Positions 1 through 64,000 of a stretch of DNA of 64,000 bases are shown in pieces. The notes under the pieces were generated by a model, which did no database searches, was not told the DNA's origin, and saw nothing but the letters and a program-made list of their open reading frames with translations. Source of the stretch: Bacteroidota bacterium (lineage in GTDB: Bacteria > Bacteroidota > Ignavibacteria > Kryptoniales > JAKASW01); contig JAJYIT010000018.1 in assembly GCA_021789975.1 (NCBI GenBank), forward strand, positions 6,290-70,289, written 5' to 3'. Positions within the stretch are counted from its first letter, which is position 1; each line of letters begins with the position of its first letter. A program made the position numbers and the translations under genes.

Positions 1-174
1 CTGCTTAAAGAGAGAGGTGCTGAAGTCGTTTAGCCTCCACTCAATTCCGATTTGGGTTTCCAACTTCAAAGGTCGCATGGGGAATCTTTTGAACATAGTC
101 TTCATCGACCCGTACTACTCTCTAACTGGTGTAACAACCTGTACCACCATCATCTAAAACCTGGAAATTAATCG

Positions 175-1023
175 ATGCGAAATAAGATGACATCACTGAC
201 GACACTCATCTCGGTCATGATAATCCTAACATCTGCAATTACGGTATGTGCTCAAAGCAGCAATAAGAGATTCAATGTAATTGCATTCTATACCGGAAAG
301 AACGATCCGGCGCATATAAGCTTCGTTCACGAAGCAAACGAGTGGTTTCCGAAAATTGCAAAGAAATACAACTTCGTCTACGATTCAACCAACAATTGGA
401 GCAACCTGAATGCCAGGTTTCTCGCGAACTACCAGGCAGTGATATTCCTTGATACTCGTCCGGAAGTGAAATCTGAGAGAGAAGCATTTGAGAAATACAT
501 GAAGGCAGGAGGCGGATGGATGGGTTTTCATTTTTCGGCCTTCGCTCTTACACCTTCCGCCTACCCGCAAAACTGGAACTGGTATCATAACGTATTCCTT
601 GGCTCGGGTTCGTACGTTAGCAACACATGGGGTCCGACCCCGGCGGTCCTACGAGTGGAAGTCCATAACCATCCTGCGACGATAGGATTACCGGATACAT
701 TTGCTTCAGCGCCGAATGAGTGGTACAGGTGGTCGAATGACCTGAGGAAGAATCCCAACATCGAGATTCTCCTGTCAATCGATTCGACCAGCTTTCCGCT
801 CGGAACGGGACCGAAACCTTCCGAGATCTGGCACAGCGGGTATTACCCGGTGGTCTGGACAAACAAGAACTACAAGATGATTTACCTCAACATGGGTCAC
901 AACGTTATCGATTACGCCGACGGAAGCGACAAAGTGCTTTCGCATACATTTGCCAACAAGATCCAGGATAAGCTGGTAATCAATGCGCTCCTGTGGTTGG
1001 GCAGGGGAAAGAAAGTTAGATAA
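175..1023 (+). CDS. ThuA-like (trehalose-utilisation family) secreted protein
   Basis: 282-aa ORF. N-terminal signal-like segment (LISVMIILTSAITVCAQ). The body resembles the ThuA/GATase1-like family (NVIAFYTG, GGGWMGFH, YPVVWT, INALLWL), recognised from memory. Confidence 0.75.
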   Translation: MRNKMTSLTTLISVMIILTSAITVCAQSSNKRFNVIAFYTGKNDPAHISFVHEANEWFPKIAKKYNFVYDSTNNWSNLNARFLANYQAVIFLDTRPEVKSEREAFEKYMKAGGGWMGFHFSAFALTPSAYPQNWNWYHNVFLGSGSYVSNTWGPTPAVLRVEVHNHPATIGLPDTFASAPNEWYRWSNDLRKNPNIEILLSIDSTSFPLGTGPKPSEIWHSGYYPVVWTNKNYKMIYLNMGHNVIDYADGSDKVLSHTFANKIQDKLVINALLWLGRGKKVR

Positions 1024-1037
1024 GGAAGTCGACTCGA

Positions 1038-1586
1038 TCAGCGCGTCCGCCTTGCACGAAACTCCCCCTCAAGTTTCCATGTCTTCCCGTCCGTCATCAG
1101 TGATTCACCTGTCCAGTGAAATGAAGCGGCCGTAATTTCCGTAAACATCCATCGTGTCGGCGTTCCATCGGGACGCGCCCCGACCTGGACAATATCGTCA
1201 CCACTCCTTCTGCCGATCTGCTGCTCGTAGTGACCTCTGGCGGGATTAATCCATGTTATTCGCCACGCATTAATCGTCGGGTCCCATACCCGTAGAGTGG
1301 TTCCATACATGTCGTTGAACTTATCCGTGGCCGGAGTTCGTTCCGAAACACGCGGCATGATCCACACGTCCTGAACTGCACGTCCTTCAAGCACCCAACC
1401 GAAGTGAACCTCACCCTTTAAGCCCAGCGGGGATGTATCAGCACCGCGGTAGTGGAGGACGTCGATTTCCCAGCCTCCGACAAGCCAGCCATAAACATCT
1501 TCGCTTTCAGGAATCTCTGCTGATCGCCCTGCGGCCAGCAGCGCCGAACCAAAACCATCCGGCAGATCATTTTTCAACGCATTCAC
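1038..1586 (-). CDS. conserved hypothetical protein (possibly DUF1579/lipocalin-like beta-barrel)
   Basis: 182-aa ORF that fills the gap between neighbouring genes. W/G-rich beta-strand-like pattern (GWLVGGWEIDV, WRITWINP, FHWTGES). The family assignment is tentative. Confidence 0.55.
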   Translation of the reverse strand: MNALKNDLPDGFGSALLAAGRSAEIPESEDVYGWLVGGWEIDVLHYRGADTSPLGLKGEVHFGWVLEGRAVQDVWIMPRVSERTPATDKFNDMYGTTLRVWDPTINAWRITWINPARGHYEQQIGRRSGDDIVQVGARPDGTPTRWMFTEITAASFHWTGESLMTDGKTWKLEGEFRARRTR

Positions 1587-1644
1587 CCTATGTTCCTTTC
1601 ATTATAGTCTGTACCTGATTCGAATAGGAATGCTCACCTGGAGA

Positions 1645-2127
1645 TTACAAGAAGTGTATCATGCCCCCGAAGTTATGCTTCGACGAGACCATCTTCTTTA
1701 TGAATGCAATCTGGGCAAGATGGTATATATCGTGTTCCATGATGCTGTTCAAGAGGGTCTCCTTCACCTGCATGTCATATCTATCCTCTTCGAGGATGGA
1801 GATAAGCTCCTTGTGGTTCGTCTCGAATCCGGTAACCAGGCTGCGCCACGCGGTCTTTTCGTTTTTGTCGATTCTCTTCCAGTCGAACGACAGCTCCTGA
1901 TCAATCGTCGCCGTTGGATCTCCTTTCGCACGTTTCAAGTAGACCTCTTCCCACCCGATGATATGCGCGACCAGTTCTGCAGCGCTGTGTGTGTTCTTTT
2001 CGGCATTCTTCAATGCCCCATCTGAAGTAACCCCTTCTAAGATTTTCATTGCGGCATCGCCGTATGAAGCGTCGCCGTTGAAGAAGTTGTTTGCCCGGCT
2101 GATAAGTTCTTTGGTATTCATTTCCAT
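1645..2127 (-). CDS. DinB-family (four-helix bundle, metal-binding) protein
   Basis: 160-aa ORF with DinB-like His motifs (HSAAELVAHIIGWE ... MEHDIYHLAQI). Confidence 0.75.
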   Translation of the reverse strand: MEMNTKELISRANNFFNGDASYGDAAMKILEGVTSDGALKNAEKNTHSAAELVAHIIGWEEVYLKRAKGDPTATIDQELSFDWKRIDKNEKTAWRSLVTGFETNHKELISILEEDRYDMQVKETLLNSIMEHDIYHLAQIAFIKKMVSSKHNFGGMIHFL

Positions 2128-2326
2128 TTCTCCACAATTTTCTTTTGTCAGGTAAAATTACGGAGAGGAAGACGGCAGGACTTAAGAAATCCTGCTATTC
2201 TTAAACAGGAAAAGATCTTCACCGCGAACCTGCCTGCCGGACAGGCAGCGACGCCGAGTCGAAGAGTATTTAAAGACTCCAGTCACGGACTTAGCGTCCC
2301 TGCGTCCTGGCGGTCATCTGTTCTTG

Positions 2327-3253
2327 CTAGATTCTGCCGCGGTGCTTCGACGGAGACATCTTGTACTTCTTTTTGAATGCCGCCGAGAAATATTCCAGGC
2401 TTTCAAAACCAGAGGTACGACAGATATCCGTGATCGCAGCAGCCGTGTTCCGAATCATGAGCTCCGCGTTCTTTAGCCGTGTGTCCATAAGATAGCGGTG
2501 GGGCGAGCAAGAAGTGAAACTTCTGAAGACTCTGCTGAAGTGGAACGGGCTTACATAGGAGTTGTCCGCTATCTCGCCGAGACTGAGATCCCTTGCATAG
2601 TTCGCGGCTATGTACTCCTTTGCCCTTTCCACCGTCTGCAAATGATGGTTCTTCAGCGAAGATGGAACACTCGTGCCACAGTCCCCATCTGCCAGCTTCC
2701 CAAGCGTCGAATTCAGGATTTCGTAAACAAGCGAGTCGATAAGCAAACGTGAATATTGTTTCGTCTTGAGAACGTGAACAACCCGGTTATGAAGGAAATC
2801 CATCGACGCGTCCGATCCGACAACAAGGAGCTGGACATCGTCGTCCTTGAAGAATCGTGTCGAGAGATTTGGGTACCGGTCCACCATTTCTTCGTAAAAT
2901 TCCGGGGAAAACACGAAGCTTGTGCATTCATCCGGAATGTGGTACACGTGGTTGACAGTGTGTTCGTGGTCAGGCTTATTCAAAGTTATTCGACCGTTAT
3001 AAACGTCTACGGAATTCCTGAACACGTTATAGATGTAATTGCCCTTCCGGGTAAAACCCAGTGAGAATTCTGTCTGGTACTCGACATCAGAGTCTTCGCC
3101 CGCTATGGATTTGCATCTGAAGTCGTCTATCCGGTAGGAATCGGAGCGATATAGAGTTGTTATGTCGGCGTTCATAATGATGCTCAGGCGTTTACTCGAC
3201 AGCCTACGAGCCGATGGAGTGGATGTTTCGGATCCATTCAGAAGATTCTTCAT
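2327..3253 (-). CDS. AraC-family transcriptional regulator
   Basis: C-terminal double HTH (LSLGEIADNSYVSPFHFSRVFRSFTSCSPHRYL ... ITDICRTSGFESLEYFSAAFKKKYKMSPSKHR). The N-terminal ligand domain is unassigned. An alternative internal start is possible. Confidence 0.85.
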   Translation of the reverse strand: MKNLLNGSETSTPSARRLSSKRLSIIMNADITTLYRSDSYRIDDFRCKSIAGEDSDVEYQTEFSLGFTRKGNYIYNVFRNSVDVYNGRITLNKPDHEHTVNHVYHIPDECTSFVFSPEFYEEMVDRYPNLSTRFFKDDDVQLLVVGSDASMDFLHNRVVHVLKTKQYSRLLIDSLVYEILNSTLGKLADGDCGTSVPSSLKNHHLQTVERAKEYIAANYARDLSLGEIADNSYVSPFHFSRVFRSFTSCSPHRYLMDTRLKNAELMIRNTAAAITDICRTSGFESLEYFSAAFKKKYKMSPSKHRGRI

Positions 3254-3319
3254 CTATCTTTCGGTGCACAGTACACAAGGAGCCGCTGCTCGGCGCTCTC
3301 CGAATTTCCACCCCGACTC

Positions 3320-3649
3320 TCAATCGACTATCAAGAGTTTCGCTCCTATCTTTGTAAATGACCTCTGGGCCTCGGCGTTATCCGATACCAGGTAACACAT
3401 CCCTTTTGCAAGAGTGTCTTTCCTGCCATCACTCAATTCCGATTCGAACTCTCCATCCAGGACAAACACAATGTGTCCTTTCTGACACCAGTGATCGGCC
3501 AGATATCCCGGAGAGTATTCCACAATTCTTATCCTGAAATCACCCCTCTTCGCCGTTTTCCAGAGTGCCTTTCCGGTGACTCCCGTGTGCTCTTCGGGTT
3601 CGATGTTCTCGATGCCGATTATTTCGAAAGGAATATTCTTGATCTGCAT
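3320..3649 (-). CDS. small cupin-fold protein (DHCW-motif cupin family-like)
   Basis: 109-aa ORF with FRIRIVEYSPGYLADHWCQKGHIVFVLDGEF ... GAKLLIVD, typical of this small cupin family. Confidence 0.75.
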   Translation of the reverse strand: MQIKNIPFEIIGIENIEPEEHTGVTGKALWKTAKRGDFRIRIVEYSPGYLADHWCQKGHIVFVLDGEFESELSDGRKDTLAKGMCYLVSDNAEAQRSFTKIGAKLLIVD

Positions 3650-3703
3650 TCAGTCTGCCTCTCTTTAATTTGACATCTACTAATTTGATCGAGATACTGA
3701 GTG

Positions 3704-3846
3704 GTGTCCTAATTTATGTTTTCCTCAAACCGCGAAGATCACTAAGGTATGCTAAGAATCTTTTAGCGATACAGAACTTCGCGATCCTTGCGATCATTGC
3801 GGTTCATTTACTTTACTTTTTTGAAGTGAGATTCAAATTAGGACAC
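3704..3846. repeat. nested imperfect inverted-repeat intergenic element
   Basis: Perfect 12-bp outer inverted repeat GTGTCCTAATTT (3704..3715) / AAATTAGGACAC (3835..3846). It encloses an inner imperfect repeat AAACCGCGAAGATCAC (3728..3743) / GCGATCATTGCGGTTC (3790..3805), matching 12 of 15 positions. Confidence 0.45.
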
Positions 3847-3946
3847 TTCCAGATACTGGGGCTTCGGCCAATTTACTTAATCCATTAATTCACGGTGTAC
3901 CAAGATAAATGCAACCTGGATTTCCTCCTCTTGGGCAGTCACATTG

Positions 3947-4492
3947 TTACTCGCGCTCGCACAACTCTTTCAGAGTGACAAGCTGTTTCCGCATCATGAT
4001 GAAATCTCCCCAGGGAAGAAGCGGGCCAATCCATGAATAACGGAGACAGTCAGTCCGTCGGATAAGCAGCTTGACAACGAGCCGGGTTTCAGATGCGGAA
4101 TTCGTTTTGATAACATAGCTTGTAACCACTTTTCCGTAAACGCGCTCGAAAGCTGAGTCGTTTAAGCCGAGTGTAATTTGTTTGTCCGGCTCGAATTCGG
4201 CGAGATCGAAGATTCCCATGAATTTCCGACCCACAACGAGATTGTCGAGTCCCGGCTGGAGCTCCCGCGGACTGAGTTGCCCACGATTGTCAAGCCAGTC
4301 ATAGCTGTATGGTGCGACCTGAAGCTGGCAGATCCACCTGAAGACCGTGGACCGATCAGCTTGAATCGACACTGCTCGGAAAATGGTATCGTTGACATCT
4401 GATAAATACTTGTCACAGGGAAATACGTACGATCTCTCCTCTTGTGTGGTTCCCCAATTGTAGGCAAATGAATTTCGGAAGATGTGTACCAT
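3947..4492 (-). CDS. SRPBCC-superfamily (START/polyketide-cyclase-like) protein
   Basis: 181-aa ORF of the right size, with a sequence pattern (VFRWICQLQVAPYSYDWLDN ... ETRLVVKLL) like SRPBCC ligand-binding proteins. Tentative. Confidence 0.6.
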   Translation of the reverse strand: MVHIFRNSFAYNWGTTQEERSYVFPCDKYLSDVNDTIFRAVSIQADRSTVFRWICQLQVAPYSYDWLDNRGQLSPRELQPGLDNLVVGRKFMGIFDLAEFEPDKQITLGLNDSAFERVYGKVVTSYVIKTNSASETRLVVKLLIRRTDCLRYSWIGPLLPWGDFIMMRKQLVTLKELCERE

Positions 4493-4524
4493 GGTCTCAA
4501 GCCGCTCGTTGCGACTTGTTCCTC

Positions 4525-5658
4525 TTAATCACCTCGGTCTACCTGCTTATTGTTCATGGAAGCAGTCACCGTCACTCCCATTTTGCGCATGTCGTTGAAT
4601 AAACGGGTAGGCTCAGCCAGGTGCCCCATCATCCATAGGCCGGGCTTTCTTGCCGAGCCATCCAAATATTGGAGCAACGTTGCAACGACGGGAATTGCCG
4701 TAAGCTCGTAGCCATCCCGGTGTGAAACAGTCGCGATAATGCTCTGAGTCCCGCCATCCCTGGTCCCCGTTGCCGCCACTCTGACAAGGCAGAGACATGG
4801 CGGCCTCGAAAATGTTCTCCACCCCCACCAAAGTAATTTTCCCATCGGTCTCACAGCTTTGATCGGAGCTACCTTCAATCCGACTAGAACGACAGGTGTA
4901 AGAAGCCAGTCGACAAACCAGTTCGTCCCGGACATGTAGAACCCCGTGCAGGTAAGTGTCGGATACATCGCAGGCAAATCTCTCATTTCCTCGAAGAACA
5001 TGGGGTAACAGTTCCGCGCACCGATCTCACCACCGAAATTCACCTTGTGTGACTTGAAGCCGCCTTGCTCCGTCCACTTTCCATCACGAAACGTATGCGT
5101 CTGATAGCTCTTGAAGATCTCCATGACTTCATCGACGGCCTCTGTGAATGGCAGGTTCTTGCCCATGTTTAAGTAACCGGCAACTTCGGCTGTCTTGAAG
5201 CGCTCGAACCACAATGCGGCGTACCTTACCATCGCAGATGGTAACCCGGGATGGAAACCTGCTTCTGTAATGAAGCAGAGACCGCGCTCTTCAATTTCCG
5301 ACGAGAGAGATTTCAACAAAGAAAGTTTGCGGGCGCTGACCTGAATGTCAAGATAATCTGTGCCATGATCCAGTGCCGTCTCAATAACTATGTCGGAATA
5401 CTTGGTCGTAGGCGCAGCCACGACCATGATGTCTATGCCGTCAAGTGCGTCGCGAAGGCTCTTTGCTTCTGCCGCGTCAGCATGGACGGCCGAGGCTCGA
5501 CTGCCGGCAAATTCAGAGTTCAAGTCATCGACAAATGCTTTCGCTTTGTCAACGTGCCGGGCGGCAATAACGATTTCGACCCCGGACTCTTCCATCAAAT
5601 GCCGCGCGATCAATTTACCAGCGAACCCGTAGCCGCCTATTATCAGAATTCTTGTTAT
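4525..5658 (-). CDS. saccharopine-dehydrogenase-like NAD(P)-binding oxidoreductase (no canonical start codon)
   Basis: The ORF track starts at an internal TTG (5613). The same open frame continues upstream and encodes the Rossmann motif TRILIIGGYGFAGK. The only plausible initiators there are ATA (5656..5658, 10 nt after an AGGAG), ATT (5647..5649) or CTG. Confidence 0.75.
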   Translation of the reverse strand: MTRILIIGGYGFAGKLIARHLMEESGVEIVIAARHVDKAKAFVDDLNSEFAGSRASAVHADAAEAKSLRDALDGIDIMVVAAPTTKYSDIVIETALDHGTDYLDIQVSARKLSLLKSLSSEIEERGLCFITEAGFHPGLPSAMVRYAALWFERFKTAEVAGYLNMGKNLPFTEAVDEVMEIFKSYQTHTFRDGKWTEQGGFKSHKVNFGGEIGARNCYPMFFEEMRDLPAMYPTLTCTGFYMSGTNWFVDWLLTPVVLVGLKVAPIKAVRPMGKLLWWGWRTFSRPPCLCLVRVAATGTRDGGTQSIIATVSHRDGYELTAIPVVATLLQYLDGSARKPGLWMMGHLAEPTRLFNDMRKMGVTVTASMNNKQVDRGD

Positions 5659-5691
5659 GGAAGCGGAGCTCCTATTTTATGTCACCGATAC

Positions 5692-6117
5692 TCAGGAGGC
5701 AATTGCCTCGGTCCTCATGCTTTCATCGCTTGCTCGGAGCGGTGCCGACGCTTTTCCGGGAGACTTGAATACTACCGTTGTGAAAAACTCGATAATTAGT
5801 CCGGATACTCCATTGGCAAGAGCATTCCCGATAGGCAGTATTCCCGAAGCCGGGTGCATCATGAAAAGTGAATAGGAGAATATCGATCCGACAACCAGCC
5901 CCATGATAACCCCGTTCCATGCCCAATGCACTCTGAGCGCCGAAATCCCGATAGCAAAACCCATCACTACTCCCCTGTTTAGAAATACCCACATCAAATC
6001 GACAGGTGTCAATTTTACAATCCGGATAGAAAGTCCTCCGGTCGCGCAGACCGCCCCGGCCACAAGGCCAAAGAGTGTTGAGACTACCACTCGCTTTACC
6101 GATAACCCGGAATTCAT
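5692..6117 (-). CDS. small integral membrane protein (about 4 TM), unknown function
   Basis: 141-aa hydrophobic ORF (LFGLVAGAVCATGG, VVMGFAIGISAL, GVIMGLVVGSIF, GVSGLIIEFFTTVVF). Preferred over the overlapping alternative-frame ORF 5723..6139. Confidence 0.55.
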   Translation of the reverse strand: MNSGLSVKRVVVSTLFGLVAGAVCATGGLSIRIVKLTPVDLMWVFLNRGVVMGFAIGISALRVHWAWNGVIMGLVVGSIFSYSLFMMHPASGILPIGNALANGVSGLIIEFFTTVVFKSPGKASAPLRASDESMRTEAIAS

Positions 6118-6164
6118 TTTCCTTTCTTCCTTCTTTCATATCCTCATTGAGCCAATGTCCTTAA

Positions 6165-7766
6165 TTAATCAAAATTTTGATTTGTAGCGGTCGGCAATAT
6201 TTTCTCCACCATTAGCAAGTTGAACAAGTCTCTTTCTTCTGCATTCGGCATGCGGGCAGACTTTTCAAACCAGATCAGCTCTTTCGAGGGGGCCTTCATC
6301 TGTGCGAAATATTCGGCGGCAAGATTAGACGGGCACTCGTAATCAAATCTTCCTTCCATGAAGAACGCCGGTACCTTCAATTCCGGTACGCTTTTCGCGA
6401 GATCGGCTTTCAGCAGCTCCGGCCAGAGATACTTCATGGAACCAAGGATCCCTCTGAAGAAATTCACCCGATCGATCAGGCTATACTCACGGGAGAAAAT
6501 CAGATTGCGCAACACATAGCCGAGGACCCCGTTCTTGCTTGAGTGGAATTCACCGCCCATGCGTGCGAGGCAGCTTCGCTCGGTGATGGTCTTTCTTTGC
6601 CAATCGCCATCGTAAGGCGGCGGTCCGATCTTCTTCAACGCGCGGACCACTTTACTGTCACCTCTATCTTTTGCTTGCTCAAGGGTCCATTGATAGGAAA
6701 CGGCCTCGCCATGTTCCATGTTAACCGCCTGCCCGATCCCAACGTAGCAGCAGTAAAGCTCCGGATATCTGGCGGCCGTCACTGCACCTATAACGCTTCC
6801 TCACGAATGGCCGACCAGGACAAGCCGCTCTTTTCGGAATTTCTTCAGGAGGTAGCGGGTCAATTCTCTTGTGTCCTCTACGAACTGGTTGATGTTCATT
6901 CTCCCGACTTCTTTAATAGCCTTGTACGATTTAGCTGCTCCCCGTTGATCCCAATTCACAACCGTGAAATACTTTTCCAGATGTTGGGTGTTCCTTCGGT
7001 TTGAGGTCATCTGCGAAGTTCCAGGTCCACCGTGGAGGTAAAGAATAATCGGATTGTCGATGTTCTCGGATCTCTCGAGGATCCACTGGTCGCCCTCTCC
7101 GATCCGGATTCTCTCCAACAGAGCAACACTCTTTTCCGCATTCCCGGAAGGATAAATTCCCGGTGTACCAGCTTGCAAAATTGACCGCGCCTTCGGGAAG
7201 AACATGGGCACCTGATTCTTGTAGCTTCGGTACTGATCTCCGAAGCGATTCTCCAATTCACGCTCTTCGCGCTTACACTGGACACTGCTCAGGACGAACC
7301 AGGCGATCCCGGCGATCAGAACTCCGGTATTGAGAATTAGTAAACCGGTGCCGCAGATCGTCACGCTGATGCCGACATACATCGGGTTCCTCGCGTACTG
7401 GTACACACCGTTCACGACCAGCCGCTCCGATTGACCGACGGCTCCTCTCCTTTTCAAGAAATAGATTCCGCTAATGAAAACGGGTAGGAATATGACGAGC
7501 AGCATGACTCCCAATCCAACCAGAATAGATACCGGTACGAAACTGATCCATTGATGTAACTGTGATATTCGAAGTGCAGCCGCGATCCTCGTGCTCACGT
7601 AAATGAACACCGCTATCCCGACCGCCACGCCGATAGGTGCGAGAAGAAATTTCACGTCTTCTTTATTGCTCTTTCTCAGAGATGGTGAGCCATTAGTGAC
7701 CATGGCTAACTGTGACCCCGGTAATGATGCGGCGAGATTCCGAGCGCCAAAATGAACTCCTTTCAC
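6165..7766 (-). pseudogene. ICMT/PEMT-like membrane methyltransferase fused to an alpha/beta-hydrolase (proline-iminopeptidase-like), interrupted by an in-frame TGA
   Basis: The N-terminal part has TM helices plus NPMYVGISV...RELENRFGDQYRSYKNQVPMFFP (an isoprenylcysteine carboxyl methyltransferase-type motif). The hydrolase part has ILYLHGGPGTS ... LVLVGHS-[TGA 6801..6803]-GSVIGAVTAARYPE. ORFs 6801..7766 and 6165..6782 are in the same frame. Confidence 0.7.
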
Positions 7767-8167
7767 AAACTATCGCAGTAGGCTAAAATTGGGCGATGGC
7801 ATACTTTAGACGATAATGGCTGACCAGAATTGTCAGCAGCGTCTGCAGAGACGGTTGCTTGAACTAAGCTGAACAACGGCTTTAGATCTGTCCCTCCAGA
7901 TAACTTGGCAGCGCCTCATGGTACGAACCGGAGCGTTGTCTTCAACAAGATTCATTTCTGCGGATTCAGCAGCCTCAGAAAGGACTACGGAGATTTGAAC
8001 AGCGAGGTTACAGGTTGTCGGTCGATGCTGGAGATCAGCAGCGCTTTCCGCGCCGTGCTACACTTCGTCACAGATCAGGCTGGAACCAAACGCCTTTGAA
8101 AACCTGTTGAAGCTGAAGAATCTAAATTGCACGCTCGGAATCCAATCCGTACAGAGAGGAGGAGAAC

Positions 8168-9103
8168 ATGTCAATCATCCAAACGAGGGGAATTGACTAC
8201 AGAAAAATAAAAAGAGTATTCAAGAGTAAAGCCACACTTGAAGGAGCCGGAGTGCATTTGAAACGCGCGTTTGGCTTCCACGAAGTAAAGATGTTCGACC
8301 CGTTTTTGCTGCTTGACGACTTCAGATCAAATAACCCGGAGCAATATTTGAAGGGGTTTCCCTGGCACCCACATCGCGGAATCGAGACAATTACTTATGT
8401 GCTCAAAGGCGATGTCGAACACGGCGACAGTATGGGAAATAAGGGAAATATCTCGGCCGGAGACATACAGTGGATGACCGCAGGCAGCGGAATCATTCAC
8501 CAGGAAATGCCGAAGGGAAACGATATTGGAGAGATGTACGGGTTCCAGTTGTGGGCGAACCTTCCAAAGACGCATAAGATGATGGACCCGCGCTACCAGG
8601 AAGTGAAGAACGGTCAGTTCCCTGTCGTTACGAGAGAAAACGGGACGACGATTAAGGTGGTCGCCGGAGAGGTTGAAGGAGTGAAGGGTCCGGTTACCGA
8701 CATAGTCATAACGCCACTTTACCTCGACGTCACGATGCCGGCAAACGCGAGCTTCGATCTGCCGACAACAAAGGGCCACACCGTGATCGCGTATGTTATC
8801 GACGGCAAAGGATACTTCACCCGCGATAAAGACCTTTTTTCGTACGAAGTGGAAAGCAGTGAAGAAACGAACGACGAGAAGAAACAGATAATCGACAACG
8901 AGAGCCTCATTCTTTTCGACGACGGTGAAGCGGTGAGCGTTACCACAGCAGATGAACCTGTCAGGTTCCTCCTGTTCTCAGGGAGACCGATCGGCGAACC
9001 GATAGCATGGTACGGCCCGATAGTCATGAACCACCAGGGAGAACTTCAGCGGGCGTTCGAGGAATTGGACAATGGGACGTTCGTGAAGAAGCACAACGTC
9101 TAA
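8168..9103 (+). CDS. pirin-family protein (bicupin)
   Basis: GFPWHPHRGIETITYVLKGDVEHGDSMGN, QWMTAGSGIIHQEMP, GFQLWANLP: canonical pirin motifs. RBS GGAGGAG lies upstream of the ATG. Confidence 0.9.
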   Translation: MSIIQTRGIDYRKIKRVFKSKATLEGAGVHLKRAFGFHEVKMFDPFLLLDDFRSNNPEQYLKGFPWHPHRGIETITYVLKGDVEHGDSMGNKGNISAGDIQWMTAGSGIIHQEMPKGNDIGEMYGFQLWANLPKTHKMMDPRYQEVKNGQFPVVTRENGTTIKVVAGEVEGVKGPVTDIVITPLYLDVTMPANASFDLPTTKGHTVIAYVIDGKGYFTRDKDLFSYEVESSEETNDEKKQIIDNESLILFDDGEAVSVTTADEPVRFLLFSGRPIGEPIAWYGPIVMNHQGELQRAFEELDNGTFVKKHNV

Positions 9104-9259
9104 CTGAAAATAGAAACGCGATTTTGAAGTCACCGGGCCGCCAAATCGCATCCGGTCCGAAGTCAGAACTGTGTAGCAAACACCGTCCGTGCGAAACGGA
9201 CAGGCCCAACAATTCGAGAGACGCCTCCAGAGCTTCTTCGGTGCACGAAGCGTCGGTCT

Positions 9260-18917: not shown

Positions 18918-19310
18918 ATGATCCATGAAGATATCACGGATAAAATAATCAAGGCATTCTACAAAGTTTACAACGACCTTGGTTGCGGATTCCTCGAAAA
19001 GGTTTACGGAAATGCCATGAATATAGAGATGACGGACATGGGCATGCGAGTGGAAAAGGAAAAAAGCATTCAGGTCTTTTACAAAGGGATTATCGTCGGC
19101 GATTACTTTGCAGACTTGCTCGTCGACGATTTAGTCATAACGGAACTCAAAGTTGCGGAGAGACTTCGGGAAGAACATGAAGCCCAACTCCTGAACTATT
19201 TGCGGTCTACGGATATAGAGGTTGGACTGCTCCTTAATTTTGGAAAGAAAGCTGAGTTCAAGAGAAAGATCTTCACAAACGACAGGAAGAAAAGACAGAA
19301 TATCCCGTGA
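18918..19310 (+). CDS. GxxExxY protein (PD-(D/E)XK-fold family)
   Basis: IIKAFYKVYNDLGCGFLEKVYGNAM ... DLLVDDLVITELKV ... QLLNYLRSTDIEVGLLLNFG is diagnostic of the GxxExxY family. Confidence 0.85.
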   Translation: MIHEDITDKIIKAFYKVYNDLGCGFLEKVYGNAMNIEMTDMGMRVEKEKSIQVFYKGIIVGDYFADLLVDDLVITELKVAERLREEHEAQLLNYLRSTDIEVGLLLNFGKKAEFKRKIFTNDRKKRQNIP

Positions 19311-19362
19311 AAATCCGTTCAGTCCGTAAAATCTGTGTTCTACCGTTTAGCAAAGGAAAGCC

Positions 19363-19662
19363 ATGAAGATAACATTCCTCGTTTGCAACGATGTCGAGTC
19401 GCCGCGAGTGATGAAGCTGCTGCAAGAGGCAGACATCGACTACTACACTCGCTGGGAACATGTCAAGGGAAAAGGCCATGGCACAGATCCGCACCTTGAC
19501 ACACGCAGCTTCCCCGGCACAAACGCCGTCTTTATGATCGCCTTCGAAAAAGAAGAATCACTTGACAGGCTTGTTCAGGAAATCAACGAGGCAAACAAGG
19601 CGATCCTTAGAGCGGACGATCACATCAGGCTGTTCCAGGTTCCGCTGGAAAGGATCGTGTAG
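19363..19662 (+). CDS. P-II-like small protein of the PG0541 transporter-associated type
   Basis: 99-aa ORF in the terminal position of an RND operon. Its alpha/beta pattern resembles the PG0541-like family, recalled from memory. Tentative. Confidence 0.55.
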   Translation: MKITFLVCNDVESPRVMKLLQEADIDYYTRWEHVKGKGHGTDPHLDTRSFPGTNAVFMIAFEKEESLDRLVQEINEANKAILRADDHIRLFQVPLERIV

Positions 19663-20019
19663 CTCCTCACCCCACACATCTGTTCAGGGTACATTACCAT
19701 TGTGGCCAACGCATCGTCAACAGACTGATTGGAAAGTGCGTATTGCTACCGTTTACCTTTACGATATGCCCCACACATCTCCTAACTTCTTCCGTCAATC
19801 AGGCAGCTTCCGCTTTCGGGATCGCCCGACCTTTTGCCCGCGACTCTTTATCCTTCGATTTCCATACCCATCAATATGATTGAAAGTCGCAACCCATCTT
19901 GCTTCACTCACGGCTATTACATAAATTTTCAAAGGTTCTTTCATATAACTGAAGTTTCGGTTTCGGAGCCGAATGGATACAACCGAAGGAGTTAATTCGC
20001 TGGAAGTTTGAATCTCATG

Positions 20020-20212
20020 ACGGCACCGATCAAAAGGGAATCCCATCCCGACTCATAGCACCGTGTCGGAAACAAAAATGGGAGCTGCCCCGCAACTGTA
20101 TTCGGCTTTTTTTGTTAGCCTGGGTCACTGCCGCGATTGAAATCTCAAGAATCGCGACGGGAAGGCACGGGCGAATTTGGCCGGGAGCCAGGAGACCTGC
20201 CGGGACTATGTA
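20020..20212 (+). promoter_or_regulatory. cobalamin (B12) riboswitch
   Basis: Conserved core elements in canonical order: GGGAA (20036..20040), GCTGCCCCGCAACTGTA (20084..20100), GTCACTG (20124..20130), GGGAAGGC (20159..20166), and the B12 box AGCCAGGAGACCTGCC (20186..20201). The outer boundaries are approximate. Confidence 0.8.
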
Positions 20213-20281
20213 GAATCCAACACCTCCGAGGGAGAGGCCAAGTTCGGTTTCATGTTTCAGCGAAACCTGATAATCTTTTTG

Positions 20282-20313
20282 AGCCCGCTTCCCCCAGCGG
20301 GCTATTTTGTTTT
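20282..20313 (+). terminator. intrinsic terminator (riboswitch expression platform)
   Basis: AGCCCGCT-tccccc-AGCGGGCT followed by ATTTTGTTTT. It ends 2 nt before the receptor ATG. Confidence 0.7.
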
Positions 20314-20315
20314 AG

Positions 20316-22232
20316 ATGGAGGACCCTTTGTACTTATTACTTTTACTTCTCATCGGCACCCCGAAGCTTGACACCTCAAGAGTGTACCAGCAGCCGGCGG
20401 TGGTTGTAACCGCCACCCGCATACCTTTAGCACGTGCGGACGCGCCTTCCAGGGTCAGCAGCCTCGACGTTAGTGATCTTCGCGCCGACGGATTCAGAAG
20501 TGTCGGAAGTATGCTGTCCACAGTCGGCGGACTATTCGTAAAAGATTACGGACCGGCGCAACTTCAATCAATCAGCTTGCGAGGCACTTCGGCCGAGCAA
20601 ACGCTGTTCATACTCGACGGCGTTTCACTCAACAACATCCAAAACGGTGAGGTCGACTTGTTTCTCGTGCCTGCCAACGATATTTCATCCATCGAGGTCT
20701 CCCAGGGTAACGCATCTGCTCTTTACGGTGCGAACGCCGTCGGAGGCGTGGTGAGCTTTAGAACCGGGATTCCACGAGATAATCTGGTCCGAGTTGATCT
20801 AGGAATGGGATCGTACGGAAGTCAGTCGTACGGCGGCGAAATTAGCGAGGGCATGGGAGACGTTAGGATCGATCTGAACCTGCAGCGAAGGCGTGCCATA
20901 AACAATTACGGCTTTTCATTTCAAGACAGCAGCGGCAACACGCCGATGCAAAGAGTTGGCGCTGACTACCTGATGGACAATCAGTCTTTGAAAATCTCCT
21001 TGCCCTCCCGGGCCGGCAGCTCTTCTCTCTTGATCCAGAATGTGGACGCAAACCGCGGGACCCCTGGAATGGTTACAGATCCCTCATTCCTGGGAACTGC
21101 TCGCGAGATCGACAACAGCACCATAGCTATCTTGAAGAACGCCGGCACTGCCGGTGTCTTCGAATACTCCGCTTCTGCGGGAGCAATCTACTCTTACTTG
21201 AGATATATTGAGCCATCCTACGGATTGGATGATTACTACAAAACACTTTCCTTCCAGCCCGCGGTCCAGTTATCGTACAGCGGATCACCGGTTTCCGCTG
21301 TTGCCGGTATCGATGGGGAAATAGATCGTGGAGAAAGTGATCAAATGACCGGTGTGAAAAGCAGAAACAGGGTTGGAGGTTTCATAAGCACCATGTTCCA
21401 TGATAGAAGTGGGATGGATCTGGAAACTCGGGCATTTGTCGCACTCAGGTTCGACGCTTACTCCGAATTTGGAAACTCGATCAATCCAAAAATTGGTTTG
21501 AACGTAAAACCGTTTAGCAAGCTTCCGCTCCATCTGCGAGCAAGTTTCGGCACGGCATTTCGCGTCCCGACGTTCAACGACCTCTATTACGCCGGTGCCG
21601 GAAACACAAGTCTGAAACCGGAGAAGTCCGTCGAGTGTGACTTCGGTGGCGTTTTCGATCTTCCAACCGGGTTAATCCCGACAGCGGCAGCGCTGGATTT
21701 TTCATACTACCATATCAACATCCGGGACGGCATTATCTGGCGTCCGGTAAACACATACTTATGGCTTCCGGAAAACTACGACAAGATTCTGTCAACGGGG
21801 GTGGAAGTCGGCCTACGTTTGAACGTCAACCCGCTCTTTTCATTGAGAGGAAGTTACACTTTCGGAAAATCACTTGATGTTTCGGATGCGGCCGATCCTA
21901 CGACCTACAACAAACAACAGATCTACATACCCGAAGGGCAGAGCTCTCTCGTGGCAACCGTATCGCCGTGGATCCTGAATTTCACAGCGGTTGTAACTTA
22001 CGCAGGCACGCGTTATTACACGACGGACAATAGCTTGTCGTTGCCGCCTTACACGCTCGCCAGCCTCTCGGCAGGTGCAAGGGTCACGATGGGATCGATC
22101 GAAGTGATGCCTGTTTTGAGTGTCAATGACTTGTTCAACAAGAAATACGAGATAATCGATCAGTATCCAATGCCTTCGAGAACCTACCAGCTTGATGTAA
22201 GTTTTCAATTCAACCAGGATGAACCAAAGTGA
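20316..22232 (+). CDS. btuB: TonB-dependent outer-membrane receptor, BtuB-like
   Basis: Plug domain (VVVTATRIP ... LRGTSAEQTLFILDGVSLNN ... IEVSQGNASALYGANAVGGVVSF), a beta-barrel, and a C-terminal aromatic end. It lies directly downstream of the B12 riboswitch. The N-terminal signal is atypical. Confidence 0.8.
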   Translation: MEDPLYLLLLLLIGTPKLDTSRVYQQPAVVVTATRIPLARADAPSRVSSLDVSDLRADGFRSVGSMLSTVGGLFVKDYGPAQLQSISLRGTSAEQTLFILDGVSLNNIQNGEVDLFLVPANDISSIEVSQGNASALYGANAVGGVVSFRTGIPRDNLVRVDLGMGSYGSQSYGGEISEGMGDVRIDLNLQRRRAINNYGFSFQDSSGNTPMQRVGADYLMDNQSLKISLPSRAGSSSLLIQNVDANRGTPGMVTDPSFLGTAREIDNSTIAILKNAGTAGVFEYSASAGAIYSYLRYIEPSYGLDDYYKTLSFQPAVQLSYSGSPVSAVAGIDGEIDRGESDQMTGVKSRNRVGGFISTMFHDRSGMDLETRAFVALRFDAYSEFGNSINPKIGLNVKPFSKLPLHLRASFGTAFRVPTFNDLYYAGAGNTSLKPEKSVECDFGGVFDLPTGLIPTAAALDFSYYHINIRDGIIWRPVNTYLWLPENYDKILSTGVEVGLRLNVNPLFSLRGSYTFGKSLDVSDAADPTTYNKQQIYIPEGQSSLVATVSPWILNFTAVVTYAGTRYYTTDNSLSLPPYTLASLSAGARVTMGSIEVMPVLSVNDLFNKKYEIIDQYPMPSRTYQLDVSFQFNQDEPK

Positions 22233-22346
22233 GATGCTACCGCGTAGCTCGCGCGACACGTCCGAAACGAGCAAGCATACTTGATTTCACGTCGGTGCAT
22301 CATTAAGTTAAACCAGTATTGGGAAGAAAAAACAACAGAGGCAACA

Positions 22347-22862
22347 ATGAATATACTATTCGCGGTCATTCTTATCCTCTTCGCAGCATTTTCGAGGTTG
22401 ATCCCACACGCCCCGAATTTTACACCGGTAATTTCTATCGCCCTCTTTGCAGGTGCATATTTAAAGAAGCGTTACGCGTTCGCAGTACCGGTCGCCGCGC
22501 TTTTTTTGAGCGACCTCGTGATAGGAATGTACGGTCTCACTTCAATGACATTCGTTTACGGAAGCGTTATCTTAATAACTGCACTCGGTCTTGCGCTTTC
22601 CAACAAAGTCTCAGCCGGGAAGGTACTGGGTCTTTCACTTGCGGGCGCAGTAATCTTCTTCGTCATTACAAATTTCGGCGTATGGCTCCTTCCGGGCTCC
22701 ATGTATCCGAAGACTTTAGAGGGTCTTGTCCAGTGCTTTGTCCTGGCAATTCCATTTTTCGGTAACTCCTTACTCAGCACGATGATCTACAGCGCAGTAC
22801 TGTTCGGCGTATACGAAGGTGCCGCGAGATTTGTGTCCAAACCTAAAGCTGTCCACGATTGA
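22347..22862 (+). CDS. small polytopic membrane protein (DUF6580-like putative transporter component)
   Basis: MNILFAVILILFAAFSRLIPHAPNFTPVISIALFAGAYL is the pattern I recall for the DUF6580 putative transport family. About 6 TM. Start taken at the internal ATG. Confidence 0.6.
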   Translation: MNILFAVILILFAAFSRLIPHAPNFTPVISIALFAGAYLKKRYAFAVPVAALFLSDLVIGMYGLTSMTFVYGSVILITALGLALSNKVSAGKVLGLSLAGAVIFFVITNFGVWLLPGSMYPKTLEGLVQCFVLAIPFFGNSLLSTMIYSAVLFGVYEGAARFVSKPKAVHD

Positions 22863-22871
22863 ATCTTTTCT

Positions 22872-22899
22872 TAGGAGGGCAGTCCAACGCGCCCTCCTA
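22872..22899 (+). terminator. hairpin terminator after the B12-regulated pair
   Basis: Perfect 9-bp stem TAGGAGGGC / GCCCTCCTA with a 10-nt loop, followed by a weak T-tract (AATGTTTC). Confidence 0.5.
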
Positions 22900-23064
22900 A
22901 ATGTTTCTGAAGCGAGAACACAAACCATGTTGTTCACTCACACCACCAGTGCTACAGCAGGATCGCTACCGCGGGTATTACTCCACACATTTTAACTTGC
23001 TGCCGTCAAGGCTCACCATCCCTTTCAGAGAGTATTGAGATTTGATTTTGATTTGATCATCGAC

Positions 23065-23265
23065 ATGAAGAACATATCGTGGCGGAGAAACGGCACTTCA
23101 ATTCTCAACGACATTAGTTGCGAAGTCGAAAATGGCCGACACCGGGCATTCATCAGACTGAACGGCTCCGGGAAGGCTTCGTTCTTGATATCGATCACCG
23201 GATACTCGCTCCCGGCGCCCGGGGTGTGCCACGAACTCGAAGGACGACTGAGCAGCGATGCATAG
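23065..23265 (+). pseudogene. relic of an ABC-transporter ATPase N-terminus
   Basis: MKNISWRRNGTSILNDISCEVENGRHRAFIRLNGSGKASFL resembles the ABC N-terminus plus a degenerate Walker A (expected GPNGSGKSTLL). The reading frame ends after about 66 codons and overlaps the proB start. Confidence 0.4.
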
Positions 23266-24397
23266 AATCAACGACTTTGTTCCCCGGATTAACACGGTTG
23301 TGGTGAAAATCGGCACGAACCTCCTAGCTGACAAAGTCCACGGCATAAATGCCGAGAGGATCGATTCGCTCGCAAGGAGTATTCAAACCGCGATTGCGAG
23401 GTCCGCTAATATCGCCCTCGTTAGCTCCGGCGCAATTGGAGCAGGCGTGGCAGCGATGAAACTATCAACCCGGCCCCGAACGATCCCCGATAAGCAGGCG
23501 ACTGCCGCCATTGGGCAACCTCTGCTCATGGAAGCATACGTACATTCGTTCCGCAAGCTCAGAATCCCAATTGCCCAGATACTCCTCACCAAAGACGACT
23601 TCTCCAAACGCGACAGGTATGTCAACGCGAGGAATACATTCGCTTCTCTGTTCGAGAAAGGCGTCATTCCGATCATTAATGAAAACGACACAGTAGCAAT
23701 CGAAGAGATCAGACTCGGAGACAACGACAACCTCTCTGCAATGGTGGCGACGCTCATTGGTGCAGACTTGCTCGTGATACTGAGCGACGTGGACGGTTTG
23801 TACACCGACGATCCCTCCCGCAACCCGAGCGCCGAATTGATCGGCGTGGTGGAACAGGTGAATTCGCGCCTTGAACGGTTCGCAAGGAGCAACGGAAGTG
23901 AGCTCAGCACGGGCGGCATGAAAACAAAAATACAGGCAGCAAGACGATGCGCGGGTGCGGGAATTACGACGGTCATAACGAACGGTCGCAGCCCGACTTC
24001 TATCAGCGATGTTTTGTCTGGAGAATTCCGCGGCACCATCTTCCTGCCTGCTGTTAAGAAGCTCTCGAAGAGAAAGGAATGGATCGGTCTCGTTTCCCAC
24101 ACGGCCGGAAAAATCGTGATCGACGACGGAGCGAAAGCCGCCATCGCCAAACGAAACAAGAGTCTTCTACCTTCAGGTGTACTGAGAGTCGGCGGAAGCT
24201 TCGAGGCACGCGAAGTCATTTCAATAATTGACATTGAAGGTAACGAGATCGGCAAGGGAATTGCCGGTTTTTCCTCTTCTGAGTTGGCAAAAATAAAAGG
24301 GAAAAAGAGTACCGAAATTGAGACCATCCTCAGAAGACACACTCGATCGGAGGTGGTACATCGTGACGACCTCGTATTGATAAGCCAGATCCGGTAG
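23258..24397 (+). CDS. proB: glutamate 5-kinase (with C-terminal PUA domain)
   Basis: VVKIGTNLL, LVSSGAIGAG, IPIINENDTV, GDNDNLSA, GTGGMKTKIQAA, and a PUA-like C-terminus. Confidence 0.95.
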   Translation: MHRINDFVPRINTVVVKIGTNLLADKVHGINAERIDSLARSIQTAIARSANIALVSSGAIGAGVAAMKLSTRPRTIPDKQATAAIGQPLLMEAYVHSFRKLRIPIAQILLTKDDFSKRDRYVNARNTFASLFEKGVIPIINENDTVAIEEIRLGDNDNLSAMVATLIGADLLVILSDVDGLYTDDPSRNPSAELIGVVEQVNSRLERFARSNGSELSTGGMKTKIQAARRCAGAGITTVITNGRSPTSISDVLSGEFRGTIFLPAVKKLSKRKEWIGLVSHTAGKIVIDDGAKAAIAKRNKSLLPSGVLRVGGSFEAREVISIIDIEGNEIGKGIAGFSSSELAKIKGKKSTEIETILRRHTRSEVVHRDDLVLISQIR

Positions 24398-24465
24398 TGA
24401 GAATATTGAAAGCGGAATAATGAAATGACTGGTTACCGGACAAGTGAATTGATGGATTAGCCAAA

Positions 24466-25713
24466 ATGATAGACGTAGAGAAAAGAGCCATCCGTGTAAG
24501 GAATGCGAGCCGGGTGCTATGCAATGCGACGACGACAAAGAAGAACGCTCTCTTGAAAATGATCGCCCGGCAGCTCAAATCAGAGAGTCACCAAATAACG
24601 AAAGCGAACGCTGCAGATCTATCTGCTGCAAGAAGATCGGGACTCTCAGAAATTCTTCTTGACAGGCTGACGCTGAGCGAAAAGCGAATCACCCAAATGA
24701 TTGCCGGCGTCGAAGATGTAATCGGCCTGCCGGATCCCGTTGGCGAAGTGCTGGAGCGTAGGAAGAGACCCAGCGGTCTGTTGATAGAGAAAATACGAGT
24801 GCCTATCGGCGCCGTTGGAATCATTTATGAAGCGAGGCCGAATGTGACGATAGACGCCACCGCGCTTTGCCTGAAAGCGGGAAATACCACTTTGCTACGC
24901 GGCGGATCGGAGGCAATCCGCACCAATTCAAGACTTGTCGGAATAGTCAAGGAAGCATTGAGCAAAGTAGGGCTGCCGACCTCGGCCGTGGAATTTCTTA
25001 ACACACCGAACCGCAAGGCAGTCGCTGAAATGCTGAGGCAGGACCGCTACCTCGATGTAATTATACCTCGCGGCAGTCACAAGCTTATTGACTACATCCG
25101 GCAGAAATCCAGTGTCCCCGTCATAGCTCACGGTGAGGGCAACTGTCATGTGTTCGTAGACAGCTCCGCAAACCTGAAGGAAGCAGAGGAAATCGTATTC
25201 AACGCAAAAGTGCAGAGACCGTCTGTGTGCAATGCAGCGGAGAAACTCCTCGTCCACAAAAAGATCGCAAAGACGTTTCTGCCGAAGATTGCAGAGAGAT
25301 TGAGGTCGGCAAATGTTGAGCTTCGGGGAGATAGTGGAACATTAAGTATTATAGATGATGCGATGCCTGCGACCGAGGATGATTGGTATCGAGAGTATCT
25401 AGATCTCGTTCTTGGAATCAAGATAGTGAAAAACGTCGATGAGGCAATCGAGCACATCAACCACTACGGTTCCCACCATTCTGACTCGATCGTAACCGGG
25501 AACCGACGGAATGGCGAGAAGTTTTTGCAGGAAATAGATTCTGCCGCCGTATACATAAACGCCTCGACGCGTTTCACGGATGGTTTCGAGTTCGGACTTG
25601 GCGCCGAAATCGGAATCAGTACCCAGAAATTACATGCGCGTGGACCGATGGGACTGGCAGAATTGACGACCATCAAGTACAAGGTACACGGTACGGGGCA
25701 AATTCGAAAGTAG
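24466..25713 (+). CDS. proA: glutamate-5-semialdehyde dehydrogenase
   Basis: GVIYEARPNVTIDA, LRGGSEA, VCNAAEKLLVH, HGSHHSD, NASTRFTDGFEFGLGAEIGIST. Confidence 0.95.
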   Translation: MIDVEKRAIRVRNASRVLCNATTTKKNALLKMIARQLKSESHQITKANAADLSAARRSGLSEILLDRLTLSEKRITQMIAGVEDVIGLPDPVGEVLERRKRPSGLLIEKIRVPIGAVGIIYEARPNVTIDATALCLKAGNTTLLRGGSEAIRTNSRLVGIVKEALSKVGLPTSAVEFLNTPNRKAVAEMLRQDRYLDVIIPRGSHKLIDYIRQKSSVPVIAHGEGNCHVFVDSSANLKEAEEIVFNAKVQRPSVCNAAEKLLVHKKIAKTFLPKIAERLRSANVELRGDSGTLSIIDDAMPATEDDWYREYLDLVLGIKIVKNVDEAIEHINHYGSHHSDSIVTGNRRNGEKFLQEIDSAAVYINASTRFTDGFEFGLGAEIGISTQKLHARGPMGLAELTTIKYKVHGTGQIRK

Positions 25714-25731
25714 TGAATGGAGGATTGACAA

Positions 25732-26190
25732 ATGTCAGGCGGAATTGAAAAAGGGCGACTTGAGGATCAAGCAGCAGAAAAATTCTCGAAAGGTTTCCTT
25801 TGTTCACAAGCAGTATTCTCCACACTTGCACCACTGTACGGAATCGATGAAAAGGTCGCGCTGAAAATTGCAACGGGATTCGGCGGGGGTATGGCCCGAA
25901 TGCAGGAGGTCTGCGGTGCCGTTACCGGAGCTTTCATGGTCATAGGTGCAGTGCACGGGAATGTCGATGCATCGGAAAAACCTTCTGTGGGCCGAACTTA
26001 CCGGGAAGTCAGGAAGTTTGCGGAACGCTTCCGCGAGCAACATGGAACAATCATTTGCAGGGAACTCCTGGGAGGCGTAGACCTGAACACGGAAGAAGGT
26101 CATAAAGAGTTTTTGGAAAAGTAAATGCCTGAGACAATTTGCTCTCAATGTGTTCATGACGCGGTGAAGCTTCTGGAAGAAACCGAATAA
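25732..26190 (+). pseudogene. C_GCAxxG_C_C-family protein interrupted by an in-frame TAA
   Basis: LCSQAVF, VCGAVTGAFMVIG and ICRELLG are present. TAA at 26122..26124 is followed in the same frame by MPETICSQCVHDAVKLLEETE*, which carries the family's last conserved Cys and C-terminal helix. Confidence 0.6.
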
Positions 26191-26206
26191 GGAAATCGAT
26201 TTAAAC

Positions 26207-26980
26207 ATGCCGACATGGAATCCTGATCAGTATCTAAAATTCATGGGTGAACGAACACAGCCATCTATTGACCTTGCGGCACGAATTGAAATTGATGATC
26301 CACAATCCGTCATTGACATAGGCTGCGGGCCGGGTAACAGCACTCGAATCCTTCGTCGAAAGTGGAAAGGGACTCAGTTGTTCGGTCTGGACTCATCGCC
26401 CGAAATGATACGAAAGGCAAAAGATGATATGCCGGACATTGAGTGGATGGTGGGAGATGCGATGACCTTTGGGTTTGTGCGTAAGTACGACATTGTTTTC
26501 TCAAATGCCGCACTACAATGGATGAAGAACCATACGAGCCTCGTTCCCCGACTTTTCGGGATTGTAAATGCCGGAGGTGCACTCGCCGTCCAAGTCCCCG
26601 CAAACCAGGACTCTCCTATCCAGCGAGCTATTGTCGAGGTGGCGCGAAAAGTGAGGTGGTCGAGCTCTTTGGCAGGGTGTGAAGACTTAATGACACGCCA
26701 TCCGGTCGAGTTCTATTACGATACCTTGAGCAACATCTCGTCCCGGTTTGAGACGTGGGAAACCATTTATTATCACATCATCCCATCTCATTCTGACCTG
26801 ATTGAATGGTATAAAGGAACCGGCATGAGACCTTACCTCGAGAGACTCCCTGACGGGCAAAGAAGAAATGAATTCGAGAAAGACATCCTCGAGTACTGCA
26901 GGGATGCATATGAGATCAGAAACGACGGAAAAATCCTCTTTCCGTTCAGAAGAATCTTCTTCCTCGCATACAAGGATTAG
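26207..26980 (+). CDS. tam: trans-aconitate 2-methyltransferase
   Basis: WNPDQYLKF..ER, IDIGCGPGNST, FSNAALQW, and LFPFRRIFFLA align along the full length with E. coli Tam as I recall it. Confidence 0.85.
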   Translation: MPTWNPDQYLKFMGERTQPSIDLAARIEIDDPQSVIDIGCGPGNSTRILRRKWKGTQLFGLDSSPEMIRKAKDDMPDIEWMVGDAMTFGFVRKYDIVFSNAALQWMKNHTSLVPRLFGIVNAGGALAVQVPANQDSPIQRAIVEVARKVRWSSSLAGCEDLMTRHPVEFYYDTLSNISSRFETWETIYYHIIPSHSDLIEWYKGTGMRPYLERLPDGQRRNEFEKDILEYCRDAYEIRNDGKILFPFRRIFFLAYKD

Positions 26981-27280
26981 GCTGGAATTCCGGTATTTTC
27001 CATCTCGATCGGCGCGTATTACCACGGGCAAGTCGATTCGAGTCAGTGCTTACCTTTCCGTCGAGACCAGGCTTTTCAAGCTAAAATTGGCCCGTTTTCG
27101 CACATAAGAGGGGTGAGCCTTCTCAGCGGTATATTTTTTACTTGCTTGATATTTACTGTATGCTTTGATATTTTTTCGAGCCAATAATCCGCCAGAAGAT
27201 AAAGGAGTGTGATCTATACAGATTGCTAAGGTGTTAGCCAAAAAAGCTGTCGACTGAGTATCGCGTAAGCAATCTGCATA

Positions 27281-30200
27281 GTGAGGCATTTCAAGAACCA
27301 CATAGGGCATGTTGCGCTTCCGACTATTCTTGCCTTAATGATTAGTACGGGAGCGTGGGCAATTTTCGAATTGGATATTGCCCGTCATTCGTTGCGTCCC
27401 GGCAAGGGATTAGCAGGGAACCCGGCAGAAGACGAGACCGCGGAGGGGATAAATTCACCTTTATTCATAGACGCCTCAGAGAGATCTTTTCTACCTCCCA
27501 GCACACCAATCCCCTTCTCAGGAGAACGGACCGACAATCAGGACACCGCCAAGAACACTTCGGTGCCGATTAAAATGGACACATCCGGCGCTGCCGGTAT
27601 GCTCCCCCAAGGTCCGGGCGGAACTGCCGTTGTAAGATCAGACAGCACCGCCAGGCCAGTTAAAGCTGAAGCGGTCAGAGACACTAACCCCGTTTCGAGT
27701 AAACCTCATACTGCCGGCTCAATTGCCGACACCTCCCATAGGGCAACCCCGGGGATAGAAACCGCTATGCCCCTGAACAAGGGACCGGCGCTAAATGGTA
27801 GGGACAGTCTTTCCACTTTCAATAAGTTTGACAGTACCGCCGCTCACGCTGACACAACCATGCTCGACACGCTCGGGCTCGATACATTAAAACTCTCCGC
27901 ATGGCTACAAAGTATGCGGCAGGATCATCTTCAGGCACCGATATTCACTCCCTACCATTATCCGATGTTCCTGTACTCCAACAGCGTGCAGCATACCGCG
28001 GCCATCGATTCAACCGGAAAATATATGTTGATCCGCGAGACTCTGCTCGGGAACAACATCCGTATGCCGCTTAGAGTACCACTCAACGAATATATTAAGC
28101 TGTCGGAGGAACACTACGTCAGGTCCACCTGGGGAGACCTTGCGCACGAATACTCCTTGGGAACCAAGGCAAATGAGCTCGGAAATTTCATGCAGGGCGT
28201 CACAAACATCAGCATACCTATCCCCTCCAACCCGGTGCTCAGCATTTTCGGACCCCCCCGAATAAACCTTAAGATTTCCGGCTCAGTCGATATCCACGGA
28301 GCATGGCAGAACCAGAAGATCAACGCCCAGTCACTCTCACAGCTTGGCAACGTCACCAACCAACCGAACTTCAACCAGGATGTTCAGATAAACGTGAACG
28401 GCACCGTGGGAGACAAGCTCGGCATCGGTGCGAACTGGGATACTCAGAACCAGTTCGATTACGAAAACCAGCTGCACATAAAATACACCGGTTATAATGA
28501 CGAGATAGTGAAGAGTGTGGAAGCAGGCAACGTCTCGATGTCGACTCCAAACTCGTTTATCGGAGGAAGCCAGGCACTTTTCGGAATAAAATCGCAAATG
28601 CAATTCGGGCCGGTAACTCTGACAGCGCTTGCAAGTCAACAAAAGGCTCAAGGAAAAACACTCTCTATAAGCGGTGGATCGCAAAGCCAGCCGATTTCTC
28701 TGCACGCCTATAACTATTCGACAAATCACTTTGTCGTAGACACAAGCTATCTTTCCGAATACATTCTGTTCCTGCAGTCGATGGGGAGGAACATAACTTA
28801 CCCGAATCTTACTATTACGAACATCGAGGTCTATGTCTCCCAGCCCCAGACAATGTCGAACTCAAATCTGCGCAAGGGTATCGCGGTTATGAATCTTTAC
28901 TCTTACGGGCAGGATTCCTCCACCCAGTATAGATCGCTTGAGAACGGAGTAACCAACAATACAGTAACCACAATCCCCGGTCAGGCAGAGACAGGCTACT
29001 TCCAGAAGCTGGACCAGGGGCAGTATGCGATCGATCTCCAGAACGGCGTTCTCACCCTGAACACGAGTCTCAGCCCGGACCAGATCGTCGCCGTTGCATA
29101 CAGTACCCAGGGAGACAGCACATACGGGACTTTTTCATATTTGAACCCGAGCACATCGGTACCGCTGGTACTGAAGCTCGTGAGGCCAGCCAACTTAATA
29201 CCGTCTGAGACCGAGGCGTGGAATATGATGCTGAAGAACTTTTACGCCACAGGCGGCATCAGCCTCGATTCAAGCTCACTGAAGAATGTGCAGCTGACTT
29301 ATCAGATGCCGGGTCAATCGCCGCAGAACAGCATCGAAGGAATAAACCTCAACGAGATAATGGGGATATCAAGGTTCGGGCCTGGCGGCAGCGGCGTGCC
29401 AACGGGAGATATGAACTGGATGCCCGGAGTGGACGTGAACCCGCTCAGCGGCGAGATCATATTTCCCTTCCTGCACCCGTTTGTGGATGCATTCTATCCA
29501 AACGCTATCAGCGGCGCTCTAGGCCAGACCATCTCAACCCCCGATTCATTTGCGTATCACAGCGTCTATGATACCACCTATGAAGCGGCACAGAATGATG
29601 CTTCAAAAGATAGGTTCATTATAACCGGACAATACAGCAGCAGCGTGAGCTCTAGCTATCAACTTGGGTTCAACCTCGTTCAGGGAAGCGTCAAGGTAAT
29701 TCTAAACGGACAGCCGCTCCAATCCGACCAATATTCAGTCGATTATCTGACCGGTGAAGTCACCATCAATGATCCGGCCGCCCTCACTCCAAGTGCCCAG
29801 CTCCAGATACAGTATCAAACGAACGACATATTTCAAATTGCCTCGAAGTCTCTCGTCGGCGCGAGGGCAGATTACAAGATAAACGACCAGACAGGGATCG
29901 GCCTGACGATGATGAGTTATTCCCAGAACTCCCCGAACAACCACGTGCGTTTGGGCGAAGAGCCGTTTAGCAACACGATTCTCGGTATCGACGGAGGAAC
30001 ATCTCTAAATCTTCCGTTCTTGACCAAGGCAATTGACGCCCTTCCACTTTTGAGCACGAGTGCACCATCGATCCTGACCGTTCATGGTGAAGCAGCATAC
30101 GTATTGCCAAATCCGAACACCCAAACCAGTCCAATACCCGACGACAATAACCAGGGGATCGCCTTCATCGACGATTTTGAGGGCGCAAAGAGATCCATCC

Positions 30201-33200
30201 CGCTTCCGATAACTTTCAGCAATTGGACCATGGCAAGTCCTCCCGCAGTCTCCATTTTAGATTCGTTACAGCGCTCGGTTCTGGATACCGCCAGTTTCCC
30301 TGATGAAGTAAGAAACAATTTCAGAGGATGGGCATACTGGTTTAACATCACACCGAGCGGAGTTGCCCCCCAGGAGATTTGGCCGAACCAGCCGCAACAG
30401 TCCGACCAACAGGATCAACAAATCATGAACATCGGTTTCCTGCCGACAGTACGCGGGCAATTCAATCGAACCCATAACCCCAGGACGACCCTGGGGGAAA
30501 ATCCGCAGGAAAACTGGGGAGGGATGATGACGCTGCTCTCCTCCAGCTCCACCGATCTTGCCACCCAGAACATAAGCTATATTGAAATCTGGATGCAGAT
30601 CGATTCCGGCTATGGAGGAAAGATGCACATCGACCTCGGCCAGGTGAGTGAAGATGTCATAGGCGATAGGCAGTTGCACACAGAGGACCCGTTGGGAAAC
30701 GGCACGCTTATCAGCGATTCACTCGACTACGGTATCGACGGACACAACGACGCATGGGAGCAGAAATATCTCAACTGGATTGTTAACGACGCCGACAGAC
30801 CGTGGTGCCCCGACAATACCACCTATGATCCGGATGGAGACGATTACGAGTTCTCAACCGCTAACGCGGCTGACAGTTCATACCTCAGGATCAACGGAAC
30901 CGAAGGGAATGCTCAGTCTCCGTATGGGAAACTCCCTGACACGGAAGACCTGCTCCACACGGGAACTCTGCAGACGACAAACAGCTACTATGAGTATGAA
31001 GTCAAACTCGACACTACCAACAATCCCTTTATCGCCGGTGGCGGGAGTAAAGGTTGGTACCAGTATCTGATCCCGCTTCAGGACTATCAGCGCACAGTTG
31101 GCAGTCCAAGCTTATCGAATGTTCAATTCATAAGAGTGTGGTTTGATGGGATGACTGGACCGATGATGTTGAGGGTGGCCCAAATAAATCTTGTCGGAAA
31201 TTACTGGAGACCGCCAAACCCACTCGACAGCACGATGCAGGTTTCGACTGTCAGCGTTTTCGATACTCCCGGTTACAATCCGCCGGTCGCGGCCCTTGCA
31301 CCCATTGACAATTCAAATCCTAACGGACCTGTGAGGCTTAATGAACATTCTCTTGATCTCATTTTGAACGGACTCCGCGACGGTAGTTCTCGATACGTTT
31401 ACAAGACCGTTCCACAAGGTTTGAACCTTTTCAATTATAGAGAGATGAAAGTCTACGTCCATGGAGATCCGAGATTCAATTATGTAGACTCAGCCAATTA
31501 TGATGCGGCATTCTTCATCAGGTTCGGCAGCGACTCCATGAACTATTATCAGTATGAGCAGCCCATCAAGTCAGGCTGGCAGGATATGCCTATTGTGTTC
31601 GCGAATCTCACGGCGATTAAACAAGCCCGTGACTCCTCTAATGCTTACGTAGCGCCTGTCCAGGCACACAACGGCATCCCCGGTGCCACATACTGGATCT
31701 TGGGCAACCCGTCGCTGCAAAGCGTCTCGTATTTTCAAATGGGTATTGTAAATCCCAAGAATGTTGGAACTCCTTTACCGCTCTACGGCAGCGTATGGGT
31801 CGATGCTCTGCGCGTAACCAACGCCAACAATACTCCTGGCTGGGCATATCAGTTCAACAGTACACTCCAACTGGCAGATGTCGGATCAATCGCATTCAAT
31901 TATTCGACGGTAAATCCTTATTTCCACGGGCTTACGACACAGTTCGGAAACTTAAATACTACAAGAAACTGGGGAATTAATGCTTCATTCTCCTTCGACA
32001 AGTTGTTTCCCCGTGAATGGACAGGTACCAGTATCCCGTTCACTTACAGTCACACCGAGAGTTTCTCAAACCCGCTCTACCTGCCGAACAGCGACATACT
32101 TGTTTCCGAAGCCGTCTCGAAACGCAGAGCTTACCTAATACAAAAAGGGATGCCGGCGGACTCCGCCGCGACGCAGGCAGACAGTCTGCTGGTAAGCTCC
32201 CAGGTTCTGACGGTTACAGACCAGTGGGCGATACCGACGATGAGAATCGTGTTCCCGACAAACAAGTGGTACATACGCGACATACTCGACAACATTACCA
32301 TGGGATTCAACTGGTCAGGGTCGAAGTCGAGGAATCCCCAGATAAAGACCGCTTCTCAATGGGCATGGAACTATAACGCTGCTTACTCGGTGCAGTTCGA
32401 CCCGATGGCATTTTATACTCCGTTCCCGTCGAAGCAAAAGGGTCCGTTTACCACGAACGACGCTTTTCAGATAAGGTATCTCCCGAACTCCATGAGCTTC
32501 TCCATGGCCGCATCGAGGAGCCTGTCTGTGCAGGATTTATGGACGCAGACAAGGCCGGTGGTAACTCCAAATTTCACGACACAACGCTCAGGCTCAATTA
32601 ACTGGAAATTAACAAACAACGGTATTTTGAATCCGACCGTGGACTACCGATTTAGCGTCAGTAGCACATTGTTATATCTCGATGCCGACACCGCAAAGGG
32701 GACATTCTTCCCACGCTCCGACTCATACGTGTTCAGGCAGATACTCCTGAACGGCGGACTGATCAACTTCGGGCAGGACTATAATTTCTCTGAGAATTTT
32801 TCTATAACGACACAGCCGCATCTTCCGTTTAACCTGGACCAGTTTGTCAATCTTCAATCAAGCTACAGCTCCGCCTACAGCTGGGTGAATTCGATTCAGC
32901 AAGGCTCATTGGGAAAAGCGGCGGGCTTCAACTCGTCGCTTCAACTCGGTGGGACTCTTCGATTGAAGGCGCTGACCGATCCGTGGTTTGCGTTGACGGC
33001 TGCAAATGCTCCGGCTCCAGTAGAGTCGCCTCGAAGCGTACCGACTGAACGGAGGCGAGGTCGCGCAGAATTTGAAACACCATCGGACACTTCTCAATCC
33101 TCGGGTGGCAGCAGCCCGATCGGCAAAGTACTCAATGTTCTGATCAAGGTTCCATTCCTTGATTTCGATAACATCTCACTCACATTCTCATCGGCGAACA

Positions 33201-34447
33201 GTGCTCAAAACGGAGGCCTGCCGACCATGCGTCCCGGCATGGGTAATTTCTTCAGGATCCCGTTCATACAAGAAAGCAACCCGGAATTGGGACCGTCTCA
33301 GTTGTACCAGCTCGGCCTGATCTCGGATCCCTACGCGGTCCCGACGTTTTACAGGAAAAGTGGCTTCCCGTTCTTCGGCTTTTCAGTTATGCCGGGTCGC
33401 CGAGCAGCAAACGCCAGTATAACAGACAACTTCACAAACGGGAACACTCTCGATCTGAAAACATCGCGCAACTTGTGGTCGGGCGCCGTGATAAACCTGT
33501 CATGGCATGTCAACTGGTCCTACAACCGAAACACGACGTTTCAGACCGATGCGAACGGAAATGTTAAGCCGTCAACCCAGACTGAGACTATCTCGGGACA
33601 GTATACACGAAGCTTCTTCACGCTGCCGCCGGTTCTTATATTTTCTATGTTCAAGAGCGGCATCAACCAGGTGTCAGCTGACTACCAGCAGCTCTATGCG
33701 CAGAATCCCAACAACTCTGCCCAGGATCTATCCAAGGCGTTCGTCCAGGGATTTGAGACCGTCCCTGTTCTCGATAAGATATTCGGGCCTCTCACCCCCC
33801 GGTTGAACTATTCATTCCACTGGGATGGATTGGAGCAGTTGCCTCTCTTCAAGAGTTTCGCTTCTCATGTAAGTATCGACAACGCTTACCAGTCAACATA
33901 TACCGAGTCATGGCATCAAACCGGGAACACGCCGCTTGTAACGGACGCGCAATCGATTGCTTACGGATTTCAGCCACTTATGGGATTGAACATAACCTTT
34001 AAGAACCTCGGAAATGCTACATTGTCGGCATCCGTTCTCTACAACACCAGCACACAGTACAACCTTACACCCACGAACGGGACAATCTCCCAAGCTTATA
34101 CCGGCCAACTTTCGATAACCGCCGACTATGCCAAGCAGGGTTTTTCACTCCCGCTTTTCGGTCTCAACCTTCAGAACGACATCGATATAAGTGCGAGTTA
34201 CTCAAACTCTCAGACAAGCCAGATATCATACCTAATTACCGGCACAACCGGTACTACACCCAATCCTCTTTCCGGAACCTCACAGACCAGCATCGAGGTA
34301 CGTTTCAAATACGTTTTGAGTCAAAGAGTGACCGCAGCTATTTATTACCGCAATACGAAAGTTGTACCCACCGCTCCCGGCTCTCTCATCCCCGGAACGA
34401 CCACGAACGAAGCCGGAGTCGACGTTCACGTGTCCATCGCAGGATAA
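27281..34447 (+). CDS. sprA: SprA, type IX secretion system translocon / cell-surface gliding protein
   Basis: 2388-aa ORF of the SprA size class, with conserved SprA-like blocks (NVNGTVGDKLGIGANWDTQNQFDYENQLHIKYTGYNDEIVKSVEAGNVSM...ALFGIKSQMQFGPVTLTALASQQ). GTG start. The N-terminal ~200 aa are low-complexity. Confidence 0.85.
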   Translation: MRHFKNHIGHVALPTILALMISTGAWAIFELDIARHSLRPGKGLAGNPAEDETAEGINSPLFIDASERSFLPPSTPIPFSGERTDNQDTAKNTSVPIKMDTSGAAGMLPQGPGGTAVVRSDSTARPVKAEAVRDTNPVSSKPHTAGSIADTSHRATPGIETAMPLNKGPALNGRDSLSTFNKFDSTAAHADTTMLDTLGLDTLKLSAWLQSMRQDHLQAPIFTPYHYPMFLYSNSVQHTAAIDSTGKYMLIRETLLGNNIRMPLRVPLNEYIKLSEEHYVRSTWGDLAHEYSLGTKANELGNFMQGVTNISIPIPSNPVLSIFGPPRINLKISGSVDIHGAWQNQKINAQSLSQLGNVTNQPNFNQDVQINVNGTVGDKLGIGANWDTQNQFDYENQLHIKYTGYNDEIVKSVEAGNVSMSTPNSFIGGSQALFGIKSQMQFGPVTLTALASQQKAQGKTLSISGGSQSQPISLHAYNYSTNHFVVDTSYLSEYILFLQSMGRNITYPNLTITNIEVYVSQPQTMSNSNLRKGIAVMNLYSYGQDSSTQYRSLENGVTNNTVTTIPGQAETGYFQKLDQGQYAIDLQNGVLTLNTSLSPDQIVAVAYSTQGDSTYGTFSYLNPSTSVPLVLKLVRPANLIPSETEAWNMMLKNFYATGGISLDSSSLKNVQLTYQMPGQSPQNSIEGINLNEIMGISRFGPGGSGVPTGDMNWMPGVDVNPLSGEIIFPFLHPFVDAFYPNAISGALGQTISTPDSFAYHSVYDTTYEAAQNDASKDRFIITGQYSSSVSSSYQLGFNLVQGSVKVILNGQPLQSDQYSVDYLTGEVTINDPAALTPSAQLQIQYQTNDIFQIASKSLVGARADYKINDQTGIGLTMMSYSQNSPNNHVRLGEEPFSNTILGIDGGTSLNLPFLTKAIDALPLLSTSAPSILTVHGEAAYVLPNPNTQTSPIPDDNNQGIAFIDDFEGAKRSIPLPITFSNWTMASPPAVSILDSLQRSVLDTASFPDEVRNNFRGWAYWFNITPSGVAPQEIWPNQPQQSDQQDQQIMNIGFLPTVRGQFNRTHNPRTTLGENPQENWGGMMTLLSSSSTDLATQNISYIEIWMQIDSGYGGKMHIDLGQVSEDVIGDRQLHTEDPLGNGTLISDSLDYGIDGHNDAWEQKYLNWIVNDADRPWCPDNTTYDPDGDDYEFSTANAADSSYLRINGTEGNAQSPYGKLPDTEDLLHTGTLQTTNSYYEYEVKLDTTNNPFIAGGGSKGWYQYLIPLQDYQRTVGSPSLSNVQFIRVWFDGMTGPMMLRVAQINLVGNYWRPPNPLDSTMQVSTVSVFDTPGYNPPVAALAPIDNSNPNGPVRLNEHSLDLILNGLRDGSSRYVYKTVPQGLNLFNYREMKVYVHGDPRFNYVDSANYDAAFFIRFGSDSMNYYQYEQPIKSGWQDMPIVFANLTAIKQARDSSNAYVAPVQAHNGIPGATYWILGNPSLQSVSYFQMGIVNPKNVGTPLPLYGSVWVDALRVTNANNTPGWAYQFNSTLQLADVGSIAFNYSTVNPYFHGLTTQFGNLNTTRNWGINASFSFDKLFPREWTGTSIPFTYSHTESFSNPLYLPNSDILVSEAVSKRRAYLIQKGMPADSAATQADSLLVSSQVLTVTDQWAIPTMRIVFPTNKWYIRDILDNITMGFNWSGSKSRNPQIKTASQWAWNYNAAYSVQFDPMAFYTPFPSKQKGPFTTNDAFQIRYLPNSMSFSMAASRSLSVQDLWTQTRPVVTPNFTTQRSGSINWKLTNNGILNPTVDYRFSVSSTLLYLDADTAKGTFFPRSDSYVFRQILLNGGLINFGQDYNFSENFSITTQPHLPFNLDQFVNLQSSYSSAYSWVNSIQQGSLGKAAGFNSSLQLGGTLRLKALTDPWFALTAANAPAPVESPRSVPTERRRGRAEFETPSDTSQSSGGSSPIGKVLNVLIKVPFLDFDNISLTFSSANSAQNGGLPTMRPGMGNFFRIPFIQESNPELGPSQLYQLGLISDPYAVPTFYRKSGFPFFGFSVMPGRRAANASITDNFTNGNTLDLKTSRNLWSGAVINLSWHVNWSYNRNTTFQTDANGNVKPSTQTETISGQYTRSFFTLPPVLIFSMFKSGINQVSADYQQLYAQNPNNSAQDLSKAFVQGFETVPVLDKIFGPLTPRLNYSFHWDGLEQLPLFKSFASHVSIDNAYQSTYTESWHQTGNTPLVTDAQSIAYGFQPLMGLNITFKNLGNATLSASVLYNTSTQYNLTPTNGTISQAYTGQLSITADYAKQGFSLPLFGLNLQNDIDISASYSNSQTSQISYLITGTTGTTPNPLSGTSQTSIEVRFKYVLSQRVTAAIYYRNTKVVPTAPGSLIPGTTTNEAGVDVHVSIAG

Positions 34448-34451
34448 ATGG

Positions 34452-34955
34452 ATGCCAGATAAAAATACGAACGGAACGGACGGCCAGAACCACGATGCGA
34501 ACGGCCACAGGCAGTTCATGTCGGCCGCACTCAGGGAGGCGGAAACCTCATTGAGGCAAAAAGAAGTTCCTGTTGGCGCCGTGGTTGTCAAAGACGGCAG
34601 GATAATAGCCAGGGCACACAACCAGGTGGAGATGCTCCAGGATCCCACGGCACACGCCGAGATTATTGCAATCGGCGCAGCCGCTAACCACATCGGGAGC
34701 TGGAGGCTGAAGGGCTGTACTCTTTACGTCACGCTGGAGCCTTGCCCAATGTGCGCCGGGGCTATAGTGCTTTCAAGGCTAGACCGTCTCGTTTTCGGAG
34801 CTTATGACCCGAAAATGGGCGCCTGTTCGACGCTATATAACATCGTACAGGATGGTCGATTGAACCACCGTGTAGAAATTATCGCAGGTATCATGGATGA
34901 CCAGTCACGATTTCTATTGCAGGAATTCTTCGCAACCAGGAGAACCGAGAAGTAA
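34452..34955 (+). CDS. tadA: tRNA adenosine(34) deaminase
   Basis: HAEIIAI and TLEPCPMCAGA zinc-binding motifs. The ATG lies 4 nt after the sprA stop. Confidence 0.9.
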   Translation: MPDKNTNGTDGQNHDANGHRQFMSAALREAETSLRQKEVPVGAVVVKDGRIIARAHNQVEMLQDPTAHAEIIAIGAAANHIGSWRLKGCTLYVTLEPCPMCAGAIVLSRLDRLVFGAYDPKMGACSTLYNIVQDGRLNHRVEIIAGIMDDQSRFLLQEFFATRRTEK

Positions 34956-34997
34956 GAAATAGTGCCAATAGCATCCGAGGCGAGAATAGGAGGTAGT

Positions 34998-35798
34998 ATG
35001 TATCTAGAGTCCGACTCCGGCCGGATTTCTTACAAGACTTTCGGCCACAAATCCGGAAAAGGTATCGTCTTCGTACACGGCTTCCCATTTGACAAATCGA
35101 TGTGGGACGCGCAGGGCGAGATGCTTTCGCGGGACCACTATGTCGTGACGTTCGATCTCCGAGGCCACGGCGAAAGTGATGCCGGCAGCGGCCAATATTT
35201 GGTCGAGTTCATCGTCGATGATCTCACGGCCATCATGGATCATCTGGGTCTGCAGAAAGTCACTGTCTGCGGGCTTTCCATCGGCGGGTACACTGCGCTA
35301 CGTGCTCTCGATCGGGAGCCGTCCAGGTTTTCCGGCTTGATTCTTTGCAACACCAAAAGCGCTCCCGATACAAACACGGCTAAACTGAATCGAGCTAACC
35401 AGATTAAGTTGATTCTCGCCGGGAAGAAGTCGCTGTTTGCAGAAGAGATGGCAAGGAACCTGTTTGCTCCGGAGAGTCTTGGAAAGAACAGGACGATAGT
35501 CGATAAGATCACGGCGATAATGAAATCGACCGACGACAAGGCACTTATCGGAACTCTGATCGCCTTAGCCGCTAGAATGGACATGACTGAAAGCCTCTCC
35601 AAGATCTCCGTGCCGACGTTGATTATTACCGGTGACAAAGATAAGGTTGCCACAATCGCAGATGCTGAGGCGATGAACTCGAGAATACCGAATTCCAAAT
35701 TTGTCCTTGTCCACGGCGCCGGACATCTTTCCAACCTCGAGAACCCGGATGAGTTCAATTCGGCAGTGGTGAGTTTCTTGAAGGAGCACAACCTCTAA
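34998..35798 (+). CDS. alpha/beta-fold hydrolase (3-oxoadipate enol-lactonase-like)
   Basis: VFVHGFPFD, nucleophile elbow GLSIGG, GDKD, and HLSNLENPDEF. AGGAGG RBS precedes ATG 34998. Confidence 0.8.
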   Translation: MYLESDSGRISYKTFGHKSGKGIVFVHGFPFDKSMWDAQGEMLSRDHYVVTFDLRGHGESDAGSGQYLVEFIVDDLTAIMDHLGLQKVTVCGLSIGGYTALRALDREPSRFSGLILCNTKSAPDTNTAKLNRANQIKLILAGKKSLFAEEMARNLFAPESLGKNRTIVDKITAIMKSTDDKALIGTLIALAARMDMTESLSKISVPTLIITGDKDKVATIADAEAMNSRIPNSKFVLVHGAGHLSNLENPDEFNSAVVSFLKEHNL

Positions 35799-35818
35799 GA
35801 AGGGAAAGATGGAACTAT

Positions 35819-35876
35819 GGAAAATTGGAATTACTGCAGCCTGCCCGCGGTCCTATATCCACCATTCCAATCTTCC
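35819..35876. repeat. imperfect inverted repeat between convergent genes (possible bidirectional terminator)
   Basis: GGAAAATTGGAAT (35819..35831) / ATTCCAATCTTCC (35864..35876), matching 12 of 13 positions, with a 32-nt loop. The arms are built from TTCCAA-like short units. Confidence 0.4.
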
Positions 35877-35892
35877 AACATTCCCCCTGCCG

Positions 35893-37020
35893 CTAGTAGG
35901 GATTCTTGATAAACAGGTAGAAAAAACCCGTCACCACTGCGTACTGCACCAACCGTGACAATTGGTAATTCCACGACTTTAGCTCAGACCACAAATATGC
36001 CAGCACGAACATCACAACGGTAAGCCCGACAAACACAAGAAAGCATTGTAGATAATTGAACTGAGATCCAATAAAATGAACTAGAGACGGATTTTTGGCA
36101 CTGGAGCCGTAGACCAGCAGAATGTGCGCGACATAGACCAGAAAAGATTCTCGTCCGAGAATCTTCACCGATGACCATCCGAACTTCCGCTTCCCCTCGT
36201 ACCATATTATCGCCTGCAATATCCAGATGAGAAAACCCAATCTCAAAAGAAACCATCCCGGCGCATAATTCCACACGTTGGTCTGCGCGAAAAAACTTTT
36301 CTGAAGCTGAAACAATATATAACCAACGACAACTAATCCGGTACCGATGCGCAGAAGGTTATCCGCAAAATTACTTTCCTTTTCGAAGGTAACTTTCTGA
36401 GACGAGATAGCACCAGCTATCAGGAAGCTTGACCATGGAAAGAGGGGGAATAAGGATCCGTGGACGCGATTGAAGTATTGACCCAGAAATTGTGGGAACA
36501 CCGATCCCGCATCGAAATAACCCGACAATGGTGCCGCGAAAATGAAGAACCAGAATATTCCCCACAAAACCAGATTAAATGTCCTGTCATTCTTTACTGC
36601 AATACGCAGTAGATGCATTAGTATCAGAGTAAACGCGATACATTGAAGTATGTCCACCGCAAAGAAGGCGGTAATATCCTCCGCAGTCGAGCCATGAACG
36701 GTCTTCGCGAGTGAAAAGTAAGGGATATGGAGGACGTACCCGGTCGCCAGAATGAAGAGGAGGCGCTTCAAATGCTTCCACAATTCCGGAGAAAACCTGC
36801 GGTAAGCGTCGCCTTTCCTGTTTACGGCAAGGGTAAACGAAAAGCCCGCAACAAATAGAAAAGACGGTGCTACCAGGCCGTTCACGAAATCTATGGCCCC
36901 GAAAAGCCGGGTTCCTCTAAGAGTTTGGGACAGTAGGGCGTTCAGAACGTGGGTCTCTATCATGAAGACAGTCGCAAGCCCCCTTAACTGGTCGACGTAT
37001 CCTATCCGTTTAGCCGCCAT
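35893..37020 (-). CDS. DUF1624 / heparan-alpha-glucosaminide N-acetyltransferase-like membrane acyltransferase
   Basis: RIGYVDQLRGLATVFMIETH N-terminal motif and about 10 TM helices. Confidence 0.7.
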   Translation of the reverse strand: MAAKRIGYVDQLRGLATVFMIETHVLNALLSQTLRGTRLFGAIDFVNGLVAPSFLFVAGFSFTLAVNRKGDAYRRFSPELWKHLKRLLFILATGYVLHIPYFSLAKTVHGSTAEDITAFFAVDILQCIAFTLILMHLLRIAVKNDRTFNLVLWGIFWFFIFAAPLSGYFDAGSVFPQFLGQYFNRVHGSLFPLFPWSSFLIAGAISSQKVTFEKESNFADNLLRIGTGLVVVGYILFQLQKSFFAQTNVWNYAPGWFLLRLGFLIWILQAIIWYEGKRKFGWSSVKILGRESFLVYVAHILLVYGSSAKNPSLVHFIGSQFNYLQCFLVFVGLTVVMFVLAYLWSELKSWNYQLSRLVQYAVVTGFFYLFIKNPY

Positions 37021-37067
37021 TTTCTTCTACCGAAAGAATTCCGGCGGCAAAGAAGGAACTAAGATTC

Positions 37068-37198
37068 CAATCTCTAAATCCAAAACTCTAGACAAATCGA
37101 AAATCCAAGAATCTAGATAGATGTGGCAATTATAGAAAAATCGGCTCTGAGTGTTTTTGACATTTGAGTTTTGAGTATTGGGATTTGTTTAGAGATTG
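37068..37198. repeat. long imperfect inverted-repeat element with low-complexity arms
   Basis: CAATCTCTAAATCCAAAACTC (37068..37088) pairs with the reverse complement of GAGTTTTGAGTATTGGGATTTGTTTAGAGATTG (37166..37198). There is an 11-bp perfect block plus about 8 bp with a bulge. Confidence 0.4.
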
Positions 37199-37250
37199 CG
37201 CCGAAGTCGTCCATCCGGTGTAAATTCGGATTCATCGACTCTTGGGGTGT

Positions 37251-38435
37251 TCATCCAAAGAAAGCCTCCCGCTCAAACCTTGCCCTGACTTCCTCTATGC
37301 TGTCACCTCCGAACTTTTCGAGAGCGGCATTTGCCAGGACCGGTGCCACCACATTTTCTGCGACCACCCCGGCAGCAGGCACTGCACAGAAATCAGATCG
37401 TTCTCTTCTGGCTTCCACGGATTTCATTTTCGAGAGGTCGACGCTTCTCAACGGCATCATAAGTGTCGATATCGGCTTCATCGCTGCGCGCAGCCACAGC
37501 GGCTGACCATTTGTCACGCCGCCTTCAAGACCTCCTGCACGGTTAGTCGGCCTGATTATCTTCTTGTTCTTCAGCAGTATTTCATCGTGGACATCGGAGC
37601 CGAACTCAGTCGCGTTCCGGAACCCTTCTCCTATCTCGACTCCTTTTATGGCGTGTATGGACATTAACGCCTGTGCAAGCTGCCCGTCGAGTTTCCTGTC
37701 GAACTCAACATAACTTCCGAGTCCAATCGGCAATCCGCTCACGAATATCTCCACAACTCCGCCGAGTGTATTGCCCAGCTTCTTCGCCCGCTTGATTTGC
37801 TGAATCATTTTGGCAGCGATACCCTTATCGAGACATCTCACTTCTGACTCGTCAGATACGAGAGAAATTTCTTCGGCACCATGCTTCGACTTGATCATCC
37901 GCTCCAACATGGGATCGAGCTTGTCCCTTGTTTTGTAGGCGGCACCTCCTATCGAAAAGACATGACCTCCGATCTTTATTCCCAGCTCTGCGAGAAACTT
38001 CCTCGCGATGGAGCTCAGCGCGACACGCATTGCAGTCTCGCGGGCACTCGCTCGCTCAATTACATTCCTTATATCCTCGTGTTTGTACTTGAATCTGCCT
38101 ACCAGATCTGCATGCCCGGGCCTTGGAATTACAATCTTCTCGATCTCGGCATCGACGGGTTCAACCGCCATCTTGCTTCCCCAATTCTGGAAGTCACGGT
38201 TCCATACTACGAGCGAGATCGGGGAGCCAAGCGTCTTTCCGTGTCTGACACCGGTCAGTATTTTCACCTTATCGGTCTCGATTTTCATCCTGCCGCCCCG
38301 ACCGTATCCCTGCTGCCTTCGATGGAGCTGAACGTTTATGTAATCTGCGCTCAATTCCAAGTTTGACGGAACACCTTCAATGACCCCGACAAGCGCTCTG
38401 CCGTGCGATTCACCGGCGGTAAGTAGTCTCAACAT
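37251..38435 (-). CDS. aroC: chorismate synthase
   Basis: LRLLTAGESHG, GRGGRMKIE, RPGHAD, ERSDFCAVPAAGVV. Confidence 0.95.
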   Translation of the reverse strand: MLRLLTAGESHGRALVGVIEGVPSNLELSADYINVQLHRRQQGYGRGGRMKIETDKVKILTGVRHGKTLGSPISLVVWNRDFQNWGSKMAVEPVDAEIEKIVIPRPGHADLVGRFKYKHEDIRNVIERASARETAMRVALSSIARKFLAELGIKIGGHVFSIGGAAYKTRDKLDPMLERMIKSKHGAEEISLVSDESEVRCLDKGIAAKMIQQIKRAKKLGNTLGGVVEIFVSGLPIGLGSYVEFDRKLDGQLAQALMSIHAIKGVEIGEGFRNATEFGSDVHDEILLKNKKIIRPTNRAGGLEGGVTNGQPLWLRAAMKPISTLMMPLRSVDLSKMKSVEARRERSDFCAVPAAGVVAENVVAPVLANAALEKFGGDSIEEVRARFEREAFFG

Positions 38436-38698
38436 ATTGAACTAAATATAACGAAAGTAATGATAGGCTGCCAAGAGCAAGTGGGGGAGGCAACCGCGCA
38501 AGTTTGCTCTACGACGGCTTAAACGAAACACCGCACGTTTTCATTAAATTCGGGCCTGGAACTTTCTTGCGTGACTTCCAAGTTTATCCTTCGCTTTGTA
38601 TTATTCATTACGAGTCTATTGTTTCAACCGCGGAATAGAAGATGGAATCCGAGCATTTACTCAAAACAAAGATGGAATCTGTTGGAGAGAACCGACTA

Positions 38699-39322
38699 AT
38701 GAAATCAAAATATAGCGTGATCGTCTTCGACCTGGGCAACGTCCTTCTGAACTTCGATTATCAAAGGGTGATTGATGGTTTTGAAAGAGTCGAGAGCGGG
38801 ATCGGATTCAAGTTTGCCGACTACTACAGGCAAAATTATGACGTCCACCGGAAGTTCGAACGCGGCGATTACTCGGCAAAACAGTTCACTGAAATCATGC
38901 TCCGGTTGCTCGACGACAAAGTTGGCGAAGAGCAATTCTACAGGATATACTCGGAGATCTTCACACCGAACAATGAGCTTGTCGATGTTCTTCCCGTTTT
39001 GAAGGAACACTACAAGCTGGTTATCATGTCGAATACGAATTCAATCCACTACCAGTACGGCTGGAAAGATTTCGATTTCATTAAGCACTTCGATAAAATG
39101 ATATTGTCATACCAGGTGGGTGCCGTGAAACCTGAGAATGGAATTTACAGGGCCGTGGAGACTTATACCGGTGCCCCGCCATCGGAGCACTTTTACACAG
39201 ACGACATCTTAGAGTACGTCTCGGCGGCACGCCGGCTTGGGTGGGATGCCGCCCAATTCGTCGACAACCCGAGATTATTCTCGGAATTCGAGAAGCGCGG
39301 AATTATTTTCAGGAGAGAGTAA
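38699..39322 (+). CDS. HAD-superfamily hydrolase (subfamily IA)
   Basis: VIVFDLGNVLL (DxG/DxD motif I), MSNTN (motif II), and a C-terminal DD motif (FYTDDILEYV). Confidence 0.8.
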   Translation: MKSKYSVIVFDLGNVLLNFDYQRVIDGFERVESGIGFKFADYYRQNYDVHRKFERGDYSAKQFTEIMLRLLDDKVGEEQFYRIYSEIFTPNNELVDVLPVLKEHYKLVIMSNTNSIHYQYGWKDFDFIKHFDKMILSYQVGAVKPENGIYRAVETYTGAPPSEHFYTDDILEYVSAARRLGWDAAQFVDNPRLFSEFEKRGIIFRRE

Positions 39323-39528
39323 GACTTACTGCGGAGTAAGCGCGGCGGGGATAGCAATTAGATTCCGGATTTCGCCACGCTTCCTAAAGCACGTCGTGAA
39401 ATTCCAAACAAGCCATTTCCTTTCATCTTCACTGCGGCATTGTGAAAAATGAAGGCGGGTGTTTGCTGCTTTCCAGGCGTTTGGTTTAGTTCAAAATTTT
39501 TAGTTACTTAGTTTATCAAATCGAAAGG

Positions 39529-40539
39529 ATGTTCAAAAAAATGAAAACGTATGATGTGGCTGTTGTGGGAGCCACAGGACTCGTCGGACGAAAGATGACA
39601 CAGGTGCTTGAGGAGCACAATTTTCCGGTAAACACACTGCTTCCGCTGGCATCGAAAAGATCCGTCGGCAAGGAAATCGATTTCAAAGGTGAAAAGATAA
39701 AAGTAAAAGAATTAACGCCTGACAGCTTCAATGGCGTAGAGATAGCTCTCTTTTCGGCCGGAGCGAATGTTAGCAAACAGTTCGCGCCGATCGCAGCCAA
39801 AGCAGGGACGGTAGTTATCGACAACAGCAGTGCATGGCGCATGGATCCCGAGATACCTCTCGTCGTGCCGGAAGTAAACAGGACGGACATATTCAAGCAT
39901 CACGGCATCATCGCAAATCCAAACTGTTCCACGATACAGATGGTGGTTGTGCTTAAGCCGCTCCACGACAGGTATAGGATTAAGAGAGTCGTCGTCTCAA
40001 CTTATCAATCTGTGACCGGCGCCGGCCAGAGAGGGGTCGATCAGTTGGATGAAGAGCTTGGGAAGAAGCAGGGTCATACGGAGAAGTTCCCGCACAAGAT
40101 TGCATTCAACTGCCTTCCGCACATCGACGTATTCCGGGAAGACGGATACACGAAGGAAGAATTCAAGATGATTTTCGAAACCACGAAGATCATGCATGAC
40201 GACTCGATCAAAGTGAGCCCGACCTGCGTGCGAGTGCCCGTTTTTGGCGGACATAGCGAGAGTGTGAACATCGAATTCGAAAACCCCTACCAGATCAAGG
40301 ATGTCTTCGAAATCCTAAGGAAGTCGCCGGGCATTATCGTCGAAGATGATCCCGCGAAGAACGTCTACCCCATGCCGCTCAACGCTTACGACAAAGATGA
40401 GGTGTTTGTCGGCAGGATAAGACGAGACGAGACGGCTCCCAACTCTATCAACATGTGGATAGTTTCCGACAATATCAGGAAAGGCGCCGCCACAAACGCG
40501 GTCCAGATTGCCGAGGAGCTGATAAAGGGAAGAGACTGA
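39529..40539 (+). CDS. asd: aspartate-semialdehyde dehydrogenase
   Basis: VAVVGATGLVG, active-site NPNCSTI, and VPVFGGHSESV. The start could instead be the ATG at 39541. Confidence 0.95.
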   Translation: MFKKMKTYDVAVVGATGLVGRKMTQVLEEHNFPVNTLLPLASKRSVGKEIDFKGEKIKVKELTPDSFNGVEIALFSAGANVSKQFAPIAAKAGTVVIDNSSAWRMDPEIPLVVPEVNRTDIFKHHGIIANPNCSTIQMVVVLKPLHDRYRIKRVVVSTYQSVTGAGQRGVDQLDEELGKKQGHTEKFPHKIAFNCLPHIDVFREDGYTKEEFKMIFETTKIMHDDSIKVSPTCVRVPVFGGHSESVNIEFENPYQIKDVFEILRKSPGIIVEDDPAKNVYPMPLNAYDKDEVFVGRIRRDETAPNSINMWIVSDNIRKGAATNAVQIAEELIKGRD

Positions 40540-40768
40540 TCATTCAAAAGGGCCTATCAGGCACTATCGACTTGTTAGGTCCTCCCCTCTCTTACAAAAT
40601 TCTTCACTTCTAAATATCTAAAACAAGTCCCCCCGATCCACGCGTGACAGCGGGAACCGTTAAACCGGACACATTCTCCGCATGTCAAAGGGAATGATAT
40701 GTTTATCGAAAGAAGACATGGGCTGATTGTCGTCGGCAAAGGTCGACCTTTAACTGTGAGAGTGACGG

Positions 40769-43591
40769 TTGCCTAAGCAATTGCGGTTTTTGATCCTTTT
40801 GCTGGTGTGCCACTCTGCCTTGATCTCCAATTCTCTTGCCCAGTCGTTTACCGTCAAGGGACGGCTTTTAGATGAATCCCGTTCACCTGTTCCGGGCGCG
40901 TTGGTGCGCCTCATCGAAATAAAAGACACAACGCACGTTTACGCGACTTCAAGCAATCTAGACGGTGATTTTCTCTTCACCGGATTGACGAAGCAGGAGT
41001 ACAGGTTGTCGGTTACGGCCGTTGGCAAGAGAACTCTAAAGGTTGCTGTCCGGGCTGGCCAGGAAACTACGGACCTCGGTTCATTGGTCATGTCGGATCA
41101 GCCCATTCCCGTGAAGGGAGTGACCGTGCAGGGGCGGGTACCCCCCGCAGTCCAGGTGGGGGATACTACAAGCTATTCCGCGAAGTCCGTAAGAGTCAAC
41201 GAAGATGCGACCATGGGCGATCTTCTTTCGAAGCTTCCCGGAATTGTTGTGAGCAATGGAACGGTAACCGTCGGTGGTGAACAGGTCCAGCAGGTATTGA
41301 TCGACGGCAGGCCATATTTCGGCCAGGATCCAACCATCGCTTTGACCAACATTCCCGCAAACCTGGTCGACAGAATCCAGGTATATGACCAGCAGAGCGA
41401 CCAGTCAAGATTTACGGGCTTCGATGACGGGAATGATATAAAGACGATCAACATAGTAACACGCAGGCCATTTGGCCGTCAGAGTTTTGGTAAGATCGGT
41501 GGCGGATACGGGGACATCCAGCGTTATACATCTTCTGGGAACGCGAATATTTTCAACGACAACGCGAGAGTCTCACTGATCGGTTCTTCAAACAACGTTA
41601 ATCAGCAGGCATTCTCCACGCAGGACATCCTCGGCGTGATTTCGGCAAACAACAGGATGATCAGGCCGGGGATGGGTGGCATCATGGGCGGGCGAGGCCC
41701 CGCAAGAGCCGCACCGTTCGGCGCTTCAGGGAGTGTGCAGCCCAACAACAACCTCGTCGGACAACAACAGGGGATTAATACTACCAGCATGCTCGGCGTA
41801 AACGGCATGGACAGTCTTGCACACGGCCTTTTTGCCCAGGGAAGCTATTTCTTCAACCGGCTGGGCAATGAAAACCTACAGGTCGATCACCGCATTTATC
41901 TTCTCGGCGGAGAATCTATAAGCCTGTACGATCAAAACAGCAATGTGTCAAGCACCAACTACAACAACAGGTTTTCCGGCCGTATGGATTACTGGCCGGA
42001 TGCATCGAACGGAATTACTGTTCTACCGGTCCTTTACTTTCAATCCAACAACGCCACCGACGTTCTCGGTGCTGTTACTTCGGGAAACGGCCCCGGCCTG
42101 CAATCGAATTCAAACACGAATTCGTTGAACAACGGCTACAACCTCAGCGGACATGTAATTTACCGCCACAGGTTCGATCTCCCCGGCCGTTCCATCTCGC
42201 TTGACTTCGGCATCGGATCGAATCGCAAGCAGACCAATGGCGATCTCTCTTCGTCCGATACGTACTCGGGCGTCGGGGCTGCTCAAAGCGACTCCACAGC
42301 ACAGCACTCGAATTTTCTCTCCAATACGCAAACTGTAAATGCCCGCCTGATATACACAGAGCCGTTTCCGTTCGACGTGAACTCCATGCTGGAATTCTTC
42401 TACGATCCCTCGTACACTGAGAACACTGCAAGCAAGTACACATACAATTTCGATCCTGTCTCCGGCGGATTTACGAACCTCGACATTCCTCTCTCGAACG
42501 CTTACTCGGACAACTACTCAACTCAAAGTGTCGGCTTGGGGTACAGGTGGCGTGGCACCGGCATCAACCTGATGGCAAATGTATCTTATCAGTACTCAAA
42601 TCTTCAGGGATTCGACTCGACAACATCAGGTACAACCATCAACAGGAGGTTCGGCGCCATCTTACCGATGGCCATGCTAATGTATCGAAACCGCGAGGGA
42701 AGGTTCTTGCGTGTCTTCTTCCGAACATATACTACCGCACCTCCCGTCACACAGCTTCAACCTGTCGTCGACAATTCCAATCCGCTGTTGCTGACGACCG
42801 GCAATCCAAACTTGTCTCAATCATACAGCCAAACGCTCATGGCAAGGTACAACCTGACGAGTTTCAGCAGCAGTCAGATGATGTCGTTGTTTCTCTTTGC
42901 AAATCACACAAACGACTACGTAGGCAATGATTACGTGATACCTTCGCGGGACACGATCTTTTCTAACGGCGTTTCAATAGACAAGGGAGCGCAATTAACT
43001 TATCCGGTCAATCTCAACGGGTATTGGAATGTCCGTTCGTTCTTCACCTTCGGCGTTCCATTCGATCTCATAAGCAGTCTATTGAATTTAAACGCAGGGG
43101 TCACCTACTCGCGAACGCCGGGTGTCGTGAACAGCATACAAAGCGTTTCGAACACTATCGGGCCGAGCGCCGGATTCGTTGTCGCAAGCAATATCAGCCG
43201 GGATTTCGACTTCACGGTTTCCTACATGGGCAACTACAACTTTGCCGGGAACACATTGCTGCCGGGTGGAAGTAATAACTACTATTCCCACACCGCTTTC
43301 GTCAACTGGTACTGGCAATTCTGGAATGGGTTCGTACTCGGCAACCAGGTTACCAACGAGATGACCTCCGGTCTGGCTGCCGGGTACAATGAGGACATAG
43401 TTTTGTGGAACGCGAGCATCGGAAAGAAATTTCTGCCGCGTGATGCAGCAGAAATTAAGCTTTCAGTCAATGACCTGCTCGGCCAGAACAAGAACGTGCA
43501 GCGGACGGTTACGGACAGCTATATCGACGACACCAACAACTCGGTGCTGACTCGATACGTGCTGCTGACGTTTTCGTACACTGTTAGATAA
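40769..43591 (+). CDS. outer-membrane beta-barrel protein with an N-terminal carboxypeptidase-regulatory-like domain (TonB-dependent-receptor-like)
   Basis: Signal peptide (LLLVCHSALISNSLAQS), a CarboxypepD_reg-like region (VKGRLLDESRSPVPGALVRL...DGDFLF), a plug-like segment, and a long beta-strand-rich C-terminus ending in an aromatic-rich ...TFSYTVR. Confidence 0.8.
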   Translation: MPKQLRFLILLLVCHSALISNSLAQSFTVKGRLLDESRSPVPGALVRLIEIKDTTHVYATSSNLDGDFLFTGLTKQEYRLSVTAVGKRTLKVAVRAGQETTDLGSLVMSDQPIPVKGVTVQGRVPPAVQVGDTTSYSAKSVRVNEDATMGDLLSKLPGIVVSNGTVTVGGEQVQQVLIDGRPYFGQDPTIALTNIPANLVDRIQVYDQQSDQSRFTGFDDGNDIKTINIVTRRPFGRQSFGKIGGGYGDIQRYTSSGNANIFNDNARVSLIGSSNNVNQQAFSTQDILGVISANNRMIRPGMGGIMGGRGPARAAPFGASGSVQPNNNLVGQQQGINTTSMLGVNGMDSLAHGLFAQGSYFFNRLGNENLQVDHRIYLLGGESISLYDQNSNVSSTNYNNRFSGRMDYWPDASNGITVLPVLYFQSNNATDVLGAVTSGNGPGLQSNSNTNSLNNGYNLSGHVIYRHRFDLPGRSISLDFGIGSNRKQTNGDLSSSDTYSGVGAAQSDSTAQHSNFLSNTQTVNARLIYTEPFPFDVNSMLEFFYDPSYTENTASKYTYNFDPVSGGFTNLDIPLSNAYSDNYSTQSVGLGYRWRGTGINLMANVSYQYSNLQGFDSTTSGTTINRRFGAILPMAMLMYRNREGRFLRVFFRTYTTAPPVTQLQPVVDNSNPLLLTTGNPNLSQSYSQTLMARYNLTSFSSSQMMSLFLFANHTNDYVGNDYVIPSRDTIFSNGVSIDKGAQLTYPVNLNGYWNVRSFFTFGVPFDLISSLLNLNAGVTYSRTPGVVNSIQSVSNTIGPSAGFVVASNISRDFDFTVSYMGNYNFAGNTLLPGGSNNYYSHTAFVNWYWQFWNGFVLGNQVTNEMTSGLAAGYNEDIVLWNASIGKKFLPRDAAEIKLSVNDLLGQNKNVQRTVTDSYIDDTNNSVLTRYVLLTFSYTVR

Positions 43592-43659
43592 TCCGATTGG
43601 GCGACGATTGCCCGACGGACAGGAAAGTCGCAATATGTCAGGGCACAGAAGGGCGGTCC

Positions 43660-45381
43660 CTATTTCCCCTGGCTAGTTCTTATAACAAGGTATACCGTCG
43701 TGATGATTGACGCGACTGCGCCGATCGTACCGATGATCGATTGGGTCAGGGTCCACTCGAAAAGTTCGGGCTTGATACTTACCTTCGGAACGAAAACCAG
43801 ATCACCCGGCATTATGGTGGCACCGTCGCTATTGTACCACTGGAACGTCCCCCCTTTTATGATCTTTACCTTCCCGGTCTCAGAAGCATTAGTGTATCCA
43901 CCGGCTTCTCTAACGTAGTCGGAGTAGTCCCACCCTTTGTGGTAGTTTACGTACCCGGGATATCTTACCTGGCCAAAAACATAAACAGAGTTTCTGTTCG
44001 TGGGCACATAAATGCTGTCGCCGCTGTGAAGCGTGCAATCATATTTCTCTTCTTTATCGACAAATAGTTTTACAAAATCCGTGGATACCTGCTCATGGTC
44101 AAATCTCATCAACAGCTCGTCCCTTATGTACGGAATCTGTTCTATTGTGACTCCGTTTACCTTAGACAAATATGAGAGCGTATCCAAAAGAATGGAGCCG
44201 GCTTGCGGACCACCCGATAGATTTCTTTTCCGAAGAACAACAGCGTTGGAAAGTGAAGCCCGATTGGTAAAACCACCTGCGAGGGCGATCACGGTTGATA
44301 GTTTCGTGGAGTCCCGTGAGATCGGATAGATTCCGGGCATATTTACTTCGCCCGTGACCCAGACGTAGAAATCATTTACCTTCGTCCTGTTCACCGGCAC
44401 GATCACACGCGAGTTTGCCGGGAGCGGGGCATTGAGTACGGAGGAGTCCTGAAGACCGACCGTCTTTTCATCATATGACTTTCCATTCCAGGTTAGGACT
44501 TTGACATGAGCCGTGTCGGCGAGTTCCGTCAACCCTGCCGACAATTCCAGAAGGTCTTTCATCCGATCGCCGCGCACGTACTCAAAATTTCCGGGCATCC
44601 TGACTGCACCGGAGATGCTTATGCTGCCGGAAGAAAAATCTTCGCTCGGAACCACTATTGCATCTCCTTCCTGCAAGTACGGATCATCGGAGAGATTTCC
44701 AGTTGTGTAAAATTTTAGCAGGTCTACGTTCTGAACTTTTCCATCGCTATGGACAAGTTTTATTCTCCTCAAAGAAAAGTTCGGGAGTGCGCCGACAGTA
44801 TCTATTCTTCCCATGCTGAGGTTGGCGAGCGTGAATGCGCGGTCGACACGATCGAACGATGTGACAACATACCTTCCGGGATGCTCGACGGTGCCCCCGA
44901 CCATTACGTAGAACGACCTCGGATAGATCAGAGTGAGCGTGATCCCGGAGTTCTTAAATTGCTTGCTCAGTGTTTTACTGGCAAAAGCCTTAGCATTCGC
45001 GAGAGTCATCCCACCAATCTTCAAGACACCAAAGGTCGGTATGATAATCGAACCTTCAGGGGTGATGCTGACGTTGTATGAGATCGGCGTTGCACCCCAA
45101 ATGCCGAGATTAACGATGTCGCCGGGTCCGAGCACATAGCTGTTTGAATCTACAGATCGATCATATGGCGGTGGTTGCACAAGCATTCCCTGTGACTGAA
45201 GGTTTCTGAAGAAGTCAGCGCTGCTTGTGAACATATTCCCGGTGAGAGACGGCATCTGTATGGACTGCGATGTCGGCTGCTCGCTCCCCGTCTGCTGCTG
45301 TTGGCGTTGTGGGAGGAATTGTGCCACTGAAGCCCCGGCACTCATAGAGAATGCGAGCGCGAATAAGATTGCGTTTTTCAT
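43660..45381 (-). CDS. polysaccharide export protein (Wza-like, SLBB domains)
   Basis: Signal peptide, YVLGPGDIV, repeated SLBB-like modules (V.V.G.V..PG.Y), and a C-terminal TM helix. Confidence 0.8.
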   Translation of the reverse strand: MKNAILFALAFSMSAGASVAQFLPQRQQQQTGSEQPTSQSIQMPSLTGNMFTSSADFFRNLQSQGMLVQPPPYDRSVDSNSYVLGPGDIVNLGIWGATPISYNVSITPEGSIIIPTFGVLKIGGMTLANAKAFASKTLSKQFKNSGITLTLIYPRSFYVMVGGTVEHPGRYVVTSFDRVDRAFTLANLSMGRIDTVGALPNFSLRRIKLVHSDGKVQNVDLLKFYTTGNLSDDPYLQEGDAIVVPSEDFSSGSISISGAVRMPGNFEYVRGDRMKDLLELSAGLTELADTAHVKVLTWNGKSYDEKTVGLQDSSVLNAPLPANSRVIVPVNRTKVNDFYVWVTGEVNMPGIYPISRDSTKLSTVIALAGGFTNRASLSNAVVLRKRNLSGGPQAGSILLDTLSYLSKVNGVTIEQIPYIRDELLMRFDHEQVSTDFVKLFVDKEEKYDCTLHSGDSIYVPTNRNSVYVFGQVRYPGYVNYHKGWDYSDYVREAGGYTNASETGKVKIIKGGTFQWYNSDGATIMPGDLVFVPKVSIKPELFEWTLTQSIIGTIGAVASIITTVYLVIRTSQGK

Positions 45382-45537
45382 ATCGTCCGGTGTTGTTGAT
45401 TGTTAGAGATTTATAATAGTAAGAAAGAAATCGCCTTTACTCAAGGTACTTCTCTCGCAGAATACTCTGCAGCGAACAGAGTAAATGATGTTGCAAACAC
45501 ATATATTTAAACCAGCAAAAAGCTGCGTAGCACCCAA

Positions 45538-45876
45538 ATGTTTGAACACAAAACAGACCCGCTTCTGCCCAGGCCCAAGTTTTTAAGACGTGTCGCGAAG
45601 CACGGGCTCATTGCAATTATGATCATTGCCTTTTCACTGGGAATCGGCATAGTGGGTTATCACTGCCTTGTCGGTCTCGGCTGGATTGATTCAACGCTGA
45701 ACGCTTCGATGATTCTCGGAGGCATGGGCCCGGTGGACCCCATTCCCAATGCGGCAGGGAAACTCTTTGCGTCCGCTTATGCCTTGTTCTCGGGAATCAT
45801 CTTTCTTGTTGCCGTCGGCGTGCTCGGTGCACCTCTCATCCACCGGTTCCTTCACAAGTTCCATCTGGATAAATAA
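45538..45876 (+). CDS. small 2-TM membrane protein with K+-channel-like pore-loop topology (degenerate filter)
   Basis: TM1 (LIAIMIIAFSLGIGIVGY), then WIDSTLNASMILGGMGPVDPIPNAAGKLF, then TM2 (ALFSGIIFLVAVGVLG). LGGMGP occupies the position of TVGYGD. Confidence 0.45.
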   Translation: MFEHKTDPLLPRPKFLRRVAKHGLIAIMIIAFSLGIGIVGYHCLVGLGWIDSTLNASMILGGMGPVDPIPNAAGKLFASAYALFSGIIFLVAVGVLGAPLIHRFLHKFHLDK

Positions 45877-45927
45877 CCCGGGACTCGAAAACTCAAACGT
45901 CAATTTTCAATTCAAGGAGTTCATCTA

Positions 45928-47610
45928 ATGAGCAAAGACTTAAATAAACATAGCGCAAATCTCACACAGAAGACTTCACAGGTTGCCTCGCGCGCCATGC
46001 TCTACGGTGTCGGCTTGAAAGACGAGGACATGAGCAAACCGCAGGTAGGAATAGCCAGCATGGGCTGGGAAGGAAATACCTGCAACATGCATCTGAACGA
46101 TCTGGCGAAACTCGTTAAGCAAGGAGTTCAGGAAGCAGGGATGGTTGGCCTCATCTTCCACACGATCGGCGTCAGCGACGGTATTTCCATGGGAACCGAA
46201 GGCATGAAGTCATCGCTTCCTTCAAGGGAGATCATTGCAGACTCGATCGAGGCAGTTATGCGGGCACAGTGGTACGACGCCAACGTATCGCTGCCCGGCT
46301 GCGACAAGAACATGCCGGGGAGTGTAATGGCGATGGCGAGAGTGAACCGCCCAAGTCTCATGATCTACGGCGGAACAATCAGGGCTGGGCACTGGGGTGG
46401 TAGGAAACTGGACATAGTCTCCGTTTTCGAATCCTACGGGGAGTATATCGCCGGCAATATAAAAGAATCTGAAATGAACGAAGTTGTGAAGCATGCCTGC
46501 CCGGGACCGGGAGCATGCGGCGGAATGTACACCGCTAACACCATGGCTACCGCAATCGAAACACTTGGGATGTCTCTCCCCTACAGTTCTTCTCTTCCCG
46601 CAGACAGCGAGGCAAAAAGGAAGGAGTGCAGCGCGGTGGGACGAGCGGTTCTAAATTTGCTCGAGAAAGATTTGAAGCCGAGAGACATCATGACGAAGCA
46701 ATCGTTCATCAATGCCATCACCATGGTGACAGCGCTCGGCGGATCGACGAACGCGGTGCTCCACCTGATCGCAATCGCGAAAGCTGCCGGGGTGAAGCTG
46801 ACTATTAAGGACTTCCAGGAGGTCAGCAACCGCGTACCTTACATCGCGGAGCTGAAACCGAGCGGGAAATTTGTCATGGAGGATGTTAACGACATCGGCG
46901 GAGTTCCCGCTGTGCAACGAATGCTGCTCAAGGAGGGTTTGCTCGACGGAAACTGTATGACGGTAACGGGGAGAACTCTCGGAGAGAACATCGAGAAAGT
47001 CGCGGACCTTGCGGCAGGGCAAAAGATTGTTCACTCTCTTTCCGATCCGATAAAGAAAACAGGCCATCTCCAGATACTTTACGGAAATCTCGCGAAGGAA
47101 GGCGCCGTTGCGAAGATCACCGGAAAGGAGGGTCTGGTATTTTCCGGCCCGGCAAAGGTGTATAATTCGGAAGAGGAGACTCTCGCGGCACTTGAAAGGA
47201 AAGAGATAGTCTCCGGCGACGTAGTCGTTATCAGATACGAGGGGCCGAAAGGGGGACCAGGGATGAGGGAGATGCTCACGGTGACATCGGCAATCATGGG
47301 CGCCGGCCTTGGCAAGAGCGTGGCCCTCATTACCGACGGAAGATTCTCCGGAGGGACACACGGCTTCGTGGTCGGACACATCACGCCCGAAGCACAAGCT
47401 GGTGGAGTACTTGCTGTTGTGGAAAACGGCGATAGGATCACGATCGATGCAGAAAAGAACACGATGACGCTCGAAGTACCCGAGAACATCATCGAAGACA
47501 GGTCGAAGAAGTGGAAGGCCCCCGCGTATAGAGTTACAAGTGGAATGCTTTACAAGTATATCAAGTTGGTTTCATCGGCTTCGGAGGGATGTGTAACCGA
47601 CCAAGGATGA
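45928..47610 (+). CDS. ilvD: dihydroxy-acid dehydratase
   Basis: [36 protein letters not shown]. Confidence 0.95.
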
Positions 47611-48160
47611 GCTTGCGAGTCCCTTGCGGAACCTCGGTAATTTCCGCGAGTGATTGAGTCGAGGCAATAATTCCTTCAAATCGAGTCATCATCGAGAGAT
47701 CTTGAAATCTCATCGATGCCGGTTTCCAACAAAGGGAGAGGCTTATCCGAGACGTGAATGCAAGAGTGAATCGAGCGAAAATGGTGTGACGGATTTCGTT
47801 CACTGATCGGGGTCAATGTAACTGCCGGTAGTGGTTCTTCGTCTGAGACTCCTTCCGTATGGGTTATTAATGCTGCTCGCTTTTTTTACAGAATTCGCGC
47901 GCGATAGCATCGCTCCCTGAATCTCCTGCCGAACAATGGACATGTTTTATGCTGTCGTCCATGTCATTCCTGAACCTGTACATCACGATGTGATCCATGT
48001 GACAGTGGTTATCAATCGATTTGCAATTCACGATTCAGTGTCACATTTTGATTCCGTCGAACAGTTTAAGGAGTGATTCTTCCATTCCTGACATTGCGCA
48101 ACCCGGGGCAGGCATAAAGAGCCCGACAATACAGAAAAGAGGCATAGGAACCCTTCAGCC

Positions 48161-50842
48161 GTGGTAAGGCACATCGTCACCCATCCCAACCGCGCGATAA
48201 TTGCCATTGCGATAATACTGATCGCTGCAATCGCCGCAGGATCTCTAATCTCAACTAGAGACCTAGACGCCCGGCTTACGAAGATCGTTTTCAGAACTAA
48301 CGAGTTAACCGCAACTGCCGAGGCGCTTCATCTGCGAGACTACGTGGAAAGCAGGGGAAATGGAATCCGATCACTTGCGGACGAATTGACGGAGCACAAA
48401 ACCCTTTCGAAGAAGATCTCAGACATCAAGGAGTACTCCCAGTACGTCCGCCAGCACCATGTCCTCTCGATTCTGCTCCTGGCCCCCGGCGGGAAAATTA
48501 TCTATTCCACTAATCCAGGCTATTCCGGTGTGCCCCTTGCGCAGACTCCCTTTTGGAAATATGTGCTGACCCAGCGAGATTCCTTCTACTCAGTAGCCTC
48601 GCAACCGAACCGAATCCTGAATCCTGTTCTCCCATTCGTCGGTAGTGCCGACACCACAGATTGGATGCTCATAGGATCCCCAATCATTGCGCGCACCAGC
48701 ATCGGAAAACCGAGTCTCCTTGGTGCTGTCGCGATTATTTTCAATCAGTATGGAGTCATACCCTCTCCAATGGGGACCGCCATCGGCAACCGCGGCAAGG
48801 CTTCTTCCATCTCCGTCGGTTTATACACTTCATCGGGACTGCCGTTTATCCACCTGTGGTCAAATGTGGAAAGCTGGAACAACGCCAGCCTGTCGGCTCT
48901 CCGGAAAACCGGAAGAGCTTCCTGCATATCTTGCCACACTCAAGGTGATGTCCGAACGATGCTTGGTGGCGGCACTGATGCCGGAATATCAACGGTCAAA
49001 GAAGAAGACAAATCTCTCCGTCATTTAAATTTCTTCTGGACTTCAACGATAATAACATCAGGAGATGTCGCTTTGCAGGACGGGCCGTGGTACCTCGTCT
49101 TGAGCGCAGACCAAGCTCCGGTAGAGAAGTTTATAAGAGGCTTCGCACGCGACTCCCTCCTCCTGACTCTATTGGCGATTGTCTTGCTCATAGTCGTTCT
49201 TACACTCGGATTCTATGCCTACCGGCGTAATGCGCTGTCACGGCAGCAAGTGGAACATCTGGAGCAGGTCGCACGCGTCAGAGAGCAGTACGAAAAGGAC
49301 CTCGAGCTTGAGGCGGCCCGGCAGGAACAAGAAAGGATCAAACTCGAGAACCTTCTGCAGAGTCTTGACGAAGGAATAGTCCTGCTGGGACCTGATGGAA
49401 GAATTGAATTTGCGAACGCTGAGTACTGCCGTATCTTCGATCTGGACAACGCTAAAGCTTTGATAGGAAAAGAAGTCGTTGAGCTGCTGGAGCACTCCTC
49501 GCAGCGTGTGAAAGAATCCCGGGAATTTGTCGGTCGGATAATGGAAAACTTCAAAAAGAAGGAGTCGATCAACGGTGACAGAATCGAGTTCATCGACGGG
49601 GCAATAATCGAGCGGAGCTCCATGCCGATTTTCGATTCACAAAAATACATCGGCAGATTGGCAGTGATCAGAGATGTCACGACGCGGGAGAGAAACGAGG
49701 AGACCATCAAGCGGCTTCAGCGAACAGAGCTTCTCGGAAGACTTGCCGGAGGGATCGCTCATGATTTCAACAATGTGCTCGGAGTCATTACGGGCAGTCT
49801 GCAGATGATGCTTAAGAAGGTAGACGATAGCAGGGTGGTTAATGAGAACGCACAGCGAGCACTCTCCAGCGCCAAACGCGGCTCAGAAGTCGCCAAGCGT
49901 CTGTTGCAGTTCGTCCGATATTCCCCGACAGACTTCGAAGATTTCTCAATAAGACACATCATCGAAGAAACCGAGTCAATTATCAATCACACCTTCGAAG
50001 AGAATTTCAAGGTCCATGTAGAATATCTCATCCCGGACGCTATCATCCACGGATCCCCGGGCGACATGCAACAGGTCATCTTGAATCTTGCTCACAACTC
50101 CAACGACGCTATGCCGCACGGCGGCACATTCACAATATCTCTTGAAACTGCCGGCAGGAAGGAGATAGAAGCGCATTTCGGCAAATCTGCTCCCTCGAAC
50201 TATGTTGTACTTAAAATTAAGGATTCGGGAGCAGGCATCGATGCCGACACGCTCGACCGGATCTTTGAGCCATTTTTCACGACAAAAGATGTCGGGAAGG
50301 GAACAGGACTCGGGTTGTCGATTGTGCAGACAATAATTTCGGCACATGACGGATTCGTCGAGGTGAAAAGCGCACACGATAGCGGGACAACTTTCTCTAT
50401 TTACCTGCCCCGGCAAGATGAGCAAATTGTGAAGCCGCGGGAAACTGACCACGCTCAGGGATCAGACGACGAATCGTCGGCCAGAAAGCCCGTCACGGTT
50501 CTCATTGTCGAAGATGAACCCGACCTGCGGGACATTTTGGCGGATTTCCTGGTTGATAAAGGCATGCATGTCATCACTGCCCAGGATGGCGAGGAGGGCT
50601 ACAATACTTTTCGGAACCATCCGGAAATTTCAGTGGTGATAACTGACCTTGGACTCCCAAGGATATCGGGCGACAAGCTGTTGACCAAGATCAGGGCTGA
50701 CCGCCCCGACATCGGCTGCATACTTGCCACCGGTTATCTCACCCCTTTCGCGAGCGGCCTCTCAGACCCACACATCAGGCTAATTTTGAAACCATACAAC
50801 CTTGCCGCCATTTACAAAAATTTGATCGAGATAATCCCTTGA
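48161..50842 (+). CDS. hybrid sensor histidine kinase / response regulator with a periplasmic Cache-like domain carrying CxxCH
   Basis: TM1, then a ~300-aa periplasmic domain containing CISCH (48923..48937), then TM2, a coiled coil and PAS (GIVLLGPDGRIEFAN). Followed by HisKA (GGIAHDFNNVL), HATPase_c (GTGLGLSIV) and REC (VLIVEDEPDLR...VITDLGLP). Confidence 0.9.
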   Translation: MVRHIVTHPNRAIIAIAIILIAAIAAGSLISTRDLDARLTKIVFRTNELTATAEALHLRDYVESRGNGIRSLADELTEHKTLSKKISDIKEYSQYVRQHHVLSILLLAPGGKIIYSTNPGYSGVPLAQTPFWKYVLTQRDSFYSVASQPNRILNPVLPFVGSADTTDWMLIGSPIIARTSIGKPSLLGAVAIIFNQYGVIPSPMGTAIGNRGKASSISVGLYTSSGLPFIHLWSNVESWNNASLSALRKTGRASCISCHTQGDVRTMLGGGTDAGISTVKEEDKSLRHLNFFWTSTIITSGDVALQDGPWYLVLSADQAPVEKFIRGFARDSLLLTLLAIVLLIVVLTLGFYAYRRNALSRQQVEHLEQVARVREQYEKDLELEAARQEQERIKLENLLQSLDEGIVLLGPDGRIEFANAEYCRIFDLDNAKALIGKEVVELLEHSSQRVKESREFVGRIMENFKKKESINGDRIEFIDGAIIERSSMPIFDSQKYIGRLAVIRDVTTRERNEETIKRLQRTELLGRLAGGIAHDFNNVLGVITGSLQMMLKKVDDSRVVNENAQRALSSAKRGSEVAKRLLQFVRYSPTDFEDFSIRHIIEETESIINHTFEENFKVHVEYLIPDAIIHGSPGDMQQVILNLAHNSNDAMPHGGTFTISLETAGRKEIEAHFGKSAPSNYVVLKIKDSGAGIDADTLDRIFEPFFTTKDVGKGTGLGLSIVQTIISAHDGFVEVKSAHDSGTTFSIYLPRQDEQIVKPRETDHAQGSDDESSARKPVTVLIVEDEPDLRDILADFLVDKGMHVITAQDGEEGYNTFRNHPEISVVITDLGLPRISGDKLLTKIRADRPDIGCILATGYLTPFASGLSDPHIRLILKPYNLAAIYKNLIEIIP

Positions 50843-50867
50843 TTGCTTATACTCCCTTTGCACGAAT

Positions 50868-53800
50868 CTATTTGATCAAGATGAGTTTCCTCACCGCGGT
50901 GAGCGATTTCCCGTTCTCCCCGACCGCCTGAATCTTGTAAATGTAGATCCCGCTCGACAATCTGCTTCCGTCAAAACGGACTTCATGGTTCCCAAACTTT
51001 TCGATCCCGTCCACCAAAGTGCAGACTTCTCTACCGAGTACGTCATACAATTTCAAAGTCACACGACTGTTCACCGGTAGATAATAATTGATAGTTGTCG
51101 ATGGGTTGAACGGGTTTGGATAGTTCTGTTCCATTCGAAAAGACTTCGGCAAATCACTCTTCAACGATTTGACGCCAAGCAAAATGTTGTCTGTTCCCCC
51201 GGCACCGTTGTACCGCGCTTTGAATTCCTGCAGGTAAAGGTTGGCGATGCGCTTGCTGTGAATGATGAGCACGTTTTCATCGTTGGATGTCTCGGCGGAA
51301 GTCGACCAATTGTGCGAGCCGGTTATGACAGTCTGATCGGCATCTGGATCCTCTGCATCAATGACGACATATTTGTGATGCAAATAGCCAGCAACGTCGC
51401 TTCCCTTAAGGTGAATATCGATTCCATTGGATTGGAGGAAGTTATATTGGTTTCCAGTGTCGGTATTGTTGTCCAGGAGAACTCTTACCTTATCACCGGC
51501 AGTCTTCTTCGCCACGAGTTCCTGCGACAGGTCGGATCGTGTAAATGTGAGCATACAAACGCCGACGGAGTAAGTCGCGGCTTTGAGAGCTTCACTAATA
51601 TGGAAGGTCGTTTGATCGGACGGACTAAAATACATGCTTAATGGAGTGCCGTTGATGTTGAACTTGTGGGGTGTGATGTCGAGTTTGTGCGAGCCGAACC
51701 TTGATTGAGAAGCACTCGGCGTATCGGTCGAGCTTCCCCACATTTCATTGAACTCCATCGTGTAGGCGTTCGCCAGAGCCTTGTCCTGTATTTCGATTAC
51801 ATTCTGTGCATCGTCGTTGTTCCCGGGATCGGTGGCGTTCCACGAACCGGTCCAGACCCAATCGTCCGTGAACGAGGTTGTGTCGCGGAAGTCGAACACT
51901 GCAAACTTGTCGTGCATTAATCCGGCTCCGGCGTCAACAGGGTCGAACGCGTCGGTGATGAATGGAATACTGTTCTTCATTGTGTTCATTGGAGATGTGT
52001 CTGAGTTCCCGTTTTCAGCGATCATCCTGATTTTCACTCCCCTTGCCTTCGCACTCAGCAGGTGGCTGGCTATCGTGCTGCCGACGCTGCCGCTCAGACT
52101 GTACAACGCGAGGTCTATGGAATATTTCGCGGAATCTATCCTCTCGATAAACTTGCCGGCTAAGTCTACCGTCTGGGCGTTTTCGCCGCGCGCCACCGAG
52201 ATGTCTACCGGCTTATTGAAGTAGACTTCCATCCTTCCGCTGGAGCCGACAGGAGAAGAGGTACTGAAAATCGCGTCACCGGTCGTATTTATACCATCTG
52301 CATCTTCAGCTGAAACCTGATAGTGGTACACCGTTGCCGGCGACAAATCCCCGAGATAAACCGAATGTATCGTATCCGGGGCAGTTACCGTAACAGAATC
52401 TGTATATGCCTGCGTCTTCCCGTACCTGGCCGTAACGGACGAAGGCGCAGCAGTCTTGAAATCTATAGTTACAGAATTGGATCTCAAATTGTTCTCCGCG
52501 GGTGCGATCGCGAAAATAGGTCCGACATGAGAGATAATATCGGCTGGCGTTCGTGGATTGATCTCGTAGTCCGAAAGGAACGGTGGACCCGGGGCCGGGG
52601 TCCCTCCTTTATATTGTTTCAGGATACCGACGACGTCAAATGATCCGGGAGGCACGCTCCAGGTAGGGGAAATGTAACCCCTGGTTGTACCGGTGACATC
52701 AGTGATTGTGCTGTTGGAAGCATTATAAGTTATATTGTTGATTCTCACCAGGCGACTCTCGTTTGGCTCAGAGTAATTTTCGCCGAAAGTTTGGTTCACA
52801 CCCGAGCATGCTAATACCAGGGGCTCGGGGAGCTGATTGTTGCGCGAGTAGATAGTCCAGTTTCCAGAGTCGGGCGATATTTCCGTCGTTCCGCGGTACT
52901 GCTGAACAATGCCGGTAAACTCGACACTGTCGCCGACCTGAAACACATCAAAGTAAGTGTAGTTGAATATGTTTATTCCACCCGTAGCATCCTGTAAAAA
53001 CAGATTTGTCTGTGATGAGCTTGTATTTGCTGTAATGATGCCGCAGACAGTGACGCTGGTGCCGACGCCATACGGTGCTGCCGGAACTCCCTGTGAGTCG
53101 TTATTGTGGAGGTCGATAATCCGTACCAGCTTCGTAACCATAACGCGTGGCAGCTTCATTATCGGTGACGGAACAGCTGTGTCGACTGCAGTCGACGCGA
53201 GGAAAACAGCCGTCATACTTGAATCCGGAACTGTAACCGAATGTACCATGATCTCTCCGGTGTCTACCTGAGTGATCGCGGCACCTGTTGCACTTATCGT
53301 GTCCTGCGAGACAGCGCAAGCGGCGGACGAGAATGAATTGCCGGAAATCGTGACATCGGTTTTATTCATCGACCATGTGAACGACGGCGGGACGACAACC
53401 ACGATTTTCGCGATGGTCGCGGAATCATCCGATGCAATCTTGATTGTGAAATCCGCGGTCTGCTTCGCCAAAAGTTTCGCTGGGGAGACCGTGGCAGATC
53501 CGATTCCACTCCCGGGTGCACCTAAGGAAGCCGCTTCGCCTGCAACAGCCAGCCCAGTCCCCGATCCGTAGACATACCACGTGCCGCCGGAGCTGGTTGC
53601 GCCGTATGGTACGATCCTGAAATTAACGACCGTGCCTGCGGGAAGATTCTGCAATTCGGTTACGCCCGAAAGATCTATCGGGGTGATGCTGCTGCCACTG
53701 TTGCTAGTCGGAAACTGGTTACTGAAGTCGCCGATGGTCGCCCAGGAACCGCCGTTGAGTTGGTATTGCCAAATTGCATTCGGCGGACCGGTTGTAGATC

Positions 53801-54140
53801 GTCTGTAGTTCAGGCTGATCTGCTTGATCGAGGCGGAGTATGAAAGATTTACCGTGATGCCGAATGTGACATAAGCATTGGCGGCAAGCGATGCGGCGGC
53901 CGTCGGATAATTCCAAGTATTGCCGCCCCAGGCGTTCGATGTTGCGGACCCGGATGTGCCGACTCCGGCCCCTCGGGTGAGGCCGAGACTGTTTGTGATC
54001 CCTGGTGCGATGGTTGAAGCTTCCATCCCCTGAGTGCCGAAAGCCGTTTGGCCGGTGACCTGCCAGCCAACTAGAACAGGTTGTCCCCATACGCCGGCAA
54101 CGATAGCTAAATTTAGTAGAAGGTGTGAAAGGAACTTCAT
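50868..54140 (-). CDS. large secreted phospholipase-D-superfamily (two HKD motifs) enzyme with a T9SS C-terminal sorting domain
   Basis: Signal peptide after the ATG at 54140 (RBS GGGGAGAG). HKD1 is HDKFAVFD..GSWN (51891..51914). HKD2 is HHKYVVID..GSHNWS (51357..51380). There are OB-like/Ig-like repeats and a fibronectin type III (FN3)-like domain. The C-terminus is NYPNPFNPSTTINYYL...KLILIK. Confidence 0.85.
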   Translation of the reverse strand: MKFLSHLLLNLAIVAGVWGQPVLVGWQVTGQTAFGTQGMEASTIAPGITNSLGLTRGAGVGTSGSATSNAWGGNTWNYPTAAASLAANAYVTFGITVNLSYSASIKQISLNYRRSTTGPPNAIWQYQLNGGSWATIGDFSNQFPTSNSGSSITPIDLSGVTELQNLPAGTVVNFRIVPYGATSSGGTWYVYGSGTGLAVAGEAASLGAPGSGIGSATVSPAKLLAKQTADFTIKIASDDSATIAKIVVVVPPSFTWSMNKTDVTISGNSFSSAACAVSQDTISATGAAITQVDTGEIMVHSVTVPDSSMTAVFLASTAVDTAVPSPIMKLPRVMVTKLVRIIDLHNNDSQGVPAAPYGVGTSVTVCGIITANTSSSQTNLFLQDATGGINIFNYTYFDVFQVGDSVEFTGIVQQYRGTTEISPDSGNWTIYSRNNQLPEPLVLACSGVNQTFGENYSEPNESRLVRINNITYNASNSTITDVTGTTRGYISPTWSVPPGSFDVVGILKQYKGGTPAPGPPFLSDYEINPRTPADIISHVGPIFAIAPAENNLRSNSVTIDFKTAAPSSVTARYGKTQAYTDSVTVTAPDTIHSVYLGDLSPATVYHYQVSAEDADGINTTGDAIFSTSSPVGSSGRMEVYFNKPVDISVARGENAQTVDLAGKFIERIDSAKYSIDLALYSLSGSVGSTIASHLLSAKARGVKIRMIAENGNSDTSPMNTMKNSIPFITDAFDPVDAGAGLMHDKFAVFDFRDTTSFTDDWVWTGSWNATDPGNNDDAQNVIEIQDKALANAYTMEFNEMWGSSTDTPSASQSRFGSHKLDITPHKFNINGTPLSMYFSPSDQTTFHISEALKAATYSVGVCMLTFTRSDLSQELVAKKTAGDKVRVLLDNNTDTGNQYNFLQSNGIDIHLKGSDVAGYLHHKYVVIDAEDPDADQTVITGSHNWSTSAETSNDENVLIIHSKRIANLYLQEFKARYNGAGGTDNILLGVKSLKSDLPKSFRMEQNYPNPFNPSTTINYYLPVNSRVTLKLYDVLGREVCTLVDGIEKFGNHEVRFDGSRLSSGIYIYKIQAVGENGKSLTAVRKLILIK

Positions 54141-54182
54141 GTCTCTCCCCTGGCGATTGATTTGTGCTGCAAAACAGAAAGA

Positions 54183-54233
54183 GCTGCGGCTCACGCGAGT
54201 GCACGACCACTCGCGTGAAAACTAACCCGCAGC
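54183..54233 (-). terminator. nested strong hairpin / intrinsic terminator between two T9SS cargo genes
   Basis: Outer stem GCTGCGG/CCGCAGC. Inner perfect 10-bp stem CACGCGAGTG/CACTCGCGTG (54192..54217). On the minus strand it is followed by TCTTTCTGTTTT. Confidence 0.6.
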
Positions 54234-54261
54234 ACCTGAAATTACAAGGTTACACTTGTTC

Positions 54262-56391
54262 TTACTTAACCAACATCATCCGCTGAGCCCGTACAAACAA
54301 TTTTCCATTGTCGCCAGCCGCCCTCAACCTGTAGTAGTAGACCCCGCTCGGAAGCCCTGACCCATCGAAACTAACCCGGTACTCTCCGGCAGCTTGATGC
54401 CGGTCAACCAGCGTCGTCACGCTTCTTCCGATGACATCGAACACTTGGAGGGTCACATGACTCGCCGCTGCCAGCCTGTAAGTTATAGCAGTGGTCGGGT
54501 TGAAGGGGTTGGGATAATTTTGAGAAACGGAGCACTCTCTCGGGATCCGCACCGGGATTTGCACTTCTATGATTCCGCCGACATCCTCACGTAAACCCGA
54601 TGTGGTGACCGATTCAATTTTGTAGTAGTATGTATTGCCTTCAGTAACCTTCGAGTCGGCAAATGTGTAGGAGGCGCCGGTTGTAGAGGTCCCGGCACTC
54701 CTGAGTGCAGAGTTGGAGGTGTAGCTGGACACCATTTCAAACGGGCCATCTTTGGAAAGAGAACGATAGATGTTGAAACCTACCGTGCCTAGTTCGGTGG
54801 CGGTCGATAAAGTCAGCTCGATTTGTCCGTCTACGACTCTTGCTGAAATACCTTTCAAAGTGACGGGAAGCGGGTTATCGGTAAGATCGGACACAGTCCA
54901 TTGTGAGAACGACGACGTTTCGACTGTCACTGATCGTGATGATCCATCTTGTGCGAAGCCGACCGAGCTCCATGATTCACCATCATTGGTGCTTTTATAA
55001 ACTACCATGTTCTGGAGTTGAGTTACTGTCTTACCGTTGTCATCATCGGAGATCCACGACAGTGTTAAGTTCCTTCCGCTTGACGGAGGATTATCCGAAG
55101 TGACGATCCACTTTCTTGCAATTCCCTGCTTCGATGAATTCGAAGGATTGTGAACGATGCCATCAGTCCCGGAAATCCGGGTGACTGTTACTGTACCAAG
55201 ATCATCACCGCCCCCCGCTTCAAGGCCTACTCCAATCGAATTCATAGAAGATGATGCACCAACACCAACCTCTTCCGTTTTAACCAAATTGCCCACGACA
55301 TATTTACCTGACGCTTCTCCGGAAATGGTTGCTGTTGGACCCAGGGTCAAGGTATTCGAGCCAGTGTTCAAATTCCCGTTTGAAAAAGCAAGAGAACCGT
55401 TGACTGTGATGTCAGACTCAAGGTTTACACCACTCGTGTTAGAAATTTCGATCGACTGGTTAGGCTGAAAAGTAAGGTTGCCAGAGTTCGAGATACTCTG
55501 GGAAGATGAGCCACTAAACGTGAGCGAGGCAGTGCTTCCCGGGTTAAAGTTCAGAACACCTCCGCTTGCCACCGCAATGTTGCCATTAAGACTGAAGGTC
55601 CCTGTCATGCCAAGATTAAGTGTCCCGGCTGCAACCGTGAGGTTGTCGATTGATAGTGGATTGCTGCCAATACCGTTAATATTTGCGGACATGCAATTAA
55701 GTTGAAAATCAGCGAAAGTCCGGCCTGAGAATGATAGGGACCCAGTCTGTTCGTGGCTATAAAGACTACCTGTGTGGAAGGTCACCTTAGATTTTGGTGA
55801 AGATAATCCGAAAGGATTTCCTCCCGCTTGAGAGACAAACGTTGACCCATTCACAAAATCAATTACATTTGCCGTGCCACTATTCCCGAATAGGTACCCA
55901 GAACAGTCACCGCCCTGAGTGATCACAGAGCCGGAATTCACAATTATCGAGCCAGCATCAGCGGCGAGCAACTTATGAGCGCCGCCTGCAAATGTCATCG
56001 CTCCAGCAATGGACGCGATAGCACCTGATGAGAGCGAGATAGTAAGCGCGTTGGCCCCGCTTACAATCAGGGAAGATCCATGCTGGAGGTAAAGAGCGGT
56101 TCCTGATCCTCCGGCATTCACGAGAGTATTTGTCGCATTAGTAAGAAATGTGACGGAGGTGTTGCCAGATACTACCATCTCTCCGATTGTCTGAGATGGT
56201 ACGGAGCTAACTGTGACTGTGTTTCCGTCGTTAAATTGCAGAATGTCGCTGGCTGCCGGTGAATTACGAACCGGATCCCAATTCGTGGCCGTCGTCCATG
56301 CTGCGCTTCCTCCTTTCCAAGTGTAAGTCGTCTGTCCAACCGCGCTCGCTACCGCAAGCGCTACGATAACCAATCCTGCAATAAACCTCAT
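54262..56391 (-). CDS. secreted repeat (beta-helix-like) protein with a T9SS C-terminal sorting domain
   Basis: Signal peptide MRFIAGLVIVALAVASAVG, G/S/T/N-rich repeats, and the C-terminus NYPNPFNPTTAITYRL...RMMLVK. AGGAGGA RBS. Confidence 0.8.
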   Translation of the reverse strand: MRFIAGLVIVALAVASAVGQTTYTWKGGSAAWTTATNWDPVRNSPAASDILQFNDGNTVTVSSVPSQTIGEMVVSGNTSVTFLTNATNTLVNAGGSGTALYLQHGSSLIVSGANALTISLSSGAIASIAGAMTFAGGAHKLLAADAGSIIVNSGSVITQGGDCSGYLFGNSGTANVIDFVNGSTFVSQAGGNPFGLSSPKSKVTFHTGSLYSHEQTGSLSFSGRTFADFQLNCMSANINGIGSNPLSIDNLTVAAGTLNLGMTGTFSLNGNIAVASGGVLNFNPGSTASLTFSGSSSQSISNSGNLTFQPNQSIEISNTSGVNLESDITVNGSLAFSNGNLNTGSNTLTLGPTATISGEASGKYVVGNLVKTEEVGVGASSSMNSIGVGLEAGGGDDLGTVTVTRISGTDGIVHNPSNSSKQGIARKWIVTSDNPPSSGRNLTLSWISDDDNGKTVTQLQNMVVYKSTNDGESWSSVGFAQDGSSRSVTVETSSFSQWTVSDLTDNPLPVTLKGISARVVDGQIELTLSTATELGTVGFNIYRSLSKDGPFEMVSSYTSNSALRSAGTSTTGASYTFADSKVTEGNTYYYKIESVTTSGLREDVGGIIEVQIPVRIPRECSVSQNYPNPFNPTTAITYRLAAASHVTLQVFDVIGRSVTTLVDRHQAAGEYRVSFDGSGLPSGVYYYRLRAAGDNGKLFVRAQRMMLVK

Positions 56392-56662
56392 AATATCCTC
56401 CTATTTTTTGAAATGAGATTAATCGTGAAAGGCTTAGATTGTGGTCTAATTGAAAAGGTTATTGCGCTATCCCTGACCTCTACCTACCGCAAACCTCAAG
56501 CGGCTATCCAAGGCTGCACACCGAGCCAAGTTATCTTTCCCACACGCTCCGGGTCAGCCCGCCATGGCACTCGCGCCATCAAAGGATAATATGGAACACA
56601 CCTATCTAAATGTCAAATGTTCCATTATATTATTGTGCAGCAACAACATCAGGGAGGCAACC

Positions 56663-59600
56663 TTGAAGATCTTAGTTTTCTCGACCTTCCTTTGCGTCTC
56701 GGCCGAACTTGGGTCCGCCCAAGGCGTGAAGATTAACGAGATCATGTATGGTCCTAAAGGCGGGGAACCGGAATGGATAGAACTGTTTAACGCCACTCCG
56801 GATCCGGTGAATCTCAAAGGATGGAAACTCCGCCACCATGCCACAAAGTGGTACGTGATCACAGACTCGGATCGATATATCCTCCCCGATTCCTTCATCG
56901 TGCTGACAAAGTCCGACACGATATTCTCTTTCCGTCAGATCGACACCTCCCTCGCTCTTATTTGCGGCTCCCTGCCCACCAGCTTCCTGAACAACTCCGG
57001 GGATACAATCTCAATTCGTGATTCAACCGACGCTCTTGTTGATTCGGTCTACTATGAGCCCTCGTGGGGCGGTTCAGACGGGAAATCACTTGAGAGAGTA
57101 TCTATCGAGCTTTCCCCTTTTTTACCTGACACCTGGGGAACATCAGATGATAGTTCCGGTGGTACACCAGGAAGACGGAACAGCATCGCCGCCAAAGATT
57201 ATGACCTTGCAGTTCGGTCCTTCACTGCATCCATTTCGTTAGCTGATTCGACCGCATCTTTCAAAGTGCAGATCGTCAATAAAGGAGTACATTCCTCTTC
57301 TCCGTTTTCAGTAAACATTTATCTTGACTACGATAACGACAACATATGCCGGTCAGATGAGTTGGTAGTAACGGTTGCAAACGTTCCGGGTCTGGCGCAT
57401 GGCGACTCGGTAGAAATCTCCAGGCAGGTTGTCATCGCAGTGGATCAGATTCCTAAAGCCTGTGCCATAATAGCTTTTTCCTCTGACCAAAATCCCTCCA
57501 ATGACTCACTGTGGAGTAGAATGCAAGCATCTTACCCGAGACGATCACTGGCTATTAATGAGATCATGTATCATCCGGGCAAAGGAGAACCGGAATGGGT
57601 GGAGCTTTGCAGCCGTTCTATCAACTCCATTAATCTCCGTGGCTTTAGACTGGGTGACAATTCGGGGACAACTTACCCGATTTCGGGATCGGACTTTTAT
57701 CTGCACTCAGACTCATTCGTTGTTGTTGCAGACGATTCCAGCTTCTTTGTCGCACACCCTACATTGCATAATGATGTCCTTATAGCGAGCATCCCGCCCC
57801 TCAACGATGGTGGTGACGCAGTAGTGATTCGCGACGAGACCGGAAACCTTATTGATACTGTGCAGTACTCGCCATCATGGGGTGGAAACACCGGGGGCAA
57901 GTCACTTGAAAGGATTCTGCCGGCAGGAGGCTCGAACGACCCTCAGAACTGGGAGACATCCTCAGATTCTACGGGAAGCACTCCGACGACTATGAATAGC
58001 GTGACTCCGCGCGACTACGATCTCGCTCTGGGGTACGTTAGCTACTCTCCTCATCAGGTGCAATCTGGTGGTAGTGTAACGCTGAGATTCTCGATCGTCA
58101 ACCGAGGGTTGAAGCCCTCAGGAGCGGCATCTGTCATCCTCTTTAGAGATGAAAACGCAAATGGCTTTTGCGATCCTTCCGAAGAAACAGAAGTAGCTCC
58201 TTTGACGAACATCATTCCGGGGGACTCTGCCGCTGTCAAGTTTTCCCTGAGCAGCCTCACATCTGGGGTTCACCGATTAGGAATATACATAGAGTACCCG
58301 GATGACCAGGTAGCGGCAAATAACACCGCTATCATTTCGATAAATGTCGGACTTCCCGCAGCCTCTGCAGTTATTAACGAGATTATGTATGCACCGAAGG
58401 CGCCGGAAGAAGAATGGCTGGAGATTTACAACGCCACCGACAAAGTTATAGACCTATCCAACTTTAGAATCGAGACGCATGGAGGCAGCCGGAATATTCT
58501 CAGCGAGTCATTGATTGGGCCCGGAAGTTTTGTAGTAGTATGCAAAGACTCTTCTCCGGCAAACTCTCACTATTTTATCCCCGACTTAATCTTACAATCC
58601 GTGCCCTCCCTCAGCAACACAGGCGATTGGATAACTTTGTCCGATGACCTCGGAAATCTTCTCGACTCAGTCAGCTATGTACCATCTTACGGCGGGGCAG
58701 GCGGAAAATCGCTCGAGCGAATCGACTATCTGGCAGGAAGTGATTCAGCCAACTTGAGCGAGTCCATGGATTCGACCGGTGGAACTCCAGGGCTGGTGAA
58801 CAGCGTCGCAAAACTCCCTTATGATCTTCATCTTAGAGGACTAGATTGTCCGCCCTCGGTCTCGCCCGGAGAGCCCTGCGAATTGAGACTCGTCATTCAA
58901 AATGAAGGCAGGAACCCGGTTGGCGGGATAAATATCGATGCCAAAGTCGTGAGCGAGCTTGACGGAAGGACCGTCTTTTCCGAGAACAAAAGCTCGGCTT
59001 CGGCGCTCTTACCCGGTGATAGCACGATTGCGACGTTTACCCTCACTGATCTCAAACCCGGGTCGTATATGATCCTCGGAAGCATCTCCCAGAATCAGGA
59101 TATGCGCCGTTGGAACGATACCGCGACGGCGAGTCTCAAGGTCCGATTTGAACTGCAATCCGTCATAATAAACGAGATCATGTTCTCAAAGAGCGAGCTC
59201 GGCGATTACTTCGAAATATTTAACCGGTCAACCGACCCGGTTGATCTTTCCGGATGGATTTTCCGCGTTGGCTCAGGTCAGCCTAAACCTGTCCAGCCTC
59301 AAAGGATGCATGCATTGGAACCGGGTTCCTACTTCGTCGTTGCTTCCGACTCTTCAATAATTCCATCCATTGGCGACACAAGCTCGGTCCGCATCGCCTC
59401 AACGCTGACCCTCCGGAATGATGGTGATTGCATCGTGGTAGTAGACCCCTCCGGCGCGATGGTGGACAGCGTGAATTACCTTCCATCATGGCACAACGCC
59501 GACATCGGCAACACGACCGGCAGAGCGCTCGAAAGAATAAATCCGTCGCTGCCTTCGAACGACAAGTCAAGTTGGTCGACCTCCGTTTCGCCTCTCGGTG

Positions 59601-59977
59601 GGACACCTGGCGGCAAAAACAGCATTTACGTGAACACCGGAAACCAGATCAATCCCGGTTCAATATCCGTCGCTCCCAATCCATTTTCACCCGACGGTGA
59701 CGGCATCGACGACTTTACGTTCGTCAGCTACTCTTTCTCCGTGTCATCGGTGAAGGTGCGGATGAGAATCTTCGATTCAGTCGGAAGGCTGATCGCGACT
59801 CCTTTCGACAACACAATCATGCCATCGGCGGGTAAGCTGGTCTGGGATGGAAGAGACGGATCGGGGAAGATAGTAAAGTTCGGGCTTTACATCCTGCTGG
59901 TGGAGGTATCGGGTCCGGGGGGAAATAACTTATCGACTTTCAAGAAGCCTCTGGTGGTAGCCAAGAGGATGCGGTAA
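56663..59977 (+). CDS. secreted protein with four tandem LTD plus Ig-like (CARDB-like) modules and a gliding-type C-terminal domain
   Basis: INEIMY/INEIMF...EW(I/V/L)E(L/I) LTD starts at 56732, 57554, 58373 and 59168. Each is followed by SLER...GGTPG..NS and an Ig-like segment. The C-terminus is NPFSPDGDGIDD. TTG start 56663 lies 5 nt after AGGGAGG, with a signal peptide. Confidence 0.85.
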   Translation: MKILVFSTFLCVSAELGSAQGVKINEIMYGPKGGEPEWIELFNATPDPVNLKGWKLRHHATKWYVITDSDRYILPDSFIVLTKSDTIFSFRQIDTSLALICGSLPTSFLNNSGDTISIRDSTDALVDSVYYEPSWGGSDGKSLERVSIELSPFLPDTWGTSDDSSGGTPGRRNSIAAKDYDLAVRSFTASISLADSTASFKVQIVNKGVHSSSPFSVNIYLDYDNDNICRSDELVVTVANVPGLAHGDSVEISRQVVIAVDQIPKACAIIAFSSDQNPSNDSLWSRMQASYPRRSLAINEIMYHPGKGEPEWVELCSRSINSINLRGFRLGDNSGTTYPISGSDFYLHSDSFVVVADDSSFFVAHPTLHNDVLIASIPPLNDGGDAVVIRDETGNLIDTVQYSPSWGGNTGGKSLERILPAGGSNDPQNWETSSDSTGSTPTTMNSVTPRDYDLALGYVSYSPHQVQSGGSVTLRFSIVNRGLKPSGAASVILFRDENANGFCDPSEETEVAPLTNIIPGDSAAVKFSLSSLTSGVHRLGIYIEYPDDQVAANNTAIISINVGLPAASAVINEIMYAPKAPEEEWLEIYNATDKVIDLSNFRIETHGGSRNILSESLIGPGSFVVVCKDSSPANSHYFIPDLILQSVPSLSNTGDWITLSDDLGNLLDSVSYVPSYGGAGGKSLERIDYLAGSDSANLSESMDSTGGTPGLVNSVAKLPYDLHLRGLDCPPSVSPGEPCELRLVIQNEGRNPVGGINIDAKVVSELDGRTVFSENKSSASALLPGDSTIATFTLTDLKPGSYMILGSISQNQDMRRWNDTATASLKVRFELQSVIINEIMFSKSELGDYFEIFNRSTDPVDLSGWIFRVGSGQPKPVQPQRMHALEPGSYFVVASDSSIIPSIGDTSSVRIASTLTLRNDGDCIVVVDPSGAMVDSVNYLPSWHNADIGNTTGRALERINPSLPSNDKSSWSTSVSPLGGTPGGKNSIYVNTGNQINPGSISVAPNPFSPDGDGIDDFTFVSYSFSVSSVKVRMRIFDSVGRLIATPFDNTIMPSAGKLVWDGRDGSGKIVKFGLYILLVEVSGPGGNNLSTFKKPLVVAKRMR

Positions 59978-60092
59978 TCGAATCAAGAATAGGTTTCCTT
60001 TTTTGACGGGACAAAGTTAGCTTTTGAGAAGGTTCTGAGGTTCCAGGTTGAAACCTCATACGACAAACCCCACAAACTTCAACGGAGAACCG

Positions 60093-60617
60093 ATGAAAGC
60101 CACTGTTGATTTGATAGCGGAGAAGATACTCGACAACAAGATCTTCGTGATTCGCGGCCGCCGTGAAATGCTCGATTTTCATCTGGCGGAATTGTACGGC
60201 GTACAGAACCGGGTTCTCCTGCAAGCTGTAAAAAGGAATGATTCCCGTTTCCCGGACGATTTCATGTTCCAACTCTACGAAAGGGAGTTCGACATCTTGA
60301 GATCACAATCTGTGACCTCAAGTTGGGGCGGACGGAGGTACCGGCCTCATGCTTTCACCGAGCAGGGAGTCGCAATGCTCTCGAGTGTCCTTCGGAGCGA
60401 AAGAGCTGTCCAAGTCAATACCGCCATCATGAGAGTCTTTGTCAAACTCAGAGAAATCTCATCGGCAAATAGAGAACTGGCCGCAAAGCTGAAAGCGCTT
60501 CACATGAAGCTTGAAAAACACGATGAAGAAATCCAGGGTATATTCAAGGCGATCGCCGAGCTGATGGCCCTCCCACCGGAAAAGCCAAAGAACCCCATCG
60601 GATTTAGAAGGGACTGA
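60093..60617 (+). CDS. ORF6N-domain protein with a C-terminal coiled-coil (paralog of 15186..15764)
   Basis: IRGRREMLDFHLAELYGVQNRVLLQAVKRNDSRFPDDFMFQL ... [34 protein letters not shown] 60093 follows GGAG. The stop lies 10 nt before the helicase ATG. Confidence 0.8.
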   Translation: MKATVDLIAEKILDNKIFVIRGRREMLDFHLAELYGVQNRVLLQAVKRNDSRFPDDFMFQLYEREFDILRSQSVTSSWGGRRYRPHAFTEQGVAMLSSVLRSERAVQVNTAIMRVFVKLREISSANRELAAKLKALHMKLEKHDEEIQGIFKAIAELMALPPEKPKNPIGFRRD

Positions 60618-60627
60618 CGATCTCACA

Positions 60628-63201
60628 ATGCCTCTCTCCGAACACCACTCTGAACTTCAAAAGCGAATCTCGCTCTACGTTACGGCGCTTCAAAACGAGA
60701 TCGAAGCGTTGCGCAATTATTCATCGCGAAACTATTCTCTTTCATCAGGGAAATTCCTCGGGAACTCGGAAGCGGAATTCTTGTACGAGTTCAGGCTCGA
60801 CGACGAAATCAGAATTGTAGAAGACGTTCCGATTGAGATTGAAATCGAAGGTGATGTTGTTCCTGGCACAGTCGTGTCCGTCGAAGGTGACCGCATCGTT
60901 CTAGTGCTACAATCACACATCGGAGACACTGTAGACCATGCGACTCTGAGAACCGCACCCTTCTTCCTCCTCGAACAGCTCGCCGAACGGCTGGAGTCGC
61001 TTCAAGATGAAAGTGTAAGAAATGTCGAGGCTCTCTTCAATGAAGATGAAGCCGAGGAATACGACCAGGACTTGCTTCTAGACACCGGCAACCTAAACGA
61101 GTTCCAAATCTCGGCAGCGCGGTCGGTCGTAAAGAAGAACATATCGTTCGTGTGGGGCCCACCGGGTACTGGAAAGACACAGACCCTTGCTTTCGCAGCT
61201 GCAAACCTTGTATCGCTCGGCGAAAAAACGCTTGTCCTATCAAATACGAACATCGCGGTCGATGTCGCTTTGTCCAAAACGCTCGGATACCTGAAGGATG
61301 CAGACGAATATTTCGCCGGTAAGTTTATTCGGTTTGGCATTCCGCGTCTTCCTGATCTAGATGAATACCCATGGTCGATGCCTCAGTATGTCTGCAGAGA
61401 CAAGAACCCGGCACTTTACGCGACCATAGATCAAATCGAATCACAGGTTCGAAGCATAACTACTCGCGCCGGTGGCTCCAGGTCGAAGCGCAAGCCCAGG
61501 AACAACCAGATGCCAAAACTTCGCGAGGAGCTTTCCGCGCTCAGGCAGGAGGCATACGTCAAAGAGAATAAGATCGTCCAGCACGCCAAGTTGGTGGCAT
61601 GTACTGCAGCGAAAGCGGCAATAGCATCGCAGGTCTTCAACAGGAAGTTTGATGCCGTTCTCATAGATGAAGCCAGCATGCTCTACCTGCCGTATGTCGC
61701 CTATGCCGCTTCACTAGCGAAGAAGCATGTAGCGATCTTCGGCGACTTCATGCAAATCCCGCCTATTACCCAGTCATCTACAAAAGTGCTGAATGTGTTG
61801 TCGTCCGATATTTTCCGCGAGACTAAGCTTCACCGCTACATGACGAAGTCCCACCCGAGAATGAATGTTCTCGAAGTTCAATACCGCATGCAGATTCCAA
61901 TAATGGATCTAATCAATCAAAAGGTATACTCAGGCAGGCTGAAGGCAAGTGATCAGATAAAGGCAGCAGAACAGAAGGAGGATCCGGTGGTCTTCTACGA
62001 TTCCTCCGGACTTGCTTCACAGTCATTCCGTGAGGCCACAACCAATAGCAGGATCAATATTCTGTCCGGGCTGGCTGCAATCGATCTCGGGGTGGAGGCA
62101 CTCAAGCATGGTGCGAAGTCTGTTGGAATCATCACGCCATACCGGGCACAGATGAGATTTCTCCGGGGTGTCCTAAACAGCATGTCTCTCGATAGCATGG
62201 TCATCTCGGCCGCGACCGTCCATACCTTCCAGGGAAACGAACGTGATGTGATCGTGTTCGATTTCGTCGACGATAAACCGCTGCCGCTTGGAATTCTCCT
62301 TTCAACTTACCAGAGAGAAGGTGATGACGACGTGTCCGATGGAGAGCGACTCCTCAACGTGGCAATGACACGCGCCAGGAAGCGGTTGCTCTTCGTCGGC
62401 AACTTCGAGTATCTGTCTGCAAAGGCGAGCCAGGACTCACTACTCCGGTTTGTCCTTGAGAAACTCCGGCGCGAAAAAGCAATTTCGCGATTGCAGTTGG
62501 AAGACCGATCGGCGGACAATTATGCAACTAAGAACATTCAGGCTCTTTCCCTTCACCATGGTTACGCTGAATCGGTAGTGCGACTCTTAAGAGACATACA
62601 GGAGTCGAGCGAGGAATTAAAACTCATTCAACCCGTCAAGGCGAAACTTCAATTCTTCCGTTATGTCTTGAATAAAGAGGTCGAGTCTTCAAAGGATTTT
62701 GCTTCTCTCGAAATGAGTCTCATTAAAGAGAAACTCAAGAATACAAACCTGATCACATCGGACAAGGCAGACCTCTTCTTCTGGGTGATCGATGGAAGGA
62801 TTCTCCATGTATTCGATATACTGAACCGGGATGGAATCAGCAGCATACGATTGACCGCACCGGAAGTTGTCAGAGTGTTCAATTACATACTTCCGCGAAA
62901 GAGTTCGAGGTTGACCGGTACGGGCGGTCGAAAAGTGGACGCCCATTGTTCCGTCTGTGGTGGTCGTCTGGAATTGAAGGACAAGAACGGGATGATCGTA
63001 GCGCAATGTGCCGATAATAAATGCGTGACTGTACCTGCTGACGGAGGGATAATTGAGGCCATCCTCGAAGAGGAGGGACGAACATGTCCGATCGACGCAG
63101 GCAGAATCAGGATAAGAAAAGGACGGCGCGGATTTTTCGCCGGCTGCGCAAACTACCCGGGCTGCAATTGGACCGCCGAGCTATCGGAGATACTTAGGTG
63201 A
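60628..63201 (+). CDS. Upf1/DNA2-like superfamily-1 helicase with C-terminal topoisomerase-type zinc ribbons
   Basis: Walker A GPPGTGKT (61156..61179), [43 protein letters not shown], and [11 protein letters not shown]. The zinc-ribbon region 62947..63171 contains CSVCGG...CADNKC and CPIDAG...GCANYPGC. Confidence 0.9.
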
Positions 63202-63419
63202 GAAATTTGGAATTCGAATCTGGAATATCAAGTTGGGGGGACACAAAGAAATTGCCTTACGCCTTCACGGAATTGGGAGTCGCCATGCTCTCGAGCGTGC
63301 TCAACAGCAAACGCGCGGTCATGGTGAACATAGAGAAACCCCACAGACCAATGGCACTCCAACTCGGAGTGAATTTGGAACCCTACGTAACCAGCAAGAA
63401 AGGAAACCGGTACAACTAG
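63198..63419 (+). pseudogene. doubly deleted ORF6N-domain gene relic
   Basis: It retains only ...[35 protein letters not shown] joined directly to a C-terminal-like [12 protein letters not shown]. The N-terminal ~70 aa and the coiled-coil are missing. The frame is closed by TAG immediately upstream, and its GTG overlaps the helicase TGA. Confidence 0.6.
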
Positions 63420-63421
63420 AC

Positions 63422-64000
63422 TTGTTATCTATACCAGTCATCGAATCTCCCGATGGGCCGAACAGCCTCAGACTTTACAACTTTGCGCTTCTCGTGCTGG
63501 CTCTTGTCCTCGCCGGTTGCATGGAGAGTGTCACCCCTGTTATTCTCAGGTGCCCCGACACTCCGATCATTCACCATGGTGATGCAACTTTCTACAACGC
63601 AACGGGTGCCGGCGCATGCATGTTCGATTCGTCAAAGACAGACCTCCTTGTAGGAGCTATGAATCCCTTCGACTATGACGGCTCTCAGATCTGCGGTGCG
63701 AGTGTGGAGGTAACCGGACCAAAAGGAACGGTTGTCATAAGAATTGTAGATCTCTGTCCGGAGTGCGGCGAAGGTGACATAGACTTAAGTCCACAGGCAT
63801 TCTCCCAGATTGCCGACACTTCTCTCGGTCGAGTGCCGATTACCTGGTTTGTGATGGCTGCAAATGTCACCGGCCCAATTCTGTACCACTTCATGCAGGC
63901 AAGCAGCCGGTATTGGACGGCAGTGCAAATCAGAAACAGCCGCTATCCGATCTACAGTATCGAATACCTTTCCCCGTCCGGTGGATGGCGCAATATCAGC
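63422..64000 (+). CDS. bacterial expansin-like (EXLX1/YoaJ-type) lipoprotein, 3'-partial at the window edge
   Basis: Manual translation: lipobox LVLAGC, then a double-psi beta-barrel (DPBB) domain (HHGDATFYNATGAGACMF ... VVIRIVDLCPECGEGDIDLSPQAFSQIA). This is followed by a carbohydrate-binding module family 63 (CBM63)-like domain (ITWFVMAANVTGPILYHFMQASSRYWTAVQIRNSRYPIYSIEY). There is no stop before base 64000. The start is uncertain; TTG 63422 is proposed. Confidence 0.75.
   Translation, partial: MLSIPVIESPDGPNSLRLYNFALLVLALVLAGCMESVTPVILRCPDTPIIHHGDATFYNATGAGACMFDSSKTDLLVGAMNPFDYDGSQICGASVEVTGPKGTVVIRIVDLCPECGEGDIDLSPQAFSQIADTSLGRVPITWFVMAANVTGPILYHFMQASSRYWTAVQIRNSRYPIYSIEYLSPSGGWRNIS

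Follow-up and report, generated by a model that had tools for sequence, protein, structure and literature searches.

Mokosh type II consists of a single gene (MkoC) in which an Upf1-like COG1112 helicase is followed by a PLD fold within one polypeptide, the same order as in the helicase reported here. Its PLD domain carries the active site HxK(x)4D...GSxN, and in Mokosh, mutation of the PLD active site abolishes defence (Millman et al. 2022 preprint). The present helicase differs in having lost these catalytic residues, in having gained two C-terminal zinc ribbons, and in being fixed at one chromosomal site phylum-wide, whereas Mokosh type II is patchily distributed. PDC-S05 is an ORF6N/RhuM-type single-gene defence candidate, a representative of which, alone in E. 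coli B, cut T7 and T5 plating about 1000-fold and T4 plating about 10-fold (bioRxiv 10.1101/2024.09.26.614923). That representative, from another organism, is described with Virulence_RhuM, whereas Pfam finds only ORF6N in the gene studied here. The cores of Upf1, IGHMBP2 and Dna2 have motor motifs and an N-terminal stalk and 1B barrel in common with our helicase, which lacks the CH domain, the R3H domain and the Dna2 nuclease and has a predicted pseudo-PLD domain and zinc ribbons instead. Nhi, too, has an Upf1-like SF1 helicase core. In Nhi the nuclease is N-terminal to the helicase, whereas the N-terminal 140 aa here are predicted to form the stalk and 1B barrel, and no model named Nhi is among the PADLOC matches of the locus.

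The locus lies towards the right end of the window, the 64,000-nt stretch of contig JAJYIT010000018.1 that was analysed, and comprises an ORF6N gene, a helicase gene and the relic of another ORF6N gene (Table 1). The original prediction had described a tightly spaced trio in which directly oriented ORF6N sequence stands on both sides of the helicase and which corresponds to no obvious known system, and these points are upheld. ORF calls place the helicase ATG exactly 10 nt beyond the ORF6N stop, and the helicase TGA shares GTGA with the GTG start of the relic ORF. The direct repeat is in register (60307-60410 and 63217-63320, spaced by 2910 nt) with 73-82% DNA identity. PADLOC does not assign the locus to any complete known system, and an NCBIfam search with the three proteins yielded no family reaching its cut-off. 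A promoter and terminator scan of 59700-64000 gave fewer matches than shuffled sequence and none between the three genes, a result that is uninformative for this phylum. The neighbours of the helicase in the window are genes for secreted LTD, PLDc_2 and DPBB proteins, with gyrA, gyrB and dnaN farther away; on the source contig DinB, gyrA, gyrB, DciA, a RecF-like SMC_N ATPase gene and dnaN are found about 4-10 kb from the helicase.

Table 1. Features of the ORF6N-helicase locus and of the comparator ORF6N gene (positions in the window).
Feature	Position	Strand	Description or basis
Secreted LTD protein	56564-59977	+	1137 aa: 4 LTD, CARDB, T9SS-type C-terminus; Pfam
ORF6N gene, upstream	60093-60617	+	174 aa from ATG; ORF6N domain aa 15-99, C-terminal helical tail
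Upf1-like SF1B helicase	60628-63201	+	857 aa; AAA_11/AAA_12
Helicase aa 1-141: predicted stalk helix, six-stranded 1B beta-barrel, stalk helix	60628-61050	+	AlphaFold2 and Foldseek
Helicase aa 155-614: RecA1/RecA2 motor core, motifs Q to VI	61090-62469	+	Pfam, PDB sequence search, motifs
Helicase aa ~635-765: predicted PLD-fold domain without HKD motif (pseudo-nuclease)	62530-62922	+	AlphaFold2, Foldseek, alignment
Zinc ribbon 1: C774, C777, C794, C799	62941-63030	+	23-sequence alignment, model
Zinc ribbon 2, topoisomerase-I type: C820, D823, C840, C846	63079-63183	+	Pfam Zn_ribbon_Top1
Relic of second, downstream ORF6N gene	63198-63419	+	73-aa ORF; Pfam, PDC-S05, alignment with L006
Third ORF6N gene (comparator)	15186-15764	+	192 aa, between MFP and AcrB genes; tblastn, Pfam

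The motor of the helicase is complete. It matches Pfam AAA_11 (5.7e-24) and AAA_12 (6.7e-31), its best matches in a PDB sequence search are UPF1, IGHMBP2, NAM7 and DNA2, and every Upf1/DNA2-type SF1 motif that had been claimed for the 857-aa protein can be located (Q-like at residue 157, I GPPGTGKT at 177, Ia at 202, II DEAS at 347, III at 372, IV at 415, V at 530 and VI at 578). The ATP-binding site, with its Walker A GPPGTGKT and DEAS, is intact. Two regions had been described as bearing nothing recognisable, and for both predicted structures indicate otherwise. An AlphaFold2 model of the N-terminus (mean pLDDT 78.6) retrieves Upf1 (2xzo_A) and IGHMBP2 (4b3g_A) at the top of a Foldseek search, and Dna2 (5ean_A) as well; as modelled, this region is a canonical Upf1/IGHMBP2-type stalk and 1B beta-barrel.

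The region after motif VI is, as judged from its model and from alignment, a PLD-fold domain in which the catalytic HxK...D...GSxN motif has been lost. The AlphaFold2 model of aa ~635-765 (mean pLDDT 78.8) retrieves by Foldseek the TrmBL2/TrmB C-terminal domain, NucT (6ehi_B), FAM83/BJ-TSA-9, Zucchini and phospholipases D. Aligned to the HEKxAxID...GSLN of its relatives, the active site has Asp in place of His and Phe in place of Lys, and the GS is missing; the motif H.K....[DE] does not occur anywhere in the helicase protein, and a Pfam scan of it gives no PLDc match. The earlier statement that no nuclease domain is present thus stands insofar as there is no active nuclease site, but not insofar as a PLD-derived, inactive domain appears to be there. 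The best structural matches, the TrmB/TrmBL2 C-terminal domain and the FAM83 DUF1669, are likewise without HKD residues, and their sequence relationship to the pseudo-PLD domain is undetectable; this type of domain binds sugars or proteins in TrmB/TrmBL2 and FAM83, and a ligand is therefore not transferable to the helicase. A phmmer search with the C-terminal 242 aa finds no homologue of the pseudo-PLD part outside Kryptoniota clusters. Beyond its own cluster and the Kryptoniota-type P0035, every match listed covers the zinc-ribbon part only, and sequence is therefore uninformative on the pseudo-PLD domain.

At the C-terminus, the two topoisomerase-type ribbons that had been noted, the second short of one Cys (CPIDAG), are both recovered. 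The four Cys of ribbon 1 are invariant among 23 aligned sequences, and AlphaFold2 models the region as a beta-hairpin ribbon, with no Pfam match. Ribbon 2 is found by the Zn_ribbon_Top1 profile (PF01396) on residues 818-852 at 31.8 bits, just below the 32-bit cut-off, with ligands C-D-C-C; the second ligand is Asp in this genome and Cys in several orthologues. The C-terminal zinc ribbons of topoisomerase I bind ssDNA, and E. coli TopoI-ssDNA structures (4rul and 9gdh) were retrieved by Foldseek with the helicase C-terminal region. The helicase differs from topoisomerase I in having only two ribbons, the second with Asp replacing one Cys.

Placement of the helicase in the clade behind Mokosh agrees with its best defence-model matches in PADLOC, MkoA (2.2e-51) and MkoC (8.2e-31). 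Coverage is partial (aa 156-616 against MkoA 616-1100, and aa 424-668 against MkoC 782-1012 of 1136) and leaves the N-terminal ~660 positions of MkoC without a match. Relatives of the helicase (P0055, P0085 and P0115) retain HEKxAxID..GSLN at the same position, between motor core and zinc ribbon, and these relatives, with an active PLDc_2 there, match the Mokosh type II model, with MkoC covered through its PLD end. The Kryptoniota helicase is therefore a PLD-dead, zinc-ribbon-tailed variant of that architecture.

The upstream ORF6N gene belongs to the family, with a Pfam ORF6N (PF10543) score of 107.4 bits (4.6e-31; cut-off 27.8), and it fits the PADLOC PDC-S05 model PDLC04856 near full length (3.3e-54, model positions 5-171 of 177). 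Pfam finds no RhuM domain in this ORF6N, unlike in the PDC-S05 gene that was validated, and this counts against the interpretation favoured below. The relic ORF matches Pfam ORF6N profile positions 56-86 only, at 23.5 bits and thus under the 27.8 cut-off, and PDC-S05 partially (5e-11); by sequence it does not qualify as a functional PDC-S05/ORF6N gene. Some 65 N-terminal and 52 internal codons are gone, so that its description as a doubly deleted ORF6N copy holds as to the deletions, but the upstream gene is not its source. Its counterpart is the downstream ORF6N of the closest relative (L006), full-length at 186 aa, with which it aligns and has the C-terminal tail KPHRPM...KKGNRxN in common; its amino acid identity with the upstream ORF6N is 49-54% (54% over the common stretch). 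On this identity and the shared tail we rejected a recent tandem duplicate, and the alignment identifies the relic as what is left of a distinct downstream ORF6N lineage. A third ORF6N gene in the window (Pfam ORF6N 6.7e-33) lies within an RND efflux operon, flanked by HlyD_D23 (14090-15157) and ACR_tran (15766-18891), and ends 1 nt 5' of the AcrB gene. Since this junction is equally tight, tight spacing is no evidence of partnership. The upstream copies of the different lineages form one clade; the downstream copies group with the efflux-operon copy of the window.

We surveyed 25 Kryptoniota lineages, with helicase orthologues in the 24 others at 51-84% identity and relationships drawn from a neighbour-joining tree of the helicase without support values. 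In all 25 the helicase is intact and lies 3' of the large secreted LTD gene, whose product is the sole always-conserved neighbour; where no ORF6N intervenes, the LTD stop and the helicase ATG overlap by 4 bp, and gene order downstream of the helicase is not conserved among relatives. Whether an ORF6N gene is conserved immediately upstream in orthologues had been proposed as a check, and this is true in part: 12 lineages have an intact ORF6N beside the helicase and three have only a relic, but ten, among them the deepest branches (outgroups at 51-66% identity), have none, and a conserved helicase-ORF6N module is thus not what the orthologues show. The upstream gene occupies the same position in nine other species (60-72% identical) and is intact in ten species in all, 6-12 nt before the helicase ATG, which shows that ORF6N is under selection and may be translationally coupled. 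The second lineage flanks the helicase on its other side in L006 and L027, and in L015 and L020 independent relics occupy the same downstream place. Decay affects ORF6N copies but not the helicase, which stays intact across the 25 lineages. Other inserts at the helicase junction are a VapBC pair (L006) and an IS200-like ORF with an 87-nt duplication (L031). Among the ten occupied loci, target-site duplications or helicase 5' duplicates upstream of ORF6N were seen only in L031, where 87 nt scored 142 (mean of shuffled sequences 17). The window stayed at shuffle level, and a general insertion signature was therefore not found. Away from the two helicase-side positions, no other ORF6N was found in the surveyed Kryptoniota flanks (about 260 kb). 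That two ORF6N lineages flank the same gene and are otherwise absent from these flanks is an enrichment that random insertion does not explain; it is compatible with either a functional link or an insertion preference.

Outside the phylum the two families go separate ways. ORF6N has more than 8000 homologues, with 62-68% identity for copies from other phyla. At 80 metagenome ORF6N loci, 117 neighbours are spread over 104 Pfam families, with AAA_11 and AAA_12 not among the commonest listed; the neighbours include seven nuo genes and type I R-M genes, with homologues inside such operons, and co-directional neighbours lie within 150 nt at 30 of 58 upstream and 24 of 59 downstream junctions. ORF6N is carried by 95 viral stretches, 80 of which were kept as loci, and tblastn found such a helicase near ORF6N at none of the 80 metagenome and none of the 80 viral loci. 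No relative of the helicase was found on viral contigs. All six distant full-length helicase loci examined adjoin known defence genes, the neighbours of distant homologues being BREX, SIR2, SIR2_2-HerA, MmeI-like R-M, Dam+DUF87 and SNF2+DUF4391. No ORF6N was found in four of the distant loci (L116-L119, tblastn) or among the called genes of three further ones (gene tables of L200-L204). As to location in a defence island, the distant homologues are clearly in such islands, the window has LTD, PLDc_2, DPBB and gyrA/gyrB/dnaN flanks, and relatives carry VapBC or an IS200-like gene at the same junction. Under the term 'ORF6N' we found no functional study of the domain in the literature.

We favour, with moderate confidence, the interpretation that the locus consists of autonomous, adjacent units and is not one integrated system; the two neighbouring units are probably of defence type, and no evidence of an obligate ORF6N-helicase system was found. 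One unit would be the Kryptoniota-wide Upf1-like SF1B helicase, with stalk and 1B barrel, RecA motor, PLD fold and two zinc ribbons, a layout that appears to belong to a wider helicase-PLD-zinc-ribbon family resembling Mokosh type II, the PLD active site having been lost in this branch. The ribbons and the dead PLD domain may hold single-stranded nucleic acid while the motor moves 5'->3', as would be expected of an Upf1-like SF1B enzyme, so that the helicase would bind, unwind or displace but not cut. The family's gene neighbours in other phyla suggest a role in surveillance of foreign nucleic acid, and the helicase would have become fixed at one Kryptoniota chromosomal site, 3' of the LTD gene. 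A single syntenic site phylum-wide is atypical for a defence gene, and the defence reading thus draws only on the neighbourhoods of distant relatives. The other unit would be the ORF6N genes, members of a very large, highly conserved phage and chromosomal family (PADLOC candidate PDC-S05) that lodge between co-directional genes, probably using host operon transcription. One lineage probably goes back to a single insertion 5' of the helicase, in an ancestor of one Kryptoniota subclade, with retention in about ten species and loss in others; a second would have inserted downstream and is now decaying, as the relic in the window. Because the helicase flanks of relatives collect VapBC and an IS200-like gene, we regard these flanks as a small islet of permissive or defence type.

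It seems unlikely that ORF6N and the helicase instead form a genuine two-gene module of one Kryptoniota subclade, in which ORF6N binds foreign or regulatory DNA and recruits, activates or represses the PLD-dead helicase, compensating for the lost nuclease or serving as sensor or regulator. In its favour, ten species have a conserved, intact upstream ORF6N with tight spacing, all of one clade, a second lineage is present on the other flank in two loci with relics in three lineages, the helicase family occurs in defence islands elsewhere, and the ORF6N family is itself a defence candidate. Yet the helicase is intact in ten lineages without ORF6N and in three with relics only, all deep branches included, there is no co-occurrence outside the phylum in the 160 ORF6N loci and four distant helicase loci scanned, and spacing is equally tight beside the AcrB gene. 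The related proposal of an uncharacterised defence or mobile module with an ORF6N sensor thus keeps its recurrent adjacency (12 of 25) and the defence islands of distant helicases, but meets the same lack of co-occurrence and an ORF6N already catalogued as the stand-alone PDC-S05. A broader version, which we consider rather improbable, is that PLD-dead zinc-ribbon Upf1-like helicases are a nuclease-free defence or surveillance class for which ORF6N was recruited in Kryptoniota as exchangeable sensor or adaptor subunits; were it correct, the capture of two unrelated ORF6N lineages around one gene would be explained. Such a class would span the Kryptoniota clade and a branch of 877-906 aa whose members occur immediately 3' of BREX BrxL and in further defence islands.

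An ordinary housekeeping helicase of DNA or RNA metabolism (e.g. in repair or R-loop/transcript surveillance), without a defence role and with the ORF6N genes as unrelated passengers, has a similarly low probability in our estimation. Known defence genes adjoin all six distant full-length loci, Mokosh models are the closest profile matches, VapBC, IS200-like and PDC-S05-type genes gather at the helicase flanks, and downstream synteny is not conserved; these weigh against the single syntenic site at which every lineage has the helicase, in the same direction as the LTD gene and often overlapping it, the nearby replication and repair genes (DinB, gyrA, gyrB, DciA, the RecF-like SMC_N ATPase gene and dnaN, about 4-10 kb away), the dead nuclease site and the lack of the helicase on viral contigs. 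Least probable by far is that the direct ORF6N repeats are the ends of a composite mobile element with the helicase as cargo. ORF6N sequence does lie in direct orientation on both sides, and a 14-nt inverted repeat is present at 59992-60005 and 63395-63408. The latter is likely to be chance as element ends, because the 4.5 kb scanned contain eight inverted pairs of about that length. Moreover, the helicase follows the LTD gene also in lineages that never had ORF6N, the two copies are of different lineages (49-54% aa identity), target-site duplications and helicase 5' duplicates are lacking except for the local L031 rearrangement, and the ORF6N-helicase-ORF6N block is so far absent from unrelated sites, plasmids and phages.

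If the locus does consist of autonomous units, tight spacing or stop/start overlap beside ORF6N/PDC-S05 genes should not be taken to imply operon partnership, and these genes would wedge into efflux, nuo, R-M and helicase operons alike. The Mokosh-like architecture would likewise have a sizeable branch that is nuclease-dead yet strongly conserved, which raises the question of what job a nuclease-free Upf1-like helicase performs in bacteria. The Kryptoniota would then constitute a natural experiment, with the same helicase accompanied by an intact, a decayed or no ORF6N, a contrast that may be used to ask whether PDC-S05-type genes act alone.

The source genome, a Candidatus Kryptoniota metagenome-assembled genome, contains three co-directional ORFs arranged exactly as originally predicted: an ORF6N gene, a helicase gene that begins after a 10-nt spacer, and a short third ORF whose GTG start codon shares bases with the helicase TGA. 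Pfam searches confirmed the ORF6N and AAA_11/AAA_12 assignments (see the table). The helicase is also bracketed by directly oriented ORF6N sequence, which forms a direct DNA repeat in register with a spacing of 2910 nt and 73–82% identity. A 14-nt inverted repeat (13/14 complementary; 59992–60005 and 63395–63408) flanks the whole block, and is probably due to chance because eight inverted pairs of similar length are present within the 4.5 kb scanned.

Features in the window discussed in the text
Feature	Position	Strand	Evidence or context
OEP gene	12542–13912		RND efflux operon
MFP gene	14090–15157		RND efflux operon
Third ORF6N, 192 aa	15186–15764		Within RND efflux operon, between MFP and AcrB genes
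AcrB-type gene	15766–18891		RND efflux operon
Secreted protein, 1108 aa	50868–54194	-	PLDc_2 (two matches); T9SS sorting domain
Secreted LTD protein	56564–59977	+	Upstream of helicase
Upstream ORF6N gene	60093–60617	+	ORF call; Pfam ORF6N 4.6e-31
Helicase, 857 aa	60628–63201	+	Pfam AAA_11/AAA_12
Third ORF (relic), 73 aa	63198–63419	+	Sub-threshold Pfam ORF6N fragment, profile positions 56–86

The locus was compared among 25 Kryptoniota lineages, represented by the window, two additional contigs and the genomes of 22 species. In every lineage the helicase is intact (51–84% identity), and the gene for one and the same secreted LTD/CARDB protein, ~1100 aa long, lies upstream of it. At junctions without inserts, which include most of the deepest branches, the LTD stop codon and the helicase ATG share a 4-bp overlap (ATGA), as at around position 6001 in the Kryptoniota loci L008, L012, L017, L028 and L034. 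The constant presence of an extracellular protein with four LTD domains, a CARDB domain and a T9SS-type C-terminus next to a cytoplasmic helicase is an odd pairing (56564–60630 in the window). In the closest relative (L006, 5214–5873) this junction also carries a VapBC toxin-antitoxin pair, and in another lineage (L031, 5363–6120) an IS200/RAYT-like ORF together with an 87-nt local duplicate, which repeats the 3′ end of ORF6N, the spacer and the helicase's first 67 nt. Two genes upstream and divergently transcribed is the 1108-aa secreted protein, a possible extracellular nuclease or phosphodiesterase of the PLD type that L006 also has. Past the window end, the source contig (L001, 15786–22574) carries DinB, gyrA, gyrB, DciA, RecF-like SMC_N ATPase and dnaN genes ~4–10 kb from the locus; a position close to the replication-origin region of this genome is thus probable.

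ORF6N is variable at this locus. A full-length copy lies directly upstream of the helicase in 10 of the 25 lineages, 6–12 nt from its ATG and with 60–72% identity to the window copy; two lineages have a full-length copy solely downstream, three have fragments alone, and in the remaining ten ORF6N is missing from the helicase locus. Downstream relics are present in the window and in two other Kryptoniota loci (L015 and L020). That of the window can be aligned, C-terminal tail included, to the intact downstream ORF6N found in the closest relative, and shares only 54% amino acid identity with the upstream ORF6N across their common stretch. In the ORF6N tree the upstream copies form a single clade and the downstream copies join the third ORF6N of the window, from which we conclude that two lineages were captured independently; both have decayed repeatedly, and the helicase never has. 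ORF6N-bearing lineages cluster in a neighbor-joining helicase tree (constructed without support values), with the exceptions of L008 and L021.

ORF6N genes are abundant away from the helicase. The family is very large: each of the 8000 candidates scored fell under 1e-5, and other phyla have proteins with 62–68% identity to the window copy. In 80 metagenomic loci with close ORF6N homologues (L036–L115) there are no helicase relatives, and the 117 immediate neighbors are spread over 104 Pfam families, about half of them co-directional within 150 nt. The commonest are antiporter-like nuo subunits (Proton_antipo_M, NADH:quinone oxidoreductase; 7/117), followed by type I restriction-modification subunits; further ORF6N genes are also among them. 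Because of these seven neighbors, ORF6N genes appear to have been inserted repeatedly inside nuo operons. Homologues were also found on 95 viral stretches, with no helicase close to ORF6N in the 80 viral loci kept. The tight spacing noted in the original prediction is thus real but no sign that ORF6N and helicase are partners: the third ORF6N stops 1 nt from the AcrB ATG, and close packing against neighboring genes is typical of the ORF6N family. The upstream ORF6N is a near full-length match to the PADLOC single-gene defense candidate PDC-S05, of which one representative, a RhuM-type protein of a different organism, gave E. coli B protection from T7, T5 and T4 (bioRxiv 10.1101/2024.09.26.614923).

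Every SF1 motif was located in the helicase, as were both C-terminal zinc ribbons, the second lacking one cysteine (C-D-C-C) as described; the Pfam topoisomerase-type ribbon on residues 818–852 scores 31.8 bits against a cut-off of 32. The second ligand of this ribbon (residues 820–823; 63085–63096) varies among Kryptoniota orthologues between Asp (CPIDAG, CPVDAG) and Cys (CPICAG, CPVCAG, CPLCGG). Two regions that had seemed unassignable were modeled using homologue alignments, and can now be assigned. Residues 1–141 (mean pLDDT 78.6) are modeled as a helix, a six-stranded barrel and a helix, with Upf1 and IGHMBP2 as top structural matches and Dna2 also among the matches, and constitute the standard stalk and 1B domain of Upf1-type helicases. 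In the model of residues 600–857 (mean pLDDT 78.8), residues ~635–765 adopt a PLD-superfamily fold, matched among others by the TrmBL2/TrmB C-terminal domain, NucT, FAM83, Zucchini, phospholipases D and vaccinia F13; both ribbons, C-terminal to this domain, match E. coli topoisomerase I–ssDNA structures.

In more distant relatives of ~1040–1070 aa, exactly the same place between motor and zinc ribbon is occupied by a Pfam PLDc_2 domain with a canonical HEKxAxID...GSLN motif, and their match to MkoC, the PADLOC model for Mokosh type II, extends to the end of its PLD part. None of the catalytic His, Lys or Gly-Ser residues is retained in the window helicase or in aligned relatives of 877–973 aa, and the matches of the window helicase to MkoA and MkoC are limited to the motor. 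Mokosh is defined by an Upf1-like helicase and a PLD nuclease, and active-site mutants of the latter abolish defense (Millman et al. 2022 preprint). The window helicase likewise has an Upf1-like motor followed by a PLD fold; however, the nuclease is active in Mokosh and dead here, and a zinc-ribbon tail is added. For these reasons it is a PLD-dead, zinc-ribbon-tailed variant of the Mokosh-type architecture and not a Mokosh member.

Outside Kryptoniota, all loci examined of full-length homologues (~30% identity) and PLD-active relatives have known defense genes alongside: BREX PglZ-BrxL (in two cases, directly upstream), SIR2, SIR2_2 with HerA/DUF87, MmeI-like restriction-modification, Dam and DUF87 together with integrase and transposase genes, and SNF2 with DUF4391. 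ORF6N was not found at these loci, either by tblastn (L116–L119) or among called genes (L200–L204), and helicase relatives were not found in viral contigs. PLD-dead homologues of 877–903 aa lie shortly downstream of brxL in two unrelated organisms, at a distance of 93 nt in one (L204, 3875–8634) and with a SIR2 gene in between in the other (L117/L118, 2630–8712); these may be BREX-associated accessory genes.

The best-supported picture, which we consider reasonably probable, is that two autonomous units are adjacent. One is a phylum-fixed, nuclease-dead, Mokosh-II-like helicase, whose zinc ribbons and pseudo-PLD domain probably allow it to bind single-stranded nucleic acid and translocate along it; the other consists of promiscuous ORF6N/PDC-S05 genes that have settled on either side of the helicase gene, one of them by now a relic. 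The proposal that ORF6N and helicase constitute a system is unsupported as an obligate pair, given the many intact helicases with fragments or no ORF6N. The idea of a functional module is kept alive by the bracketing of one gene by two independent ORF6N lineages, with no ORF6N in the remaining ~260 kb of Kryptoniota flanks surveyed, a pattern that pure chance does not explain; we nonetheless regard such a module as unlikely. A purely housekeeping helicase, for which its constancy in Kryptoniota speaks and against which the defense genes near its distant relatives do, is slightly less likely still, and a composite mobile element, for all the direct ORF6N repeat, is very improbable.

The ORF6N gene is an already cataloged candidate (PDC-S05), and the helicase represents a new version of an architecture already known, altered by its dead PLD and additional zinc ribbons. 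Two leads stand out as most useful: this nuclease-free Mokosh-like branch and the natural series of ORF6N presence, relic and absence.
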